The notes beneath the pieces were generated by a model. It did no database searches, was not told the origin of the DNA, and was given only the letters and a program-made list of their open reading frames with translations. Positions 1-39,014 of a stretch of DNA of 39,014 nucleotides are shown here, one piece after another. The DNA is taken from IMG/VR virus record IMGVR_UViG_2703718823_000011; one strand, 5' to 3'. Source of the DNA: a virus (lineage: Duplodnaviria > Heunggongvirae > Uroviricota > Caudoviricetes). A program made the position numbers and the translations under genes. Positions within the stretch are counted from its first letter, which is position 1. Each line of letters begins with the position of its first letter.

Positions 1-585
1 TTACGCACCGGCCTTTTTCTGGGTTACATTTAAATGATTAACCTTAGCCTCACATTCTTCATAAATCTCTCTTACAGTATCATCGGGTAACTCTTGCAGA
101 CTCAATGCCAATGCTCTTTTGACCCCACTCAATGAGTGCAGCTTTTGAATATCAGTATCAAGTAAAATGGTTAGTAACTCGGCCCCTTTTCTGATCAATA
201 AATTGGACAAAATCTCTTGTTCAGATGAAGTTAGCGAGTCCCACGCCCTCATGATGATGGAGTCACCATCATTTACATCTTGTTTTTTTGTTCTTTCTAT
301 TTGTTCTAATAGTTCTTTTTTTGTGATTGACTCATTATTATAACCATAGATTAGCCACTCCATTGATACATGTTCTTTTTCAGCAATGTTCTGGAGATGG
401 TGCTTTCTTGGCTGTGGTGGTGGCTGATTGTTTCTCCTTTTGTAATAGTTCTGCAATGTCTGAATATTGATTCCCCAGGCCCTAGCCGCCTCACTTCTCG
501 ATTTGTAACGCTCTGCAAGGCGAAATATTCGCTCGATTACTGGTTCTTTTCCTTCGTCAAGAAAAGAACTTTTTTTCATGTTCAT
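1..585 (-). CDS. Phage repressor-like DNA-binding protein (Mu c position, divergent from ner)
   Basis: 194 aa ORF ending at window position 1-3 (TAA on minus strand); leftward orientation opposite ner as in Mu; helix-turn-helix-like stretch RSEAARAWGINIQTLQNYYKRR; AAGGAA ribosome-binding site upstream of ATG at 583-585. Similarity to Mu c itself not evident by eye. Confidence 0.55.
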   Translation of the reverse strand: MNMKKSSFLDEGKEPVIERIFRLAERYKSRSEAARAWGINIQTLQNYYKRRNNQPPPQPRKHHLQNIAEKEHVSMEWLIYGYNNESITKKELLEQIERTKKQDVNDGDSIIMRAWDSLTSSEQEILSNLLIRKGAELLTILLDTDIQKLHSLSGVKRALALSLQELPDDTVREIYEECEAKVNHLNVTQKKAGA

Positions 586-640
586 GCCTTTAGGTTCCTT
601 CGCGCTTATCTAATTGATTTTATTGATGAAAACAATATAA

Positions 641-688
641 AGAACAAGAAAAGAACAAAATACCTTGATTTGGTTCTTTTCTTGTTCT
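641..688. promoter_or_regulatory. Candidate operator: 17 bp inverted repeat agaacaagaaaagaaca / ggttcttttcttgttct (16/17 match)
   Basis: Arms at 641-657 and 672-688 in the divergent repressor/ner intergenic region. Confidence 0.4.
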
Positions 689-705
689 ATCGTTTACCCG
701 TACAG

Positions 706-725
706 ATATCCGTCCGAATATCCGT
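706..725. promoter_or_regulatory. Direct repeats ATATCCGT x2 upstream of ner
   Basis: ATATCCGT at 706-713 and 718-725, about 30-45 bp upstream of the ner ATG; position fits an early promoter/operator element. Confidence 0.3.
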
Positions 726-753
726 GCGGGTAACTTTTTAGAATAGAGGAAGT

Positions 754-1002
754 ATGAGTAGAAGAGAAGTTTCAGATCACGATTGGCCGCCAGAAATCAT
801 CAAGGCGCGCCTGCACATGGCTGGCTTATCACTGCGCTCTTTATCTTTAAAGGCTGGTTACAGCAGGGATTCGCTGAAAAGCGTATTACGCACCCCTTGC
901 CGCCCATATCAACAAATAATTGCTGATGCTCTTGGTGTGTCACCTGAAGAAATCTGGCCCAGCAGATACCAGGTTAAGAGCTATATGAGAAAGGCGTCAT
1001 GA
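754..1002 (+). CDS. ner: Ner-like DNA-binding transcriptional regulator
   Basis: 82 aa; C-terminal ...QIIADALGVSPEEIWPSRYQ closely resembles the Mu Ner C-terminus; AGAGGAAG ribosome-binding site; stop overlaps the transposase start. Confidence 0.9.
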   Translation: MSRREVSDHDWPPEIIKARLHMAGLSLRSLSLKAGYSRDSLKSVLRTPCRPYQQIIADALGVSPEEIWPSRYQVKSYMRKAS

Positions 1003-1003
1003 T

Positions 1004-3094
1004 ATGTATTTCATTGCAAAAGAACTGATTGGTGCGCCCGGAATGCCTGCAACTACAAAAGGTATTCGCCAGGCATTACAACGTTACGCACAAGGGAAAA
1101 GCTGTTGTTCCCGTCGTCGCTCAGGATCTAAAGCAACTGAATACAGCATCGACTGTTTACCTGAAGTGACGCAGCAGGCATTACGTGAACGCTACGCCCT
1201 GCAACTGATGGCGCAAAAAGCCGATGAGTCACCGGTTCCGGTGGTGACAAAGGCCAGACGCTCACCTGCCGTGGTTGATGCGGTGGAGGCATATCGCGGA
1301 TCACCCCAACTGATGGTCGAACGTATCAATGCACTGACTGAAAAACAGCGCCAGGTGGCCGATGCACGAATTGCGATTGTCAGCGAGGTGCTTAAATTCG
1401 CGCAACAACCCGGTTTCAGCTGCGCTAAAGCTATCCGGTTTATTGTTGACCGTCTGTCACGCTCGCAACTGGACGAACGCATTGTGGCAATGGTTGAAAC
1501 GGCGAACGCCAAAAAGGGAAACAGCCGCGCGTTGAGTGAAATCACGCTGAAACGCTGGATTGCGGCCTTTAACAAGGCGCAGAACGCCGCTGAACGCCTA
1601 CTTTTACTGGCACCGGGTAAACGTCAGGAAATAAAAGCCGAAGATATTAGCTGGTTGCCCGAGTTTCTGGCGCAGTATCGCCAGTCAAACGGCCGACCAA
1701 TGACCGAGGCTTACGAGGATTTTGTCGCCGAATGGCAGCACCGGCACGCTGATGAGCCTTATATGCTCGATATCATGCCCTCTTATGACACCATTCGCCG
1801 CGCGATGAAGAAACTGCCGGAAGTGGTGAAACAAAAAGGCCGGGTGACCGGCAGTGAATACCGCCAGCTTGAGGGATTCACGCGCCGCGACTGGTCCAGA
1901 ATGCCGGTGAATTATGTCTGGATTGGTGACGGTCACGGCATGAAGCTGAAATGTGCGCACCCGGTTCACGGGCGACCATTTGCACCGGAAGTGACCTTTG
2001 TTATCGACGGTGGCACGCGCTTTGTGGTGGGCTGGAGCCTTGACCTGGCTGAAAATGTTTTCGCCGTAGCCGGTGCCATACAGCACGGCATTCGCCATCA
2101 CGGCAAACCGTTTCTGTATTACTCGGATAATGGCTCGGGGGAAACGGCCGACATCCTGGATAAGGAGGTTGTGGGGATACTACCGCGACTGGGGATTAAT
2201 CACCCGACCGGGATTGCCGGTAATCCGCAGGGACGGGGCATTATCGAACGGCTTAACCGCACATTACCGATGCGCATAGCCCGTAAATACCGCACCTATT
2301 TCGGGAAAGGTGCAGATCGCGAGACGTTACGTAAAACCAACCGCGATTTACGCTCGGCATTCAGTGCCCTGCAACAGGGCAAGCGGCTGAACGCCCGGCA
2401 GCAGTCAGCGATGCGTGATTTACCGTCCTGGTCTGAACTGATTGATGCCATTCGTGACGGCGTTGAGTGGTACAACAACCGGCCGCACGATGAATTACCC
2501 ATAAAGCCGAACGGTAAACATTACAGCCCGGCGGAGTTCAGAAAAAAACGCCTGGCGGAAGAGGACACGGAAATTGAATGGCTGTCCGATGTGGAATTGC
2601 GGGACATGTTCCGGCCGATGGTGGAACGCCCTGTAAGACGCTGTGAAATACGCTGGCTGAATAATATTTACTACGCGCCCGAGCTGCGTGATGAACATGG
2701 CCGCAAAGTGCTTATCAGCTATGACATTCATGATGCCGAACGAATTACCGTACGCCGCCCGGATGGCAGCGTGATTTGCGAGGCGGTATGGGACGGCAAT
2801 AAACGCGAAGCCTTCCCTGTCAGCGCGGAATACTACAAACAGCAGCAGCGCCTTAAAGGTATGCGTAAACGCGCAGAGGAAAAAATCCGTGATGCCGAGG
2901 ATGAGGTTGTCAACGTGCTGGAGCACAAGCCGCAGGAGCCATGGCTGGAAAACATATACCGCCCTGTGGGTAATACGGTGACCGTTCAGCAACCAGTCGC
3001 TGACGATGAACCTGACGAAGAATACGAGCGTAATTTCCAGCGGGGTTTGCAACTGCTCGAAGCGAAATTAAAAGAAAATGATCCGCTGGCCTGA
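1004..3094 (+). CDS. A: Mu-type DDE transposase (MuA-like)
   Basis: 696 aa ORF directly after ner and before the B-like ATPase; size close to MuA (663 aa); acidic-residue blocks (WIGDGHG..., YYSDNGSGETAD) consistent with an rve/DDE core. Confidence 0.85.
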   Translation: MYFIAKELIGAPGMPATTKGIRQALQRYAQGKSCCSRRRSGSKATEYSIDCLPEVTQQALRERYALQLMAQKADESPVPVVTKARRSPAVVDAVEAYRGSPQLMVERINALTEKQRQVADARIAIVSEVLKFAQQPGFSCAKAIRFIVDRLSRSQLDERIVAMVETANAKKGNSRALSEITLKRWIAAFNKAQNAAERLLLLAPGKRQEIKAEDISWLPEFLAQYRQSNGRPMTEAYEDFVAEWQHRHADEPYMLDIMPSYDTIRRAMKKLPEVVKQKGRVTGSEYRQLEGFTRRDWSRMPVNYVWIGDGHGMKLKCAHPVHGRPFAPEVTFVIDGGTRFVVGWSLDLAENVFAVAGAIQHGIRHHGKPFLYYSDNGSGETADILDKEVVGILPRLGINHPTGIAGNPQGRGIIERLNRTLPMRIARKYRTYFGKGADRETLRKTNRDLRSAFSALQQGKRLNARQQSAMRDLPSWSELIDAIRDGVEWYNNRPHDELPIKPNGKHYSPAEFRKKRLAEEDTEIEWLSDVELRDMFRPMVERPVRRCEIRWLNNIYYAPELRDEHGRKVLISYDIHDAERITVRRPDGSVICEAVWDGNKREAFPVSAEYYKQQQRLKGMRKRAEEKIRDAEDEVVNVLEHKPQEPWLENIYRPVGNTVTVQQPVADDEPDEEYERNFQRGLQLLEAKLKENDPLA

Positions 3095-3177
3095 AATAAA
3101 AAAAATAACCCGAGGGGTGACTCAGGTTATTTGAGGTTTCTGTCTCGGAGAATGCTGTCTCAAGCGAGGTGAATAAT

Positions 3178-4110
3178 ATGACCGATATTAACGATGTAAT
3201 CAAGACCATTGATGAACTTATTGATGGCGGCGTACTGACGCAGTATGCCATCGCCAGAGAGGCGGGAATTTCCGACGGCACATTATCGGCTTTCCGTAAG
3301 GGGAAATATAAAGGCGATAACGCTGCTGTGGCTGCTTCCCTGCGTTCCTGGTATGAGAACTGGAATAAACAAAGCGCACTGCCCGAGCCGCCGCAGTTTG
3401 TTGAAACGCAGACAGTCCAGGAGCTGCGCGCACTGTTTCAGGCGGTTCGCCTGATGGGCTGTATTAACGTCATTGTGGGCGTACCGGGTGTGGGTAAAAC
3501 GGCCACAGCCCGTAATTACTGTCAGGAGCAACCGAACACCTGGATGATCACCCTGTCGCCTGCGCATTCCAGCGTCACGGAGTGTCTGCTGGAGCTGGCA
3601 GAGGAACTGGGGATTGATTACACCCGCGCGAACAAAGGGGCATTATCCCGCGCAATCCGCCGTCGCCTGATGGGAACGCGTGGACTGGTGATTGTTGATG
3701 AGGCGGATCATCTTGGTATTGACGGTCTGGAGCAACTCAGGGCAATCCAGGACGCCACGGGGATCGGGATGGTGCTTATTGGTAACCCGCGCGGACTGTT
3801 TAAAGGTGGACGCCGCGCCGTTGATGATTTATCGCGCCTGTTCAGCCGTCTTGCCCGTACAAAACAACTTCGCAAGGCCAAAAAGGCGGATGTGCTGGCC
3901 ATTGCCAGGGCATGGGGGATCAGTGGTGAGGCCGAGCTGGCCGTCATGCAGGCTATCGCTGAAAAACCGGGAGCATTACGTGTTCTGACGCATACGCTTA
4001 ACCAGGCGTGGATCACCGCCAGTGGTGAAGGCGCTGTGCTGACAGAAAAACATATTAATGCGGCCTTTAAAGAGGTTTATACCAACCCTGAATTACTCTC
4101 ACAGGTGTGA
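3178..4110 (+). CDS. B: Transposition ATPase / target DNA activator (MuB-like)
   Basis: Walker A GVPGVGKT; extended colinear similarity to Mu B (e.g. LPEPPQFVETQTV, VIVDEADHLG, KPGALRVL); track start 3169 is GTG, ATG at 3178 has a GAGGTG ribosome-binding site. Confidence 0.9.
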   Translation: MTDINDVIKTIDELIDGGVLTQYAIAREAGISDGTLSAFRKGKYKGDNAAVAASLRSWYENWNKQSALPEPPQFVETQTVQELRALFQAVRLMGCINVIVGVPGVGKTATARNYCQEQPNTWMITLSPAHSSVTECLLELAEELGIDYTRANKGALSRAIRRRLMGTRGLVIVDEADHLGIDGLEQLRAIQDATGIGMVLIGNPRGLFKGGRRAVDDLSRLFSRLARTKQLRKAKKADVLAIARAWGISGEAELAVMQAIAEKPGALRVLTHTLNQAWITASGEGAVLTEKHINAAFKEVYTNPELLSQV

Positions 4111-4112
4111 TT

Positions 4113-4334
4113 ATGGCGGTATTTAATATTCCGGATATTTACGGACGCTTTTACCTGGTGAATTTCGATAACGTGAAGGTGATTTCACTGGCCGAAAATA
4201 AAGAATGTGGTGATTTACTTTTTGAATTTAATGACCGCACACGAATGGTGATATCTGCCGGACTTGATCGCGAAGGTGCGACAGAAGTTTACAGGGGAAT
4301 ATGCCGTTCTGTTGGTGCAAAACAAGTCAGATAA
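4113..4334 (+). CDS. Small early protein (kil position by synteny)
   Basis: About 73 aa ORF immediately after B; track start 4107 is GTG, ATG at 4113. Function not recognisable from sequence. Confidence 0.5.
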   Translation: MAVFNIPDIYGRFYLVNFDNVKVISLAENKECGDLLFEFNDRTRMVISAGLDREGATEVYRGICRSVGAKQVR

Positions 4335-4346
4335 ACGAGGTGTTAT

Positions 4347-4601
4347 ATGAATATGCAATCCTGCGGTAAAAAAATGAATTTATTCGACTCCCTGAACAGT
4401 GCACGCCGTCTGACTGAACTTGCCGGTGCGGTACTGGAACGCAGCAAACGCTACCCACAACGTTATGCCCTGAAAACCACGCCGCCGGTAAGCGAAGTTA
4501 AGGGAACCGGTGAAATTGAAATCACCATACAGACCAACGGCCTGCGCCGCTGTGTGAAGGCTACCCGCATCAGCGGCTGCACGGTTTACTGGGAGGAGTG
4601 A
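4347..4601 (+). CDS. Hypothetical early protein
   Basis: 84 aa ORF, ATG with CGAGG ribosome-binding site. Confidence 0.55.
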   Translation: MNMQSCGKKMNLFDSLNSARRLTELAGAVLERSKRYPQRYALKTTPPVSEVKGTGEIEITIQTNGLRRCVKATRISGCTVYWEE

Positions 4602-4602
4602 G

Positions 4603-4884
4603 GTGAAACGAAATCTAATTGCGTGGGCGTGGTCGAGCGGTCTCATTGAACTGGGTTACGTCCTGCCGGAAGGTGCATTGCCGATAGTTGCCGGAAAGCC
4701 TGCCACAGTACGGCATGTGATTGAGGTTATGGCGCGTCATGGACGTGATGAACAGGAGCAGTTACTGGTTCCGGGGATACCGGAAGCGGTGACGGAGGAA
4801 GAAGCCTTTAATGCCATGATTCGGTTCTGCCGTGAGGTCAGACGCCGGGTCAGTTATCCAAACAGAACGAGGACCAGAGGATGA
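4603..4884 (+). CDS. Hypothetical early protein
   Basis: 93 aa ORF, GTG start preceded by GGGAGGAG; coupled to the neighbouring genes. Confidence 0.5.
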   Translation: MKRNLIAWAWSSGLIELGYVLPEGALPIVAGKPATVRHVIEVMARHGRDEQEQLLVPGIPEAVTEEEAFNAMIRFCREVRRRVSYPNRTRTRG

Positions 4885-5153
4885 GTAAAGTCGTACGCAT
4901 TATTTTCGAATACAAGGAGCACGTTATCCATAAAAACGCGGATGGAACAGTGCGCATGGGGATAAGTCTGGACATACGTTCAACCGGGATAAAGCAGAAA
5001 GGTGATGGACCTGCCATGATTTTTGGGGTGGTTATGCTCGCGGAAAGCAGAGACTTTGCTGAACTTGTGGCAATGAAAGCCAGTGCGCTCATGAAAGATA
5101 TGAGCATGCGTTCCGGGGTTATTAAAGGTAATGAATTTAATCAACAGGGGTAA
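4881..5153 (+). CDS. Hypothetical early protein, paralog 1 (MSKVVRIIFEY...)
   Basis: 90 aa ORF with ribosome-binding site; N-terminus nearly identical to the next gene. Confidence 0.55.
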   Translation: MSKVVRIIFEYKEHVIHKNADGTVRMGISLDIRSTGIKQKGDGPAMIFGVVMLAESRDFAELVAMKASALMKDMSMRSGVIKGNEFNQQG

Positions 5154-5157
5154 TTCC

Positions 5158-5451
5158 ATGAGCAAAGTACGCGTTATTTTTGAATTTGACCACGTAATGC
5201 ATGAAGTAAAGCCAGCCGGTAATGATAGTGAGGAAATCACGGAGGGGGTTACTGCCACGGTAAAAATCGAACGTGATACAGAGAACAGACCGGCAGGACC
5301 CTGTGATGTTTATGCACAAATTCTTAAATATCACAGCCCCACAATCATTCAGTTTCTGACAGATGAACTACAGGGTTCCATGCAGGCCATGGGGGTAAGC
5401 AGCTCCGTTGAACGCCGTTCTGTTCAGAACGGACCAGATACATTGCAATAA
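5158..5451 (+). CDS. Hypothetical early protein, paralog 2 (MSKVRVIFEF...)
   Basis: 97 aa from ATG 5158 (track extends to 5131 across the upstream stop); AGGGG ribosome-binding site. Confidence 0.55.
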   Translation: MSKVRVIFEFDHVMHEVKPAGNDSEEITEGVTATVKIERDTENRPAGPCDVYAQILKYHSPTIIQFLTDELQGSMQAMGVSSSVERRSVQNGPDTLQ

Positions 5452-5462
5452 GGAAAAACAAA

Positions 5463-5993
5463 ATGGCAAAACGCGTTACAAAATTAAAGGCCGCAGCAGA
5501 GGCGGCACCGCAGACCCGTGAAGAGGTCAGCCGCGATATCCGCACCCTGGGCGATATTCAGCGAGAGGCGCTGCGCCTGGAAACAGCGATGAATGATGAA
5601 GTGGCAGAAATCACCGCCCGTTATACGCCGCAGATTGAAAACCTTAAAAAAGAAATCAAAGTGCTTTTTAAGGGGATTCAGGACTGGTGCAAAACCAACC
5701 GTGATGAGCTGACGAACGGCGGCAAAACCAAAACTGCCAATCTGACCACCGGAACGGTGTCATGGCGACTGGGGAATCCATCATGCAGCGTCAGTCGTGA
5801 TGTGGAAGGTGTGATTGAAATGCTGCGCCGTATGGGGCTTGAGCGATTCATCCGCACGAAAGAGGAAGTGAACAAGGAAGCGGTCCTGGCGGAGCCGGAT
5901 GCAGTGAAAGGCATTGCCGGTATTAAGGTGAATAAAGGCGCTGAAAGTTTTTATGTCGAGCCTTTTGAACAGGACGCCGGACTGAATAAATAA
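5463..5993 (+). CDS. gam: Gam-like host-nuclease inhibitor / DNA-end binding protein
   Basis: 176 aa; colinear similarity to Mu Gam (MAK...IGD.QREA.RLETEMND..AEIT, NRDELTNGGK.KTANL.TG.VSWR, RFIRTK.E.NKEA.L.EP.AV.G.AGI.V..G.E.F...PFEQ). Confidence 0.93.
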   Translation: MAKRVTKLKAAAEAAPQTREEVSRDIRTLGDIQREALRLETAMNDEVAEITARYTPQIENLKKEIKVLFKGIQDWCKTNRDELTNGGKTKTANLTTGTVSWRLGNPSCSVSRDVEGVIEMLRRMGLERFIRTKEEVNKEAVLAEPDAVKGIAGIKVNKGAESFYVEPFEQDAGLNK

Positions 5994-6090
5994 CACCGCA
6001 TTAAATCTTTAAATATCACATCGTTTTAAGTATGGCGCTCGCGTCAGGGGACTGCCTGCGCCTGTAAACTGAAAATAAGGAACAGGATAT

Positions 6091-6633
6091 ATGGCATATT
6101 TTTATTTCAAATTAGACCGTGTGCAGACAAATAAATATTTCACCAAATATCAACAGACTGTTTTACCGCTACGCAACAGTATTCTTCGGGCGTTACTGAA
6201 AAATACAGGCGCTGCCGGATTGCGCTTAAAGCCGTTTGCCATGGACGTAATCAGTGAGTTTTATTTTTCTGGTACTCTGCCTGCGGGCTGGCGTAAGCGC
6301 GATGATGTGGCTTTTATCGGGGACGGACCGTGCTTTATTGCCAGACCTGATGAGTCATGCCCTGAAGGACCGGCGATTGCCGCAATGATTGAAGCCGCTG
6401 AACGCGAGTTAAGAAAGCGTCCTGATTTCCTTGTCTGGCTCTGTGAAAAGCTGGGGGTAATGAGAATCCCCTCCATGTTTAACATGGACTCCTGGTGGAC
6501 CCCGTCGCTCTCCCGTGATGCCCTGTGCGTGGTGTTTAAAGTAGGCGCTTATGGCAGGGAAATAAAAGGGGGTATTCCTGAAGAATGCCAGGAGATTAAA
6601 CATTCTGAATATGTGGCGCTGACGGAGGAATAA
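6091..6633 (+). CDS. Hypothetical early accessory protein
   Basis: 180 aa ORF with AAGGAACAGG ribosome-binding site; no recognisable motif. Confidence 0.6.
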   Translation: MAYFYFKLDRVQTNKYFTKYQQTVLPLRNSILRALLKNTGAAGLRLKPFAMDVISEFYFSGTLPAGWRKRDDVAFIGDGPCFIARPDESCPEGPAIAAMIEAAERELRKRPDFLVWLCEKLGVMRIPSMFNMDSWWTPSLSRDALCVVFKVGAYGREIKGGIPEECQEIKHSEYVALTEE

Positions 6634-6636
6634 TTC

Positions 6637-7170
6637 ATGATTGATGCAAAAGTGCTTGAAGGGGTTAAAAACTGGCTGAGTATTTACGGGCGTCTGACCT
6701 GCGGCATTCTGGCTGAAAAAATGAATATGCCGCCATCCTCGATGGTTTATTTTCTGCGTGATGCGGTCGATGCCGGGGTGCTGACGGAATGTAACGGTTT
6801 TTATGATATTCCGCGTCCCCGCCCGGTGCAGCCGGTTCGTCGCAAATGCAGCCAGGAAGGTGCGGCTGATGATGTTCAGTGGTGCAGCTTCAGAAAATCC
6901 CTGCCGTGGATTGAGGGGCATGATATTCCGTCGATGGCGTGGGAATTTGCTCAGGGCGTTCTGACCTGTGAAACCGTTTATGTGGTGGCTGAAGTTGATG
7001 AGCAGGCCATGAAAGAAGGCGTGCCCCAGTTTGTGATGGCGTATATCGACATTCGCCTGGGCGTCATTATCTGCGGTTTAAGCGGCTGGAATATCACCGA
7101 ACATGTTCTGCGTTACCTGATTGTTGACCGGACGGCTGCGCCTGCCGCGATTTCTGCGGAGGTAGAGTAA
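6637..7170 (+). CDS. Hypothetical early accessory protein
   Basis: 177 aa ORF tightly coupled to its neighbours. Confidence 0.6.
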   Translation: MIDAKVLEGVKNWLSIYGRLTCGILAEKMNMPPSSMVYFLRDAVDAGVLTECNGFYDIPRPRPVQPVRRKCSQEGAADDVQWCSFRKSLPWIEGHDIPSMAWEFAQGVLTCETVYVVAEVDEQAMKEGVPQFVMAYIDIRLGVIICGLSGWNITEHVLRYLIVDRTAAPAAISAEVE

Positions 7171-7685
7171 TGTTCTTTAAAACATCAAACCCTGCCGCGC
7201 TGGCTGCGTGGCAAAAATACCAGCAGGACTGCCAGACGGTAAAAGATGAGGCGAAACGCCTTGAGGCCGTGCTGAATGTTGCGTGCCGGTCGGTATTTGA
7301 ATTCAGTATCAGTGGCTTTTGTTTTAAGGGGCTGCGCTTTATGGATGACAAATATCCTTTTCATCGCGACTTATGGCGAAAACCGACTGCGTCGAATGGC
7401 TGGAGCTGCACACCGCGCACATCACGTATTCCCAAAGCCCTGCGCGTTGCCTCTGACGAACTTAACAGTCTGTGGCGTGAATATTCGCCCGTCACGTATG
7501 CCAGAACCGATGCACTGTTGTTCTGGCTGGGTATTGATTTCTCGGCAATCATGTTTGGCCCTGTGAAGTGGTTCTGCGTTGACGATGTGATTTACCTTGA
7601 GTGCGGCGTAAAACCCGCAAATCAGAAAATGACCGAAATTCTGTCTGATGAGTTTTATGCTGCTGAAAAGCGAGTCAGGGGGTGA
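7170..7685 (+). CDS. Hypothetical early accessory protein
   Basis: 171 aa ORF; start overlaps the upstream stop. Confidence 0.6.
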   Translation: MFFKTSNPAALAAWQKYQQDCQTVKDEAKRLEAVLNVACRSVFEFSISGFCFKGLRFMDDKYPFHRDLWRKPTASNGWSCTPRTSRIPKALRVASDELNSLWREYSPVTYARTDALLFWLGIDFSAIMFGPVKWFCVDDVIYLECGVKPANQKMTEILSDEFYAAEKRVRG

Positions 7686-7688
7686 TGT

Positions 7689-8240
7689 ATGATGATTTTA
7701 CAACCCATGGGGCGAAAAGGTCGCGCCCCCGCTCATGTCCGTCCGTGGACACCTGAAGAAGATGCGCTGCTGATTGCGCTTTATTCATCCACCCCGGTTA
7801 AGGATATTGCTGTCAGGGTAAAAAGAAGTTTCTGGGGTGTACATAACCGGATTGTTTTATTACGCGGTACTTACCCGGAGTTGCTCAAATGCAAACGTCC
7901 AAGATTTAAACATGATGAAGATAAATTTATCCGAAAAAATGCCAGAACGATGACCGGTAAGCAAATAGGAGAATATCTGGGGCGAGACCGGGATTCTGTC
8001 CACAATCGGGCGCGATATATTGGCGTAAGCATGAAAAAATACGGAGAATTGCTGCCCTTCACCCGTATACCTGACGATGATGTTCATCTTATTCGTGAAT
8101 TACGGGATGCTGAATCACCACGACGTCTTACCTTCCGGGAAATAGGCGAGAAATTTGAATTATCCGAGAGTACGGTGAATTTTATTTATCACCATCGCCG
8201 GACTGCCGGGGACGCTGTATTACGGGAGTTAACGCCATGA
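7689..8240 (+). CDS. Hypothetical protein with three helix-turn-helix-like internal repeats
   Basis: 183 aa; three ~45 aa repeats (WTPEEDALLIAL...IAVRVKRS...VHNR / FKHDEDKFIRK...IGEYLGRDRDSVHNR / IPDDDVHLIREL...IGEKFELSESTVNFIYHHRR). Confidence 0.55.
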   Translation: MMILQPMGRKGRAPAHVRPWTPEEDALLIALYSSTPVKDIAVRVKRSFWGVHNRIVLLRGTYPELLKCKRPRFKHDEDKFIRKNARTMTGKQIGEYLGRDRDSVHNRARYIGVSMKKYGELLPFTRIPDDDVHLIRELRDAESPRRLTFREIGEKFELSESTVNFIYHHRRTAGDAVLRELTP

Positions 8241-8569
8241 TAACGACCTTATTTGTTGAATCAGACGAACCTCTGGTATGTGCCGCCGGGATGCCGGTCT
8301 GTGGCGGAACCCTGACCGGGGTTTATTTCGGGGATTTGCGCGGTTATCCCTGGCATTCACTGAATGATGCTTTCCCGCCTGATATGGAGGCTGTTGTACT
8401 GATTGTTCAGTACGGTCACCGACAGGAGCTGCGCATCGGCCATATCGGGTATGAAGGTTTTTTTGTTGATGAAGAAACCGGAGCCTGCCTTGAAGATGAG
8501 GATGGACAGGTGACGCACTGGTGCCATATTTCGGCTTTACCGGAATTACGGGAGATACACAATGGATGA
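8237..8569 (+). CDS. Hypothetical early accessory protein
   Basis: 110 aa ORF, ATGA overlap with the upstream gene. Confidence 0.55.
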   Translation: MITTLFVESDEPLVCAAGMPVCGGTLTGVYFGDLRGYPWHSLNDAFPPDMEAVVLIVQYGHRQELRIGHIGYEGFFVDEETGACLEDEDGQVTHWCHISALPELREIHNG

Positions 8570-8873
8570 GCAAATAACGGACAATATTTCTCTGCTGTTC
8601 TGGTGTTTATATATCACATCGTTTTTCGGCGCATTTGTTATCACCCGGTGGTTATGCCGGAAAATTATCAGCCTTTTTGATAAAAGATATCTGCTTGAGC
8701 TGGCTGCGGATGCGCTTATTCAGCAGGCCATTGTGTTATACAGCGGTGAGTTTTTCTGCCGAATAACAACCAGAGATGGCTGGCACATAATGATTATTCC
8801 GCCAACGCATCATATCCGGTGGAATGAGCCAGAAAAGGCTTTCCATGTCCGTAAAAAGGTAAATACGGTATGA
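8562..8873 (+). CDS. Small membrane protein (one predicted transmembrane helix)
   Basis: 103 aa; hydrophobic stretch ISLLFWCLYITSFFGAFVITRWL; AT-richer than its neighbours. Confidence 0.5.
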   Translation: MDEQITDNISLLFWCLYITSFFGAFVITRWLCRKIISLFDKRYLLELAADALIQQAIVLYSGEFFCRITTRDGWHIMIIPPTHHIRWNEPEKAFHVRKKVNTV

Positions 8874-9379
8874 GAGGAAAACTGATATCTGCCATTCATG
8901 TGGCAAAACGCGAGCTTGCTCTGGATGATGAAACCTATACATCCGCACTGCTGGCAGCCACCGGTAAAGCCAGTTGCCGGGATATGTCACCGGATGAGTT
9001 ATCCCGCGTACTGGATGTTTTCAAAAAACGCGGTTTTAAAGTGCGTCAGAAACCGGTTAACCGGGCCTTAAAGCCGGGTACGGTGACCGCCAAAATTCGC
9101 GCCATCTGGAAAGTGATGCACCGGCAGGGCTTTATTTCTGATGGTGCGGAAACGGCCCTTAACCGCTGGGTGCAATCGCAGACGGCCGCGCAGAACGGCG
9201 GCGAAGGTGTGGCTAACTGGCAGTGGCTGGAGCAACACCCCGAGCTGGCCTCTGATGTGCTGGAGCGTCTCAAACGCTGGCACCGCCGCAAAATGCTGGC
9301 AGCCCTGGATATGTCGGAGCGTGCAGTGATGAGTTATGAGCGCGTTTGCAGGCTGTATGAAAAATCATTCCCCTGTTAA
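8870..9379 (+). CDS. gemA: GemA-like protein (Mu gp16 family)
   Basis: 169 aa; N-terminus ...ISAIHVAKRELALDDETYTSALLAATGKASCRDMS matches the Mu GemA pattern. Confidence 0.8.
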   Translation: MRGKLISAIHVAKRELALDDETYTSALLAATGKASCRDMSPDELSRVLDVFKKRGFKVRQKPVNRALKPGTVTAKIRAIWKVMHRQGFISDGAETALNRWVQSQTAAQNGGEGVANWQWLEQHPELASDVLERLKRWHRRKMLAALDMSERAVMSYERVCRLYEKSFPC

Positions 9380-9382
9380 CCC

Positions 9383-9415
9383 AAATCCCGCCACAGTGCG
9401 GGATTTTATTTTTCC
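9383..9415 (+). terminator. Intrinsic terminator hairpin, copy 1
   Basis: AAATCCCGC-cacagt-GCGGGATTT (9 bp stem) followed by TATTTTTCC; sits 4 nt after the gemA stop and overlaps the stop of the minus-strand gene. Confidence 0.6.
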
Positions 9416-9828
9416 TGAATTTCCGTTTCTGACGGGATTATGCAACCAATTGTTTCATCTGGTTTTTCATATAACGCTATCAATTTAGCCAGCTCATCAG
9501 CATCAAAGTTATAAAATTCAGTTTGTTTAGTTGTCTCCTGATAGTGTTCCCAGCTACGAACAATGACGCTACGAATAACTTTCTTTTCCGGGGGTGTTTG
9601 TTTTGTTGGTTTACGATGTAACCACGTCTGAAACATACTGGCTAATGCCTGCCAGAACCCATCGCATGAAGCTGCGGCCAGAACGATCAATACAATATCG
9701 CTTCCGGCAGCACTAAGTGTTGCTGCTTCTATATTATGATTTGTAAGTTTATACTCTTTCGCCAGATCATTGAGTTCATGGGCCAGTTCTGGTGGGCACG
9801 ATAAAAGCAAAGATGGAGGTTGTTTCAT
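9406..9828 (-). CDS. Hypothetical protein encoded by an opposite-strand moron
   Basis: 140 aa ORF in an AT-rich segment; AAGGAAG ribosome-binding site; candidate sigma70 promoter TTGATC-17-TATGAT on the minus strand around 10032-10060. Confidence 0.6.
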   Translation of the reverse strand: MKQPPSLLLSCPPELAHELNDLAKEYKLTNHNIEAATLSAAGSDIVLIVLAAASCDGFWQALASMFQTWLHRKPTKQTPPEKKVIRSVIVRSWEHYQETTKQTEFYNFDADELAKLIALYEKPDETIGCIIPSETEIQEK

Positions 9829-10063
9829 GGATATCTTCCTTTATTCCGGTGGAACGCTGTCAGGCAGACTGAAATTATTTGTTTTTGCACTGGAGCAAGC
9901 CTGGTGTGCTTTAAGAGTTGGGATAATTGGTTTTCATGTTGATGAAACAACAATAACCCGCAATATGCACAAGCTTTTTGATAAGAAAAACTCCTTCAGG
10001 GTTTGTATTTTTAAAAATAAAAACGATCTTTATCATATAGTTACACCGGAAAATGATCAATAA
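9827..10063 (+). CDS. Possible small ORF (78 aa) divergent from the moron gene
   Basis: ATG at 9827 with GGAGG 7 nt upstream; shares the tetranucleotide CATG (9826-9829) with the minus-strand start; ends 40 nt before hairpin copy 2. May be spurious. Confidence 0.3.
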   Translation: MDIFLYSGGTLSGRLKLFVFALEQAWCALRVGIIGFHVDETTITRNMHKLFDKKNSFRVCIFKNKNDLYHIVTPENDQ

Positions 10064-10102
10064 ATACACAGCTCATTTCGGGTTATGATTTACAGCGCCT
10101 CT

Positions 10103-10135
10103 AAATCCCGCCACAGCGCGGGATTTTTATTTTAA
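10103..10135 (+). terminator. Intrinsic terminator hairpin, copy 2 (near-identical direct repeat of copy 1)
   Basis: AAATCCCGC-cacagc-GCGGGATTT followed by TTATTTTAAA; one mismatch versus the copy at 9383. Confidence 0.55.
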
Positions 10136-10168
10136 ACTTGCCCTGTGTAATGATGACCGGAGGCGGGT

Positions 10169-10591
10169 ATGGCTGAAACACAGATGAGCATGTTTGGTGA
10201 CAGCGAACAGCTGCACGCGCTGATTGACCGTCTGGATGACATTCCTGATGATGAGCTGAAAAAGAACTGGCCCGGCACGCTGCGGGACCTGGTTGATGTG
10301 ATCAGTGCTGAACTGCACCGTCAGGGGATTGAACCTGCTCAGGCAGGAATGCTTGCCCGTAAAGTTGCGGCCGCACAGGCCGGGTACATGGGCGGGCGTG
10401 GTTATTATCTCCCGGTCGGTGAATCCCTTTTCACCGAACTGCGCAATAATGAGATTTTTTCCCGCTGGAGCCAGGGCGAAAAAATTGAAACCCTGCGCCG
10501 CCATTACAGGATGTCAGAAACCCAGATTTATACCGTCATACGCGAACAGCGCCGTCTGCATCTGGCAAGAACGCAACCGCCACTTTTCTGA
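10169..10591 (+). CDS. Mor/C-family transcriptional activator
   Basis: 140 aa; GGAGG ribosome-binding site; C-terminal helix-turn-helix region (GGRGYYLP...ETLRRHYRMSETQIYTVIREQRR) resembles Mu Mor/C; last gene before the lysis cassette. Confidence 0.8.
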   Translation: MAETQMSMFGDSEQLHALIDRLDDIPDDELKKNWPGTLRDLVDVISAELHRQGIEPAQAGMLARKVAAAQAGYMGGRGYYLPVGESLFTELRNNEIFSRWSQGEKIETLRRHYRMSETQIYTVIREQRRLHLARTQPPLF

Positions 10592-10662
10592 TATTCCGCA
10601 AAGCCTGCCGCCTTTCCTTCACCGTTACGCTGACTCAGAGAACATCATGAGACAGCGTAACA

Positions 10663-11163
10663 ATGCCAAAACTCCCCGCACCACTGCGTAAAAAGCTGAT
10701 TGCCCTTGTTCTGGCCGGTGCCGGGACGTTCACGATTGCCACGCATTACACCGGTTACTGGGAAGGGAAAGAAAACTCCACGTATATCGATCCCACCGGT
10801 ACACCAACCATCTGTTACGGCCATACCGGCCCGGATGTGAAACCGGGTATGACCCTGACGGATGAAGAATGCCTGGAACTACTGGAAAAGGACATGAAAT
10901 GGGCCTTTGCGGCCATTGATCGGCGTGTTCAGGTGCCGCTTACCCGTGGTCAGACGGTGGCGCTGGCTTCGTGGATCTTCTGGGCTGGTGAAACGAACTT
11001 CCGCAACTCCACGCTTCTGCGCCTGATCAATGCCGGGCAGATGCCCGCGTCCTGTAAGCAGTACATCCGCTGGATTTATTCGAAGGGGGTGAAACTCCCC
11101 GGTCTTGAGGCCCGCCGTTCGGCGGATGAATGGTTATGTCGCTACGATTTGCCGAAAGTCTGA
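10663..11163 (+). CDS. SAR endolysin (lysozyme-like with N-terminal signal-arrest-release domain)
   Basis: 166 aa; Gly/Ala-rich weakly hydrophobic N-terminus LIALVLAGAGTFTIATHY, then a lysozyme motif (YxDPxGxPTICYGHTG) typical of phage T4/P22-type lysozymes. Confidence 0.85.
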   Translation: MPKLPAPLRKKLIALVLAGAGTFTIATHYTGYWEGKENSTYIDPTGTPTICYGHTGPDVKPGMTLTDEECLELLEKDMKWAFAAIDRRVQVPLTRGQTVALASWIFWAGETNFRNSTLLRLINAGQMPASCKQYIRWIYSKGVKLPGLEARRSADEWLCRYDLPKV

Positions 11164-11275
11164 ACCGCTTCTGGCGACCGCTCATGATTGCGCTGCTGTG
11201 TGCCGTTGTGCTGCTGCGGGGTGTGCTGTGGCTGCGGTGAATAATCCCTTACCGGCCCTGATTGCCGGAGGCTGT

Positions 11276-11626
11276 ATGGCGGCGCTGGGGGTGATGAGCG
11301 TGCTGGCTGCCGTGGTATGGGGAATGCACCAGAAGACGCAGCGCCTTGAGGACAATAATCATGTGCTTGTGCGCGAACGGGACGAAGCCCGTCTGGTGCT
11401 GGCAAACCAGCAACGCACCCTGCAACTCATTTCACAAATCAGTGAGGCGGCCACGAATGAAAAACAACAGAACATTCAGCACAGCGAGGGGCAGCAGAGC
11501 GTTGTCCGCCGGTCGCTGGCAGCAGTGCCTGCGGCCTCTGCCCCTGTTCCTGATGATGTGGCTGATCGGGTGCGCCGGGCCGTCTGTGAAATACGTGCCT
11601 GTGAAGCCGGTGCCGATCCCCGCTGA
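11276..11626 (+). CDS. i-spanin (Rz-like)
   Basis: N-terminal transmembrane segment MAALGVMSVLAAVVWGM followed by charged coiled-coil-like sequence; GGAGG upstream; track ORF starts at TTG 11105. Confidence 0.6.
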   Translation: MAALGVMSVLAAVVWGMHQKTQRLEDNNHVLVRERDEARLVLANQQRTLQLISQISEAATNEKQQNIQHSEGQQSVVRRSLAAVPAASAPVPDDVADRVRRAVCEIRACEAGADPR

Positions 11627-11828
11627 ATGGCTGGCTGACTGCCTGGTGCCTCCTGCGCCGGAGCCGTTCACGTTTGGGGCATCGGTCACTTACAACCTGC
11701 AACTGCTGGCGGTGATCAAGAACTGCAACGTGGACAAGGCCAGTATTCGTCGTCTGGAGGCGCGGCGACAACATGAATTTACTGATATGGCCGGAACGCC
11801 TGCTGTTCCGGCAGGAAAGACGAAGTAA
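11457..11828 (+). CDS. o-spanin (Rz1-like lipoprotein), overlapping the i-spanin in another frame
   Basis: ATG 11457 in the +1 frame of the i-spanin; signal sequence ending in lipobox-like LIGC followed by a Pro-rich region. Confidence 0.6.
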   Translation: MKNNRTFSTARGSRALSAGRWQQCLRPLPLFLMMWLIGCAGPSVKYVPVKPVPIPAEWLADCLVPPAPEPFTFGASVTYNLQLLAVIKNCNVDKASIRRLEARRQHEFTDMAGTPAVPAGKTK

Positions 11829-11837
11829 GGAAAAGCT

Positions 11838-12065
11838 ATGGATGATTCAGATCGTGCTCAGGCTGTGATGGAGCGGGGATCAGAACGCGCCCTTTGTAAC
11901 CGGCTGACACGTAAGTGCCGGGCAATGGATGCTCCGGGCAGACGTGTCTGCGCAGACTGTGGCGGAGAGATCCCCGCCGCACGTCTTGTTGCTGTGCCGG
12001 ATGCCATCCGTTGTGTGAACTGCCAGAACATCATGGAGGCCCGTCATGTGGGTCAGCATCGTTAA
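11838..12065 (+). CDS. TraR/DksA-type C4 zinc-finger protein
   Basis: 75 aa; CADCGGEIP...CVNCQ four-cysteine motif; AAGGAAAAG ribosome-binding site. Confidence 0.75.
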   Translation: MDDSDRAQAVMERGSERALCNRLTRKCRAMDAPGRRVCADCGGEIPAARLVAVPDAIRCVNCQNIMEARHVGQHR

Positions 12066-12354
12066 AGATTATGTGGTGCCGATCCTTTCGGCGACGGCAA
12101 CCGCTGGCGGGATATTCATGGCGCTGATGCGCAAAACGTTTGTCCCCCGCGAGGCCTTTGAAAAACTCTCCGACCGCGTTGAGAAGGTGGAAACCCGCCT
12201 GTCGTCACTGCCGACAGAAGCCGAGGTCAACCGTCTGAATGTGGAAATCGTGACCCTGCGGGGTGAACTGAAAACCACGAACGCCACGCTCCGCTCTGTC
12301 TCCTATCAGAACGAACTGCTGCTGGAGCAGGCTGTAAGGAAAAAAACGCAATGA
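12046..12354 (+). CDS. Small membrane/coiled-coil protein (Mu gp25-like by position)
   Basis: 102 aa; N-terminal hydrophobic segment then a heptad-like charged region. Confidence 0.55.
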   Translation: MWVSIVKDYVVPILSATATAGGIFMALMRKTFVPREAFEKLSDRVEKVETRLSSLPTEAEVNRLNVEIVTLRGELKTTNATLRSVSYQNELLLEQAVRKKTQ

Positions 12355-12641
12355 GTGATTTCATTACTGAAGATCAGCGTCTGGTCATTCTGCGGTCGCT
12401 GGCAGATTACAACGGTGAACTGGGTGAATCCGTGCTCCAGGACTGTCTGGATGATTACGGTCACCGCGTGTCCCGCGACACCGTTCACACCCACATTGCC
12501 TGGCTTGCCGAACAGGGACTGGTGCGCAAACGCGTTCTGATTAACGGTTATTTCATCGCAGAGCTGACCGGCCGGGGGCAGGATGTGGCGGAAGGCCGCG
12601 CCAGTGTTCCGGGTGTGAAGAAACCACGCGCAAGGGGGTAA
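12351..12641 (+). CDS. Conserved Mu-like late protein (gp26 position)
   Basis: 96 aa ORF, translationally coupled. Confidence 0.55.
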   Translation: MSDFITEDQRLVILRSLADYNGELGESVLQDCLDDYGHRVSRDTVHTHIAWLAEQGLVRKRVLINGYFIAELTGRGQDVAEGRASVPGVKKPRARG

Positions 12642-12643
12642 CG

Positions 12644-13225
12644 ATGGACAAGCCGACGCGTGGCCGCGTGCGCAAGGTGGATTTGCTCCCCGACAGCATC
12701 CGTAAGCCGCTGCTGGAAATGCTGCGTGAAAAACGTCTGACGCAGGTCCAGATCCGCGAGGAAATCAACCGTCTGATCCGCGAGGCAGGCCTGCCGGAAG
12801 AGCAGCAGCTTTCACCGGCGGCCATCAGCCGGGAAGCCTCCCGTAATGAGCTGATTGCCCGCAATCTGCGTGATTTGCGCGAGCAGACAAAAGCCATGAT
12901 GGCTGAACTGGGGGATAAGCCGACCGGTGAAACTACGGCGCTGATTCTGGAGATGTCCCGTGCCCTGATGTACCGCCGTCTGCGTGCCGCGACCGAATCC
13001 CTGAACAGTGACAGCGACGTGGATATGCGTCTTATTAAGGACATCCTCCTGTCGGCACAGCGTGCGGAAAGTGCCGCCGAGCGCAGCATTAAGCGTGAAA
13101 AAGAAATCCGGGCCGCATTTGCTGAAGAGATGGCAAACGCGGTCACCGACGAGCTGCGCGGCGTGGACGGGATGAGTGAACAGCTTGAGTCCCGTATTAA
13201 GGGGATTCTGTTGGGTAAAGCCTGA
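12644..13225 (+). CDS. Terminase small-subunit-like DNA-binding protein (Mu gp27 position)
   Basis: 193 aa, basic N-terminus, directly upstream of and overlapping the large terminase gene. Confidence 0.65.
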   Translation: MDKPTRGRVRKVDLLPDSIRKPLLEMLREKRLTQVQIREEINRLIREAGLPEEQQLSPAAISREASRNELIARNLRDLREQTKAMMAELGDKPTGETTALILEMSRALMYRRLRAATESLNSDSDVDMRLIKDILLSAQRAESAAERSIKREKEIRAAFAEEMANAVTDELRGVDGMSEQLESRIKGILLGKA

Positions 13226-14889
13226 TGAATAACGCCGAAGAACTCTCACCCTTACTGACGAATACCGTCTCCACCCGCAAAATTGATCTGGCCGGTGAAA
13301 AAGCCCTGCTGGGCGTGGATGTGCCGGACAGCCTTGATTTGCCCGGTGATATGCCGGTGTTTCTGGATTATCAGGCCCGCTGGTTTGAGGATGAAAGCGA
13401 GGTCTGCATCGCGGAAAAATCCCGCCGTACCGGGCTTACCTGGGCGGAAGCCGGGCGTAACGTCATTACCGCTGCAAAACCGAAGCGGCGCGGTGGCCGC
13501 AATGTGTTTTATGTGGGGTCAAAGCAGGAGATGGCGCTGGAATATATTTCTGCCTGCGCCCTGTTCTCCCGTGCCTTTAACCAGCTGGCAGATGCTGATG
13601 TGTATGAGCAGACCTTCTGGGATCGGGATAAAAAAGAAGAAATTCTGACCTACATGATCCGCTTTCCGAACAGTGGATTCAAAATTCAGGCACTGTCTTC
13701 CCGTCCGTCAAACCTGCGCGGCCTTCAGGGAGATGTGGTGATTGATGAAGCCGCGTTCCACGAGTCACTGGATGAGCTTCTCAAGGCGGCAATGGCGCTT
13801 ACCATGTGGGGCGCGCGCGTGCGTATTATCTCCACGCATAACGGCGTCGATAATCTGTTTAATCAGTACATTCAGGAAGCCCGCGAGGGACGCAAGGATT
13901 ACAGCGTCCACCGCATAACCCTGGATGATGCCATTGCGGACGGGCTGTACCGTCGTATCTGTTATGTCACCGGCCGCGAATGGTCACCGGAAAGCGAGCA
14001 GAAGTGGCGTGATGATCTCTACAAAAACGCCCCGACCCGTGAGGATGCCGACGAGGAATACGGCTGTATCCCGAAAAAATCCGGCGGTGCCTATATTCCT
14101 CACGCACTTATTGAAATGGCGATGATCCGCGACATCCCGATTCTGACGTTTGAAGCCCCGGACGACTTCATCAGCCGTGCCGCATGGCTGCGTGAATCGG
14201 AAGTTTTAACCTGGTGTGAAGAACATTTAAAACCGCTTTTAGAGGCGTTAAATCCCCGTTCCCGCTTCAGCTTCGGGGAAGACTTTGCCCGCACCGGTGA
14301 CCTCTCCTGCTTTGTGCTGCTGGAAATCACCGAATCCCTGGCAAAACGTGAGGTGTTTCGCGTGGAGCTGCGCAACTTGCCGTATGCCCAGCAGGAGCAG
14401 GTGATGATGTACATCCTGACCCGCGTTCCGGCCCTGGTTGGTGCAGCGTTTGACGCCACCGGTAACGGCGGCTATCTGGCAGAAGCCGCGCTGCTGGCCT
14501 TTGGTCCGGACATCATCGACTGCGTGATGTTGTCGCCGAAGTGGTACGGCGAGTGGATGCCAAAACTGAAAGCCGAGTTTGAAGATCAGAATATCCTCGT
14601 CGCCCGCCATCAGACCACGCTTGATGATTTGCGCCATGTGAAGGTGGTGAATGGTATCCCGCAAATCGACAAGGGGCGCACGAAGGACCAGAACGCAACG
14701 GCTGCGAACGCCCGCCGCCATGGTGATTTTGCCGTGGCACTCTGTATGGCAAACCGGGCGTCATACATGGAGGGTTTCATCCTGGATGAATCAGCCTGTC
14801 AGGCGCTGCCGGAGCGGTCGCGGGCAATGGAGGGCGGTTATCGTGATGACGATGAGGCATATCATGAATTTGATCGGGGGTGCTGGTAG
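13225..14889 (+). CDS. Terminase large subunit (Mu gp28-like)
   Basis: 554 aa; synteny (small subunit, large subunit, portal) and size. Confidence 0.8.
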   Translation: MNNAEELSPLLTNTVSTRKIDLAGEKALLGVDVPDSLDLPGDMPVFLDYQARWFEDESEVCIAEKSRRTGLTWAEAGRNVITAAKPKRRGGRNVFYVGSKQEMALEYISACALFSRAFNQLADADVYEQTFWDRDKKEEILTYMIRFPNSGFKIQALSSRPSNLRGLQGDVVIDEAAFHESLDELLKAAMALTMWGARVRIISTHNGVDNLFNQYIQEAREGRKDYSVHRITLDDAIADGLYRRICYVTGREWSPESEQKWRDDLYKNAPTREDADEEYGCIPKKSGGAYIPHALIEMAMIRDIPILTFEAPDDFISRAAWLRESEVLTWCEEHLKPLLEALNPRSRFSFGEDFARTGDLSCFVLLEITESLAKREVFRVELRNLPYAQQEQVMMYILTRVPALVGAAFDATGNGGYLAEAALLAFGPDIIDCVMLSPKWYGEWMPKLKAEFEDQNILVARHQTTLDDLRHVKVVNGIPQIDKGRTKDQNATAANARRHGDFAVALCMANRASYMEGFILDESACQALPERSRAMEGGYRDDDEAYHEFDRGCW

Positions 14890-16478
14890 TGGGACGCATA
14901 ATTGATCTTGACGGAAAACCTTTCTCCTTTGACCCGGAGATGCAAAGTACCGCGCTGGATATTCCGCAGATTGCCAGCCGTTATGTTGAGCATCCCGCCT
15001 CGGGTATCACCCCGAACCGGGCGGCGCAGTGCCTTCGCGGGGCTGAACGTGGCGATCTGATTGCCCAGTCCGATCTGGCGGCTGACATTGAAGAAAAGGA
15101 CACCCACCTTTTTGCGGAGCTGGGCAAGCGACGTCTTGCCATTCAGGGGGTGCCATGGAGCATTGAGCCGCCACCGAACGCCAGCGCGAATGAGAAAAAG
15201 GACGCGGAAATGCTCGACGAATATCTGCATTCCGCAGACTGGTTTGATGCCATGCTGTTTGACGCCACGGATGCCATCCTGAAGGGCTATTCCTGCATGG
15301 AAATTGAGCACGGGATGCTCGGTAAAATGCACATCATCCGCGCCATCCGCTGGCGTGACAGCGGGCATTTCTGCCTTAACCCGGATGATTTGAGCGAACT
15401 GCGACTGCGTGACGGCAGCCATGCCGGGGTGGCGTTTCAGCCCTTTGGCTGGATAGTGCATCAGTCGCGTTCACGCACCGGCTACGGTGGTGCGACGGGG
15501 CTTGTCAGAACGCTTATCTGGCCGTTCATTTTCAAAAACTATTCCGTGCGCGATCTGGCTGAATTTCTGGAGGTGTACGGCCTGCCGATGAAGGTCGGTA
15601 AATACCCGTCCGGGGCAACACCGGAGCAGAAAAGCGCCCTGATGCGGGCGGTGATGGATATCGGGCGACGTACAGGCGGGATCATCCCGGCCGGGATGTC
15701 GCTGGAGTTTCAGGCAGCCGCGAACGGTCAGGCCGATCCGTTTGAAACCATGATTTCGTGGGGGGAGCGTTCCATCTCCAAAGCTATCCTCGGCGGCACG
15801 CTGACCACGGAAGCCGGAGACAAGGGCGCGCGCTCGCTGGGTGAAGTGCATAACGAGGTGCGCCGGGAAATCAGGGATTCTGATTTACGTCAGCTGGCCG
15901 CCACGCTGAACCGCGATCTGGTGTATCCGCTGTATGCCCTGAACACCGCCCACGCCATTGATATCCGTCGCCTGCCGCGTATCTGTTTCCAGACAAAAGA
16001 GCCGGGGGATATCACCAAAATCACCAGTGCGGTGATGCAGCTCAGTATGGGGATGGATATTCCTGATCCCTGGGTACGGGAGCAGACCGGTATTCCACAG
16101 CCTGCCCCCGGTGAAGCCATCTTCCGTGTCCGTCAGAGTGGCAATGAACCTGCTCAGACAGACAAAGAGATGCCACCGGAAAAACAGGAGAAGACAGAGC
16201 AGACAGCGCTGGCTGCCAGACTGCCGGAAGCGAAAAGCAGCCCCCGAGATGAACTGGACGACATGGGGGATGCGGTGCCTGCCCGCCGGTTACAGGAGGC
16301 CATCGACCCGGTACTGGAGCCGGTCATTGATGCCATCAGAACGCGGGGGCTGGCGGATGCGCTGGCAGACCTGCCTGCCCTTTATCGTGAAATGGATGAT
16401 TCCCGCCTGATGACGCTGCTCAGTGATGCCATGTTCGCTGCGGAAATGAAGGGGATGCTGGATGGCTCAGGGGATTGA
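14880..16478 (+). CDS. Portal protein (Mu gp29-like)
   Basis: 532 aa following the terminase; track start is GTG, true start may be the ATG at 14940. Confidence 0.8.
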   Translation: MLVVGRIIDLDGKPFSFDPEMQSTALDIPQIASRYVEHPASGITPNRAAQCLRGAERGDLIAQSDLAADIEEKDTHLFAELGKRRLAIQGVPWSIEPPPNASANEKKDAEMLDEYLHSADWFDAMLFDATDAILKGYSCMEIEHGMLGKMHIIRAIRWRDSGHFCLNPDDLSELRLRDGSHAGVAFQPFGWIVHQSRSRTGYGGATGLVRTLIWPFIFKNYSVRDLAEFLEVYGLPMKVGKYPSGATPEQKSALMRAVMDIGRRTGGIIPAGMSLEFQAAANGQADPFETMISWGERSISKAILGGTLTTEAGDKGARSLGEVHNEVRREIRDSDLRQLAATLNRDLVYPLYALNTAHAIDIRRLPRICFQTKEPGDITKITSAVMQLSMGMDIPDPWVREQTGIPQPAPGEAIFRVRQSGNEPAQTDKEMPPEKQEKTEQTALAARLPEAKSSPRDELDDMGDAVPARRLQEAIDPVLEPVIDAIRTRGLADALADLPALYREMDDSRLMTLLSDAMFAAEMKGMLDGSGD

Positions 16479-17787
16479 TTTAGGTTATGCCGCTACCCTT
16501 CCCTCAAAAGAGGCGGTGGCATACTTCCGCGCCAAAGGGGCGCATATCAGCTGGAACTGGTTCGAAACAAACGCAGATGTTCATGCCCGTTCATTCACGG
16601 CGGCAAAAGTGGCACGCCTGGACGTACTGACCACACTACAGGCGGAAGTGCAGCGTGCTGTTGATGAGGGGATTTCACAGAAAGCATTTATCCGCACACT
16701 GACACCCCGCCTGCAAAAGCTGGGATGGTGGGGAAAGCAGATTGTGGTGGACAGCGCCGGTAACGCAGAAGAAGTACAACTGGGCAGTCCCCGCCGACTG
16801 GCGCTGATTTACAACGTGAACACCCGCGTGGCTTACAATGCCGGGCGTTACACGCAGATGATGAACAACACGGAGACGCATCCGTTCTGGCAGTATGTGG
16901 CTGTGATGGACAGCCGCACCCGTCCGGCGCATTCCGCCCTTAACGGGCTGGTATTCCGCTATGACGATCCGTTCTGGAATACACACTACCCGCCCAATGG
17001 CTGGAACTGCCGCTGCCGTGTGCGGCCATTGTCTCAGGCCCGTCTGGATGCGATGGGACTCTCTGTTTCATCTGGTCAGGATCATCTCTCCACCCGCAAT
17101 GTTGAGGCTGGCGTGGATAAGCAGACCGGGGAAGTCAGAGAAATGCCGGTGACCACATATTCAGATGGCACCAGAACCATGACACCGGATGTGGGCTGGT
17201 CATATAACCCCGGTTCGGCGGCGTTCGGCACAGACCAGGCGCTGATCCGTAAACTGATCGAGGTGAAAAGCCCGGCGTTACGGGAAATGGTGGTTCAGGA
17301 GATGAACAACAGCCCGGAGCGGCAGCTGGCGTTCCGCATCTGGGCAAAAAACATCATGAAAACCCGGCGAGGCGGTAACGATATCCGCACGCTGGGCTTT
17401 ATGACCGAAAGTATTGCGCAGGCGGTGGAAAGCCGGACGGGAACGCCACCGGCCCGCCTGCTGGCGATGAGCGGTAAAAATGTGCTCCATGCGGACAGCG
17501 TGAAACATCAGAATGACGGTATCGCCCTGACGCCGGAGGATTTCGGGCGATTACCGGCAATGCTGGCCGCGCCTGATGCCGTGCTGTGGGATAATGTCCA
17601 TCAGAATCTGCTTTACATCACTGAAACCCGTGACGGAACGGCAAAGATTGCCGTCAATGCGCCTTATAGTGTGAAACGTCAGCCGGATAAGCTGGATGTG
17701 GTGATTAATGCCTACAGAGTGAGCAGGAATACTCTGATTGATGCTGTTCAGGGAGGTAAGATGGAGATCCTCGAAGGGAAATTGTAA
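16462..17787 (+). CDS. Mu F-like minor head / head morphogenesis protein
   Basis: 441 aa after the portal; NCRCRVRP motif typical of the Mu F / SPP1 gp7 family. Confidence 0.8.
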   Translation: MAQGIDLGYAATLPSKEAVAYFRAKGAHISWNWFETNADVHARSFTAAKVARLDVLTTLQAEVQRAVDEGISQKAFIRTLTPRLQKLGWWGKQIVVDSAGNAEEVQLGSPRRLALIYNVNTRVAYNAGRYTQMMNNTETHPFWQYVAVMDSRTRPAHSALNGLVFRYDDPFWNTHYPPNGWNCRCRVRPLSQARLDAMGLSVSSGQDHLSTRNVEAGVDKQTGEVREMPVTTYSDGTRTMTPDVGWSYNPGSAAFGTDQALIRKLIEVKSPALREMVVQEMNNSPERQLAFRIWAKNIMKTRRGGNDIRTLGFMTESIAQAVESRTGTPPARLLAMSGKNVLHADSVKHQNDGIALTPEDFGRLPAMLAAPDAVLWDNVHQNLLYITETRDGTAKIAVNAPYSVKRQPDKLDVVINAYRVSRNTLIDAVQGGKMEILEGKL

Positions 17788-17874
17788 GTCGGTGGTGGGG
17801 GTCGAACCCACATAAACATCCTTCGGGTGAAGATATCCCTCAGGTGCCGCTTTACCAGTTAAGAGTACACCGAC
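17788..17874 (-). tRNA. tRNA-like element (class II-like length; isotype not assignable)
   Basis: Minus-strand read GTCGGTG...GTGGG-TTCGACC-CCCAC-CACCGAC: perfect 7 bp acceptor stem and 5 bp T-stem with a TTCGA loop; 87 nt. D and anticodon arms do not fold canonically (best anticodon loop CUGAGGG has a poor stem); no encoded CCA. Confidence 0.35.
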
Positions 17875-17912
17875 CTGCTTTTATTTTAACCAGGTAGTTT
17901 CACGGAGGCAAT

Positions 17913-26825: not shown

Positions 26826-28170
26826 CACGCCGGGGCGTGGCTCCTTTCGTGGCGTACCGTTCCTGGTTTATCAGGAGCAGCGGGAACGGGGCGGACGTAA
26901 CATTGTGCGCCGTGAATACCCACTGCGTGAAAGCGGCGGTGCGGATGATCTGGGGCCAAAACTCCCGGAGTTCACATTCACGGTTCTGGTGACCGGAGAC
27001 GATCTTCAGACACAGCGAAGCCGCCTGCGTGATGCGCTGCGTGCACCCGGTGCCGGTGAACTGATGCACCCGGATTACGGCACGTTAAACGTGCTGATAA
27101 ACAGCTTTGAAAGCCGTTATAACGCCAGCGAGCAGGGAACGGTTGAGTTCACGATCAACGTGATACCCGCCAGTGACGATACCGCCCCTTCGGTGGTAGA
27201 AGATACGGCAGCTGCGCTGGAGCAGAAAAGCGGTTCAGCAATGAATCAGCTGTTTAACACGCTTTCAGACGGCTGGACGGTGATTTCAGACGGTCTGCAT
27301 GATGTTCAGGCCATGACCGACACCATCAGCGATAAGATTGATGCGCTGGAGAATGCCGTTTCAGGGATGGGGATTGTGCAGGATGTCAGTGCCTTTACGG
27401 CCAGTTTTACCGCCATTAAAGGCAATGCCGCCGCCCTGATTAATGCGCCCCGTCGCATGGCTGAATCGCTGGCCGGAATATTTGCCGTGCTGACCGGGCT
27501 GCCCGGCAATCCTTCCCTGTCACTGACCGGGAAGGCAGGAAGGCCGTCCGGCAGCCTGACCACAAACCGTGACAGCATGACAGAGCAGGCAATGCCGCAG
27601 CTGTACCGCACACTTTCTTCCCTGCGTTACACCCTCAGCGAACAGGATGATCCGCAGCGCCTGATTGGTCTGACGCCTGCGGCACAGAAAAATATCCGTC
27701 TGCTGCGGAGCGTCATGCAGAGTGCAACCCTGGTGTCGCAGGCGCAGACGGTCGGGAAACTGCTGGATCAGGTCATCCGGCAGAATACAACGCACGTTCA
27801 GGATACTGACCGTGCGGGTGGACTGGCCTGGCTGGAAAGTTCTGCCGATGTGCAGCGTATCAACCGGGATTTGAGTGATGCCATGGAACAACAGGTACTG
27901 GATCTGTCCGCACAGGGCCATACCGGCACCGCCCTTGCATTACGTGATGCAGGGCTTGCGCTGACAGAAGATTTAACCACGCGGAGTGTTCATCTTCCCG
28001 GCGCTTTTCAGGTCATGGTGCGAACCACCGAACCGGCACTGGTCACGCTGTACCGTGCCACCGGCAACAGCCGCCGCTGGCAGTATTTTGTCCGCAGAAA
28101 CAACATCCCCGATCCGGTTTTTGTTCCGGGTGGCCGCAGCGTGGAGGTGATCAGTGAGCAGCAGGATTGA
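26812..28170 (+). CDS. Mu N-like tail / DNA circularisation protein
   Basis: 452 aa after the tape measure; overlapping coupled start. Confidence 0.7.
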   Translation: MASTDTPGRGSFRGVPFLVYQEQRERGGRNIVRREYPLRESGGADDLGPKLPEFTFTVLVTGDDLQTQRSRLRDALRAPGAGELMHPDYGTLNVLINSFESRYNASEQGTVEFTINVIPASDDTAPSVVEDTAAALEQKSGSAMNQLFNTLSDGWTVISDGLHDVQAMTDTISDKIDALENAVSGMGIVQDVSAFTASFTAIKGNAAALINAPRRMAESLAGIFAVLTGLPGNPSLSLTGKAGRPSGSLTTNRDSMTEQAMPQLYRTLSSLRYTLSEQDDPQRLIGLTPAAQKNIRLLRSVMQSATLVSQAQTVGKLLDQVIRQNTTHVQDTDRAGGLAWLESSADVQRINRDLSDAMEQQVLDLSAQGHTGTALALRDAGLALTEDLTTRSVHLPGAFQVMVRTTEPALVTLYRATGNSRRWQYFVRRNNIPDPVFVPGGRSVEVISEQQD

Positions 28171-29278
28171 ACTGTATATCGGCGGCAGTATTTTTTCCGG
28201 CTGGCTGACGGTCAGCGTCCGTCGCTCGCTGGAGCATCTGGCCGGGTCGTTTGAACTGGGGCTGATGCTGCCCGGTGAGCGCATCCCCTCAGCCCTGCGG
28301 ACCGGTCAGTCCCTGACGCTCAGAATTAACGGGCAGACGGTCATCAGTGGCTGGCTGGATCAGGTCAGTCAGCGGATCAGTGCAACCCGTCATCAGATCA
28401 GCATCAGCGGCCGGGATAAAACCGGCGATCTGGTGGACTGTGCCGCCATCCACCCCGGCAGTCAGTGGCGCAACCGGACGCTGGCACAGATTGCCGCAGA
28501 TTTATGTGCGCCCTTCGGGATAGCTGTGCGCTGGCAGGTTAACGACGACACGGCTGCACGCCCTTTCAGCTCTTTTACGCTGGAAAACTCAGAAACCGTG
28601 GCGGATGCGCTGACCCGTTCTGCCCGGCATCGCGGGGTGCTGGTGACCAGTAATGCTGACGGCGATCTGGTGTTCACCCAGGCAGGAAGCCAGCAGACGG
28701 ACAGACTGGTGCTGGGAGATAACCTGCTTGATGCCGATTACAACACGGACTGGCGAGGACGATACAGTGAATACCGTGTCCGGGGACACGGGCGCGGTGG
28801 TGGCAAACGGGGAGACAGCGAGTCCGCCGCCCGGCTGGCAGCACCTGTGGGCGTCATCAGTGATGAGCAGATCGGCCGCTACCGGCCGAAAATCATCCTC
28901 GCCGATCAACAGACAGACACCACCGGTGCACGGCAGCGTGCCCTGCGTGAAATGCGCCGTGCGATTGCCCGTTCAGAACGGTTTTCTGCCACCGTGCGTG
29001 GCTGGTTCCGGGATGATGGCCGGTTATGGGATGTCAATCTGCTGACCGGTGTTTCGGCCCAGCGTTTCGGTATAGAACAGACTGAACTGCTGGTCTGTCA
29101 GGTGGAGTTTTTACTGGATGAACAGAACGGGGAAGTCACCCGGCTGGTACTGGCACCGCGTGACGGCTTTATCGTTCCGGCAGAGCCGGACAGTAAGGGC
29201 CGGGGTGGTTCCGGTGACGATGTTGATGCCTTTATTCGCCAGCAGATGAAAAAACAGGGGATCAGCTTTGATGAATGA
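28154..29278 (+). CDS. Mu P-like baseplate hub protein
   Basis: 374 aa (Mu P about 379 aa); GTG start with GGAGGTGA ribosome-binding site. Confidence 0.7.
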   Translation: MSSRIELYIGGSIFSGWLTVSVRRSLEHLAGSFELGLMLPGERIPSALRTGQSLTLRINGQTVISGWLDQVSQRISATRHQISISGRDKTGDLVDCAAIHPGSQWRNRTLAQIAADLCAPFGIAVRWQVNDDTAARPFSSFTLENSETVADALTRSARHRGVLVTSNADGDLVFTQAGSQQTDRLVLGDNLLDADYNTDWRGRYSEYRVRGHGRGGGKRGDSESAARLAAPVGVISDEQIGRYRPKIILADQQTDTTGARQRALREMRRAIARSERFSATVRGWFRDDGRLWDVNLLTGVSAQRFGIEQTELLVCQVEFLLDEQNGEVTRLVLAPRDGFIVPAEPDSKGRGGSGDDVDAFIRQQMKKQGISFDE

Positions 29279-29882
29279 TGAAGTGTTCAGCCGCCTGATT
29301 GCCCCGGTAACGCGCGGTATTCGCCTGCTGTTTGGCCGGGGCGTTCTGACCGGCACACATGACGAACTGAAAATGCAGAATGTGCAGCTCACCGGCATGG
29401 ACGGCGAAACCTTTGATGATGTGGAGCGCCCCCAGCAGTACGGGCAGATCAGCGTTCCCCTGCCGGGTGCAGAAACCTTTTTTGCCTGTCTGGGCGGACA
29501 GCGGGATCAGACTGTGGTGCTTGTGGTGGAAGACCGGCGCAGCCGTCCGACCGGACTCAAAGCCGGAGATACGGGGGTGTATCACCATGAGGGGCACCGG
29601 ATACGGTTAACAAAGGATGGTCGCATTATTGTGACATGCAAAATGCTGGAGATTTACGCCGACGAGGGGATGCGGGTGGATACGCCGGAAGCCACCTTTA
29701 CGGGCAATGTGACGGTGGATAAAAACCTGCATGTCAAAGGCAATGTGTCCATTGACGGCACCGGAAGATCACAGGGGACGTTCACGATGTCCGAAGCGGT
29801 TATTGCCGGGATCACCTATTCAGGTCATGTGCATCACGATAACGGTGAAGGCAGCAAAACGGGAGGACCAGAGAATGGCTGA
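29271..29882 (+). CDS. Baseplate spike/assembly protein (Mu gp45-like)
   Basis: About 203 aa from ATG 29271 (track TTG at 29268); overlaps the P stop. Confidence 0.7.
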   Translation: MNDEVFSRLIAPVTRGIRLLFGRGVLTGTHDELKMQNVQLTGMDGETFDDVERPQQYGQISVPLPGAETFFACLGGQRDQTVVLVVEDRRSRPTGLKAGDTGVYHHEGHRIRLTKDGRIIVTCKMLEIYADEGMRVDTPEATFTGNVTVDKNLHVKGNVSIDGTGRSQGTFTMSEAVIAGITYSGHVHHDNGEGSKTGGPENG

Positions 29883-30312
29883 TATTGCTGTCGTCTGGGA
29901 TCAGGGTTGTGGTTCCCTGCAACTGAACGGCGCAGATCTTCTGACGGATAACAGCCTGCTGACTGCGGTCATTATTTCACTGTTTACGGACAGGCGGGCG
30001 CTGGATTCCGATGAAATCCCTGACGGCACCCGTGACCGTCGGGGATGGTGGGGAGACAGTTTCCGGGAGCGCCCCATTGGCTCCCGTCTCTGGCTGTTAA
30101 GCCGTGAAAAGACGCTGTCCTCCGTGGTCAGCCGTGCACAGGCCTATGCTGATGAAGCGCTGGCGTGGCTGCATAAAAGCGGTGCTGCCACATCCGTGGT
30201 ATGTCATGCCATGCGTGTGGGGCATGATCGCCTTTCGCTTTCCGTGAAAATCACCCTGCCGGACGGAAGCAGACATCCGATGATTTTTTATGCTGATATG
30301 AAGGGGGAATGA
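29875..30312 (+). CDS. Small baseplate protein (Mu gp46-like)
   Basis: About 145 aa from ATG 29875 (MADIAVVWDQG...); the track ORF extends upstream into the preceding gene. Confidence 0.7.
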   Translation: MADIAVVWDQGCGSLQLNGADLLTDNSLLTAVIISLFTDRRALDSDEIPDGTRDRRGWWGDSFRERPIGSRLWLLSREKTLSSVVSRAQAYADEALAWLHKSGAATSVVCHAMRVGHDRLSLSVKITLPDGSRHPMIFYADMKGE

Positions 30313-31394
30313 TGCCTTATCAGCCCTTACCACTGGCGCAACTGATCACACAGACACAACAGGATATCAGCCAGCGCCTGCCCGGTTCGCAGCCGGGAGT
30401 GAATGAAACCACCCTGAATGCCATTGCGTATGCACTGGCGGGTCTGTCAGCACAGGAGCATGAACATCTGGCCTGGATCTCCCGGCAGATAATTCCGACA
30501 GAAGCTGATGAAGCCGAACTCCTGAAACACTGCGCATTCTGGGGTGTCATCCGTAAACCGGCTTCCCGAGCAGACGGACCGGTACAACTGATGCTGACCA
30601 CGGATGCAGGGATCACAGAAGGTGTACTCCTTCAGCGAAGCGATGGTGTTGTGTACCGCATCACCGGCTCTGCGACCGGAAAAGCCGGAACACTGAATGT
30701 TAATGTGGAGGCGGAAAGTGCGGGGCGCGCCGGAAATGCCCCGCCAGGGACAAAACTGACATTTATCACACCGCAGGCGGGGATCAACCAGACGACCACG
30801 GTGACCGGCACGGGACTCACCGGTGGTGCGGATGTGGAAACCGTGCCGGAGCTGCTTTCCCGCCTGGTTTTCCGGGTACAGAATCCGCCGTCCGGTGGCA
30901 CGCAGTACGATTTTGAACGCTGGGCGCGTGAGGTGCCGGGCGTGACGCGGGCATGGTGCCGCCCGGAATGGCCGCAGGCGGGCAGCGTGGGTGTAACGTT
31001 CGTTCAGGACAACAACCCTGACATTTTCCCCGGTGAAGGTGATGTGAAGCGGGTGGCGGATTATATCCGCAGTCATGATGATCCGGCGACGGGCCAGCCC
31101 GTTGGTCAGCCACTTGGGCCGACAATCAGCGTGTTTAAGCTGACCAATAAGCCGGTGGCGTTTGAGATCAGGATTGTACCCAAAACGCCGGAAAATCAGG
31201 CTGCCGTAAAACAGGCATTAACGGACCTGCTTTATAACGAATCGCGGCCGGGTGGACTGGTGCTGCCTTCATCATTCTGGCGGGCTGTTGCAGGGGTGAA
31301 AGGACTGGAAGATTTTGACGTTCGAAGTCCGCTGAAATCCGTGATGGCCGGAGATACAGAGTTGCTGACCGTGGGGGAAATCACATGGCTGTAA
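30309..31394 (+). CDS. Baseplate J-like protein (Mu gp47-like)
   Basis: 361 aa ORF in the baseplate block. Confidence 0.75.
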   Translation: MMPYQPLPLAQLITQTQQDISQRLPGSQPGVNETTLNAIAYALAGLSAQEHEHLAWISRQIIPTEADEAELLKHCAFWGVIRKPASRADGPVQLMLTTDAGITEGVLLQRSDGVVYRITGSATGKAGTLNVNVEAESAGRAGNAPPGTKLTFITPQAGINQTTTVTGTGLTGGADVETVPELLSRLVFRVQNPPSGGTQYDFERWAREVPGVTRAWCRPEWPQAGSVGVTFVQDNNPDIFPGEGDVKRVADYIRSHDDPATGQPVGQPLGPTISVFKLTNKPVAFEIRIVPKTPENQAAVKQALTDLLYNESRPGGLVLPSSFWRAVAGVKGLEDFDVRSPLKSVMAGDTELLTVGEITWL

Positions 31395-31942
31395 CCCTGA
31401 CCCCGCATCAGCGCGCCCTGCTGCAGTTGCTGCCTGACGGTCTGGCATGGGACAAGCGGCCGTCATCCGTTCTTGCGGCTTTGTGCCTGGGTCTCAGTCA
31501 TTCCACGGAGCGTGTTTCCTGGATCGGTAACCAGATGCTGGCAGAACGTTTTCCTGATTCATCCCGTCTGCTGCTGGAAGACTGGGAGCGTTATCTGGGG
31601 TTACCGGAATGTGATATGACCGGCGCAACCATTCAGGAGCGTCAGCGTTATGCCGGGAATAAATACCGGATGAAACCCTCTCTTAACCGTGAATTTTATA
31701 TCCGGTTTGCAACAGAGTTTGGTTATGAAATAGATATCCAGCCATCACCGGAATCACAATGGATTAGTATTGTGACAGTGAAGACGGCGGTGGGATACCG
31801 TCACATGAATGTACTGGACGATATTCTTACGCCACTGCGAATTTATGATGCAAGTGCGCTGGAGTGCATTTTAAACCGTTATAAGCCAGCCTGGCAGACG
31901 TTTTTATATCTGTACGAAAACAGTCATGAGGAGACGGAGTAA
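31385..31942 (+). CDS. Tail protein (Mu gp48-like)
   Basis: 185 aa, overlapping coupled start, immediately upstream of the tail fibre gene. Confidence 0.7.
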   Translation: MAVTLTPHQRALLQLLPDGLAWDKRPSSVLAALCLGLSHSTERVSWIGNQMLAERFPDSSRLLLEDWERYLGLPECDMTGATIQERQRYAGNKYRMKPSLNREFYIRFATEFGYEIDIQPSPESQWISIVTVKTAVGYRHMNVLDDILTPLRIYDASALECILNRYKPAWQTFLYLYENSHEETE

Positions 31943-32838
31943 TGTATTTTGTCGACAACAATTCAGGTGTGACCGATATGCCACCACTGGCCCCCTCTCA
32001 GGGCACGCAGGTTAAATGGTTTACTGAAGGTGACGGACGCAAAGGGATCAGCCATATCGGTCAGGACTGGCTGAACATCGTGCAGGCAGAGCTGCTTGCC
32101 ATTCTGACAGAAGGAAAGGTTCAGCCGGATAAGGCAAAACTGAACCAGCTGGTGACAGCCATTAAGGCAATCATTGCAGCAAACGCATACAGCCGGAAAA
32201 ACAACCTTAAGGAGATTGCGGATGCAGGTGCAGAAGCACAGGCTGCTGCCCGCCGTCATCTGGGGCTGGGAGGATTATCAGGAAAAGACAGTCTGGCTGC
32301 TGCTGATGTGGGAGCACTGGAGAAATCCCGGAATTTTGACGATGTACTGGATAAACCGACGGCTCGTCTGAATCTTGATGTTTACAGTAAGGGAGAAGGC
32401 GATGCGCGTTATCTGCGCAGGGACCAGAATGGCGCGGATATCCCGGACAAAGGAACCTTTATCAATAACCTCGGTTTACGGGAAACGGTAAATAAGGCGG
32501 CGAATGCCCTGCCATCGGACGGCACCGCTGCGGCAGCAAACAGACTCGCCACCCCAGTAAATATTAATGGTGTTCCTTTCGACGGGACGCGGGATATAAA
32601 CATTACGTCAGGAATGCCGGAATCAACGGCCAATCAGCGTTATGTTACAGGGGTAAGACTGGGAGCGCAGGCATTAAGCAGCGGACTGGAATATAATTAC
32701 TCCCTGTCATCAGGAAATGTGATTACCGGTTTTAAGACTGACGGAGACTGGGAAATGCGTGGTGGTGATGACCGTGTTTATTACAGACAGATACAATATT
32801 GTATTAATGGGAATTGGGTATCCGCTGCAAGTATTTAA
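31942..32838 (+). CDS. Tail fibre protein S: constant N-terminal part plus currently expressed variable C-terminus
   Basis: 298 aa; the crossover site lies at about codon 177; C-terminal part homologous to the inverted cassette at 33515-33896. Confidence 0.8.
   Translation: MYFVDNNSGVTDMPPLAPSQGTQVKWFTEGDGRKGISHIGQDWLNIVQAELLAILTEGKVQPDKAKLNQLVTAIKAIIAANAYSRKNNLKEIADAGAEAQAAARRHLGLGGLSGKDSLAAADVGALEKSRNFDDVLDKPTARLNLDVYSKGEGDARYLRRDQNGADIPDKGTFINNLGLRETVNKAANALPSDGTAAAANRLATPVNINGVPFDGTRDINITSGMPESTANQRYVTGVRLGAQALSSGLEYNYSLSSGNVITGFKTDGDWEMRGGDDRVYYRQIQYCINGNWVSAASI
32459..32484. other. Left recombination site of the invertible segment (gix-like)
   Basis: TTATCAATAACC-TC-GGTTTACGGGAA; near-match to the Mu gix site as recalled (TTATCCAAAACC-TC-GGTTTACAGGAA); inverted homology to 33884-33909. 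Confidence 0.7.
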
Positions 32839-32958
32839 TTAACGGCTCATGGCGTACGGCAGGCAGCGCCTGATATATGCGTTATCTCAGACAACCCCTG
32901 TCCGTATATAGCGATAGTATTATTCCTGTTTTTATCATTGATTCACATGGTGATGTTT

Positions 32959-33480
32959 ATGCAACTGATTAATGTTAAACGATATTACCCGGAAAACACC
33001 CTCTATGGTAATGATGTACAGTATTTTCAGAGTGAAGATGGTAAGGATTTCTACGAGTCCCTGCCATTATTCACCAAAAAATATAAACTTTGTATAACAC
33101 CTGACAGCGGCATTATCTGCTCAATATCACAGGACGCTTCGGCGCTGTATCCTGCGGGGTTCTCTGTGGTTGAAGTCGACGAACTCCCTGAAGGTGCTGA
33201 TATTTCGGGTAACTGGAAGTTTGATAATGGCGTGATCTCCCGTATTCCGGTTAACTACGCAAGAAAACTGGAAGCAATGCGCCAGTTATATCTTAATCAG
33301 GCATATGAAAAAATTAATGACTGGAGAACAGAATTACAGCTGGGCACCATCAGTGATGAAGACAGAGCCGCACTTACCCGATGGATGGCATACATCAGTC
33401 AGGTGAAAAAAATGGAACCATCCGCCATTAAAACTGAAGCTGAATTTGATGCCATTAAATGGCCCGAACAGCCTGAATAA
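32959..33480 (+). CDS. Tail fibre assembly protein (Mu U-like)
   Basis: Ends ...KWPEQPE like Mu U as recalled; AT-rich; start uncertain (track TTG 32938; ATGs at 32947, 32953, 32959). Confidence 0.75.
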   Translation: MQLINVKRYYPENTLYGNDVQYFQSEDGKDFYESLPLFTKKYKLCITPDSGIICSISQDASALYPAGFSVVEVDELPEGADISGNWKFDNGVISRIPVNYARKLEAMRQLYLNQAYEKINDWRTELQLGTISDEDRAALTRWMAYISQVKKMEPSAIKTEAEFDAIKWPEQPE

Positions 33481-33514
33481 CTTAAAGGGTGCTTATCGCA
33501 CCCTTTTTCTTTCA

Positions 33515-33896
33515 TCAGACAGATGAAACTGTACGCCATGCATTACTGATATATATCTGCACAGGACGGAAATAAACCCCGCCAATGTTATCGGCAGAGT
33601 TTTTTCCTGTTTCCTGCACGTTAATACCGGAAAGCATACAACCGGAAGGCGCACTGTAATTCCATGACATTTCATTGCCTCCGGGTGAATGATAGCTCTG
33701 TGCTCCAAGCTGAACGTTCTGTACATACCGGCCATCTGCGGTTGACTGCGTCATTCCTGACGTGATGTTGATATCCTGCGTCCCGTCGAAAGGAACACCA
33801 TTAATATTTACTGGGGTGGCGAGTCTGTTTGCTGCCACGGCGGTTCCACCCGATGGCAGGGCATCAGCAGCCTTATTTACCGTTTCCCGTAAACCG
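33515..33896 (-). CDS. Alternative tail fibre C-terminal cassette (S'v), no own start; expressed only after inversion
   Basis: Minus-strand frame open from the right recombination site to the stop at 33515; encodes AANRLATPVNINGVPFDGTQDINITSGM... paralogous to the S C-terminus, then diverges. Confidence 0.7.
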
Positions 33897-33909
33897 AGGT
33901 TTCAGGGAT
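33884..33909. other. Right recombination site of the invertible segment (gix-like)
   Basis: TTCCCGTAAACC-GA-GGTTTCAGGGAT, inverted relative to the left site. Confidence 0.7.
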
Positions 33910-33963
33910 GCCGTATATCTGCTTTAAAAGGCCTTTCCACCTCTTTTTAAGGAAGGTAAATAC

Positions 33964-34524
33964 ATGCTGATTGGCTATATACGCGTATCAACAAATGACC
34001 AGAACACAGGTTTACAAAGAAATGCGCTGGAATGTGCAGGATGTGAGCAGATTTTTGAAGATAAAATGAGCGGAAAAACAACGCAGCGGCCGGGACTGAA
34101 GCGGGCACTGAAGAAACTAAAACCCGGTGACACGCTGATGGTCTGGAAACTGGACAGGCTGGGGCGCAGTATGCGCCACCTTGTTGCGCTGACAGATGAA
34201 TTACAGCAACAGGGGATAAATTTTCGTAGTCTTACTGACAGCATTGATACGTCAACCCCCATGGGGCGCTTCTTTTTTCACATAATGGGTGCGCTGGCAG
34301 AAATGGAGCGTGAATTGATTGTCGAACGGACACGGGCTGGTCTTACAGCTGCCCGTGAAAGGGGACGAACCGGCGGCAGACCCCGTCGTCTCACGCAGGA
34401 ACAATACGAGCAGGTCGGGCGTTTACTGGCCGGGGGGGTCAGCCGAAGACAGGTGGCACTTATTTTTGATATCGGCCTTTCAACCCTTTATCGTTATTAT
34501 CCTGCGAGCGTTTTGGAAAAATAA
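33964..34524 (+). CDS. gin: Serine DNA invertase Gin (Hin/Gin/Cin family)
   Basis: 186 aa; MLIGYIRVSTNDQN... with catalytic serine context, near-colinear with Gin as recalled; C-terminal helix-turn-helix. Confidence 0.95.
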   Translation: MLIGYIRVSTNDQNTGLQRNALECAGCEQIFEDKMSGKTTQRPGLKRALKKLKPGDTLMVWKLDRLGRSMRHLVALTDELQQQGINFRSLTDSIDTSTPMGRFFFHIMGALAEMERELIVERTRAGLTAARERGRTGGRPRRLTQEQYEQVGRLLAGGVSRRQVALIFDIGLSTLYRYYPASVLEK

Positions 34525-34614
34525 GACGCTCCCTTTGTTGGGCCTTTACTGAATTAACGCAAAATGGCGTTTATCGGTCTGTGGATATGATAATTCTGTT
34601 TATTCAGGAACAGG

Positions 34615-36696
34615 ATGAATATTATGACGTCCAAATGGGTTCAACTATCATCAATGCCCGGAAACTTTACCGTTAAAGTTTCCGGTGGTACAGCGGCATT
34701 TCTTGAGGCTCCCTTTCCTCCGGCTGAAACGAAAGGAGGTATGACATTTGCTGACTGTCTCATCAGTTTTAATACACGGGATTGCCTGTGGGTAAGGCCA
34801 GTATCCGGTGATCCGAACGTGGAAATTACCGGAGCGGGTATTGGTGCTGTCATTCCGTTAAGTGCTGATGTTGCCGGTACTACTGAACCGTCAGACTGGA
34901 ACAATGCGGAAACATACACTTCCTCAGCAGGAGATAAAGTTGCAGGTCAAACTCCGTCCTGGTATTACGTGGTTGTTATTGCTGGTCAGTCGAATGCATC
35001 GTCATTTGGTGAAGGTCTTCCTTTGCCTGATACCTATGATCGACCTGATCCACGTATTAAACAGCTGGCTCGCCGTAACACGGTTACACCTGGCGGGGTT
35101 GAATGCGCCTACAACGATATAATTCCGGCAGATCACTGTCTTCATGATGTGCTGGATATGAGTAACCATAATCATCCAAAAGCAGATCTTTCAAAAGGTC
35201 AGTATGGTTGTGTCGGCCAGGGTTTGCATATTGCAAAAAAACTCCTGCCCTTTATCCCGGAAGAGGCTGGTATCCTTCTGGTTCCCTGTGCCAGAGGAGG
35301 CTCTGCATTTACCGATGGTGCTGATGGTGAATTTACTGAAGCTTCCGGAGCAACATCTGCATCATCGCGCTGGGGAGTCAATAAACCTTTGTTCAGCGAT
35401 CTTGTTAACCGAACAAAAGCGGCTCTCAGCAGTAACCCCAGAAATATTCTCCTGTCCGTTGTCTGGATGCAGGGCGAGAATGATCTGAAAACAGGAAAAC
35501 ATGCTGAACATTCCGGTCTGTTTGTGACGATGGTCGAAACATTCAGGCGTGAACTTTCGGCTTTTTCTGCGCAATCTCCAGCCGGAGATATGGCTTCTGT
35601 ACCGTGGATCTGTGGTGATACGACGTATTACTGGAAAAATACATATCCAGAACAATACAAAGCTGTTTATGGCAAATATGCTAATGAAGCAAAGAACATT
35701 CACTTTGTTCCATTTGTTGTGGATGAAAATGGAAAAAATGTACCGACAAATAATCCAGATGAAGACCCGGATATTCCAGGTATTGGCTATTATGGTGCCA
35801 TAAGTCGCGATTCGACTAACTGGACATCAAACGACAGGGCAAGCCATTTCAGTTCATGGGCGCGCCGTGGAATTATTTCAGACCGTCTGGCAACAGCGAT
35901 TCTGACATTGTCAGGACAAAAATCTGCTTTCTTCCGCGGTGTAACGGCAACAGAACATTCTGATACCGGTAAGAGTGAGCCTGAACCCACCGGGGATGTG
36001 AAGGACGTGAGCGATCAGATGAAGATCATCGTTTCGTATACTGCAAACGCCCCGACAGAACCAATGAAAGATCAGGGGTGGAATGCGGCTTCCGGAAAAG
36101 CAACCTTTGTCACGGATGCTGCTGCAACAGGTGGTAACAAAGCGTTAAGGGTGAATAAAGCGCCTAACAGCATGGCCTCATGGAAAATGTATCATCCGAT
36201 CACAGCTGATAATGCCAGGGATTTGTTCGCCAGAGGTGGTGATATTTCCCTCCGTTTCAAAATTCCATCGGATGCGGGCATTGCGGAAAACCGGTATGGT
36301 GTTGGTATTTACTGGGCTGTAAGTAACTGGCCTGACGGTGACGGAAAAAATAACCTCATCGCATCATGTTTCCTGCAAACGGATTCAGCTAACCTGAATG
36401 TGATGTATCACAAAGGGAGCGGAAGTCAACAGATAGGATCGTATGGTGTCTTTGATCATGAATGGCATACGCTCTCGTTACGGTTTGCAGGTGGTAATAG
36501 CATGAGTGTTACCCCAGTTCTGGACGGGAAAGATGGTGAACCATTTGAACTTGTGAAGTGGGTGAATGCCGGGTTCACGGTGGATCAACTGACACTGACC
36601 GATATTACCGGCAATGCAGCCACTTACCCGATGTTGTTTGACACAATTAAAGTGCAGGTTAACGATGCGGTCTCTCCGTCTAATGTGAATAAATGA
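34615..36696 (+). CDS. SASA/SGNH-type carbohydrate O-acetylesterase with lectin-like C-terminal domain (prophage cargo; NanS-p-like candidate)
   Basis: 693 aa; GQSN nucleophile motif (about 34984-34995), ...CARGGSAF..., WMQGENDL block (about 35467-35487); C-terminal ~180 aa resembles a concanavalin/LamG-type jelly roll; own ribosome-binding site; AT-richer than the structural genes. Confidence 0.8.
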   Translation: MNIMTSKWVQLSSMPGNFTVKVSGGTAAFLEAPFPPAETKGGMTFADCLISFNTRDCLWVRPVSGDPNVEITGAGIGAVIPLSADVAGTTEPSDWNNAETYTSSAGDKVAGQTPSWYYVVVIAGQSNASSFGEGLPLPDTYDRPDPRIKQLARRNTVTPGGVECAYNDIIPADHCLHDVLDMSNHNHPKADLSKGQYGCVGQGLHIAKKLLPFIPEEAGILLVPCARGGSAFTDGADGEFTEASGATSASSRWGVNKPLFSDLVNRTKAALSSNPRNILLSVVWMQGENDLKTGKHAEHSGLFVTMVETFRRELSAFSAQSPAGDMASVPWICGDTTYYWKNTYPEQYKAVYGKYANEAKNIHFVPFVVDENGKNVPTNNPDEDPDIPGIGYYGAISRDSTNWTSNDRASHFSSWARRGIISDRLATAILTLSGQKSAFFRGVTATEHSDTGKSEPEPTGDVKDVSDQMKIIVSYTANAPTEPMKDQGWNAASGKATFVTDAAATGGNKALRVNKAPNSMASWKMYHPITADNARDLFARGGDISLRFKIPSDAGIAENRYGVGIYWAVSNWPDGDGKNNLIASCFLQTDSANLNVMYHKGSGSQQIGSYGVFDHEWHTLSLRFAGGNSMSVTPVLDGKDGEPFELVKWVNAGFTVDQLTLTDITGNAATYPMLFDTIKVQVNDAVSPSNVNK

Positions 36697-36731
36697 CGGG
36701 TAATTCATTTTATTTAAAATGGTGAGTGATT

Positions 36732-36911
36732 ATGCCAATACTACATACATTTATGCTTTATTTTTGCACGTGTGTGTGTCTACTTTATCTCCTCAGCGGA
36801 GGTTACAAAATTATCCGAAATTATTTTCGAAATAAAATTGATGCAGCCGCAGAGGAAAAGATAAAAAGCGGTGCTGTAATGCCGCAGCCGAAAGACTCCG
36901 GTCAGATTTAA
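36732..36911 (+). CDS. Small hydrophobic protein (cargo island)
   Basis: About 59 aa from ATG 36732 (track GTG 36726); N-terminal hydrophobic segment PILHTFMLYFCTCVCLLYLL. Confidence 0.45.
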   Translation: MPILHTFMLYFCTCVCLLYLLSGGYKIIRNYFRNKIDAAAEEKIKSGAVMPQPKDSGQI

Positions 36912-36946
36912 TTTTTTGTGAACCAGAAAAGGAAAGGAGAATATTC

Positions 36947-37192
36947 ATGCCAGAGATTAAAGGCACGGTTACTGAAGAGCTTGTCAAACAGGCACTTTAT
37001 TCTGAAGAAGTGAACCGCGTGCTGAAGGCGCAGGTTCGCAAGGATTTTGAGGCACAAATCGACGCATATGTTGATGAAGTGCTGGCCCGAATGGTTGGCC
37101 ATTCTCCGGCTGAAAACAGCACGGAGAATGAGCCTCAGCCCGTAGAGCAACCAGAGCCGGTTCAGCCCGGAACTGACAGTGCCATGATGTAA
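36947..37192 (+). CDS. Small acidic hypothetical protein (cargo island)
   Basis: 81 aa; strong ribosome-binding site AAAGGAAAGGAGA. Confidence 0.5.
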   Translation: MPEIKGTVTEELVKQALYSEEVNRVLKAQVRKDFEAQIDAYVDEVLARMVGHSPAENSTENEPQPVEQPEPVQPGTDSAMM

Positions 37193-37266
37193 CAATACAA
37201 ACCGACAGCTTCTCCTGTCGGTTTGATTTTCATGGGCGATGTATATACCAGTCAGAGGAAATAATC

Positions 37267-37467
37267 ATGGACAAGAACAAAAAGCAGCCCGATACCAAAG
37301 GTCTGGAAATATTAAGCGCAGAAATTATCAATGCGCTACGTTCAGGACTTGATGAAAATACATTACAGGATCGAAACTTCACCACTGCAATGTGGATAGC
37401 GATGCAGATCCTGTGTACCCCAAGATGCGCTATTTTTGCGGTTCGTGAGGGTCAGTTGACTCGCTGA
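37267..37467 (+). CDS. Small hypothetical protein (cargo island)
   Basis: 66 aa; ribosome-binding site GAGGAAATAATC-ATG. Confidence 0.45.
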   Translation: MDKNKKQPDTKGLEILSAEIINALRSGLDENTLQDRNFTTAMWIAMQILCTPRCAIFAVREGQLTR

Positions 37468-37636
37468 TTGCCCGAATTACATCAGAAAAGCACGCGTTCC
37501 ATAATTGCATAGCTGATGAATCACCAGCTGTATGAAAAGAGGTAAAGACACAACTGGTGGATGTCATTGCTGCAATTGTGATATCAGCTGCAATTCGCGC
37601 AGCCTGTAACTTTTGGTCGGTGGTCAGTTTATCCAT
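37430..37636 (-). CDS. Small hypothetical protein, convergent with and overlapping 37267-37467
   Basis: About 68 aa from ATG at 37634-37636 (MDKLTTDQ...) with AGGAG 4 nt upstream; track ORF extends to 37660; 3' ends overlap by 38 bp. Confidence 0.4.
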   Translation of the reverse strand: MDKLTTDQKLQAARIAADITIAAMTSTSCVFTSFHTAGDSSAMQLWNACFSDVIRAISESTDPHEPQK

Positions 37637-37710
37637 TTTCTCCTGCCTGAACAGATGCATCTCTGCTTTACAGGAGGCCGGGGAATATCATAGGATACAC
37701 CACGAGCTCA

Positions 37711-37870
37711 GAGTGAAGCATTGATGCAGTTTTTTACAGATTGACCCAGAATAGTTCGCGCTATCTGAGTCGCCATTTATGTAGTCCCGAAGTAAAGCAT
37801 TGATGCAAACTTGTCTAAATCGGCCCAGCATAGTTCCAGCTATGCTGGGTTTCCCTTTTATGTAGTATCC
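37711..37870. repeat. Tandem direct repeat, 2 x ~80 bp, about 70 percent identical
   Basis: Copy 1 37711-37790, copy 2 37791-37870; shared blocks AAGCATTGATGCA, CCCAG.ATAGTTC, TTTATGTAGT. Confidence 0.6.
37824..37865 (+). terminator. Terminator-like hairpin within repeat copy 2
   Basis: CCCAGCATAG-ttccag-CTATGCTGGG (perfect 10 bp stem) followed by TTTCCCTTTTATG; the equivalent in copy 1 is degenerate. Confidence 0.5.
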
Positions 37871-37911
37871 TGTTGATTTGAAACATACTACATATACGCG
37901 CGATCCTACCT

Positions 37912-37951
37912 TCACTGGATAAAAAGTCAATAAAATGATCATTTTATGATC
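37912..37951. promoter_or_regulatory. Cluster of three GATC (Dam) sites upstream of com/mom
   Basis: GATC at 37912, 37937 and 37948 within 40 bp; two further GATC at 38059 and 38072. Confidence 0.45.
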
Positions 37952-38054
37952 GTTTTCACCGCCTAACTCTTCGTTTTCTTTAAGTAAATAATCACCGCCC
38001 TGAATCATTGTTGATGACTTTTCAATCTATTTGTTGTATCAATTAAACAAATCG

Positions 38055-38079
38055 AATCGATCGTTTTTGTCGATCGATT
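38055..38079. promoter_or_regulatory. Perfect 9 bp inverted repeat AATCGATCG-N7-CGATCGATT upstream of com
   Basis: Arms at 38055-38063 and 38071-38079, each containing a GATC; 44 bp upstream of the com ATG. Confidence 0.4.
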
Positions 38080-38122
38080 GCATGAGAAAGGCATCAACAA
38101 CAAAGCAGGAGGTTATGCGGCC

Positions 38123-38323
38123 ATGTATCGAAACATACGGTGCCGACACTGCAATAAGCTACTGGCACGGGCCAGTTTCAGTTATCTGGAAGTAAAATGT
38201 CCGCGCTGTAAAACCCTCAATCAAATCACATCTCCGAGCGCCACAGAGCACCCCACATACACAAGGAAATCCTGTCGTGGGGAACAGAAAGCAAGTCACA
38301 TCCCGTATCATCAGCACGCCTGA
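38123..38323 (+). CDS. com: Com zinc-finger translational activator of mom
   Basis: [30 protein letters not shown]... matches Mu Com (M.SIRC.NCNKLL...SF...E.RCPRCK); AGGAGG upstream; track start 38078 is TTG. Confidence 0.85.
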
Positions 38324-39014
38324 ACTTATTCGCTATAACGACAATATCGTTGGTTATGGTTCCCGTGAGTTGCGGGTTGAGACAATAAGTTGCTGGCTGG
38401 CCAGACTGGTTATCGTCAATAAACATTACAGCCACCGTTTCGTAAATAACTCCTACCTTCATCTGGGCATATTTTCAGAACGGGAACTTGTTGGCGTAAT
38501 GCAATGGGGTTACGCCCTTAACCCAAACAGTGGTGCACGCGTCGTAACGGGTACGCAGAACCGAGAATATATGGAGCTGAACCGGCTATGGATGCATGAC
38601 TGTATGCCGAGAAATTCCGAATCAAGGGCAATCAGTTACGCGCTCAAGCTAATCAGGCAGCTTTATCCGCAGGTACAGTGGGTTCAGTCGTTTGCAGATG
38701 AGCGTTGTGGCTGTCTTGGTGTCGTGTATCAGGCAAGCAATTTTGATTATGTAGGCAGCCATGAAACAATATTCTATGAACTTGATGGCGAGTGGTATCA
38801 CGAGATTTGCAGGAATGCCATTAAACGAGGCGGACAACGAGGTGAACATCTGAGGGCTAATATCGACAGAGCCAGTGTGCATAAGTTCCGACAGTTTCGT
38901 TACATCCGGTTTCTGAACAAGAGGGCCAGAAAACGCCTCAACACAAAGCTATTCAAAGTCCAGCCTTACCCAAAACCACAAACAGTTAAAACTGGTTTGA
39001 AAGAGAGTGAATGA
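38277..39014 (+). CDS. mom: Mom-like DNA modification protein
   Basis: 245 aa ORF starting (GTG) inside the 3' end of com as in Mu com/mom; size close to Mu Mom (about 231 aa); Dam-site cluster upstream; stop is the last codon of the window. Confidence 0.7.

Follow-up and report, generated by a model that had tools for sequence, protein, structure and literature searches.

The insert and its flanking genes

The window, by which we mean the whole 39,014-nucleotide stretch of DNA analysed here, comes from an E. coli Mu-like prophage and carries, between gemA and the gene for a Mor/C-family transcription activator, an AT-rich insert with two genes. The interior of this insert has a GC content of 39%, ranging from 0.34 to 0.45 as against 0.52-0.62 in the flanks. 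The features of the region, numbered along the window, are as follows.

8870..9379, + strand: gemA (gp16 family), the left anchor and last gene before the hairpin; PF06252 (GemA), E 1.3e-29
9383..9413, + strand: left hairpin and T-run; stem 9383-9406, loop CACAGT, -13.2 kcal/mol, z -3.6; probable terminator of the early operon
9406..9828, - strand: orf140, 140 aa, acidic (pI 5.2), an orphan; the type A cargo
9827..10063, + strand: orf78, 78 aa, basic (pI 8.7); annotated by PGAP as WP_024192020.1
9829..10025, - strand: predicted 5' leader of the orf140 mRNA, about 197 nt, placed from the promoter position and the start codon; fully antisense to orf78
10013..10063, - strand: conserved promoter block; -35 TTGATC (10060-10055), 17-nt spacer, -10 TATGAT (10037-10032)
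10103..10133, + strand: right hairpin and T-run; stem 10103-10126, loop CACAGC; identical to the single copy of empty sites
10169..10591, + strand: Mor/C-family transcription activator, the right anchor; PF08765, E 1e-30

In the manner of a moron, the insert separates two genes that in relatives are neighbours, with a single hairpin in a gap of 76-77 nt between gemA and the activator gene, and its composition, by the GC figures above, is unlike that of the flanking genes. It also has a putative promoter of its own, in the conserved TTGATC-17-TATGAT block, and a hairpin downstream of its cargo, which has only a UUU tail in the cargo direction. A first-pass annotation of the window had reported an AT-rich, opposite-strand, promoter-bearing insert between gemA and a Mor-family gene, and the drop in GC, the minus-strand ORF and the conserved promoter block all bear this out. 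The same annotation described a single-gene moron within the early operon; it had overlooked the 78-aa ORF on the + strand and the location of the insert at an operon boundary. The two ORFs stand head to head, with start codons that overlap as CATG. The orf140 ATG is preceded at 8 nt by a Shine-Dalgarno-like AAGGAAG, and that of orf78 at 9 nt by a GGAGG.

The two hairpins form a direct repeat of 31 nt (9383-9413 and 10103-10133; 28/31 identical, spacing 720), so that the duplication in direct orientation noticed in the first-pass annotation is confirmed. Each copy consists of a 9-bp stem and a 6-nt loop followed, on the + strand, by a U-rich tract, with folding energies of -13.2 (left) and -13.4 (right) kcal/mol that none of 200 shuffled sequences equalled. 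Two copies of the 24-nt hairpin, and no more, are present in the 39-kb window, where 0.00 would be expected, and the element is private to this locus, since the E. coli records that contain it are the same 232 records that contain the prophage. A scan of the region against Rfam gave sub-threshold chance matches only. The stop codon of orf140 (9406-9408) falls within the left hairpin; read on the minus strand, the tail that follows the stem is GGGUUAAC, with no U's apart from three that belong to the closing of the stem, which would make this hairpin a poor terminator in the direction of orf140. For an essential activator to be preceded by two strong + strand terminators, one after the other, would be costly, and the model set out below leaves this unexplained.

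Both flanking genes can be placed by comparison. At the identical E. coli locus PGAP names the gemA product 'gp16 family protein'. The activator, which had been labelled mor, does belong to the Mor/C family (PF08765), but it is closer to Mu C (40% identity, 112 bits) than to Mu Mor (28%, 58 bits). A lysozyme gene (10663-11163) follows it directly, as one follows C in Mu; a Mor proper would be closest to Mu Mor and have a separate C gene after it, which is not what is found here. Phages of the hotspot clade have a single activator of the Mor/C type. In Mu a terminator-like hairpin follows mor. Because the activator downstream is C-like, the early operon most likely terminates at the hairpin, which would place the insert between operons rather than within the early one as had been supposed. 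The cassette would then sit between transcription units, where insertions would be tolerated.

Occupancy of the site and exchange of its cargo

The prophage is present in 231 of 5,426 complete E. coli genomes; strains STEC2018-607 and CP55_Sichuan are examples with a prophage identical to this one. In about 226 of its 232 E. coli records the site is empty and has a single hairpin, a count reached from the finding that only 6 best places fell within the bands of at least 95% identity; among the matches listed, all but the four type A records and the records M1 and M3 span about 951-1014 nt. Related Mu-like prophages that lack the insert thus have exactly one hairpin at the junction, as had been predicted from the window. 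The site is occupied in 6/232 of the E. coli group and in seven of the nine viral contigs of a more divergent, Salmonella/Citrobacter-like group. Scans of genome contigs gave one locus, an empty site in Citrobacter, and a DNA search of a phage collection gave only two records, both Stx phages with an inserted Mu-like element that is empty at the site.

At least four types of cargo (A to D), and one IS element, have been found at the same site. Type A, the cargo of the window, has an interior that matches four E. coli genomes only, every copy examined lying at this junction. Type B comprises a gene for 111-113 aa together with one for 63-64 aa, while types C and D encode secreted proteins of 143 and 106 aa, respectively, and are without a small ORF. 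All cargo genes are on the minus strand, and the interiors, at 37-42% GC, are poorer in GC than the flanks (52-62%). Neither C nor D is related to A and B, or to the other. The boundaries are shared more widely than the cargos: A and B have in common a variant of the left hairpin copy, and C and D a CACACAG variant of the right copy together with a 12-nt right end. The IS element, of the IS4 family, is inserted in the hairpin of the locus L012 with a target duplication of 11 bp.

These comparisons bear directly on the proposal that the pair of hairpins is the footprint left by insertion of the orf140 module into a terminator. The same two hairpins enclose a different cargo in M1 and M3 and in other phages, which is the very observation that the first-pass annotation had named as speaking against its proposal, and the pair is therefore a reusable scaffold that marks a hotspot rather than a trace of how this cargo came in. 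On balance we favour the view that the insert is a moron-type accessory cassette at a terminator-hairpin hotspot in a Mu-like prophage clade of the Enterobacteriaceae, whose two genes would be expressed in opposite states, whose cargo would be exchanged through hairpin homology and whose role would be in fitness, expressed from the prophage. Hotspots of this sort for phage morons are ordinary; what is unusual about the site is how clearly its boundaries are marked. In the literature searched we did not find a description of it.

The positions of the breakpoints suggest how the cargo may be exchanged. Type A is present in two backbones whose GemA proteins are 88% identical while the cassettes are 97-98% identical, and the break in identity falls at the left hairpin. 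Near-identity between the window and M3 extends on both sides as far as the inner edge of the hairpin, and the breakpoints in the comparisons of the window with M3 and with L005, which carries a second type A allele, are at the hairpins. In Salmonella-type phages type B is bordered on its left by the E. coli-type spacer (z 7.7, 0/2000 shuffles), and the sequence to the left of type D resembles that type's own native spacer (z 3.9). The length of the duplication varies from 31 nt here to about 17 nt or 45-60 nt in other types, and it can include spacer. The duplicated hairpin, in other types with the downstream spacer, is a patch of homology at which related phages exchange cassettes, and recombination between the two copies would lead to loss of the cassette and a single-hairpin empty site. 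A circle of the Campbell type, as proposed for the PeSL cassettes of T4-type phages, may be the route.

The opposite history, in which the cassette is ancestral to the clade and the empty sites arose by deletion between direct hairpin copies, with no insertion into a terminator at all, appears rather unlikely. Direct repeats of 24-31 nt around 0.5-0.7 kb are classic substrates for deletion, the two-hairpin scaffold is older than its cargos (witness the promoter block and left variant shared by A and B, and the right variant and 12-nt end shared by C and D), and most contigs of the divergent group are occupied. Against this, the low GC of the interiors is typical of imported DNA, the C and D cargos are unrelated to the others, few E. 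coli records are occupied and type A is almost invariant, which argues for a recent spread. Gain and loss of the cassette are not mutually exclusive.

We also considered whether the cassette is a non-autonomous transposable element, or an insertion made by a transposase or site-specific recombinase, with the hairpin as its target-site duplication or as an attC-like site. The hairpin is the target of at least one transposase, that of the IS4-family element in L012, and the prophage encodes a serine recombinase. Transposase target duplications, such as the 11 bp made by a real IS in this hairpin, are, however, much shorter than the hairpin duplication and vary far less; a repeat scan saw no terminal inverted repeats at the cassette ends; and the type A interior has been met at this junction and nowhere else among the copies examined. 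The cassette thus has neither the terminal inverted repeats nor the short duplication of fixed length that mark an IS or MITE. An integrase is absent, no site carries more than one cassette, and the recombinase adjoins the tail-fibre genes, as Gin, the invertase of Mu, does. Taken together, this origin is extremely unlikely. An integron attC-like site was rejected on the same absence of an integrase, on the short and perfect stem and on the single cassette, and a Gin-type invertase as the agent on its position beside the tail-fibre genes.

Coding capacity, expression and possible roles of the cargo

A word-indexed search of 5.8 billion proteins and a full HMMER search of 1.84 billion representatives returned near-identical copies of orf140 only; one further match, to a eukaryotic SEA-repeat protein, was dismissed as spurious. 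The earlier statement that the 140-aa protein is without a recognisable domain is upheld, in that orf140, in common with orf78 and the cargos of types B and D, has no usable match in Pfam, PADLOC, PHROGs, NCBIfam or the sequences of the PDB. The sole match of type C is phrog_15648, a PHROG family without an assigned function, and none of the defence profiles of PADLOC-DB 2.0 reached E <= 1 with orf140, with orf78 or with a cargo protein of type B, C or D. AlphaFold2 models of orf140, from the single sequence (pLDDT 51) and from a combined alignment of A and B (pLDDT 39.5), were both unusable.

Between the window and the L005 allele orf140 has 6 synonymous and 7 non-synonymous changes (dN/dS 0.31; P 0.04 for non-synonymous depletion in this ORF alone), and orf78 has three synonymous changes and one non-synonymous. 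For both type A ORFs together, 8/17 changes are non-synonymous against an expected fraction of 0.79 (P 0.004, from two alleles and 17 substitutions only); the coding evidence for type A is accordingly weak. The small ORF of type B, the positional counterpart of orf78, has a dN/dS of 0.07-0.15 and is clearly under purifying selection, which together with orf78 itself, abutting the orf140 start codon, is at odds with a single-gene moron. Similarity between orf140 and the type B cargo family is colinear and is reached by two or three of 2000 alignment-score shuffles (z 4.6-5.1), while hhalign comparison of the A and B proteins is not significant (P 0.03-0.05), so that homology of the two is only weakly indicated. 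For the small ORFs the homology of A and B is not significant; what similarity there is vanishes without the first 7 residues, and these overlie the ribosome-binding site of orf140.

It could be argued that orf140 is not a functional gene and that the insert is junk or decaying DNA, or is of use only as an antisense RNA or a terminator spacer. The protein is an orphan without a confident fold, one metagenomic copy is frameshifted and one variant has an in-frame deletion of 25 aa, and dN/dS is only moderately below 1. Yet the frame is intact in two alleles 3% apart and at no fewer than nine independent loci, it has a good ribosome-binding site and a depletion of non-synonymous changes, both alone and with orf78, and it is colinear with a type B family that is clearly under selection; an ORF of 140 codons is, moreover, unlikely to be open by chance at 39% GC. 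We regard a non-functional orf140 as very unlikely.

The sigma70-like promoter noted on the minus strand, TTGATC-17-TATGAT, is indeed there and is conserved in type B, but the scan by itself is not above chance: the site matches 9/12 consensus positions, and 2 such sites were found against 2.5 expected. It is the 50-nt block around it, which contains two GATC sites, that is conserved between types A and B, where it is the only DNA similarity of the interiors (E 2e-9 and 2e-7). The promoter lies about 40 nt inside the right hairpin. A Fur box over it was rejected, as the 11-13 matches of 19 counted by eye are usual in AT-rich DNA, and a search for operator similarity with the c-ner region yielded nothing convincing.

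While the early promoter is repressed, as in a lysogen, the promoter of orf140 would drive leftward transcription of that gene. A promoter scan found no + strand promoter for orf78, whose expression therefore requires transcription that passes a strong terminator; phage transcription coming from the left after induction would continue across the left hairpin and express orf78, running antisense to orf140. The two genes would in this way be expressed in opposite states. The most likely role for the cargo would be one in fitness, expressed from the prophage, for example exclusion of, or defence against, other phages.

A more specific proposal is that orf140 and orf78 are an antisense-coupled toxin/antidote or abortive-infection pair, in which the small, basic and partly hydrophobic + strand protein is harmful, is silenced in the lysogen by the complementary orf140 leader and is perhaps neutralised by the acidic orf140 protein. 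In both types A and B the genes are head to head with the small ORF wholly within the leader of the other gene, the partners are basic (pI 8.7-10.4) and acidic (pI 4.8-5.7), and a hydrophobic stretch in the middle of the small proteins comes close to the Kyte-Doolittle membrane threshold (1.5-1.9); in type B, purifying selection acts on both ORFs. We nevertheless consider such a pair quite unlikely, given that no known toxin, antitoxin or defence family is similar, that the hydrophobicity is borderline and the type A stretch has charged residues, and that types C and D occupy the same site without a small ORF. The most elaborate version would make the module an induction-sensing system of two genes, a small membrane-active protein and an acidic partner, mutually antisense, whose balance flips on derepression of the early operon or when transcription is disturbed by an infecting phage and results in exclusion or abortive infection, with the hairpin as a dedicated recombination site for mini-circles that hop between Mu-like phages; this we hold to be highly doubtful. 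The broader reading, of a prophage-expressed fitness gene in an exchangeable cassette, is the one carried forward here.

Relation to known systems and significance

The classical morons of the lambdoid phages HK97 and HK022 consist of a promoter, a gene and a terminator between genes of related phages (summarised in PMC4378225). Here, too, the DNA lies between genes that are adjacent in relatives, has a lower GC content, a putative sigma70-type promoter of its own and a stem-loop after the gene, and its expression from a repressed prophage is plausible. The differences are that there are two head-to-head ORFs rather than one, that the stem-loop duplicates the terminator of the phage itself and is probably weak in the cargo direction, and that the site is reused by four or more types of cargo.

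The closest published mechanism is shuffling mediated by PeSL (promoter-early stem-loop) cassettes in the T4-type phages RB49 and phi1, elements of about 100 bp with a promoter and a stem-loop that number about 50 per genome (Arbiol et al. 2010, PMC2839356). In that work an ORFan was found between two regulatory stem-loop cassettes in one phage, with a single cassette in a relative, and mini-circles were described; recombination between copies accounts for the insertion, loss or replacement of DNA at intergenic sites where this does no harm, and a one-copy circle is the proposed vector (PMC2839356). An ORFan flanked by two copies of an element that is single in a relative is likewise what is seen here. 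The repeat here, on the other hand, is a terminator of 24-31 nt without a promoter, the promoter block being present once, beside the right copy, and it is confined to one locus, with two copies in a 39-kb prophage, rather than dispersed. RB49 and phi1 are lytic, whereas the present phage is a temperate transposable one.

Accessory and defence hotspots have been described in P2 and P4 (PMC9519451; preprint 10.1101/2021.01.21.427644), and regions of genomic plasticity in the Mu-like phages of Pseudomonas (PMC4378225). As in these, conserved genes flank a short variable region of mutually unrelated, mostly hypothetical genes whose occupancy differs among close relatives; the cargo here is only 0.4-0.7 kb and is without a match to a known defence family. 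No common flanking sequence was found for the Pseudomonas regions (PMC4378225), whereas here a duplicated terminator lies at the boundaries.

Two other transposable phages offer partial parallels. Phage Fc02 has opposite-strand overlapping exclusion genes, olg1 and gene 10, whose exclusion activity has been shown (PMC9936078), and resembles the present case as a temperate transposable phage with small opposite-strand overlapping genes in the early region. The lysogen expresses one of its genes, and the lytic operon supplies the other; expression here would run parallel to this. The Fc02 genes, however, are next to the repressor/ner region, they overlap coding sequence with coding sequence where here a leader overlaps a coding sequence, and there is no sequence similarity. 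In Mu itself, E18, E19 and gp20 are small accessory ORFs that likewise separate the end of the early operon from a C-type activator; all are on the + strand, Mu has a separate Mor and a middle promoter, and comparison revealed no sequence similarity to them.

The present analysis maps a hotspot for accessory genes in Mu-like prophages, common among pathogenic E. coli, and in their Salmonella- and Citrobacter-type relatives, and it adds four small protein families without an assigned function. For annotation, it indicates that the 'mor' of this clade is C-like and that a conserved small ORF has previously been overlooked. The placement, the opposite strand and, in types A and B, a promoter block of their own make these families candidates for traits expressed in the lysogen. 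The process by which morons are gained and lost has been called "mysterious" in one study (PMC4378225); the legible boundaries of this site and the breakpoints at the hairpin copies provide a testable recombination model of moron gain, swap and loss, one that parallels the PeSL mechanism.

The gemA-activator junction and its insert

The window is a Mu-like prophage, complete from the repressor, ner and transposase A and B to com/mom. The first-pass annotation had placed the insert between gemA and mor; the flanking genes encode GemA (PF06252) and a Mor-family protein (PF08765; its gene is called the activator below). The features of the region are as follows.

9383-9413: left copy of the hairpin repeat
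9406-9828, minus strand: orf140, 140 aa, between the hairpin copies
9827-10063, plus strand: orf78, 78 aa, annotated by PGAP
10060-10032, minus strand: TTGATC-17-TATGAT element, a predicted promoter
10103-10133: right copy of the hairpin repeat
10169-10591: activator

The two copies are direct repeats of 31 nt, identical at 28 of 31 positions and spaced 720 nt apart, and each folds as a hairpin (9-bp stem, 6-nt loop) with a U-rich tract behind it on the plus strand (folding energies of -13.2 and -13.4 kcal/mol; 0 of 200 shuffles as good). In the 39-kb window the 24-nt hairpin is found at these two places and nowhere else (0.00 expected) and, amongst 5,426 complete E. coli genomes, the records containing the 31-mer are exactly the 232 that carry the prophage, so that the repeat is private to this locus rather than genome-wide. 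Between the copies the GC content is 0.34-0.45, compared with 0.52-0.62 in the flanks. The stop codon of orf140 (9406-9408) lies within the T-run of the left copy and its ATG overlaps that of orf78 as CATG; the orf140 protein is acidic (pI 5.2) and that of orf78 is basic (pI 8.7), with a borderline hydrophobic core. The bracketing hairpins, the low GC content and the minus-strand gene of the first-pass annotation are all borne out.

The gemA-activator segment is present in those 232 records, four of which have the insert itself (identity at least 99.9%) and two of which, strains M1 and M3, carry an insert of similar size and different sequence. In all other records among the matches listed the flanks lie approximately 951-1014 nt apart, as expected without the 720-nt unit. 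As had been anticipated for relatives lacking the insert, sequenced empty sites have one hairpin, the same as the right copy of the window, within a gemA-activator gap of 76-77 nt. The 689-nt interior matches only the four insert-bearing E. coli genomes and lies at the gemA-activator junction in the one that is annotated. Sites are occupied in 6/232 records of the E. coli group and in 7/9 viral contigs of a more divergent Salmonella/Citrobacter-type group.

An identical copy of the prophage in E. coli STEC2018-607 (NZ_CP075697.1, 2932052-2974103) interrupts the cellulose synthase gene bcsA, annotated there as two partial pseudogene pieces, one on each side. PGAP annotations of the identical E. 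coli prophage include a 'tRNA-OTHER' at window ~17787-17874 (minus strand), between the head-morphogenesis and virion-morphogenesis genes, where ARAGORN finds no tRNA anywhere in the window; a gp436-family head-tail gene at ~21072-21491 that is a pseudogene with an internal stop; and an incomplete tail protein fragment near the invertase. It is possible that this prophage is not fully functional.

Cargo types and exchange at the hairpins

The gemA-activator junction is a hotspot at which several types of cargo are found, with every cargo gene on the minus strand.

Cargo at the junction (type; loci, including related Mu-like loci numbered L; content)
A; window, L001, L005, L006, L077-L079; orf140 (140 aa, -) and orf78 (78 aa, +)
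B; E. coli M1/M3, L016, Salmonella-type L035, L036, L066; 111-113 aa (-) and 63-64 aa (+)
C; L067, L073, L074; 143 aa (-), signal peptide, phrog_15648 (unknown function)
D; L069, L071, L072; 106 aa (-), signal peptide
IS; L012:1497-2962 (IMG/VR UViG_646311913_000007); IS4-family element inside the hairpin, 445-aa DDE transposase

Every type has an intact left hairpin, with the stop codon of the cargo gene at most a few nucleotides away. An intact right copy is seen in the E. coli phages; in the Salmonella/Citrobacter-type phages this copy is partial or remodelled, with a weak fold. Opposite-strand genes also lie just upstream of gemA in relatives (L037:1926-2381, L004:1164-1403 and L036:4445-4855), encoding a 151-aa weak DUF2513/phrog_585 protein in Citrobacter and hypothetical proteins of 79 and 136 aa elsewhere; they may mark another accessory hotspot, one gene further left.

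The cassette had been described as a single-gene moron, yet it contains a second ORF, whose type B counterpart, in the same position and orientation as orf78, has a dN/dS of 0.07-0.15 among type B loci with synonymous divergence reaching saturation, and is thus a real gene in type B, under purifying selection. The two known type A alleles differ by three synonymous and one non-synonymous changes in orf78 and by six and seven, respectively, in orf140 (dN/dS 0.31); pooled, non-synonymous changes are depleted (8/17 vs 0.79 expected, P 0.004). Within orf140, a 13-nt direct repeat (9521-9533 and 9596-9608, 75 nt apart) lies where a natural variant (P0002, 115 aa, ENA metagenome contig) lacks 25 aa in frame, which looks like a slipped-strand deletion. 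Single-nucleotide insertions in a G-run near window 9589 (L079, gut metagenome; orf140 frameshift) and in an A-run near 10049 (L077; altered last residues of orf78) could be assembly error or decay.

The orf140 protein and the type B cargo family have colinear similarity beyond that of shuffles (z 4.6-5.1, 2-3/2000), though comparison by hhalign is not significant. Similarity between the A and B small ORFs is not significant without their first seven residues, a stretch encoded over the opposite gene's ribosome-binding site. At the DNA level the A and B interiors resemble each other only in a block of ~50 nt (10013-10063; E 2e-9 and 2e-7), which contains both hexamers (-35 and -10), the 17 nt between them and neighbouring bases. 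Types A and B have probably diverged from a single two-gene module and kept its promoter. The block includes the minus-strand sigma70-like promoter of the first-pass annotation, which taken alone was no better than chance (two sites in a single-sequence scan, 2.5 expected). GATC (Dam) sites lie within the -35 hexamer (10056-10059), where all type A and type B cassettes retain one, and just downstream of the -10 (10026-10029), making methylation sensitivity of the promoter possible.

Outside the cassette the window and M3 are near-identical (GemA 99.4%) and have the same variant of the left copy (loop T, three preceding C's), and their divergence starts exactly at the inner edges of both hairpins. 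Type A is found in a second backbone as well: in L005 the identity of GemA is 88% and that of the cassette 97-98%, with the break in identity at the left hairpin. The sequence after the left hairpin of Salmonella-type B matches the E. coli-type post-hairpin spacer (20/23, z 7.7, 0/2000 shuffles), and the type D left flank resembles the native spacer of its own phage over ~40 nt (z 3.9, 6/2000 shuffles), implying that the duplicated unit is the intergenic region, hairpin plus variable spacer; the 3' ends of the cargo ORFs extend into the duplicated copy. The lengths of 17 to ~60 nt at the cassettes, against the 11-bp target duplication (GCCACAGCGCG) of the IS4-family insertion, which splits the hairpin stem, oppose a transposase footprint and fit, instead, homologous or Campbell-type recombination at a conserved patch. 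Common to types C and D are a derived variant of the right copy (CACACAG) and 12 nt at the right end, and common to A and B is the promoter block, which suggests that the two-copy scaffold predates the cargos now found there and that cargo is replaced within it.

Operon context and proposed expression

In Mu the gene order is gemA-mor, a terminator-like hairpin, small ORFs and C; early transcription stops downstream of mor, with Mor and C acting one after the other. The activator of the window belongs to the Mor family, as its 'mor' label had implied, but is closer to Mu C (40% identity, 112 bits) than to Mu Mor (28%, 58 bits) and, like C, directly precedes the lysozyme gene. This prophage clade appears to have only one Mor/C-type gene, downstream of a strong terminator. 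Given the Mu layout, the hairpin after gemA reads most simply as the early-operon terminator, so that the cassette would lie between transcription units and not within the early operon. Such a position would explain why insertions are tolerated at this site. The 42 nt that separate the hairpin from the activator ATG contain no evident promoter.

We propose that, while the early promoter is repressed, transcription of orf140 would run leftward from the gene's own promoter, beginning near 10025 and giving a leader of ~197 nt. The hairpin keeps its fold when read on the minus strand, but there its stem is followed by GGGUUAAC, with no U's other than the three that close the stem, so it is predicted to be a weak terminator in the direction of the cargo gene. 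orf78, wholly within this leader on the opposite strand and with no promoter of its own detected, would be expressed solely through rightward read-through once the prophage is induced; the transcripts of the two genes would be mutually antisense and the genes expressed in opposite states. No link to a known function was found for either protein, and a lysogen-expressed role in exclusion or defence is a prior based on placement rather than a result.

Relation to known systems

Among published mechanisms the nearest is the PeSL-mediated modular shuffling of T4-type phages, in which an ORFan lies between two regulatory stem-loop cassettes in RB49 and phi1 has one, and for which excision mini-circles have been detected (PMC2839356). 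The present cassette is similarly an ORFan between two stem-loop copies with a single copy in relatives; its repeat, however, contains no promoter, occurs just twice and is confined to this one locus, and is thus not a PeSL. Variable-cargo hotspots are known in P2/P4 prophages (PMC9519451) and in Pseudomonas Mu-like phages, for which no common flanking sequence was found (PMC4378225), whilst the transposable phage Fc02 has opposite-strand overlapping exclusion genes (PMC9936078). By position and composition the cassette is a moron as summarised in PMC4378225, its promoter and terminator being predicted from sequence. The feature is real and well delimited, a moron of a familiar class in an accessory hotspot, with, in addition, a second ORF and a conserved promoter, a revised view of its operon context and a signature of recombination that can be read clearly.

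Follow-up and report, generated by a model that had tools for sequence, protein, structure and literature searches.

An invertible tail-fibre segment with two alternative tips and one chaperone gene in an Sp18-like, Mu-family prophage of E. coli

The invertible tail-fibre segment of an Sp18-like, Mu-family prophage, found in the host strain E. coli STEC2018-607 and contained in the 39-kb stretch of DNA analysed here (39,014 nucleotides, called the window below), carries two alternative fibre tips and a single tail fibre assembly (tfa) gene, U, which is co-oriented with the fibre gene in one state of the segment and antisense to it in the other. The reading which we favour, and which we regard on balance as probable, is that U encodes one generalist chaperone, forms a transcription unit of its own, serves both tips and is made in either orientation. 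The features on which the analysis is based are as follows.

31942-32838, plus strand: tail fibre gene S (Sc + Sv) in the present orientation, 298 aa; PHROG 1833 tail fibre, E 5e-116
32459-32484, no strand: crossover site gixL inside S, TTATCAATAACCTCGGTTTACGGGAA, codons for FINNLGLRE
32467-32645, no strand: left inverted-repeat arm, 179 nt, 88% complementary to the right arm
32646-32838, plus strand: variable tip Sv, resembling the G(+) tip of Mu S (58% identical)
32959-33480, plus strand: U, the sole tail fibre assembly chaperone gene (tfa), 173 aa; Pfam Caudo_TAP, PHROG 136, homology to Mu U
33515-33722, minus strand: variable tip cassette S'v of the Sp type, silent while the segment lies as it does here; its open frame runs on into the inverted repeat; PHROG 1833
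33723-33901, no strand: right inverted-repeat arm, 179 nt, 88% complementary to the left arm
33884-33909, no strand: crossover site gixR, whose reverse complement is ATCCCTGAAACCTCGGTTTACGGGAA
33964-34524, plus strand: gin-like serine DNA invertase gene, 186 aa; Pfam Resolvase and HTH_7, PHROG 125 DNA invertase

The two gix sites lie in inverted orientation, share an identical AACC-TC-GGTT core with the same central dinucleotide, and form the outer ends of the 179-nt inverted repeats, so that about 1,425 bp between the crossover dinucleotides, comprising Sv, U and the inverted S'v cassette, are bounded by sites of recombination and adjoined by an intact gin. gixL is identical at 23 of 26 positions to the gix site taken from the Mu genome and, on alignment to Mu S, occupies the same place within the fibre protein. 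The gin product is 75% identical to Mu Gin and retains the catalytic serine motif VSTNDQ; the 5' part of the gene, corresponding to the enhancer region, is about 80% identical to that of Mu, with one Fis-like 15-mer kept (at 34034) and the other altered at one consensus position. The sequence-only reading that preceded this work had placed a 1.4-kb invertible segment beside gin, delimited by gix-like sites and repeats, at 32459-33909, coordinates that coincide with the outer limits of the two gix sites; it was right about the existence of the repeats and too short in its estimate of their length (about 150 bp, against 179 nt measured). Its inventory of the segment (Sv, one U-like gene, an inverted S'v and no U' partner) is borne out by open reading frames, Pfam, PHROG and tblastn, as is the 34-bp gap that it gave between U and S'v (33481-33514). 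An Rfam search of the segment returned nothing significant.

The fibre encoded by S aligns with Mu S (PDB 5yvq_A, E 9e-64) in two stretches, residues 1-196 with Mu residues 1-189 and residues 230-297 with the tip at 436-503, and has no counterpart to the central ~250 residues of Mu S. The left repeat arm, as judged from the alignment of the arms, codes for the approximately 60 residues common to both fibre variants, and is followed by a variable tip of 65-72 codons. When the segment is inverted in silico an open, 303-residue S' results, a gene which two sibling loci (L002 and L003) carry as an annotated CDS of 912 bp. The S'v tip matches the Mu S tip (5yvq_A 434-503) and the tip of the short tail fibre 9cuy. 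Across the family the tips fall into five types (Sv, Sp, X, Y and Z); all of these align with Mu S and S' as a single domain with six invariant positions, which places both tips of the window in the small tip-domain family of Mu S and S'.

The product of U is assigned to the tail fibre assembly proteins by Pfam Caudo_TAP (PF02413, E 3.6e-19, cut-off 22.1 bits) and by its similarity to Mu U (PDB 5yvq_B, E 6e-17). When the whole 39-kb window was searched by tblastn, the queries U, Mu U and Mu U' matched U alone; no short U' gene, which the sequence-only reading had named as a refutation if found by homology, appeared, and the longest open frame on the minus strand within U does not exceed 46 aa. 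Exactly one tfa gene is likewise present in each of the Sp18-like loci (L001-L037). In every relative examined U is full-length, with dN/dS of 0.10-0.23, values which indicate strong purifying selection; its N-terminal half, described as the fibre-binding domain in a passage of PMC9608196 that cites North 2019, is conserved across all relatives. Two classes of U alleles can be distinguished, U1/U2 being found with Sv, Sp, Y and Z and U3 with Sv, Sp and X; the allele class thus does not track the type of the upstream tip, and the tip and U modules are joined freely.

This arrangement is best appreciated by comparison with the G segment of Mu, laid out as Sc / Sv U / U' S'v / gin. The two systems have in common an invertase beside the segment, a gix site within S at FI.NLGL.ETVN, a constant N-terminus joined to alternative C-termini, and a chaperone, since U is homologous to both Mu U and Mu U'; they differ in the length of the segment (1.43 kb here, 3 kb in Mu), of the fibres (298/303 aa against 504 aa) and of the inverted repeats (179 nt against 34 nt), in the number of tfa genes (one against two), in the Sv-U gap (120 nt against 2 nt), and in the hairpin which lies between U and S'v here, unlike in Mu. 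In the Mu design one co-oriented chaperone gene stands directly 3' of each variant, whereas the window has a single tfa gene, 120 nt away from Sv and convergent with S'v. The P segment of e14 (stfP tfaP / tfaE stfE / pinE) similarly has a serine invertase beside an invertible fibre-tip segment, 3' of a gp48/YmfQ-like baseplate gene; it has one tfa per variant, abutting the fibre gene with a 1-nt gap, while the single tfa of the window is common to both tips and uncoupled from them. The earlier statement that Mu pairs each fibre variant with a chaperone of its own and that this segment does not is in agreement with the comparison to both Mu and e14. Pin, Cin (P1) and Min (p15B) are related systems with an invertase beside a fibre segment.

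Both orientations of the segment occur in nature, as seen across genomes. Among 5,426 complete E. coli genomes, the layout of the segment was found in about 200, the orientation of the window (U sense) in 17 and the in-silico inverted form, with U antisense to S, in 184; about 90% thus carry U in antisense, in counts that include clonal genomes and depend on the megablast coverage threshold (at least 80% of the query). The two sibling loci with the 303-aa S' have an inverted segment and the identical Tfa (WP_024192107.1), and Tfa WP_001473653.1 is common to strains Z869 (sense) and Z852 (antisense), so that close relatives with identical Tfa differ in orientation, rather than a single orientation being all that is ever seen. 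Z869 and Z852, in both of which the Mu-like phage sits inside other prophages, were considered as a clonal pair with an in-situ flip, and this was rejected on finding that the insertions are independent. Inversion does place U antisense and downstream of S'v, as had been anticipated.

A set of relatives that lack gin (L018, L019, L021-24 and L026, plus seven complete genomes) is informative on the fate of U in this position. These derivatives are co-linear with the inverted form, have neither the Sv-side tip cassette (tipA), nor the inverted repeats, nor gin, and possess a fixed S' -> <- U arrangement in which the antisense U is intact and constrained. They disrupt xdhA, bcsA and flgL, that is, three chromosomal sites, and occupy unrelated loci in strains of commensal, mouse and clinical origin. 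They represent separate Mu-type insertion events by a phage that has a single fibre gene, convergent with U, and lineages fixed with U in antisense are evidently viable.

These data bear on the suggestion, one of three made in the sequence-only reading, that the alternative orientation is non-functional. A version of it holds that the U-antisense form is a non-productive OFF state, or that S'v is decaying, and that the polymorphism reflects occasional RecA recombination between the 179-nt repeats; the perfect runs within the repeats (about 36 and 59 nt) would be long enough for homologous recombination, the independent insertions of Z869 and Z852 leave no in-situ flip within one clone, and conservation of the enhancer is partial. 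We regard this as very improbable, given that the gix sites and gin are intact, that about nine prophages in ten stand in the S' orientation, and that lineages fixed as S' have undergone repeated transposition or infection. Moreover, the frame of S'v-type tips is open in almost every locus, and S'v-side tips have dN/dS of 0.05-0.16 at dS 0.75-2, a pairwise estimate across recombining lineages which does not date the selection to time spent antisense. For S'v-type tips themselves the ratio is 0.05-0.12 over dS up to 2, which indicates strong purifying selection on a cassette that has no chaperone transcribed with it. The Sv tip is near-identical across lineages. Tip constraint, the prevalence of the orientation and gin-less insertions at independent sites together contradict a non-functional alternative orientation.

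Two further features flank U and bear on its expression in the antisense state.

32839-32958, plus strand: untranslated spacer 5' of U, 120 nt; putative promoter and 5' UTR of U
33484-33506, no strand: palindromic GC hairpin in the U/S'v gap, -17.7 and -23.5 kcal/mol, z -4.4 and -5.5

The long spacer, the conserved island 5' of U and the terminator-like hairpin were absent from the sequence-only reading, and all three favour a U whose expression is independent of orientation. In all invertible relatives the spacer between the fibre gene and U measures 120/121, 51 or 79 nt and belongs to three unrelated sequence types, whereas in co-linear relatives (seven junction types) fibre and tfa are separated by at most 20 nt, with a Shine-Dalgarno sequence. 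Compared with L004, an O157:H7 locus, an island of 93-97% identity begins 60 nt before the end of the spacer and reaches 40 nt into U, flanked by a 5' half of the spacer at 72-82% and a U body at 60-80%; in the gin-less lineage the intergenic region 5' of U is almost invariant, while U itself has dS 0.11-0.43. The island could instead be the boundary of a recombination module or a translation-initiation element, and not a promoter. The spacer contains a -10-like TATTAT (32918-32923) and an SD-like GGTGA (32948-32952); a -10-like hexamer ends 34-35 nt 5' of the ATG in all three spacer types, a regularity found post hoc, hexamers of the same kind falling in a 20-45 nt window in 20-45% of shuffles per spacer.

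Scans for sigma-70 promoters yielded little. In the window the only match 5' of U on its strand is one of 9/12, inside Sv and at chance level; among the window, L011, L019 and L031 a good match directed toward U was found only in the gin-less L019 (ATGATA-17-TATAAT, 10/12), with nothing above chance in the other three, and in type 2 and type 3 loci there is no promoter-like site 5' of U on the U strand. A profile of the Mu C-box and -10 region, built from the four annotated Mu late promoters, was discarded after it missed the phage's own expected late promoters; the phage C protein, encoded at 10169-10591, is only 40% identical to Mu C. The motif ACAACCCC in the spacer, at first suspected as a late-promoter element, is not conserved in L004. 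On the other side of U, the hairpin lies between the convergent U and S'v genes, with a U-tract on the side expected of a terminator for U, and the other two segment types have a hairpin of different sequence at the same place; from its position and predicted stability, it is probably a terminator for U and, after inversion, a barrier or terminator to S' transcripts.

Some of these observations would suit a second suggestion of the sequence-only reading, namely that S'v needs no chaperone: its fibre would fold by itself, and U would serve only the co-transcribed Sv and fall silent upon inversion. After inversion U is antisense and the hairpin following S'v would block read-through, the scans reveal no promoter of sigma-70 consensus 5' of U, and the tips are small (65-72 aa). 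Nevertheless, the gin-less lineages, which have the S'v-side tip alone, keep a full-length U with dN/dS of 0.10-0.23 and are therefore difficult to reconcile with a dispensable chaperone; they have, in addition, spread to independent insertion sites. Alleles of U do not co-vary with the upstream tip, and both Sv and S'v belong to the same domain family as the tip of Mu S, to which U binds in 5yvq. A self-folding S'v fibre is thus unlikely.

The third suggestion was that U is supplied in trans. STEC strains harbour many lambdoid and P2-like prophages, and in the antisense state the chaperone might come from the tfa genes of such co-resident prophages. The host strains are indeed poly-lysogens (Z869 and Z852 are examples), and Tfa proteins are modular, with a conserved C-terminal assembly domain (PMC9608196). 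A helper-dependent phage, however, could not reliably settle new hosts, and the gin-less form is found at unrelated loci in varied strains; the phage's own U stays constrained; and the other tfa families nearest to U are only 33-56% identical to it. We give this reading little credence. The puzzle raised by the sequence-only reading was accordingly real; of its three solutions one is contradicted and the self-folding one is unlikely, and what is left is a U that is independent of orientation.

We infer that a promoter lies in or next to the spacer and that U acts on both tips, and the switch may then be pictured as follows. Gin would recombine the two gix sites inside S and invert ~1.43 kb, thereby swapping the last ~125 codons of S, that is, ~60 common codons in the inverted repeat and a variable tip of 65-72, to give S (298 aa) or S' (303 aa). 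U would be the specific partner of neither tip, a generalist folding both; the spacer, with its conserved element and -10-like hexamer, would drive U, and the hairpin would end the U transcript and part U from the convergent S'v. U would be made in both orientations because it is a transcription unit of its own. A bolder version, which we advance only as a tentative proposal, is that U does not discriminate between tips and is transcribed from an activator-dependent late promoter of its own, that the convergent S -> <- U pair constitutes the basic and possibly ancestral module of this phage family, and that the switch arose when a cassette of gin and a second tip docked beside that module.

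The design is not confined to the window. Sp18, a Mu-like prophage of E. coli O157:H7 Sakai, is of the same prophage family and segment design (L004-type O157:H7 loci), the U of the window being 64% identical to the O157:H7 allele and the two tips the same; Sp18 has been reported to be intact and efficiently packaged (PMC2669165). A single sentence published in 2009 already mentions its invertible region, with no analysis; the papers searched contain no account of the lone chaperone gene or its antisense placement, of the spacer and the hairpin, or of the gin-less derivatives. More generally, no description of a single-chaperone invertible segment was found in the literature searched, to which most older subscription papers are external, so that an earlier description is possible. 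P2-like and other prophages have fibre-tfa modules (L038-L085) whose tips are of the same domain family and whose tfa is 54-61% identical to U; in the co-linear ones fibre and tfa are translationally coupled, and the invertible cases (L054, L057, L058, L061-65 and L073-75) have a second, inverted tfa. In the phage collection the characterised relatives are confined to Mu-like phages of Yersinia, whose segment is of the classical kind with two tfa genes, and to two Stx phage records into which a Mu-like element has inserted; no isolated phage with the single-tfa design was found there, and a collection of species-representative genomes, scanned with U and with a U alignment, gave almost no matches.

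In the textbook host-range segments of Mu, P1 and e14 each fibre variant has its own co-transcribed chaperone, a pairing that has been read as a sign of tip-specific chaperones. The present family is widespread and evidently viable, and manages two tips, and at least five family-wide, with one uncoupled chaperone; this argues that Tfa is generic within the tip-domain family and that expression of the chaperone is separable from that of the fibre. No principle is overturned, the segment being a compact variant of the known Mu G-segment mechanism. The finding is relevant to the annotation of prophage fibre modules, PGAP missing or fragmenting these genes, to the reading of segment orientation in STEC genomes, and to the engineering of phage and tailocin host range by exchange of a tip of only ~70 residues. 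If the bolder proposal is true, this would be the simplest known programmable host-range device, in which tips of 65-72 residues are swapped freely and one generic chaperone serves them whatever the orientation of the DNA.

The window proved identical, in a search of complete E. coli genomes, to a Mu-like prophage of strain STEC2018-607 (NZ_CP075697.1) and keeps the Mu gene order (repressor, A, B, C, lys, head, tail, baseplate, gp48, S, gin, com/mom); between gin and com/mom, where Mu has nothing, it encodes a 693-aa protein (34615-36696, plus strand) that combines a SASA carbohydrate-esterase domain with DUF6645 at its C-terminus and may be an enzyme that is associated with the virion or modifies receptors. 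The features of the invertible fibre segment are the following:

31942-32838: S, tail fibre gene in its present orientation, 298 aa, matching Mu S in PDB 5yvq_A (E 9e-64)
32459-32484: gixL, 26-bp crossover site, core AACC-TC-GGTT, TTATCAATAACCTCGGTTTACGGGAA, at the outer end of the left arm
32467-32645 and 33723-33901: inverted repeat arms, 179 nt, 88% identity, the sole strong inverted repeat reported by the repeat finder
32959-33480: U, tail fibre assembly chaperone (tfa), 173 aa, Caudo_TAP, homologue of Mu U (5yvq_B)
33515-33901, minus strand: S'v, inverted cassette for the alternative tip, open frame
33884-33909: gixR, 26-bp crossover site, core AACC-TC-GGTT, at the outer end of the right arm
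33964-34524: gin, serine DNA invertase, Resolvase and HTH_7 domains, 75% identical to Mu Gin

The limits proposed by the sequence-only reading coincide exactly with the first base of gixL and the last base of gixR, and the gix sites and inverted repeats that it described are both present, although the arms measure 179 nt and not about 150; every other particular of the anatomy stands, including the 34 bp between U and S'v. The claimed lack of U', the second chaperone of Mu, is borne out by homology, since the whole 39 kb contain only one tfa by tblastn, whether the query is U, Mu U or Mu U' (33% identical to U). The gixL site shares 23 of 26 positions with the Mu gix taken from the Mu genome itself, and it falls at the equivalent peptide of the two fibres (FINNLGLRETVN in S, FIQNLGLQETVN in Mu S). 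Along 5yvq_A, S aligns to residues 1-189 of Mu S and again to the Mu S tip (436-503), about 250 residues in between being skipped; inversion in silico yields an S' of 303 aa. The RefSeq record of STEC2018-607 carries no annotation for the intact 298-aa S (31942-32838) and instead calls small ORFs that lie within it or on its opposite strand. Several genomes list ORFs antisense to both repeat arms (32409-32633, minus strand; 33762-33950, plus strand) as "hypothetical proteins", probably an annotation artefact that stems from the conserved repeat.

With an invertase, gix sites, a crossover within the fibre gene and both orientations occurring in nature, the segment belongs to the invertible fibre segments of the Gin/Pin type. 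In the 5' part of gin, the region of the putative Fis-dependent enhancer is about 80% identical to Mu; one Fis-like 15-mer (34034) is retained there and the other differs at one consensus position. In Mu and in e14, a comparison element with a Pin-type segment, each fibre variant has its own coupled chaperone, the tip-U gap being 2 and 1 nt, respectively, whereas here a single tfa lies uncoupled, 120 nt from the tip. One coupled chaperone per fibre variant is the design of P1 as well.

The expectation that inversion would place U antisense agrees with what is seen across genomes: in the sibling prophages of JNEC-KY203 and STEC1587 (97% identity) the segment lies in opposite orientation, the identical Tfa (WP_024192107.1) being encoded on the other strand and S' annotated as a 912-bp gene. 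When 5,426 complete E. coli genomes were all searched twice, with the window sequence and then with its in-silico inverted form, the window orientation was found in 17 (at least 80% co-linear coverage) and the inverted, U-antisense form in 184, an excess confounded by clonality and by the coverage threshold. Inversion in Mu lysogens is slow; if the same holds here, orientation would partly record the fibre used at infection, and the S' fibre would then be functional on E. coli. Sp18-like prophages, both in O157:H7 and in other STEC, share this design; the Sp18 invertible region was already noted in a single sentence by Asadulghani et al., and no further analysis of it was found in the literature searched. 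In O157:H7 strains Z869 and Z852 the Mu-like prophage interrupts tail genes of lambdoid prophages (tail assembly protein T and the tape measure gene), and in the phage collection an "inserted Mu-like phage" is also recorded for two Stx phages, so that Mu-type insertion inactivates other prophages.

A scan of IMG/VR with U gave 80 loci, classed by tblastn. Every Sp18-like locus (L001-L037) has exactly one tfa, between a co-oriented upstream tip (tipA) and a convergent downstream tip (tipB). The five tip types (Sv, Sp, X, Y and Z) and the tips of Mu S and S' align as a single domain of 65-72 residues, in which G, G, G, R, Q and W positions are invariant; the S'v tip has further matches in 5yvq_A (434-503) and in the tip of the 9cuy short tail fibre. 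The two classes of U alleles differ in their C-terminal half; the N-terminal half, reported as the fibre-binding domain of Tfa proteins in a passage of PMC9608196 citing North et al. 2019, is conserved throughout. Tips and alleles are freely combined (Sv/U1/Sp in this window, Sv/U3/Sp in O157:H7, and also X/U3/Sp and Y/U2/Z), so that the U allele follows neither of the tips beside it. Occasional cassettes are frameshifted (tipA in L010, tipB in L015), some copies of the switch not being intact.

Silent and expressed cassettes alike have open frames in nearly all loci, and dN/dS (Nei-Gojobori) is 0.05-0.12 for Sp-type tipB (dS 0.75-2), 0.05-0.16 for Z-type tipB and 0.10-0.23 for U; the Sv cassette, near-identical everywhere, gives no power for such an estimate, and its near-identity is itself a mark of recent lateral spread. 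Compared with the O157:H7 Sp18-like copy, Sv (32600-32838) is about 100% identical (dS about 0) and the adjacent U and S'v tip only 60-80% (dS 0.8-2), a contrast which points to Sv alone having been transferred laterally in recent times.

Seven IMG/VR loci (L018, L019, L021-24, L026) and seven complete genomes lack gin, tipA and the inverted repeat. They are co-linear with the inverted window (baseplate genes, S', hairpin, antisense U, spacer), followed by about 213 unrelated nucleotides and the DUF6645 gene, which is divergent from U, and their sole fibre gene is convergent with their sole tfa. Those of CI5, S1-CAM-01-A and M3, interrupting xdhA, bcsA and Flag-2 flgL, respectively, with all tail genes annotated intact, represent separate insertions of the Mu type in hosts unrelated to one another; the gin-less form may be either derived by deletion or ancestral. 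U is full length in these lineages, with dN/dS 0.10-0.23 at dS 0.11-0.43, the timing of the constraint being blurred by recombination. Because a full-length, constrained U is kept, it is disfavoured that S' needs no chaperone, or that the U-antisense orientation is a non-functional OFF state; gin-less lineages and selection data also speak against a chaperone supplied in trans by other prophages when U is antisense. We consider it rather probable that a single generalist, autonomously expressed chaperone serves both tips: U would be transcribed on its own, whichever way the segment points, and would fold the tips of both S and S'.

As gin, DUF6645 and all other genes on the right-hand side read rightward, there is no obvious outside transcription into antisense U; an uncoupling spacer, a conservation island and a hairpin suggest that U is its own transcription unit. 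TipA and U lie 120/121, 51 or 79 nt apart, the spacers being of three unrelated AT-rich sequence types, and in co-linear relatives the fibre-tfa gap is at most 20 nt with a Shine-Dalgarno (SD) sequence (seven junction types). Alignment with the O157:H7 copy shows 93-97% identity over the final 60 nt of the spacer together with the initial 40 nt of U, with flanks at 72-82% and 60-80%; in the gin-less lineage the 305-nt region between U and DUF6645 is almost invariant. A GC hairpin is always present in the U/tipB gap (31-35 nt), in three different sequences; that of the window, with a U-tract facing U, has folding energies of -17.7 and -23.5 kcal/mol (z -4.4 and -5.5). In all three spacer types a -10-like hexamer with five of six matches (TATTAT, 32918-32923, in the window) ends 34-35 nt before the ATG of U, a weak promoter sign, found post hoc and of a kind occurring in a 20-45 nt window in 20-45% of shuffles. 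None of the three has a -35 element, a pattern described for Mu late promoters (PMC2582627). Consensus sigma-70 scans gave nothing above chance, except in gin-less L019 (ATGATA-17-TATAAT directed at U); the U promoter is putative. The Mu C-box profile was rejected as a late-promoter detector, since it misses this phage's own late promoters: the regions expected for Plys and PI do not match it, the C protein is only 40% identical to Mu C (these features lie within 10169-10662 and 18387-18561), and the recognition sequence apparently differs from that of Mu in this phage family.

For this tip family the segment points to a generic Tfa, and to the swap of a tip of about 70 residues being enough to retarget the fibre.

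Follow-up and report, generated by a model that had tools for sequence, protein, structure and literature searches.

A predicted NanS-p-type sialate O-acetylesterase with a non-DUF1737 N-terminal module in a Mu-like prophage of Shiga-toxigenic Escherichia coli

The DNA that we analysed, a stretch of 39,014 nucleotides (hereafter, the window), is 100% identical to a prophage in bcsA of E. coli STEC2018-607. It contains Mu-like genes for gpT (19695-20642), protein I, Mu F, GemA, a Mor/C activator and GpP, together with a Gin-type resolvase, Com and Mom. Identity and gene content together mark the carrier as a Mu-like prophage of Shiga-toxigenic E. coli. Between gin and com/mom, in surroundings where morons are typically found, an open reading frame follows gin at a distance of 90 bp. 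It occupies exactly the interval listed in Table 1 and encodes the protein described here; in all Mu-type loci this gene directly follows the tail-fibre and G-inversion module. RefSeq WP_062850926.1 ("DUF6645 domain-containing protein"), from an identical E. coli locus, has the same frame and start. Most homologues, however, begin at the second in-frame ATG ("MTSKW..."), so that the true start is uncertain by three codons. A perfect palindrome with a 12-bp stem was also observed inside the coding region (34658-34685); it was considered as a regulatory element and rejected, as it is not conserved in the type-2 or Salmonella alleles.

Table 1. Features of the esterase locus, with positions counted from the first letter of the window
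Feature	Position	Strand	Evidence or remark
Predicted Mor/C-family late activator site, dyad TTTAC-N9-GCAAA	34545..34563	+	layout and conservation
Conserved block CTGAATTAACGCAAAA within the predicted activator site	34549-34564	+	
-10-like hexamer TATGAT	34586..34591	+	no recognisable -35 17 bp upstream
NanS-p-type sialate O-acetylesterase gene (predicted)	34615..36696	+	693 aa; alternative start 34624
N-terminal module, aa ~5-82	34627..34860	+	predicted small all-beta cupin-like barrel
Linker 1, aa 83-112	34861..34950	+	low-complexity, predicted disordered
NanS-type SASA/SGNH catalytic domain, aa 113-431	34951..35907	+	3PT5 alignment, 56% identity
Ser126 codon	34990-34992	+	GQSN block, aa 124-127
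Gly228/229 codons	35296-35301	+	RGGS, aa 227-230
Q286-G-E codons	35470-35478	+	QGE(ND), aa 286-290
His411 codon	35845-35847	+	block V, RASH, aa 408-411
Linker 2, aa 432-471	35908..36027	+	not conserved between alleles
Lectin-like jelly-roll domain (DUF6645), aa 472-683	36028..36663	+	putative carbohydrate-binding module
DUF1378 companion gene	36732..36911	+	Pfam E=2.2e-23; phrog_494, function unknown
DUF826 companion gene	36947..37192	+	Pfam E=2.9e-15; phrog_311, function unknown
Hairpin, 11-bp stem	37198..37225		directly after DUF826; terminator-like scan match on both strands

The central part of the protein gave a match to the Pfam profile of the SASA family, SGNH hydrolases related to CAZy CE6 (PF03629, E=3.9e-12, 46.7 bits vs. 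a cut-off of 24.8), whereas phrog_143 was matched over the full length (E=1.6e-260). The crystal structure of E. coli NanS (PDB 3PT5) was matched over aa 113-431 with E=7.8e-114, and the esterase core was 56.2% identical to it over 315 residues. The first-pass annotation of this DNA had claimed a SASA-type SGNH hydrolase on the strength of a GQSN block, a GG block and QGEND. The claim held: all three blocks are present, together with a fourth, RASH, which it had not listed. In the alignment, G124-Q-S126-N (block I) falls on the GQSN of NanS, with the nucleophile serine on the NanS serine; R-G228-G229-S and M-Q286-G-E (blocks II and III) are the same as in "CRGGSAF" and "WMQGE" of NanS; and R-A-S-H411 (block V) is aligned with RSSH. 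NanS lacks the block V Asp. The GQSN / (H)QGE oxyanion arrangement is specific to SASA enzymes (PMC9487903), and block V of NanS-p reads "RSSH or RASH" (PMC10462455). For the catalytic details we relied on reviews and on the alignment. Chromosomal NanS (YjhS) resembles the window protein in the whole fold, in all SGNH/SASA blocks, in the Ser-His arrangement and in the GQSN / QGE oxyanion network, but it is a single-domain protein of 326 aa belonging to the nan regulon, whereas the window protein is phage-borne and has added N- and C-terminal domains. Judged by its domains and catalytic residues, the window protein is a NanS-p-type sialate O-acetylesterase. Esterase activity on Neu5,9Ac2 and on the O-acetyl sialic acids of mucins would be expected from the 56% identity to characterised NanS and about 56% to characterised NanS-p. 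The window allele is the most divergent among the alleles retrieved: across aa 240-360 and 440-693 it is no more than 40-60% identical to any of the others, and for this reason its substrate preference could differ.

A C-terminal jelly-roll-like domain had also been claimed, and it was recovered both by Pfam (DUF6645, E=1.5e-32) and by the structure of the NanS-p C-terminal domain (PDB 6YP6, E=2.6e-51 over aa 472-683). NanS-p had been named as the comparator, and the catalytic and the C-terminal domains both match solved NanS or NanS-p structures. The identity to the crystallised C-domain of NanS-p from Stx phage phi24B is 47.3%. The sugar site proposed for vb_24B_21 consists of Y510, Y515, Y540 and F611 (PMC10462455); the equivalent residues here are Y561, Y566, F586 and F654, aromatic at all four positions. 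We considered whether the window C-domain was a recent import from lambdoid NanS-p (P0077/P0078) and discarded the idea, as the stretches of raised identity to these proteins fall in the catalytic core and not in the C-domain. Of the two linkers, the one preceding the catalytic domain is variable and rich in Ser/Thr/Pro/Gly in all alleles, with pLDDT <50 for aa 84-100; in the region of the other, a 40-aa block (aa 441-480) shows 5-25% identity to other alleles.

With the NanS-p enzymes of Stx phages the window protein shares a catalytic domain that is 80-90% identical over aa 121-240 (~56% overall), the DUF6645 domain with its aromatic sugar-site positions, the DUF1378 and DUF826 genes downstream, the lack of a signal peptide and an STEC prophage as carrier. 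It departs from them at the N-terminus, where the lambdoid homologues align from aa ~110-114 onward only. A module of about 80 aa, followed by a longer linker, here takes the place of DUF1737 and is not homologous to it. PF08410 (DUF1737) gave no match in the window protein even at E<=1, and the probability assigned by hhalign to the pair of N-module and DUF1737 was 0.2%. The fold predicted by AlphaFold2 with a 10-sequence alignment is all-beta, vs. a helix plus three strands in DUF1737; a single-sequence prediction of aa 1-125 was discarded (pLDDT 36.6). Fold searches with the module returned weak cupin-like matches only, with no resemblance to any known decoration or anchor protein. The N-terminal 112 aa matched no other open reading frame of the prophage (best E=0.53), and no tail-fibre match was found with Pfam or PHROGs; as far as these comparisons go, the earlier statement that a tail-fibre anchor is lacking stands. 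So does the absence of an obvious signal peptide: the maximum Kyte-Doolittle hydropathy over 11 residues was 1.13 in the first 30 residues, with one K/R within the first 10, and no signal peptide or membrane segment was found in the esterase.

The N-module is rare, being found in Enterobacteriaceae only and each time fused to a NanS-p-type esterase. Its variants that could be placed, down to 27% identity in Salmonella, were all in Mu-type prophages, and the DUF1737 forms examined were all lambdoid. Word-indexed homologue searches with the module gave fragments only, single-sequence scans gave near-identical E. coli viral contigs only, and single-sequence scans with the Salmonella variant gave nothing. 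A 979-aa repetitive fibre-like protein (P0008) was matched at aa 69-103 (E=1.5e-4, three repeats), which we judged to be a low-complexity or repeat artefact.

The esterase gene is followed by two small companions. The DUF1378 protein has one N-terminal hydrophobic helix (hydropathy 2.07 over 19 aa), and the DUF826 protein is acidic. The window has only three perfect hairpins with stems of 10 bp or more, and the one beyond these two genes is likely the end of the cassette transcript. The order esterase-DUF1378-DUF826 is the same in the five Mu-type loci for which sequence beyond the esterase was compared, and it also occurs in an Stx1 phage, between stxB and the holin gene; DUF1378 and DUF826 accompany the esterase in both lambdoid and Mu-type phages. 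The DNA of the esterase core is 65-67% identical between the two lineages and the proteins have diverged, which indicates that the cassette is old in both. The Mu-like carrier, this three-gene cassette in common with Stx phages and the N-terminal part of ~112 aa in place of DUF1737 are additions to the first-pass annotation. The esterase with the window-type N-module was found in 205 of 5,426 complete E. coli genomes (about 4%), and its carriers include many O157:H7, O26 and O111 strains. The isolates of Mu, D108 and SfMu type in the phage collection lack the gene, and in the literature searched we found no discussion of the Mu-borne form with the window-type N-module.

Upstream of the gene we observed a composite consisting of a dyad, 22 bp and the hexamer TATGAT, which resembles a late promoter of Mu. 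The arms TTTAC/GCAAA pair at 4 of 5 positions, in a pattern that was partly defined post hoc. From the centre of the dyad down to the -10 hexamer the distance is 32 bp, which puts the centre at about -44, and the hexamer 17 bp upstream of TATGAT is AATGGC. In the C-dependent promoters of Mu, the C sites are centred at -43.5 and the -10 is present without a typical -35 (PMC2582627). The putative esterase unit would thus share with the Mu late units (P_lys, P_I, P_P, P_mom) a -10 that lacks a -35 and a candidate dyad, imperfect and centred some 44 bp ahead of the predicted start near 34598; the comparison with Mu C sites is one of geometry, and the sequence of the motif is this phage's own. It would be unlike them in being an additional unit, with no equivalent in Mu itself. 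Five diverged Mu-type loci all have block CTGAATTAACGCAAAA unchanged between flanks that vary, and the -10 hexamer in the other Mu-type loci reads TATGAT, TATGCT or TATTAT. Dyad and -10 are kept upstream of the esterase in loci L003, L020, L021 and L023; the Salmonella locus has no matching site.

Two further copies of this layout exist, one at 10584-10631, between lys and the gene of the C-like activator, ORF 10169-10591 (the position of P_lys), the other at 18508-18555, upstream of gene I (the position of P_I). The window contains exactly three such composites, all on the + strand. First-order Markov simulations gave a mean of 0.09 composites per window and none of 300 reached three, a significance that is overstated because the pattern was partly refined once the three sites had been seen. 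The remaining two late promoters of Mu lie upstream of P and of com/mom; at neither place did the window show a matching site. A generic sigma-70 promoter scan (8 sites vs. 9.6 in shuffles) was set aside. The layout and position of the composite suggest late, C-dependent transcription of the esterase.

We regard it as likely that the protein is a three-module esterase of the NanS-p type which is expressed late under a C-type activator, is released at lysis and provides lysogens with deacetylated sialic acid; late lytic expression with release at lysis is the most likely role. The protein would be made in the cytoplasm, without a signal peptide. In its SASA/SGNH domain Ser126 would act as the nucleophile and His411 as the base, and the oxyanion hole would be formed by Gln125 and Gly228/229, oriented by Q286-G-E. 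On intestinal mucins, the enzyme would free sialic acids such as Neu5,9Ac2 of their 9-O-acetyl (and 7/8-O-acetyl) groups, a specificity suggested by the characterised homologues: NanS and NanS-p act as deacetylases on Neu5,9Ac2 and on the sialic acids of mucins, and they sustain growth on Neu5,9Ac2 (reviewed in PMC8065619 and PMC8319020). The lectin-like C-domain may direct the enzyme to glycans. The esterase is the first gene of the cassette and would probably have a promoter of its own, switched on late in the lytic cycle by the C-type activator of the prophage; the enzyme would get outside upon cell lysis. Deacetylated sialic acid would then become available to surviving lysogens, and the enzyme may possibly help particles cope with mucus as well.

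The first-pass annotation had left three roles side by side: a released enzyme, a lysogenic modifier of surface glycans and a virion-associated side fibre. The released enzyme is favoured by the absence of a signal peptide and by the predicted late promoter, the modifier is disfavoured and the side fibre found no support. Expression in the lysogen, with deacetylation of the cell's own O-antigen or capsule and altered recognition by phages or the immune system, seems very improbable to us. Expression of this kind might come from gin, which is expressed in lysogens in Mu; the gene lies just downstream of gin, in moron-typical surroundings, and the hairpin that ends gin has a poor T-run in the terminator-like scan, so that read-through is possible. 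LPS O-acetyl groups are also a conceivable target of NanS-p (PMC8065619). However, it is hard to see how a protein with neither a signal peptide nor a membrane segment would get to the cell surface; the catalytic domain shares 56% identity with an enzyme specific for sialic acid, and the upstream activator-type layout is common to late-operon positions. The homologues in Stx phages belong to the late genes, and their induction together with stx is strong (PMC8065619). We give hardly any credence to a tail-associated esterase, like a side fibre or tailspike, that would deacetylate a bacterial surface receptor in adsorption. The position of the gene after the tail-fibre and G-inversion module would suit such an enzyme, and binding of bacterial glycans by the lectin-like domain is conceivable. 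Yet no tail-fibre, tailspike or baseplate-attachment domain was detected by Pfam or PHROGs, features of a trimeric coiled coil or beta-helix are absent, and in lambdoid phages the enzyme and its carbohydrate-binding module are distant from the tail genes and adjoin the lysis genes; the phi24B protein was located on the capsid rather than on the tail (2026 preprint).

Display on the virion is a different matter, as it is compatible with the enzymatic part of the reading that we prefer and differs from it only in deployment. Here the N-module would be an anchor on the capsid or tail of Mu-type particles, a functional substitute for the DUF1737 of phi24B, and the particles would carry a mucin-binding deacetylase, at least transiently. 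According to a 2026 preprint, a hexamer of DUF1737 from phi24B gp84 (NanS-p) attaches to the capsid hexons, after which cleavage removes the enzyme part; self-processing is tentatively linked there to "SSP" motifs. In the window protein the position of DUF1737 is held by a non-homologous folded module and then a flexible linker, an arrangement of small N-domain, flexible linker and glycan-active part like that of the capsid decorations (the phi24B gp84 N-domain and T4 Hoc). The exclusive fusion of the module to NanS-p-type esterases, its Mu-type carriers as opposed to the lambdoid ones of DUF1737 in all cases examined, and a predicted late promoter that would co-express the esterase with structural genes point in the same direction. 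Nevertheless we consider virion display unlikely. Vertical descent in one phage lineage explains the co-occurrence of module and phage type equally well, the fold matches are weak and cupin-like, and no similarity of the module was found to known decoration or anchor proteins, in structure or sequence, or to any other protein of this prophage. The "SSP" motifs, moreover, are absent from the window allele (the O157 allele has one), and the Mu, D108 and SfMu-type isolates do without the gene.

The setting of the window enzyme differs from that of its relatives in Stx phages. Its carrier is a transposable Mu-type myovirus and not a lambdoid phage, and its gene lies between gin and com/mom, whereas that of the Stx phages lies between stx and the lysis genes. 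The latter is controlled by Q antitermination from pR', whereas control by a Mor/C-family activator is predicted for the former. The Mu-like Sp18 was reported not to be mitomycin-inducible (PMC2669165), and hence the conditions of induction would differ from those of Stx-phage NanS-p. NanS-p esterases are regarded as factors of fitness or virulence by which STEC can feed on O-acetylated mucin sialic acids, and these enzymes have so far been studied on lambdoid Stx-type prophages only. The Mu-borne form would add esterase copies that are differently regulated, by a Mu C-type activator and, going by the Sp18 data, not SOS-inducible. The swapped N-module is also a natural experiment on the claim that the N-domain of NanS-p anchors it to the capsid. 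If the module does not bind particles, the window protein is a routine new allele of a known moron; if it does bind Mu-type particles, the idea of phages displaying mucus-active enzymes would be generalised. In the widest form of this proposal, which we hold to be unlikely, the module would be an undescribed virion anchor of Mu-type particles, swapped for DUF1737 when the cassette was transferred between phage lineages, and with the cassette Mu-like phages would have five C-dependent late transcription units. NanS-p esterases would then form a family of enzymes displayed on capsids and targeted to mucus, whose anchors are interchangeable and specific to the phage.

The first-pass annotation had placed the esterase gene at 34615..36696, and this position proved exact, with an ORF on the plus strand and a product of 693 aa; the start codon is ambiguous by three codons, and most homologues begin at the equivalent of 34624 ('MTSKW...'). 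An identical protein is found in E. coli STEC2018-607 (WP_062850926.1, labelled 'DUF6645 domain-containing protein' in RefSeq). The description of the product as a SASA-type SGNH hydrolase with a jelly-roll C-terminal domain held up against two solved structures. Residues 113-431 align with NanS/YjhS of E. coli at 56.2% identity over 315 residues (3PT5; E=7.8e-114), and the counterpart of residues 472-683 is the C-terminal domain crystallised from NanS-p (6YP6; E=2.6e-51, 47.3% identity over 205 residues), the prophage sialate O-acetylesterase with which a comparison had been proposed. Pfam and PHROGs searches gave the matches listed in the table, while the NCBIfam search of the esterase gave none.

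The motifs singled out in the annotation, GQSN (124-127), RGGS (227-230) and QGEND (286-290), align residue for residue with NanS. Both the SASA HMM match (PF03629) and the nucleophile serine, on which that proposal had been made to depend, are present. The block V histidine, in RASH (408-411), is also aligned with the NanS block. The four blocks match the SASA-specific active-site arrangement (PMC9487903) and the 'RSSH or RASH' reading of block V in NanS-p (PMC10462455). In the C-domain of the phi24B enzyme, the aromatic residues Y510, Y515, Y540 and F611 were proposed as the sugar-binding site (PMC10462455); their equivalents in the alignment are Y561, Y566, F586 and F654, all aromatic. As the annotation had noted for an obvious signal peptide, no signal-peptide-like hydrophobic segment was seen. 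The protein has the catalytic and C-domain features of canonical NanS-p, and lacks two descriptive ones, namely DUF1737 and a location in the lambdoid late region.

Features of the esterase, its cassette and its surroundings
Feature	Position	Strand	Remarks
SASA, PF03629	aa 119-316		Pfam, E=3.9e-12
DUF6645, PF20350	aa 540-647		Pfam, E=1.5e-32
phrog_143	aa 65-686		PHROGs, E=1.6e-260; entry without assigned function
Candidate P_lys site	10584-10631	+	between the Mor/C-family activator gene (10169-10591) and the lysozyme gene (10663-11163); dyad + 22 nt + TAYGCT
Candidate P_I site	18508-18555	+	just upstream of gene I (18562); dyad + 22 nt + TAYGCT
gin	33964-34524		upstream neighbour of the esterase gene
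DUF1378	36732-36911		3' of the esterase gene
DUF826	36947-37192		3' of DUF1378
Hairpin	37198-37225		11-bp stem, after DUF826
com/mom	38123-39014		right-hand flank

Canonical NanS-p carries DUF1737 at its N-terminus, whereas Pfam finds no such domain in the window esterase, and the alignments of lambdoid NanS-p with this protein all begin only at residue ~110-114. The search for full-length homologues returned two classes: DUF1737+SASA+DUF6645 proteins, with a query coverage of 82-84%, and proteins of 656-693 aa without DUF1737, with a coverage of 97-100%. The N-terminal module is rare, since an exhaustive HMMER search gave five matches among 1.84 billion representatives; the informative ones are Enterobacteriaceae fragments that run on into the AGQSN esterase block. 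One of the five, a repeat protein, was judged spurious. The window-type module was found in 205 of 5,426 complete E. coli genomes. All variants that were placed genomically (window type, O157 type, type-2 allele P0049, alleles P0050 and P0047, and a Salmonella form with an identity of just 27-29%) lie in a Mu-type prophage, directly 3' of the baseplate/tail-fibre module, with or without Gin, and the same companion genes are present in every placed variant whose downstream sequence is covered.

In essence, the window spans a complete Mu-type prophage, with genes for GemA, a Mor/C-family activator, lysozyme, Mu F, Mu protein I, the major head protein gpT, GpP and other Mu baseplate proteins, a G-type invertible tail-fibre segment, a Gin-type resolvase, Com and Mom. 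It is 100% identical to a prophage within bcsA of the STEC isolate STEC2018-607; there (L002, NZ_CP075697.1) the cellulose synthase gene is truncated by the prophage, beyond the window's right end. Related copies occur in O157:H7 and other STEC genomes, and some even lie within Stx phages, where the label is 'inserted Mu-like phage'. Two Japanese STEC strains (L001, LC727881.1) have a related Mu-like phage within an Stx-converting prophage, so that one composite element holds both a lambdoid and a Mu-type esterase gene. Classical Mu is not known to have a gene at the position between gin and com/mom that the esterase gene occupies. Consistent with this, the N-terminal part matched only two phage records, both of Stx phages with an inserted Mu-like phage.

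The invertible segment is bounded by an inverted repeat pair (32467-32645 and 33723-33901, 179 nt, 88% complementary), and between its arms lie a single tail-fibre-assembly gene (32938-33480, plus strand) and an alternative fibre C-terminus (33515-33838, minus strand); in the inverted state the assembly gene would point away from the fibre operon. The stretch from the cassette to com holds a conserved 66-aa ORF (37267-37467, plus strand), present in every Mu-type locus examined, two minus-strand ORFs (37430-37660, phrog_25148, and 37688-38008, phrog_26524; both entries without assigned function) given in RefSeq as a frameshifted pseudogene, and a second strong hairpin (37822-37851). A GATC-rich palindromic stretch, AATCGATCGTTTTTGTCGATCGATT (38055-38079), lies 44 nt 5' of the com start (38123) and recalls the Dam-methylation/OxyR control region of Mu mom. 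In the prophage with the type-2 allele (L021/L022), a C5 DNA methyltransferase gene (PF00145, 11792-12844) replaces Com and Mom.

The esterase, DUF1378 and DUF826 genes are found in the same order in a lambdoid Stx1 phage, between stxB and the holin gene, and this order is also reported in PMC10462455. The esterase core DNA of the window and of the lambdoid copy is only 65-67% identical, and the two small proteins are clearly homologous and diverged, which indicates a long history of the cassette in each lineage and no recent transfer. The sharing of an old cassette by both lineages argues that the three genes work together, although the PHROGs entries of the two small proteins carry no assigned function.

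When the region upstream of the esterase start codon was aligned across five diverged Mu-type loci, invariant blocks stood out amid variable sequence: CTGAAT-N3-CGCAAAA, a TATGAT-like hexamer 21 nt downstream, with no -35 in the alignment, and then the ribosome-binding region. A search of the window with the first block gave a one-mismatch copy just 5' of gene I (18512-18527) and a three-mismatch copy in the 71-bp gap between the activator and lysozyme genes (10588-10603), both with the 22-nt spacing seen at the esterase, to TATGCT or TACGCT. The composite TGA-N5-CGCAA-N22-25-TAnnnT has exactly three matches in 39 kb, all on the plus strand, as compared to a mean of 0.09 in Markov simulations (0 of 300 reached three), for a pattern partly refined after the sites had been seen. 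It is retained 5' of the esterase in L003, L020, L021 and L023 and absent from the lambdoid and Salmonella loci; no equivalent site was found upstream of P or com in the window, nor was a dyad like that of the three sites seen between the GATC-rich stretch and com. This imperfect dyad, TTTnC-N9-GCAAA, is centred 32-33 bp 5' of the -10 hexamer, that is at about -44/-45 if transcription starts 7 nt past the hexamer. Each of the Mu late promoters P_lys, P_I, P_P and P_mom has a -10 hexamer and no typical -35, and the activator C recognises an imperfect dyad of 16 bp with its centre at -43.5, inside the required -52 to -34 region (PMC2582627). Because the additional sites occupy the P_lys and P_I positions, we infer that the cassette is an extra late transcription unit under a C-type activator.

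With the candidate -10 of gene I ending just 6 nt short of the annotated ATG, either the mRNA would be leaderless or the true start lies further downstream; the Pfam match starts at residue 31. In L020 (P0050) and L023 (P0047), no Gin/resolvase gene is called in the interval from the tail-fibre module to the esterase, yet both loci retain the end of a gin-like sequence and the conserved promoter-like block, which points to loss of gin with retention of the esterase unit. Within the esterase coding region (codons PGNFTVKVSGG), a perfect palindrome, CCGGAAACTTTA-CCGT-TAAAGTTTCCGG (34658-34685), forms the longest perfect hairpin in the 39-kb window (12-bp stem), with no T-run after it; the O157 allele has it unchanged, the type-2 and Salmonella alleles have not retained it, and it is probably allele-specific or due to chance.

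The best-supported reading is that of a sialate O-acetylesterase of the NanS-p type whose C-domain binds carbohydrate. Cytoplasmic synthesis late in lytic growth would be followed by release through cell lysis; the free enzyme would then remove acetyl groups from Neu5,9Ac2 and related sialic acids of mucins, to the benefit of sibling lysogens, as shown for lambdoid NanS-p (PMC8065619, PMC8319020). A role in lysogenic conversion, as a modifier of the cell surface, is unlikely, because the protein has no export signal of any kind and its predicted promoter is of the late type. Nor is there support for a tail side fibre: the protein has no fibre or attachment domain, and in lambdoid phages the gene lies far from the tail genes. 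The predicted late expression of the esterase parallels that of lambdoid nanS-p, which is co-induced with stx (PMC8065619), but the trigger would differ, considering that Sp18, the Mu-like prophage of O157, is reported to be apparently intact and to undergo spontaneous induction, but not to be inducible by mitomycin (PMC2669165).

According to a 2026 preprint (10.64898/2026.04.10.717836), gp84 of phi24B, which is NanS-p, is a capsid-decoration protein whose DUF1737 binds central hexons as a hexamer and whose catalytic and lectin domains are apparently cleaved off after release. If this is right, a Mu-lineage-specific module occupies the anchor position in the window protein, and might serve as an alternative anchor for Mu-type particles. 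The module type tracks the phage type; however, this correlation is accounted for equally well by common descent, and the searches found neither a structural resemblance of the module to known anchors nor any similarity to other prophage proteins, and no conserved 'SSP' processing motif in the esterase. For these reasons we regard such an anchoring function as rather improbable.

Nothing is new about the enzyme family, its C-domain or its biological role, and databases already label the window protein 'sialate O-acetylesterase / DUF6645'. Neither a NanS-p carried by a Mu-type phage nor its distinct N-terminal module, DUF6645 or a late promoter for the esterase cassette was found in the literature searched. 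The main interest lies in the N-terminal module, for which an anchor swap is a testable hypothesis.

Follow-up and report, generated by a model that had tools for sequence, protein, structure and literature searches.

Two short open reading frames (ORFs) near the right end of this prophage converge and overlap at their 3' ends, which raises the question of whether both are genes and, if so, whether their arrangement controls their expression. The window, i.e. the whole stretch of 39,014 nucleotides analysed here, is a complete Mu-like prophage, and over the region examined it is 100% identical to E. coli STEC2018-607 (NZ_CP075697). We call the rightward ORF B and the leftward ORF A. The initial annotation had described a 66-aa plus-strand ORF and a minus-strand ORF of about 68 aa that converge with a 38-bp overlap, each with a plausible ribosome-binding site; the ORF list agrees with this, and GAGGAA (for B) and AGGAG (for A) can be read in the sequence (Table 1). 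The two genes together total about 400 bp. For A, the ORF list gives a longer form of 76 aa. L005, a relative with 92% identity to the window, has an intact 68-aa ORF, but the ATG at 37660 from which the longer form would begin is missing there and out of frame, and the Salmonella homologues of A start at the same residue as the 68-aa form, with GTG or TTG; the 68-aa start is thus the real one. The geometry of the ORFs is in itself within chance expectation (convergent 3'-overlapping pairs of ORFs of at least 60 aa number 19 in the window, versus 6-15 in 20 shuffles), and it is conservation that sets the A/B pair apart.

Table 1. Features of the A/B pair and its surroundings (positions are those of the window unless another locus is named).
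Feature	Position	Strand	Remarks
gin	33964-34524		
693-aa SASA/DUF6645 esterase	34615-36696		NanS-p-like sialate O-acetylesterase
DUF1378	36726-36911		
DUF826	36947-37192		
Bidirectional terminator-like hairpin	37198-37225	both	11-bp stem; between DUF826 and B
Shine-Dalgarno of B, GAGGAA	37255-37260	+	6 nt before the ATG of B; read from sequence
A/B pair	37267-37636		between DUF826 and com
Gene B	37267-37467	+	66 aa, ATG; ORF list
Dual-coding 3' overlap of A and B	37430-37467	both	38 bp
Gene A	37430-37636	-	68 aa, ATG at 37636 (MDKLTTDQK...)
Longer ORF in the frame of A	37430-37660	-	76 aa from ATG at 37660; ORF list
Shine-Dalgarno of A, AGGAG	37640-37644	-	3 nt before the ATG at 37636; read from sequence
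Anti-SD, CCUCCUG	37671-37677	-	predicted to sequester the ribosome-binding site of A
106-aa ORF	37688-38008	-	within PGAP "frameshifted pseudogene"; phrog_26524 N-terminus
154-aa ORF, counterpart of the 106-aa ORF	L004 2311-2775		WP_115801860.1, phrog_26524
Tandem duplication of leader unit (hairpin 1 + box GCATCAATGCTTTAC)	37712-37869		2 x 79 bp, diverged
Hairpin 1, rightward terminator-like	37822-37851	+	13-bp stem + T-tract
Hairpin 0 (AUGUAGUAU...AUACUACAU)	37859-37894	-	inverted repeat I6; predicted 5' end of A transcript
Candidate sigma-70 promoter of A, TTGACT-16-TAGGAT	37903-37930	-	
com	38123-38323		
mom	38277-39014		

When 5.8 billion proteins were searched by word index, A and B matched near-identical E. 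coli sequences and nothing else. A phmmer search with A against 1.84 billion representative proteins found two full-length, collinear homologues, P0010 (66 aa, 38% identity to A) and P0011 (65 aa, 45% identity), with library E values of 6e-5 and 1e-4 and pairwise BLASTP E values of 3e-16 to 4e-17. Both contigs are right ends of Mu-like prophages, and on both the A homologue converges on a 63-aa B homologue with an overlap of 26 bp. B is 36-38% identical to 63-aa Salmonella homologues (pairwise E value 3e-11), and the motif RNF..AMW[IV]AMQ..C.P is common to its E. coli and Salmonella forms. A profile search with B gave 40 clusters, and all source-named ones are "hypothetical protein" of E. coli or Salmonella enterica, as is B itself in the PGAP annotation (WP_001536755.1). 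The ratio dN/dS (Nei-Gojobori) is 0.05-0.11 for B in the E. coli clade and 0.12-0.42 in the Salmonella clade (most pairs 0.12-0.28), with corresponding values for A of 0.10-0.39 and 0.19-0.68. Between the window and L005, third codon positions account for 11 of 15 substitutions in B and, outside the overlap, for 8 of 12 in A; indels in A keep the frame, as in the 3-aa in-frame deletion of L040. Given the full-length homologues, the dN/dS values below 1 and the in-frame indels, both A and B are, on this comparative evidence, real protein-coding genes under purifying selection. A carries no annotation in most records examined, and PGAP draws a "frameshifted pseudogene" upstream of A in its place. 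It is a concrete case of a conserved, real small gene hidden by overlap.

Conservation of the pair in homologous islands had been proposed in the initial annotation as a check, and the outcome was positive in both E. coli and Salmonella: A is present, convergent and overlapping in 45 of the 49 loci that carry B (17 haplotypes). L021-L027 and L038-L050 are among the loci where A keeps this position and this partner. The pair spans E. coli and Salmonella clades that are only 36-45% identical in protein, and its geometry is the same across this roughly 60% protein divergence and next to three different right-hand modules, namely com-mom, com-Dcm, or a HEPN-like operon (257, 123 and 43 aa). This constancy argues against an alternative in which A and B are independent accessory genes that just happen to lie side by side, with the overlap a matter of compaction and Rho or weak terminators ending each transcript soon after its stop codon. 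We consider that alternative unlikely, although it deserves to be taken seriously. Also against it, A was never seen without B among the 49 loci. In its favour are the frequency with which convergent ORF overlaps arise by chance, the length of the overlap, which varies between 38 bp in the window and 26 bp in the Salmonella clade (where A does not have a 4-codon C-terminal extension), and the substitutions within the overlap, which favour B and degrade the tail of A (between the window and L005, three of four are synonymous in B and non-synonymous in A).

The alternative of two independent genes also finds support in loci where B stands without A. B persists in three haplotypes in which A is lost or truncated, and a complete A is missing beside it in two independent lineages: E. 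coli loci of the AST198 type (L006, L012 and L033), where window positions 37526-37989 are missing, and Salmonella L037, where A and its leader are wholly missing. Nonsense codons in A are on record as well (L003; W46stop in CP55_Sichuan). Since B persists without A in the first four of these loci and A is nonsense in L003, A and B are not obligatorily coupled. Variants of B with deletions or truncations are found too. The A protein is conserved at both ends and hypervariable in the centre (residues ~22-45, window 37502-37573), where E. coli copies differ by an S28R/C29G/V30N patch. In Salmonella, A occurs as two very different alleles that assort independently of B, which is conserved throughout; between L021 and L024, for example, pS is 0.04 in B and 0.51 in A. 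Such independent recombination of A and B alleles again favours the alternative of two independent genes.

Of 233 E. coli genomes matching the region, only about 15 have the pair, as do about 15 of 5,426 complete E. coli genomes; it is commoner in Salmonella than in E. coli. In the common E. coli form (e.g. L004), 199 bp that encode a Zn-ribbon ORF replace window positions 37222-37654. From these comparisons, A/B is best read as a new, narrowly distributed accessory gene pair, of modest immediate importance.

The pair lies between gin and the cargo genes on the left and com-mom on the right, which places it in the Mu-like right-end accessory (moron) region. In Salmonella loci the order is the same: Phage_Mu_Gp48, tail-fibre and resolvase genes stand on the left of the pair, and on its right comes Mom, Dcm or the HEPN-like operon. 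The esterase, DUF1378 and DUF826 genes are the ones found beside stx in Stx2a phages (PMC10462455), so that "cargo island", the label used in the initial annotation, is a fair one. This set, normally found after stx in lambdoid Stx phages, stands here between gin and com (34615-37192), and DUF1353 and ILEI-domain genes occupy its slot in the Salmonella relatives. In STEC2018-607 the prophage is inserted in bcsA (cellulose synthase catalytic subunit), which is annotated as incomplete and adjoins mom (L002 5445-6965). In other strains, prophages of the same type sit in elfC/fimD-like usher, rhsD and ABC transporter genes, a variety that is as expected for Mu-type transposition.

To the right of the pair, com and a 350-aa Dcm-type cytosine methyltransferase replace com-mom in some Salmonella relatives, and in others its place is taken by an operon of three genes (257, 123 and 43 aa) that are encoded on the same strand as A; the 123-aa product matches PADLOC HEPN_IX with an E value of 3e-6. 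These replacements, seen at L022, L023 and L026 (3526-4839) and at the right ends of L024, L025, L027, L037 and L038, indicate that the right end of the prophage is evidently a site where modification and defence-type modules are swapped. Between the promoter of A and com there are GATC palindromes at 37933-37956 and 38055-38080 (TGATCATTTTATGATCG; TCGATCGTTTTTGTCGATCGATT), presumably the Dam/OxyR-type control region of mom.

How far the two transcription units reach into each other depends on their ends, and the promoters and terminators given here for the pair are consensus or structure predictions. The stretch from 37225 to 37822 has no terminator-like site, and intrinsic terminators between A and B are absent from every clade scanned, which is a further point against two independent genes. 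To the left, the A transcript may end at the bidirectional hairpin between DUF826 and B; the first strong leftward terminator of L038 is found further upstream, past DUF1353. To the right, hairpin 1 is the first rightward terminator-like site downstream of B, and it lies inside the leader of A. When its variants were folded sequence by sequence, five stem variants showed compensatory changes, and three single-mismatch variants had G.U on the plus strand and A.C on the A-sense strand. This pattern points to selection on the rightward RNA, i.e. to termination of rightward transcription ahead of the toxic mom operon. The T-tract after the hairpin is poor in most Salmonella variants (CGUCCCUUUAU). 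At the position equivalent to the candidate sigma-70 promoter of A, which is near-consensus, Salmonella loci have TTGACG-16-TATAAT (matching 11 of 12) or TTGACT-16-TAGGAT. As for B, the stop codon of DUF1353 overlaps its start (ATGA) in four Salmonella loci, so B ends a rightward operon there. In the window, B comes just downstream of the terminator-like hairpin, with only a weak promoter candidate (TATATA, 37242-37247), and this placement is a gap in the transcription model.

The leader of A (37655-37930 in minus-strand sense) is conserved in nucleotide sequence, more so from E. coli to Salmonella than the A protein itself. It is about 260 nt long in the window, and relatives with a single unit have about 180 nt. 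Its parts are a 5' hairpin, the covarying, GC-rich hairpin 1, the box GCATCAATGCTTTAC, and the anti-SD. Salmonella leaders also keep hairpin 0, with another promoter cassette upstream of it. In minimum free energy folds of the last 60 nt of the leader, the anti-SD pairs with the SD region in all 11 variants, the Zn-ribbon type included, and L021 has CCUCAUG opposite UAUGAGG. The unit made up of hairpin 1 and the box is tandemly duplicated in the window, the two copies (37712-37790 and 37791-37869) being 75% identical and the promoter-distal one having a degraded hairpin; it is single-copy in L004 and L005, and an independent, different duplication is present in Salmonella L021 and L038-L042. 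The same leader also precedes an unrelated 55-aa Zn-ribbon ORF (MKEPVCPAC...CPAC), without B, in about 200 E. coli genomes.

Annotation of this DNA as coding is probably spurious. The 106-aa ORF and its 154-aa counterpart in L004 might be taken for a real gene that the pair has disrupted, an idea we rejected because near-identical leaders differ by 1-nt indels, because L001 has a broken copy of the ORF with an undamaged Zn-ribbon ORF downstream, and because no long ORF runs across the element in Salmonella leaders (e.g. L021); they are probably non-coding leader and promoter DNA. A binding site for Com in the leader was likewise rejected, since comparison with the com-mom junction revealed two chance 8-mers in common and nothing more. 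The inverted repeat 37656-37671/37792-37807 does not provide for pairing of a trans-acting small RNA with its target, since opposite-strand transcripts of its arms are same-sense rather than complementary. Read as a stem within one molecule, the repeat has a single compensatory change (GCATC/GATGC to GCATTA/TAATGC) and is broken in L005, L024 and L043.

On the plus strand, the leader DNA holds a conserved promoter-like site (TTTACA-18-TAGGAT, 37667-37696), the -10 element of which overlaps TATGAT on the opposite strand; a U-rich stretch and then a terminator hairpin (to 37851) follow. Judged by its sequence, this site could specify an RNA of about 80-160 nt antisense to the leader of A. It is conceivable that the key element of the locus is an RNA, with the leader (37655-37900) encoding a plus-strand small RNA that runs from TTTACA-18-TAGGAT to hairpin 1 and acts in cis as an antisense to the leader of A, in the manner of hok/sok, B being a bystander. 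We regard this as very improbable. It would account for the leader being better conserved than the A protein and for the two independent tandem duplications of the leader unit, and leaders of both E. coli and Salmonella conserve the promoter-like motif, with a U-rich stretch and then a hairpin 1 that shows plus strand-specific conservation. However, conservation of the motif is not independent evidence, since the same sequence is conserved anyway by the anti-SD function; L024 has TGGGAT at the -10 position; hairpin 1 is equally explained as a terminator of the B or late transcript; and a search of 36500-38400 on both strands against Rfam 15 gave no match at E<=1.

The reading we prefer is that A and B form a conserved accessory module of fully overlapping convergent units, with excludon-like reciprocal expression, and we would put the chance that this is right at about even. 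It starts from two genes that are under purifying selection and conserved as a pair, and from the positions of the promoter-like and terminator-like elements around them, and from these we infer the transcripts, their reciprocity and the translational masking of A. The module lies between the tail-fibre, gin and cargo genes and the terminal DNA-modification module. B would be the last gene of a rightward transcription unit, and A would be transcribed leftward from its own sigma-70 promoter with a long structured leader, the anti-SD of which would mask the ribosome-binding site, so that A would be additionally held back. The rightward B transcript would cross all of A and most of its leader before reaching hairpin 1, and the leftward A transcript would cross all of B before reaching 37225-37198; with no terminator between the genes and hairpins at the flanks, the prediction is that each mRNA runs antisense along the full length of the other gene. 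Reciprocal repression would then come about by polymerase collision or transcriptional interference and/or by cleavage of the RNA duplex. If both genes are expressed, their mRNAs are necessarily complementary within the overlap, a point that the alternative of two independent genes also has to accommodate. The reading of the initial annotation is supported in part: mutual antisense transcription, which it had taken from the overlap, is plausible given the anatomy described here. Against this, Rho-dependent termination inside the untranslated antisense stretches may occur, and the overlap may be simple phage genome compaction. As to what is being controlled, our guess is an accessory function expressed in the lysogen or early (exclusion or counter-defence), with the variable centre of A setting specificity.

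The proteins themselves resemble little that is described. AF2 models give A helices at 6-26 and 40-59 (pLDDT 68) and B three main helices (pLDDT 67), and neither model matched the PDB in Foldseek. Profile searches of the PDB paired B with the LuxR-type HTH of EvgA (E=0.28) and A with histone H2B (E=0.12), and we rejected both as chance. Searches by tblastn with A and P0010 against 50,697 phage records, and with A, B and P0010 against phage and plasmid records, gave no match; a scan of species-representative genomes with the A alignment gave 105 pattern matches, none of them confirmed; and literature searches on the pair, on Sp18 small RNAs and on Mu-like hotspots gave nothing relevant. The N-terminal helix of A (residues 2-26) and that of its Salmonella homologues weakly match positions 3-27 or 3-38 of the 61-position profile phrog_25148 (E values 1.3e-4 to 2e-3), a partial match, the one at 1.3e-4 covering 25 of 61 profile positions; since this family has no known function, membership would say nothing on mechanism.

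The suggestion of a toxin-antitoxin-like module in the initial annotation found no support. Scans of A and B against Pfam, NCBIfam and PADLOC found no toxin, antitoxin or defence model, nor any other match. GRAVY is negative for both, and neither has a conserved hydrophobic or transmembrane-type segment by Kyte-Doolittle, Salmonella homologues included (the best 19-residue window is 1.23 in A and 1.53 in B, and 0.5-1.0 in the Salmonella homologues). Type I systems pair a small hydrophobic, membrane-inserting toxin, which neither A nor B is, with a non-coding antisense RNA antitoxin; here both strands are coding, with conserved starts and stops, and as both genes encode proteins, neither is simply an RNA antitoxin. 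The lack of a terminator between A and B is compatible with the overlapping, complementary transcripts of type I loci. Nor is there the co-directional bicistronic operon, toxin fold or DNA-binding antitoxin of type II. By the testable features of either type, assignment of the pair as a toxin-antitoxin system fails. The mRNAs of A and B may have an extra role at the RNA level.

A wider form of the idea, a toxin-antitoxin or abortive-infection module in which one protein is toxic and is neutralised by the partner protein and/or by antisense mRNA, we consider improbable. Were it right, A would be the most plausible toxin, its translation being tightly masked. A has a strong candidate promoter and an SD-sequestering leader, as in type I toxin mRNAs; it has been repeatedly inactivated (by nonsense in L003 and by deletion in L006/L033 and L037) and does not occur without B; and the convergent overlapping arrangement lies inside a prophage accessory region, with a HEPN-like module next to the pair in some Salmonella relatives. 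Against this stand, besides the protein searches and hydropathy values above, the purifying selection on both partners as proteins, the existence of B variants with deletions or truncations, and the use of the same leader to drive the Zn-ribbon ORF without B. The free recombination of A alleles (pS 0.5) against a near-identical B (pS 0.04) argues against a tight cognate pair. Type I loci with convergent, 3'-overlapping transcripts occur in prophages, e.g. txpA/ratA and bsrG/SR4 of Bacillus subtilis. These resemble A/B in their prophage location, in their convergent overlapping 3' ends, and in a structured leader by which one of the two genes has its ribosome-binding site hidden. They differ in that neither A nor B is a small hydrophobic peptide, and in that the "antisense" partner in A/B is a conserved protein gene.

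Beyond reciprocal expression as such, a more ambitious proposal can be made: A, B and the leader together would be an undescribed prophage module in which a masked A, with a hypervariable specificity loop, is checked by convergent transcription of B and perhaps by binding of B. This is speculative and we think it has little chance of being correct. If true, it would be a new switch for exclusion, abortive infection or counter-defence, controlled by protein plus antisense and built on a reusable "leader platform" from which the Zn-ribbon gene of about 200 other E. coli prophages is driven too. Since the pair occupies a slot adjoining mom in which DNA-modification and HEPN-type modules are swapped, a part in conflicts between phage and host or between phages merits testing. 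With its well-defined flanking elements, the pair also offers a small natural system in which to study excludon-type control in a temperate phage.

One related known system is com-mom of phage Mu. In Mu without the activator C, RNA polymerase is recruited to momP2, a divergent promoter that overlaps Pmom (PMC3378877). Leftward promoter activity adjoining mom is known in this phage. The promoter of A lies in the same neighbourhood, points leftward and is about 200 bp from com, and the start of A is predicted to lie hidden in an RNA stem, as with mom. Unlike this prophage, Mu itself has no genes between gin and com, and the promoter of A is separate from momP2, being a stronger sigma-70-like site further left. 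The convergent-promoter switches of coliphages 186 and P2 (PMC5001618) are similar to A/B in having face-to-face units in a temperate phage, with mutual depression expected. In 186/P2 the immunity and lytic promoters are about 60 bp apart and work with a repressor, which is identified only in those phages; the promoters of the A/B pair are at least about 640 bp apart and lie in the accessory region. In excludons, transcription overlaps through the UTRs of oppositely oriented neighbours, with interference or RNase III cleavage as the outcome (PMC12288877, PMC7154746). A/B shares with them opposite-strand neighbours, predicted terminators that lie beyond the partner gene, and an expectation of mutually exclusive expression (PMC12288877, PMC7154746). 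It differs in that the coding regions themselves overlap, by 38 bp, and in that the overlap of the A and B transcripts is deduced from sequence. The small-gene pair is new, and its arrangement is of a known kind.
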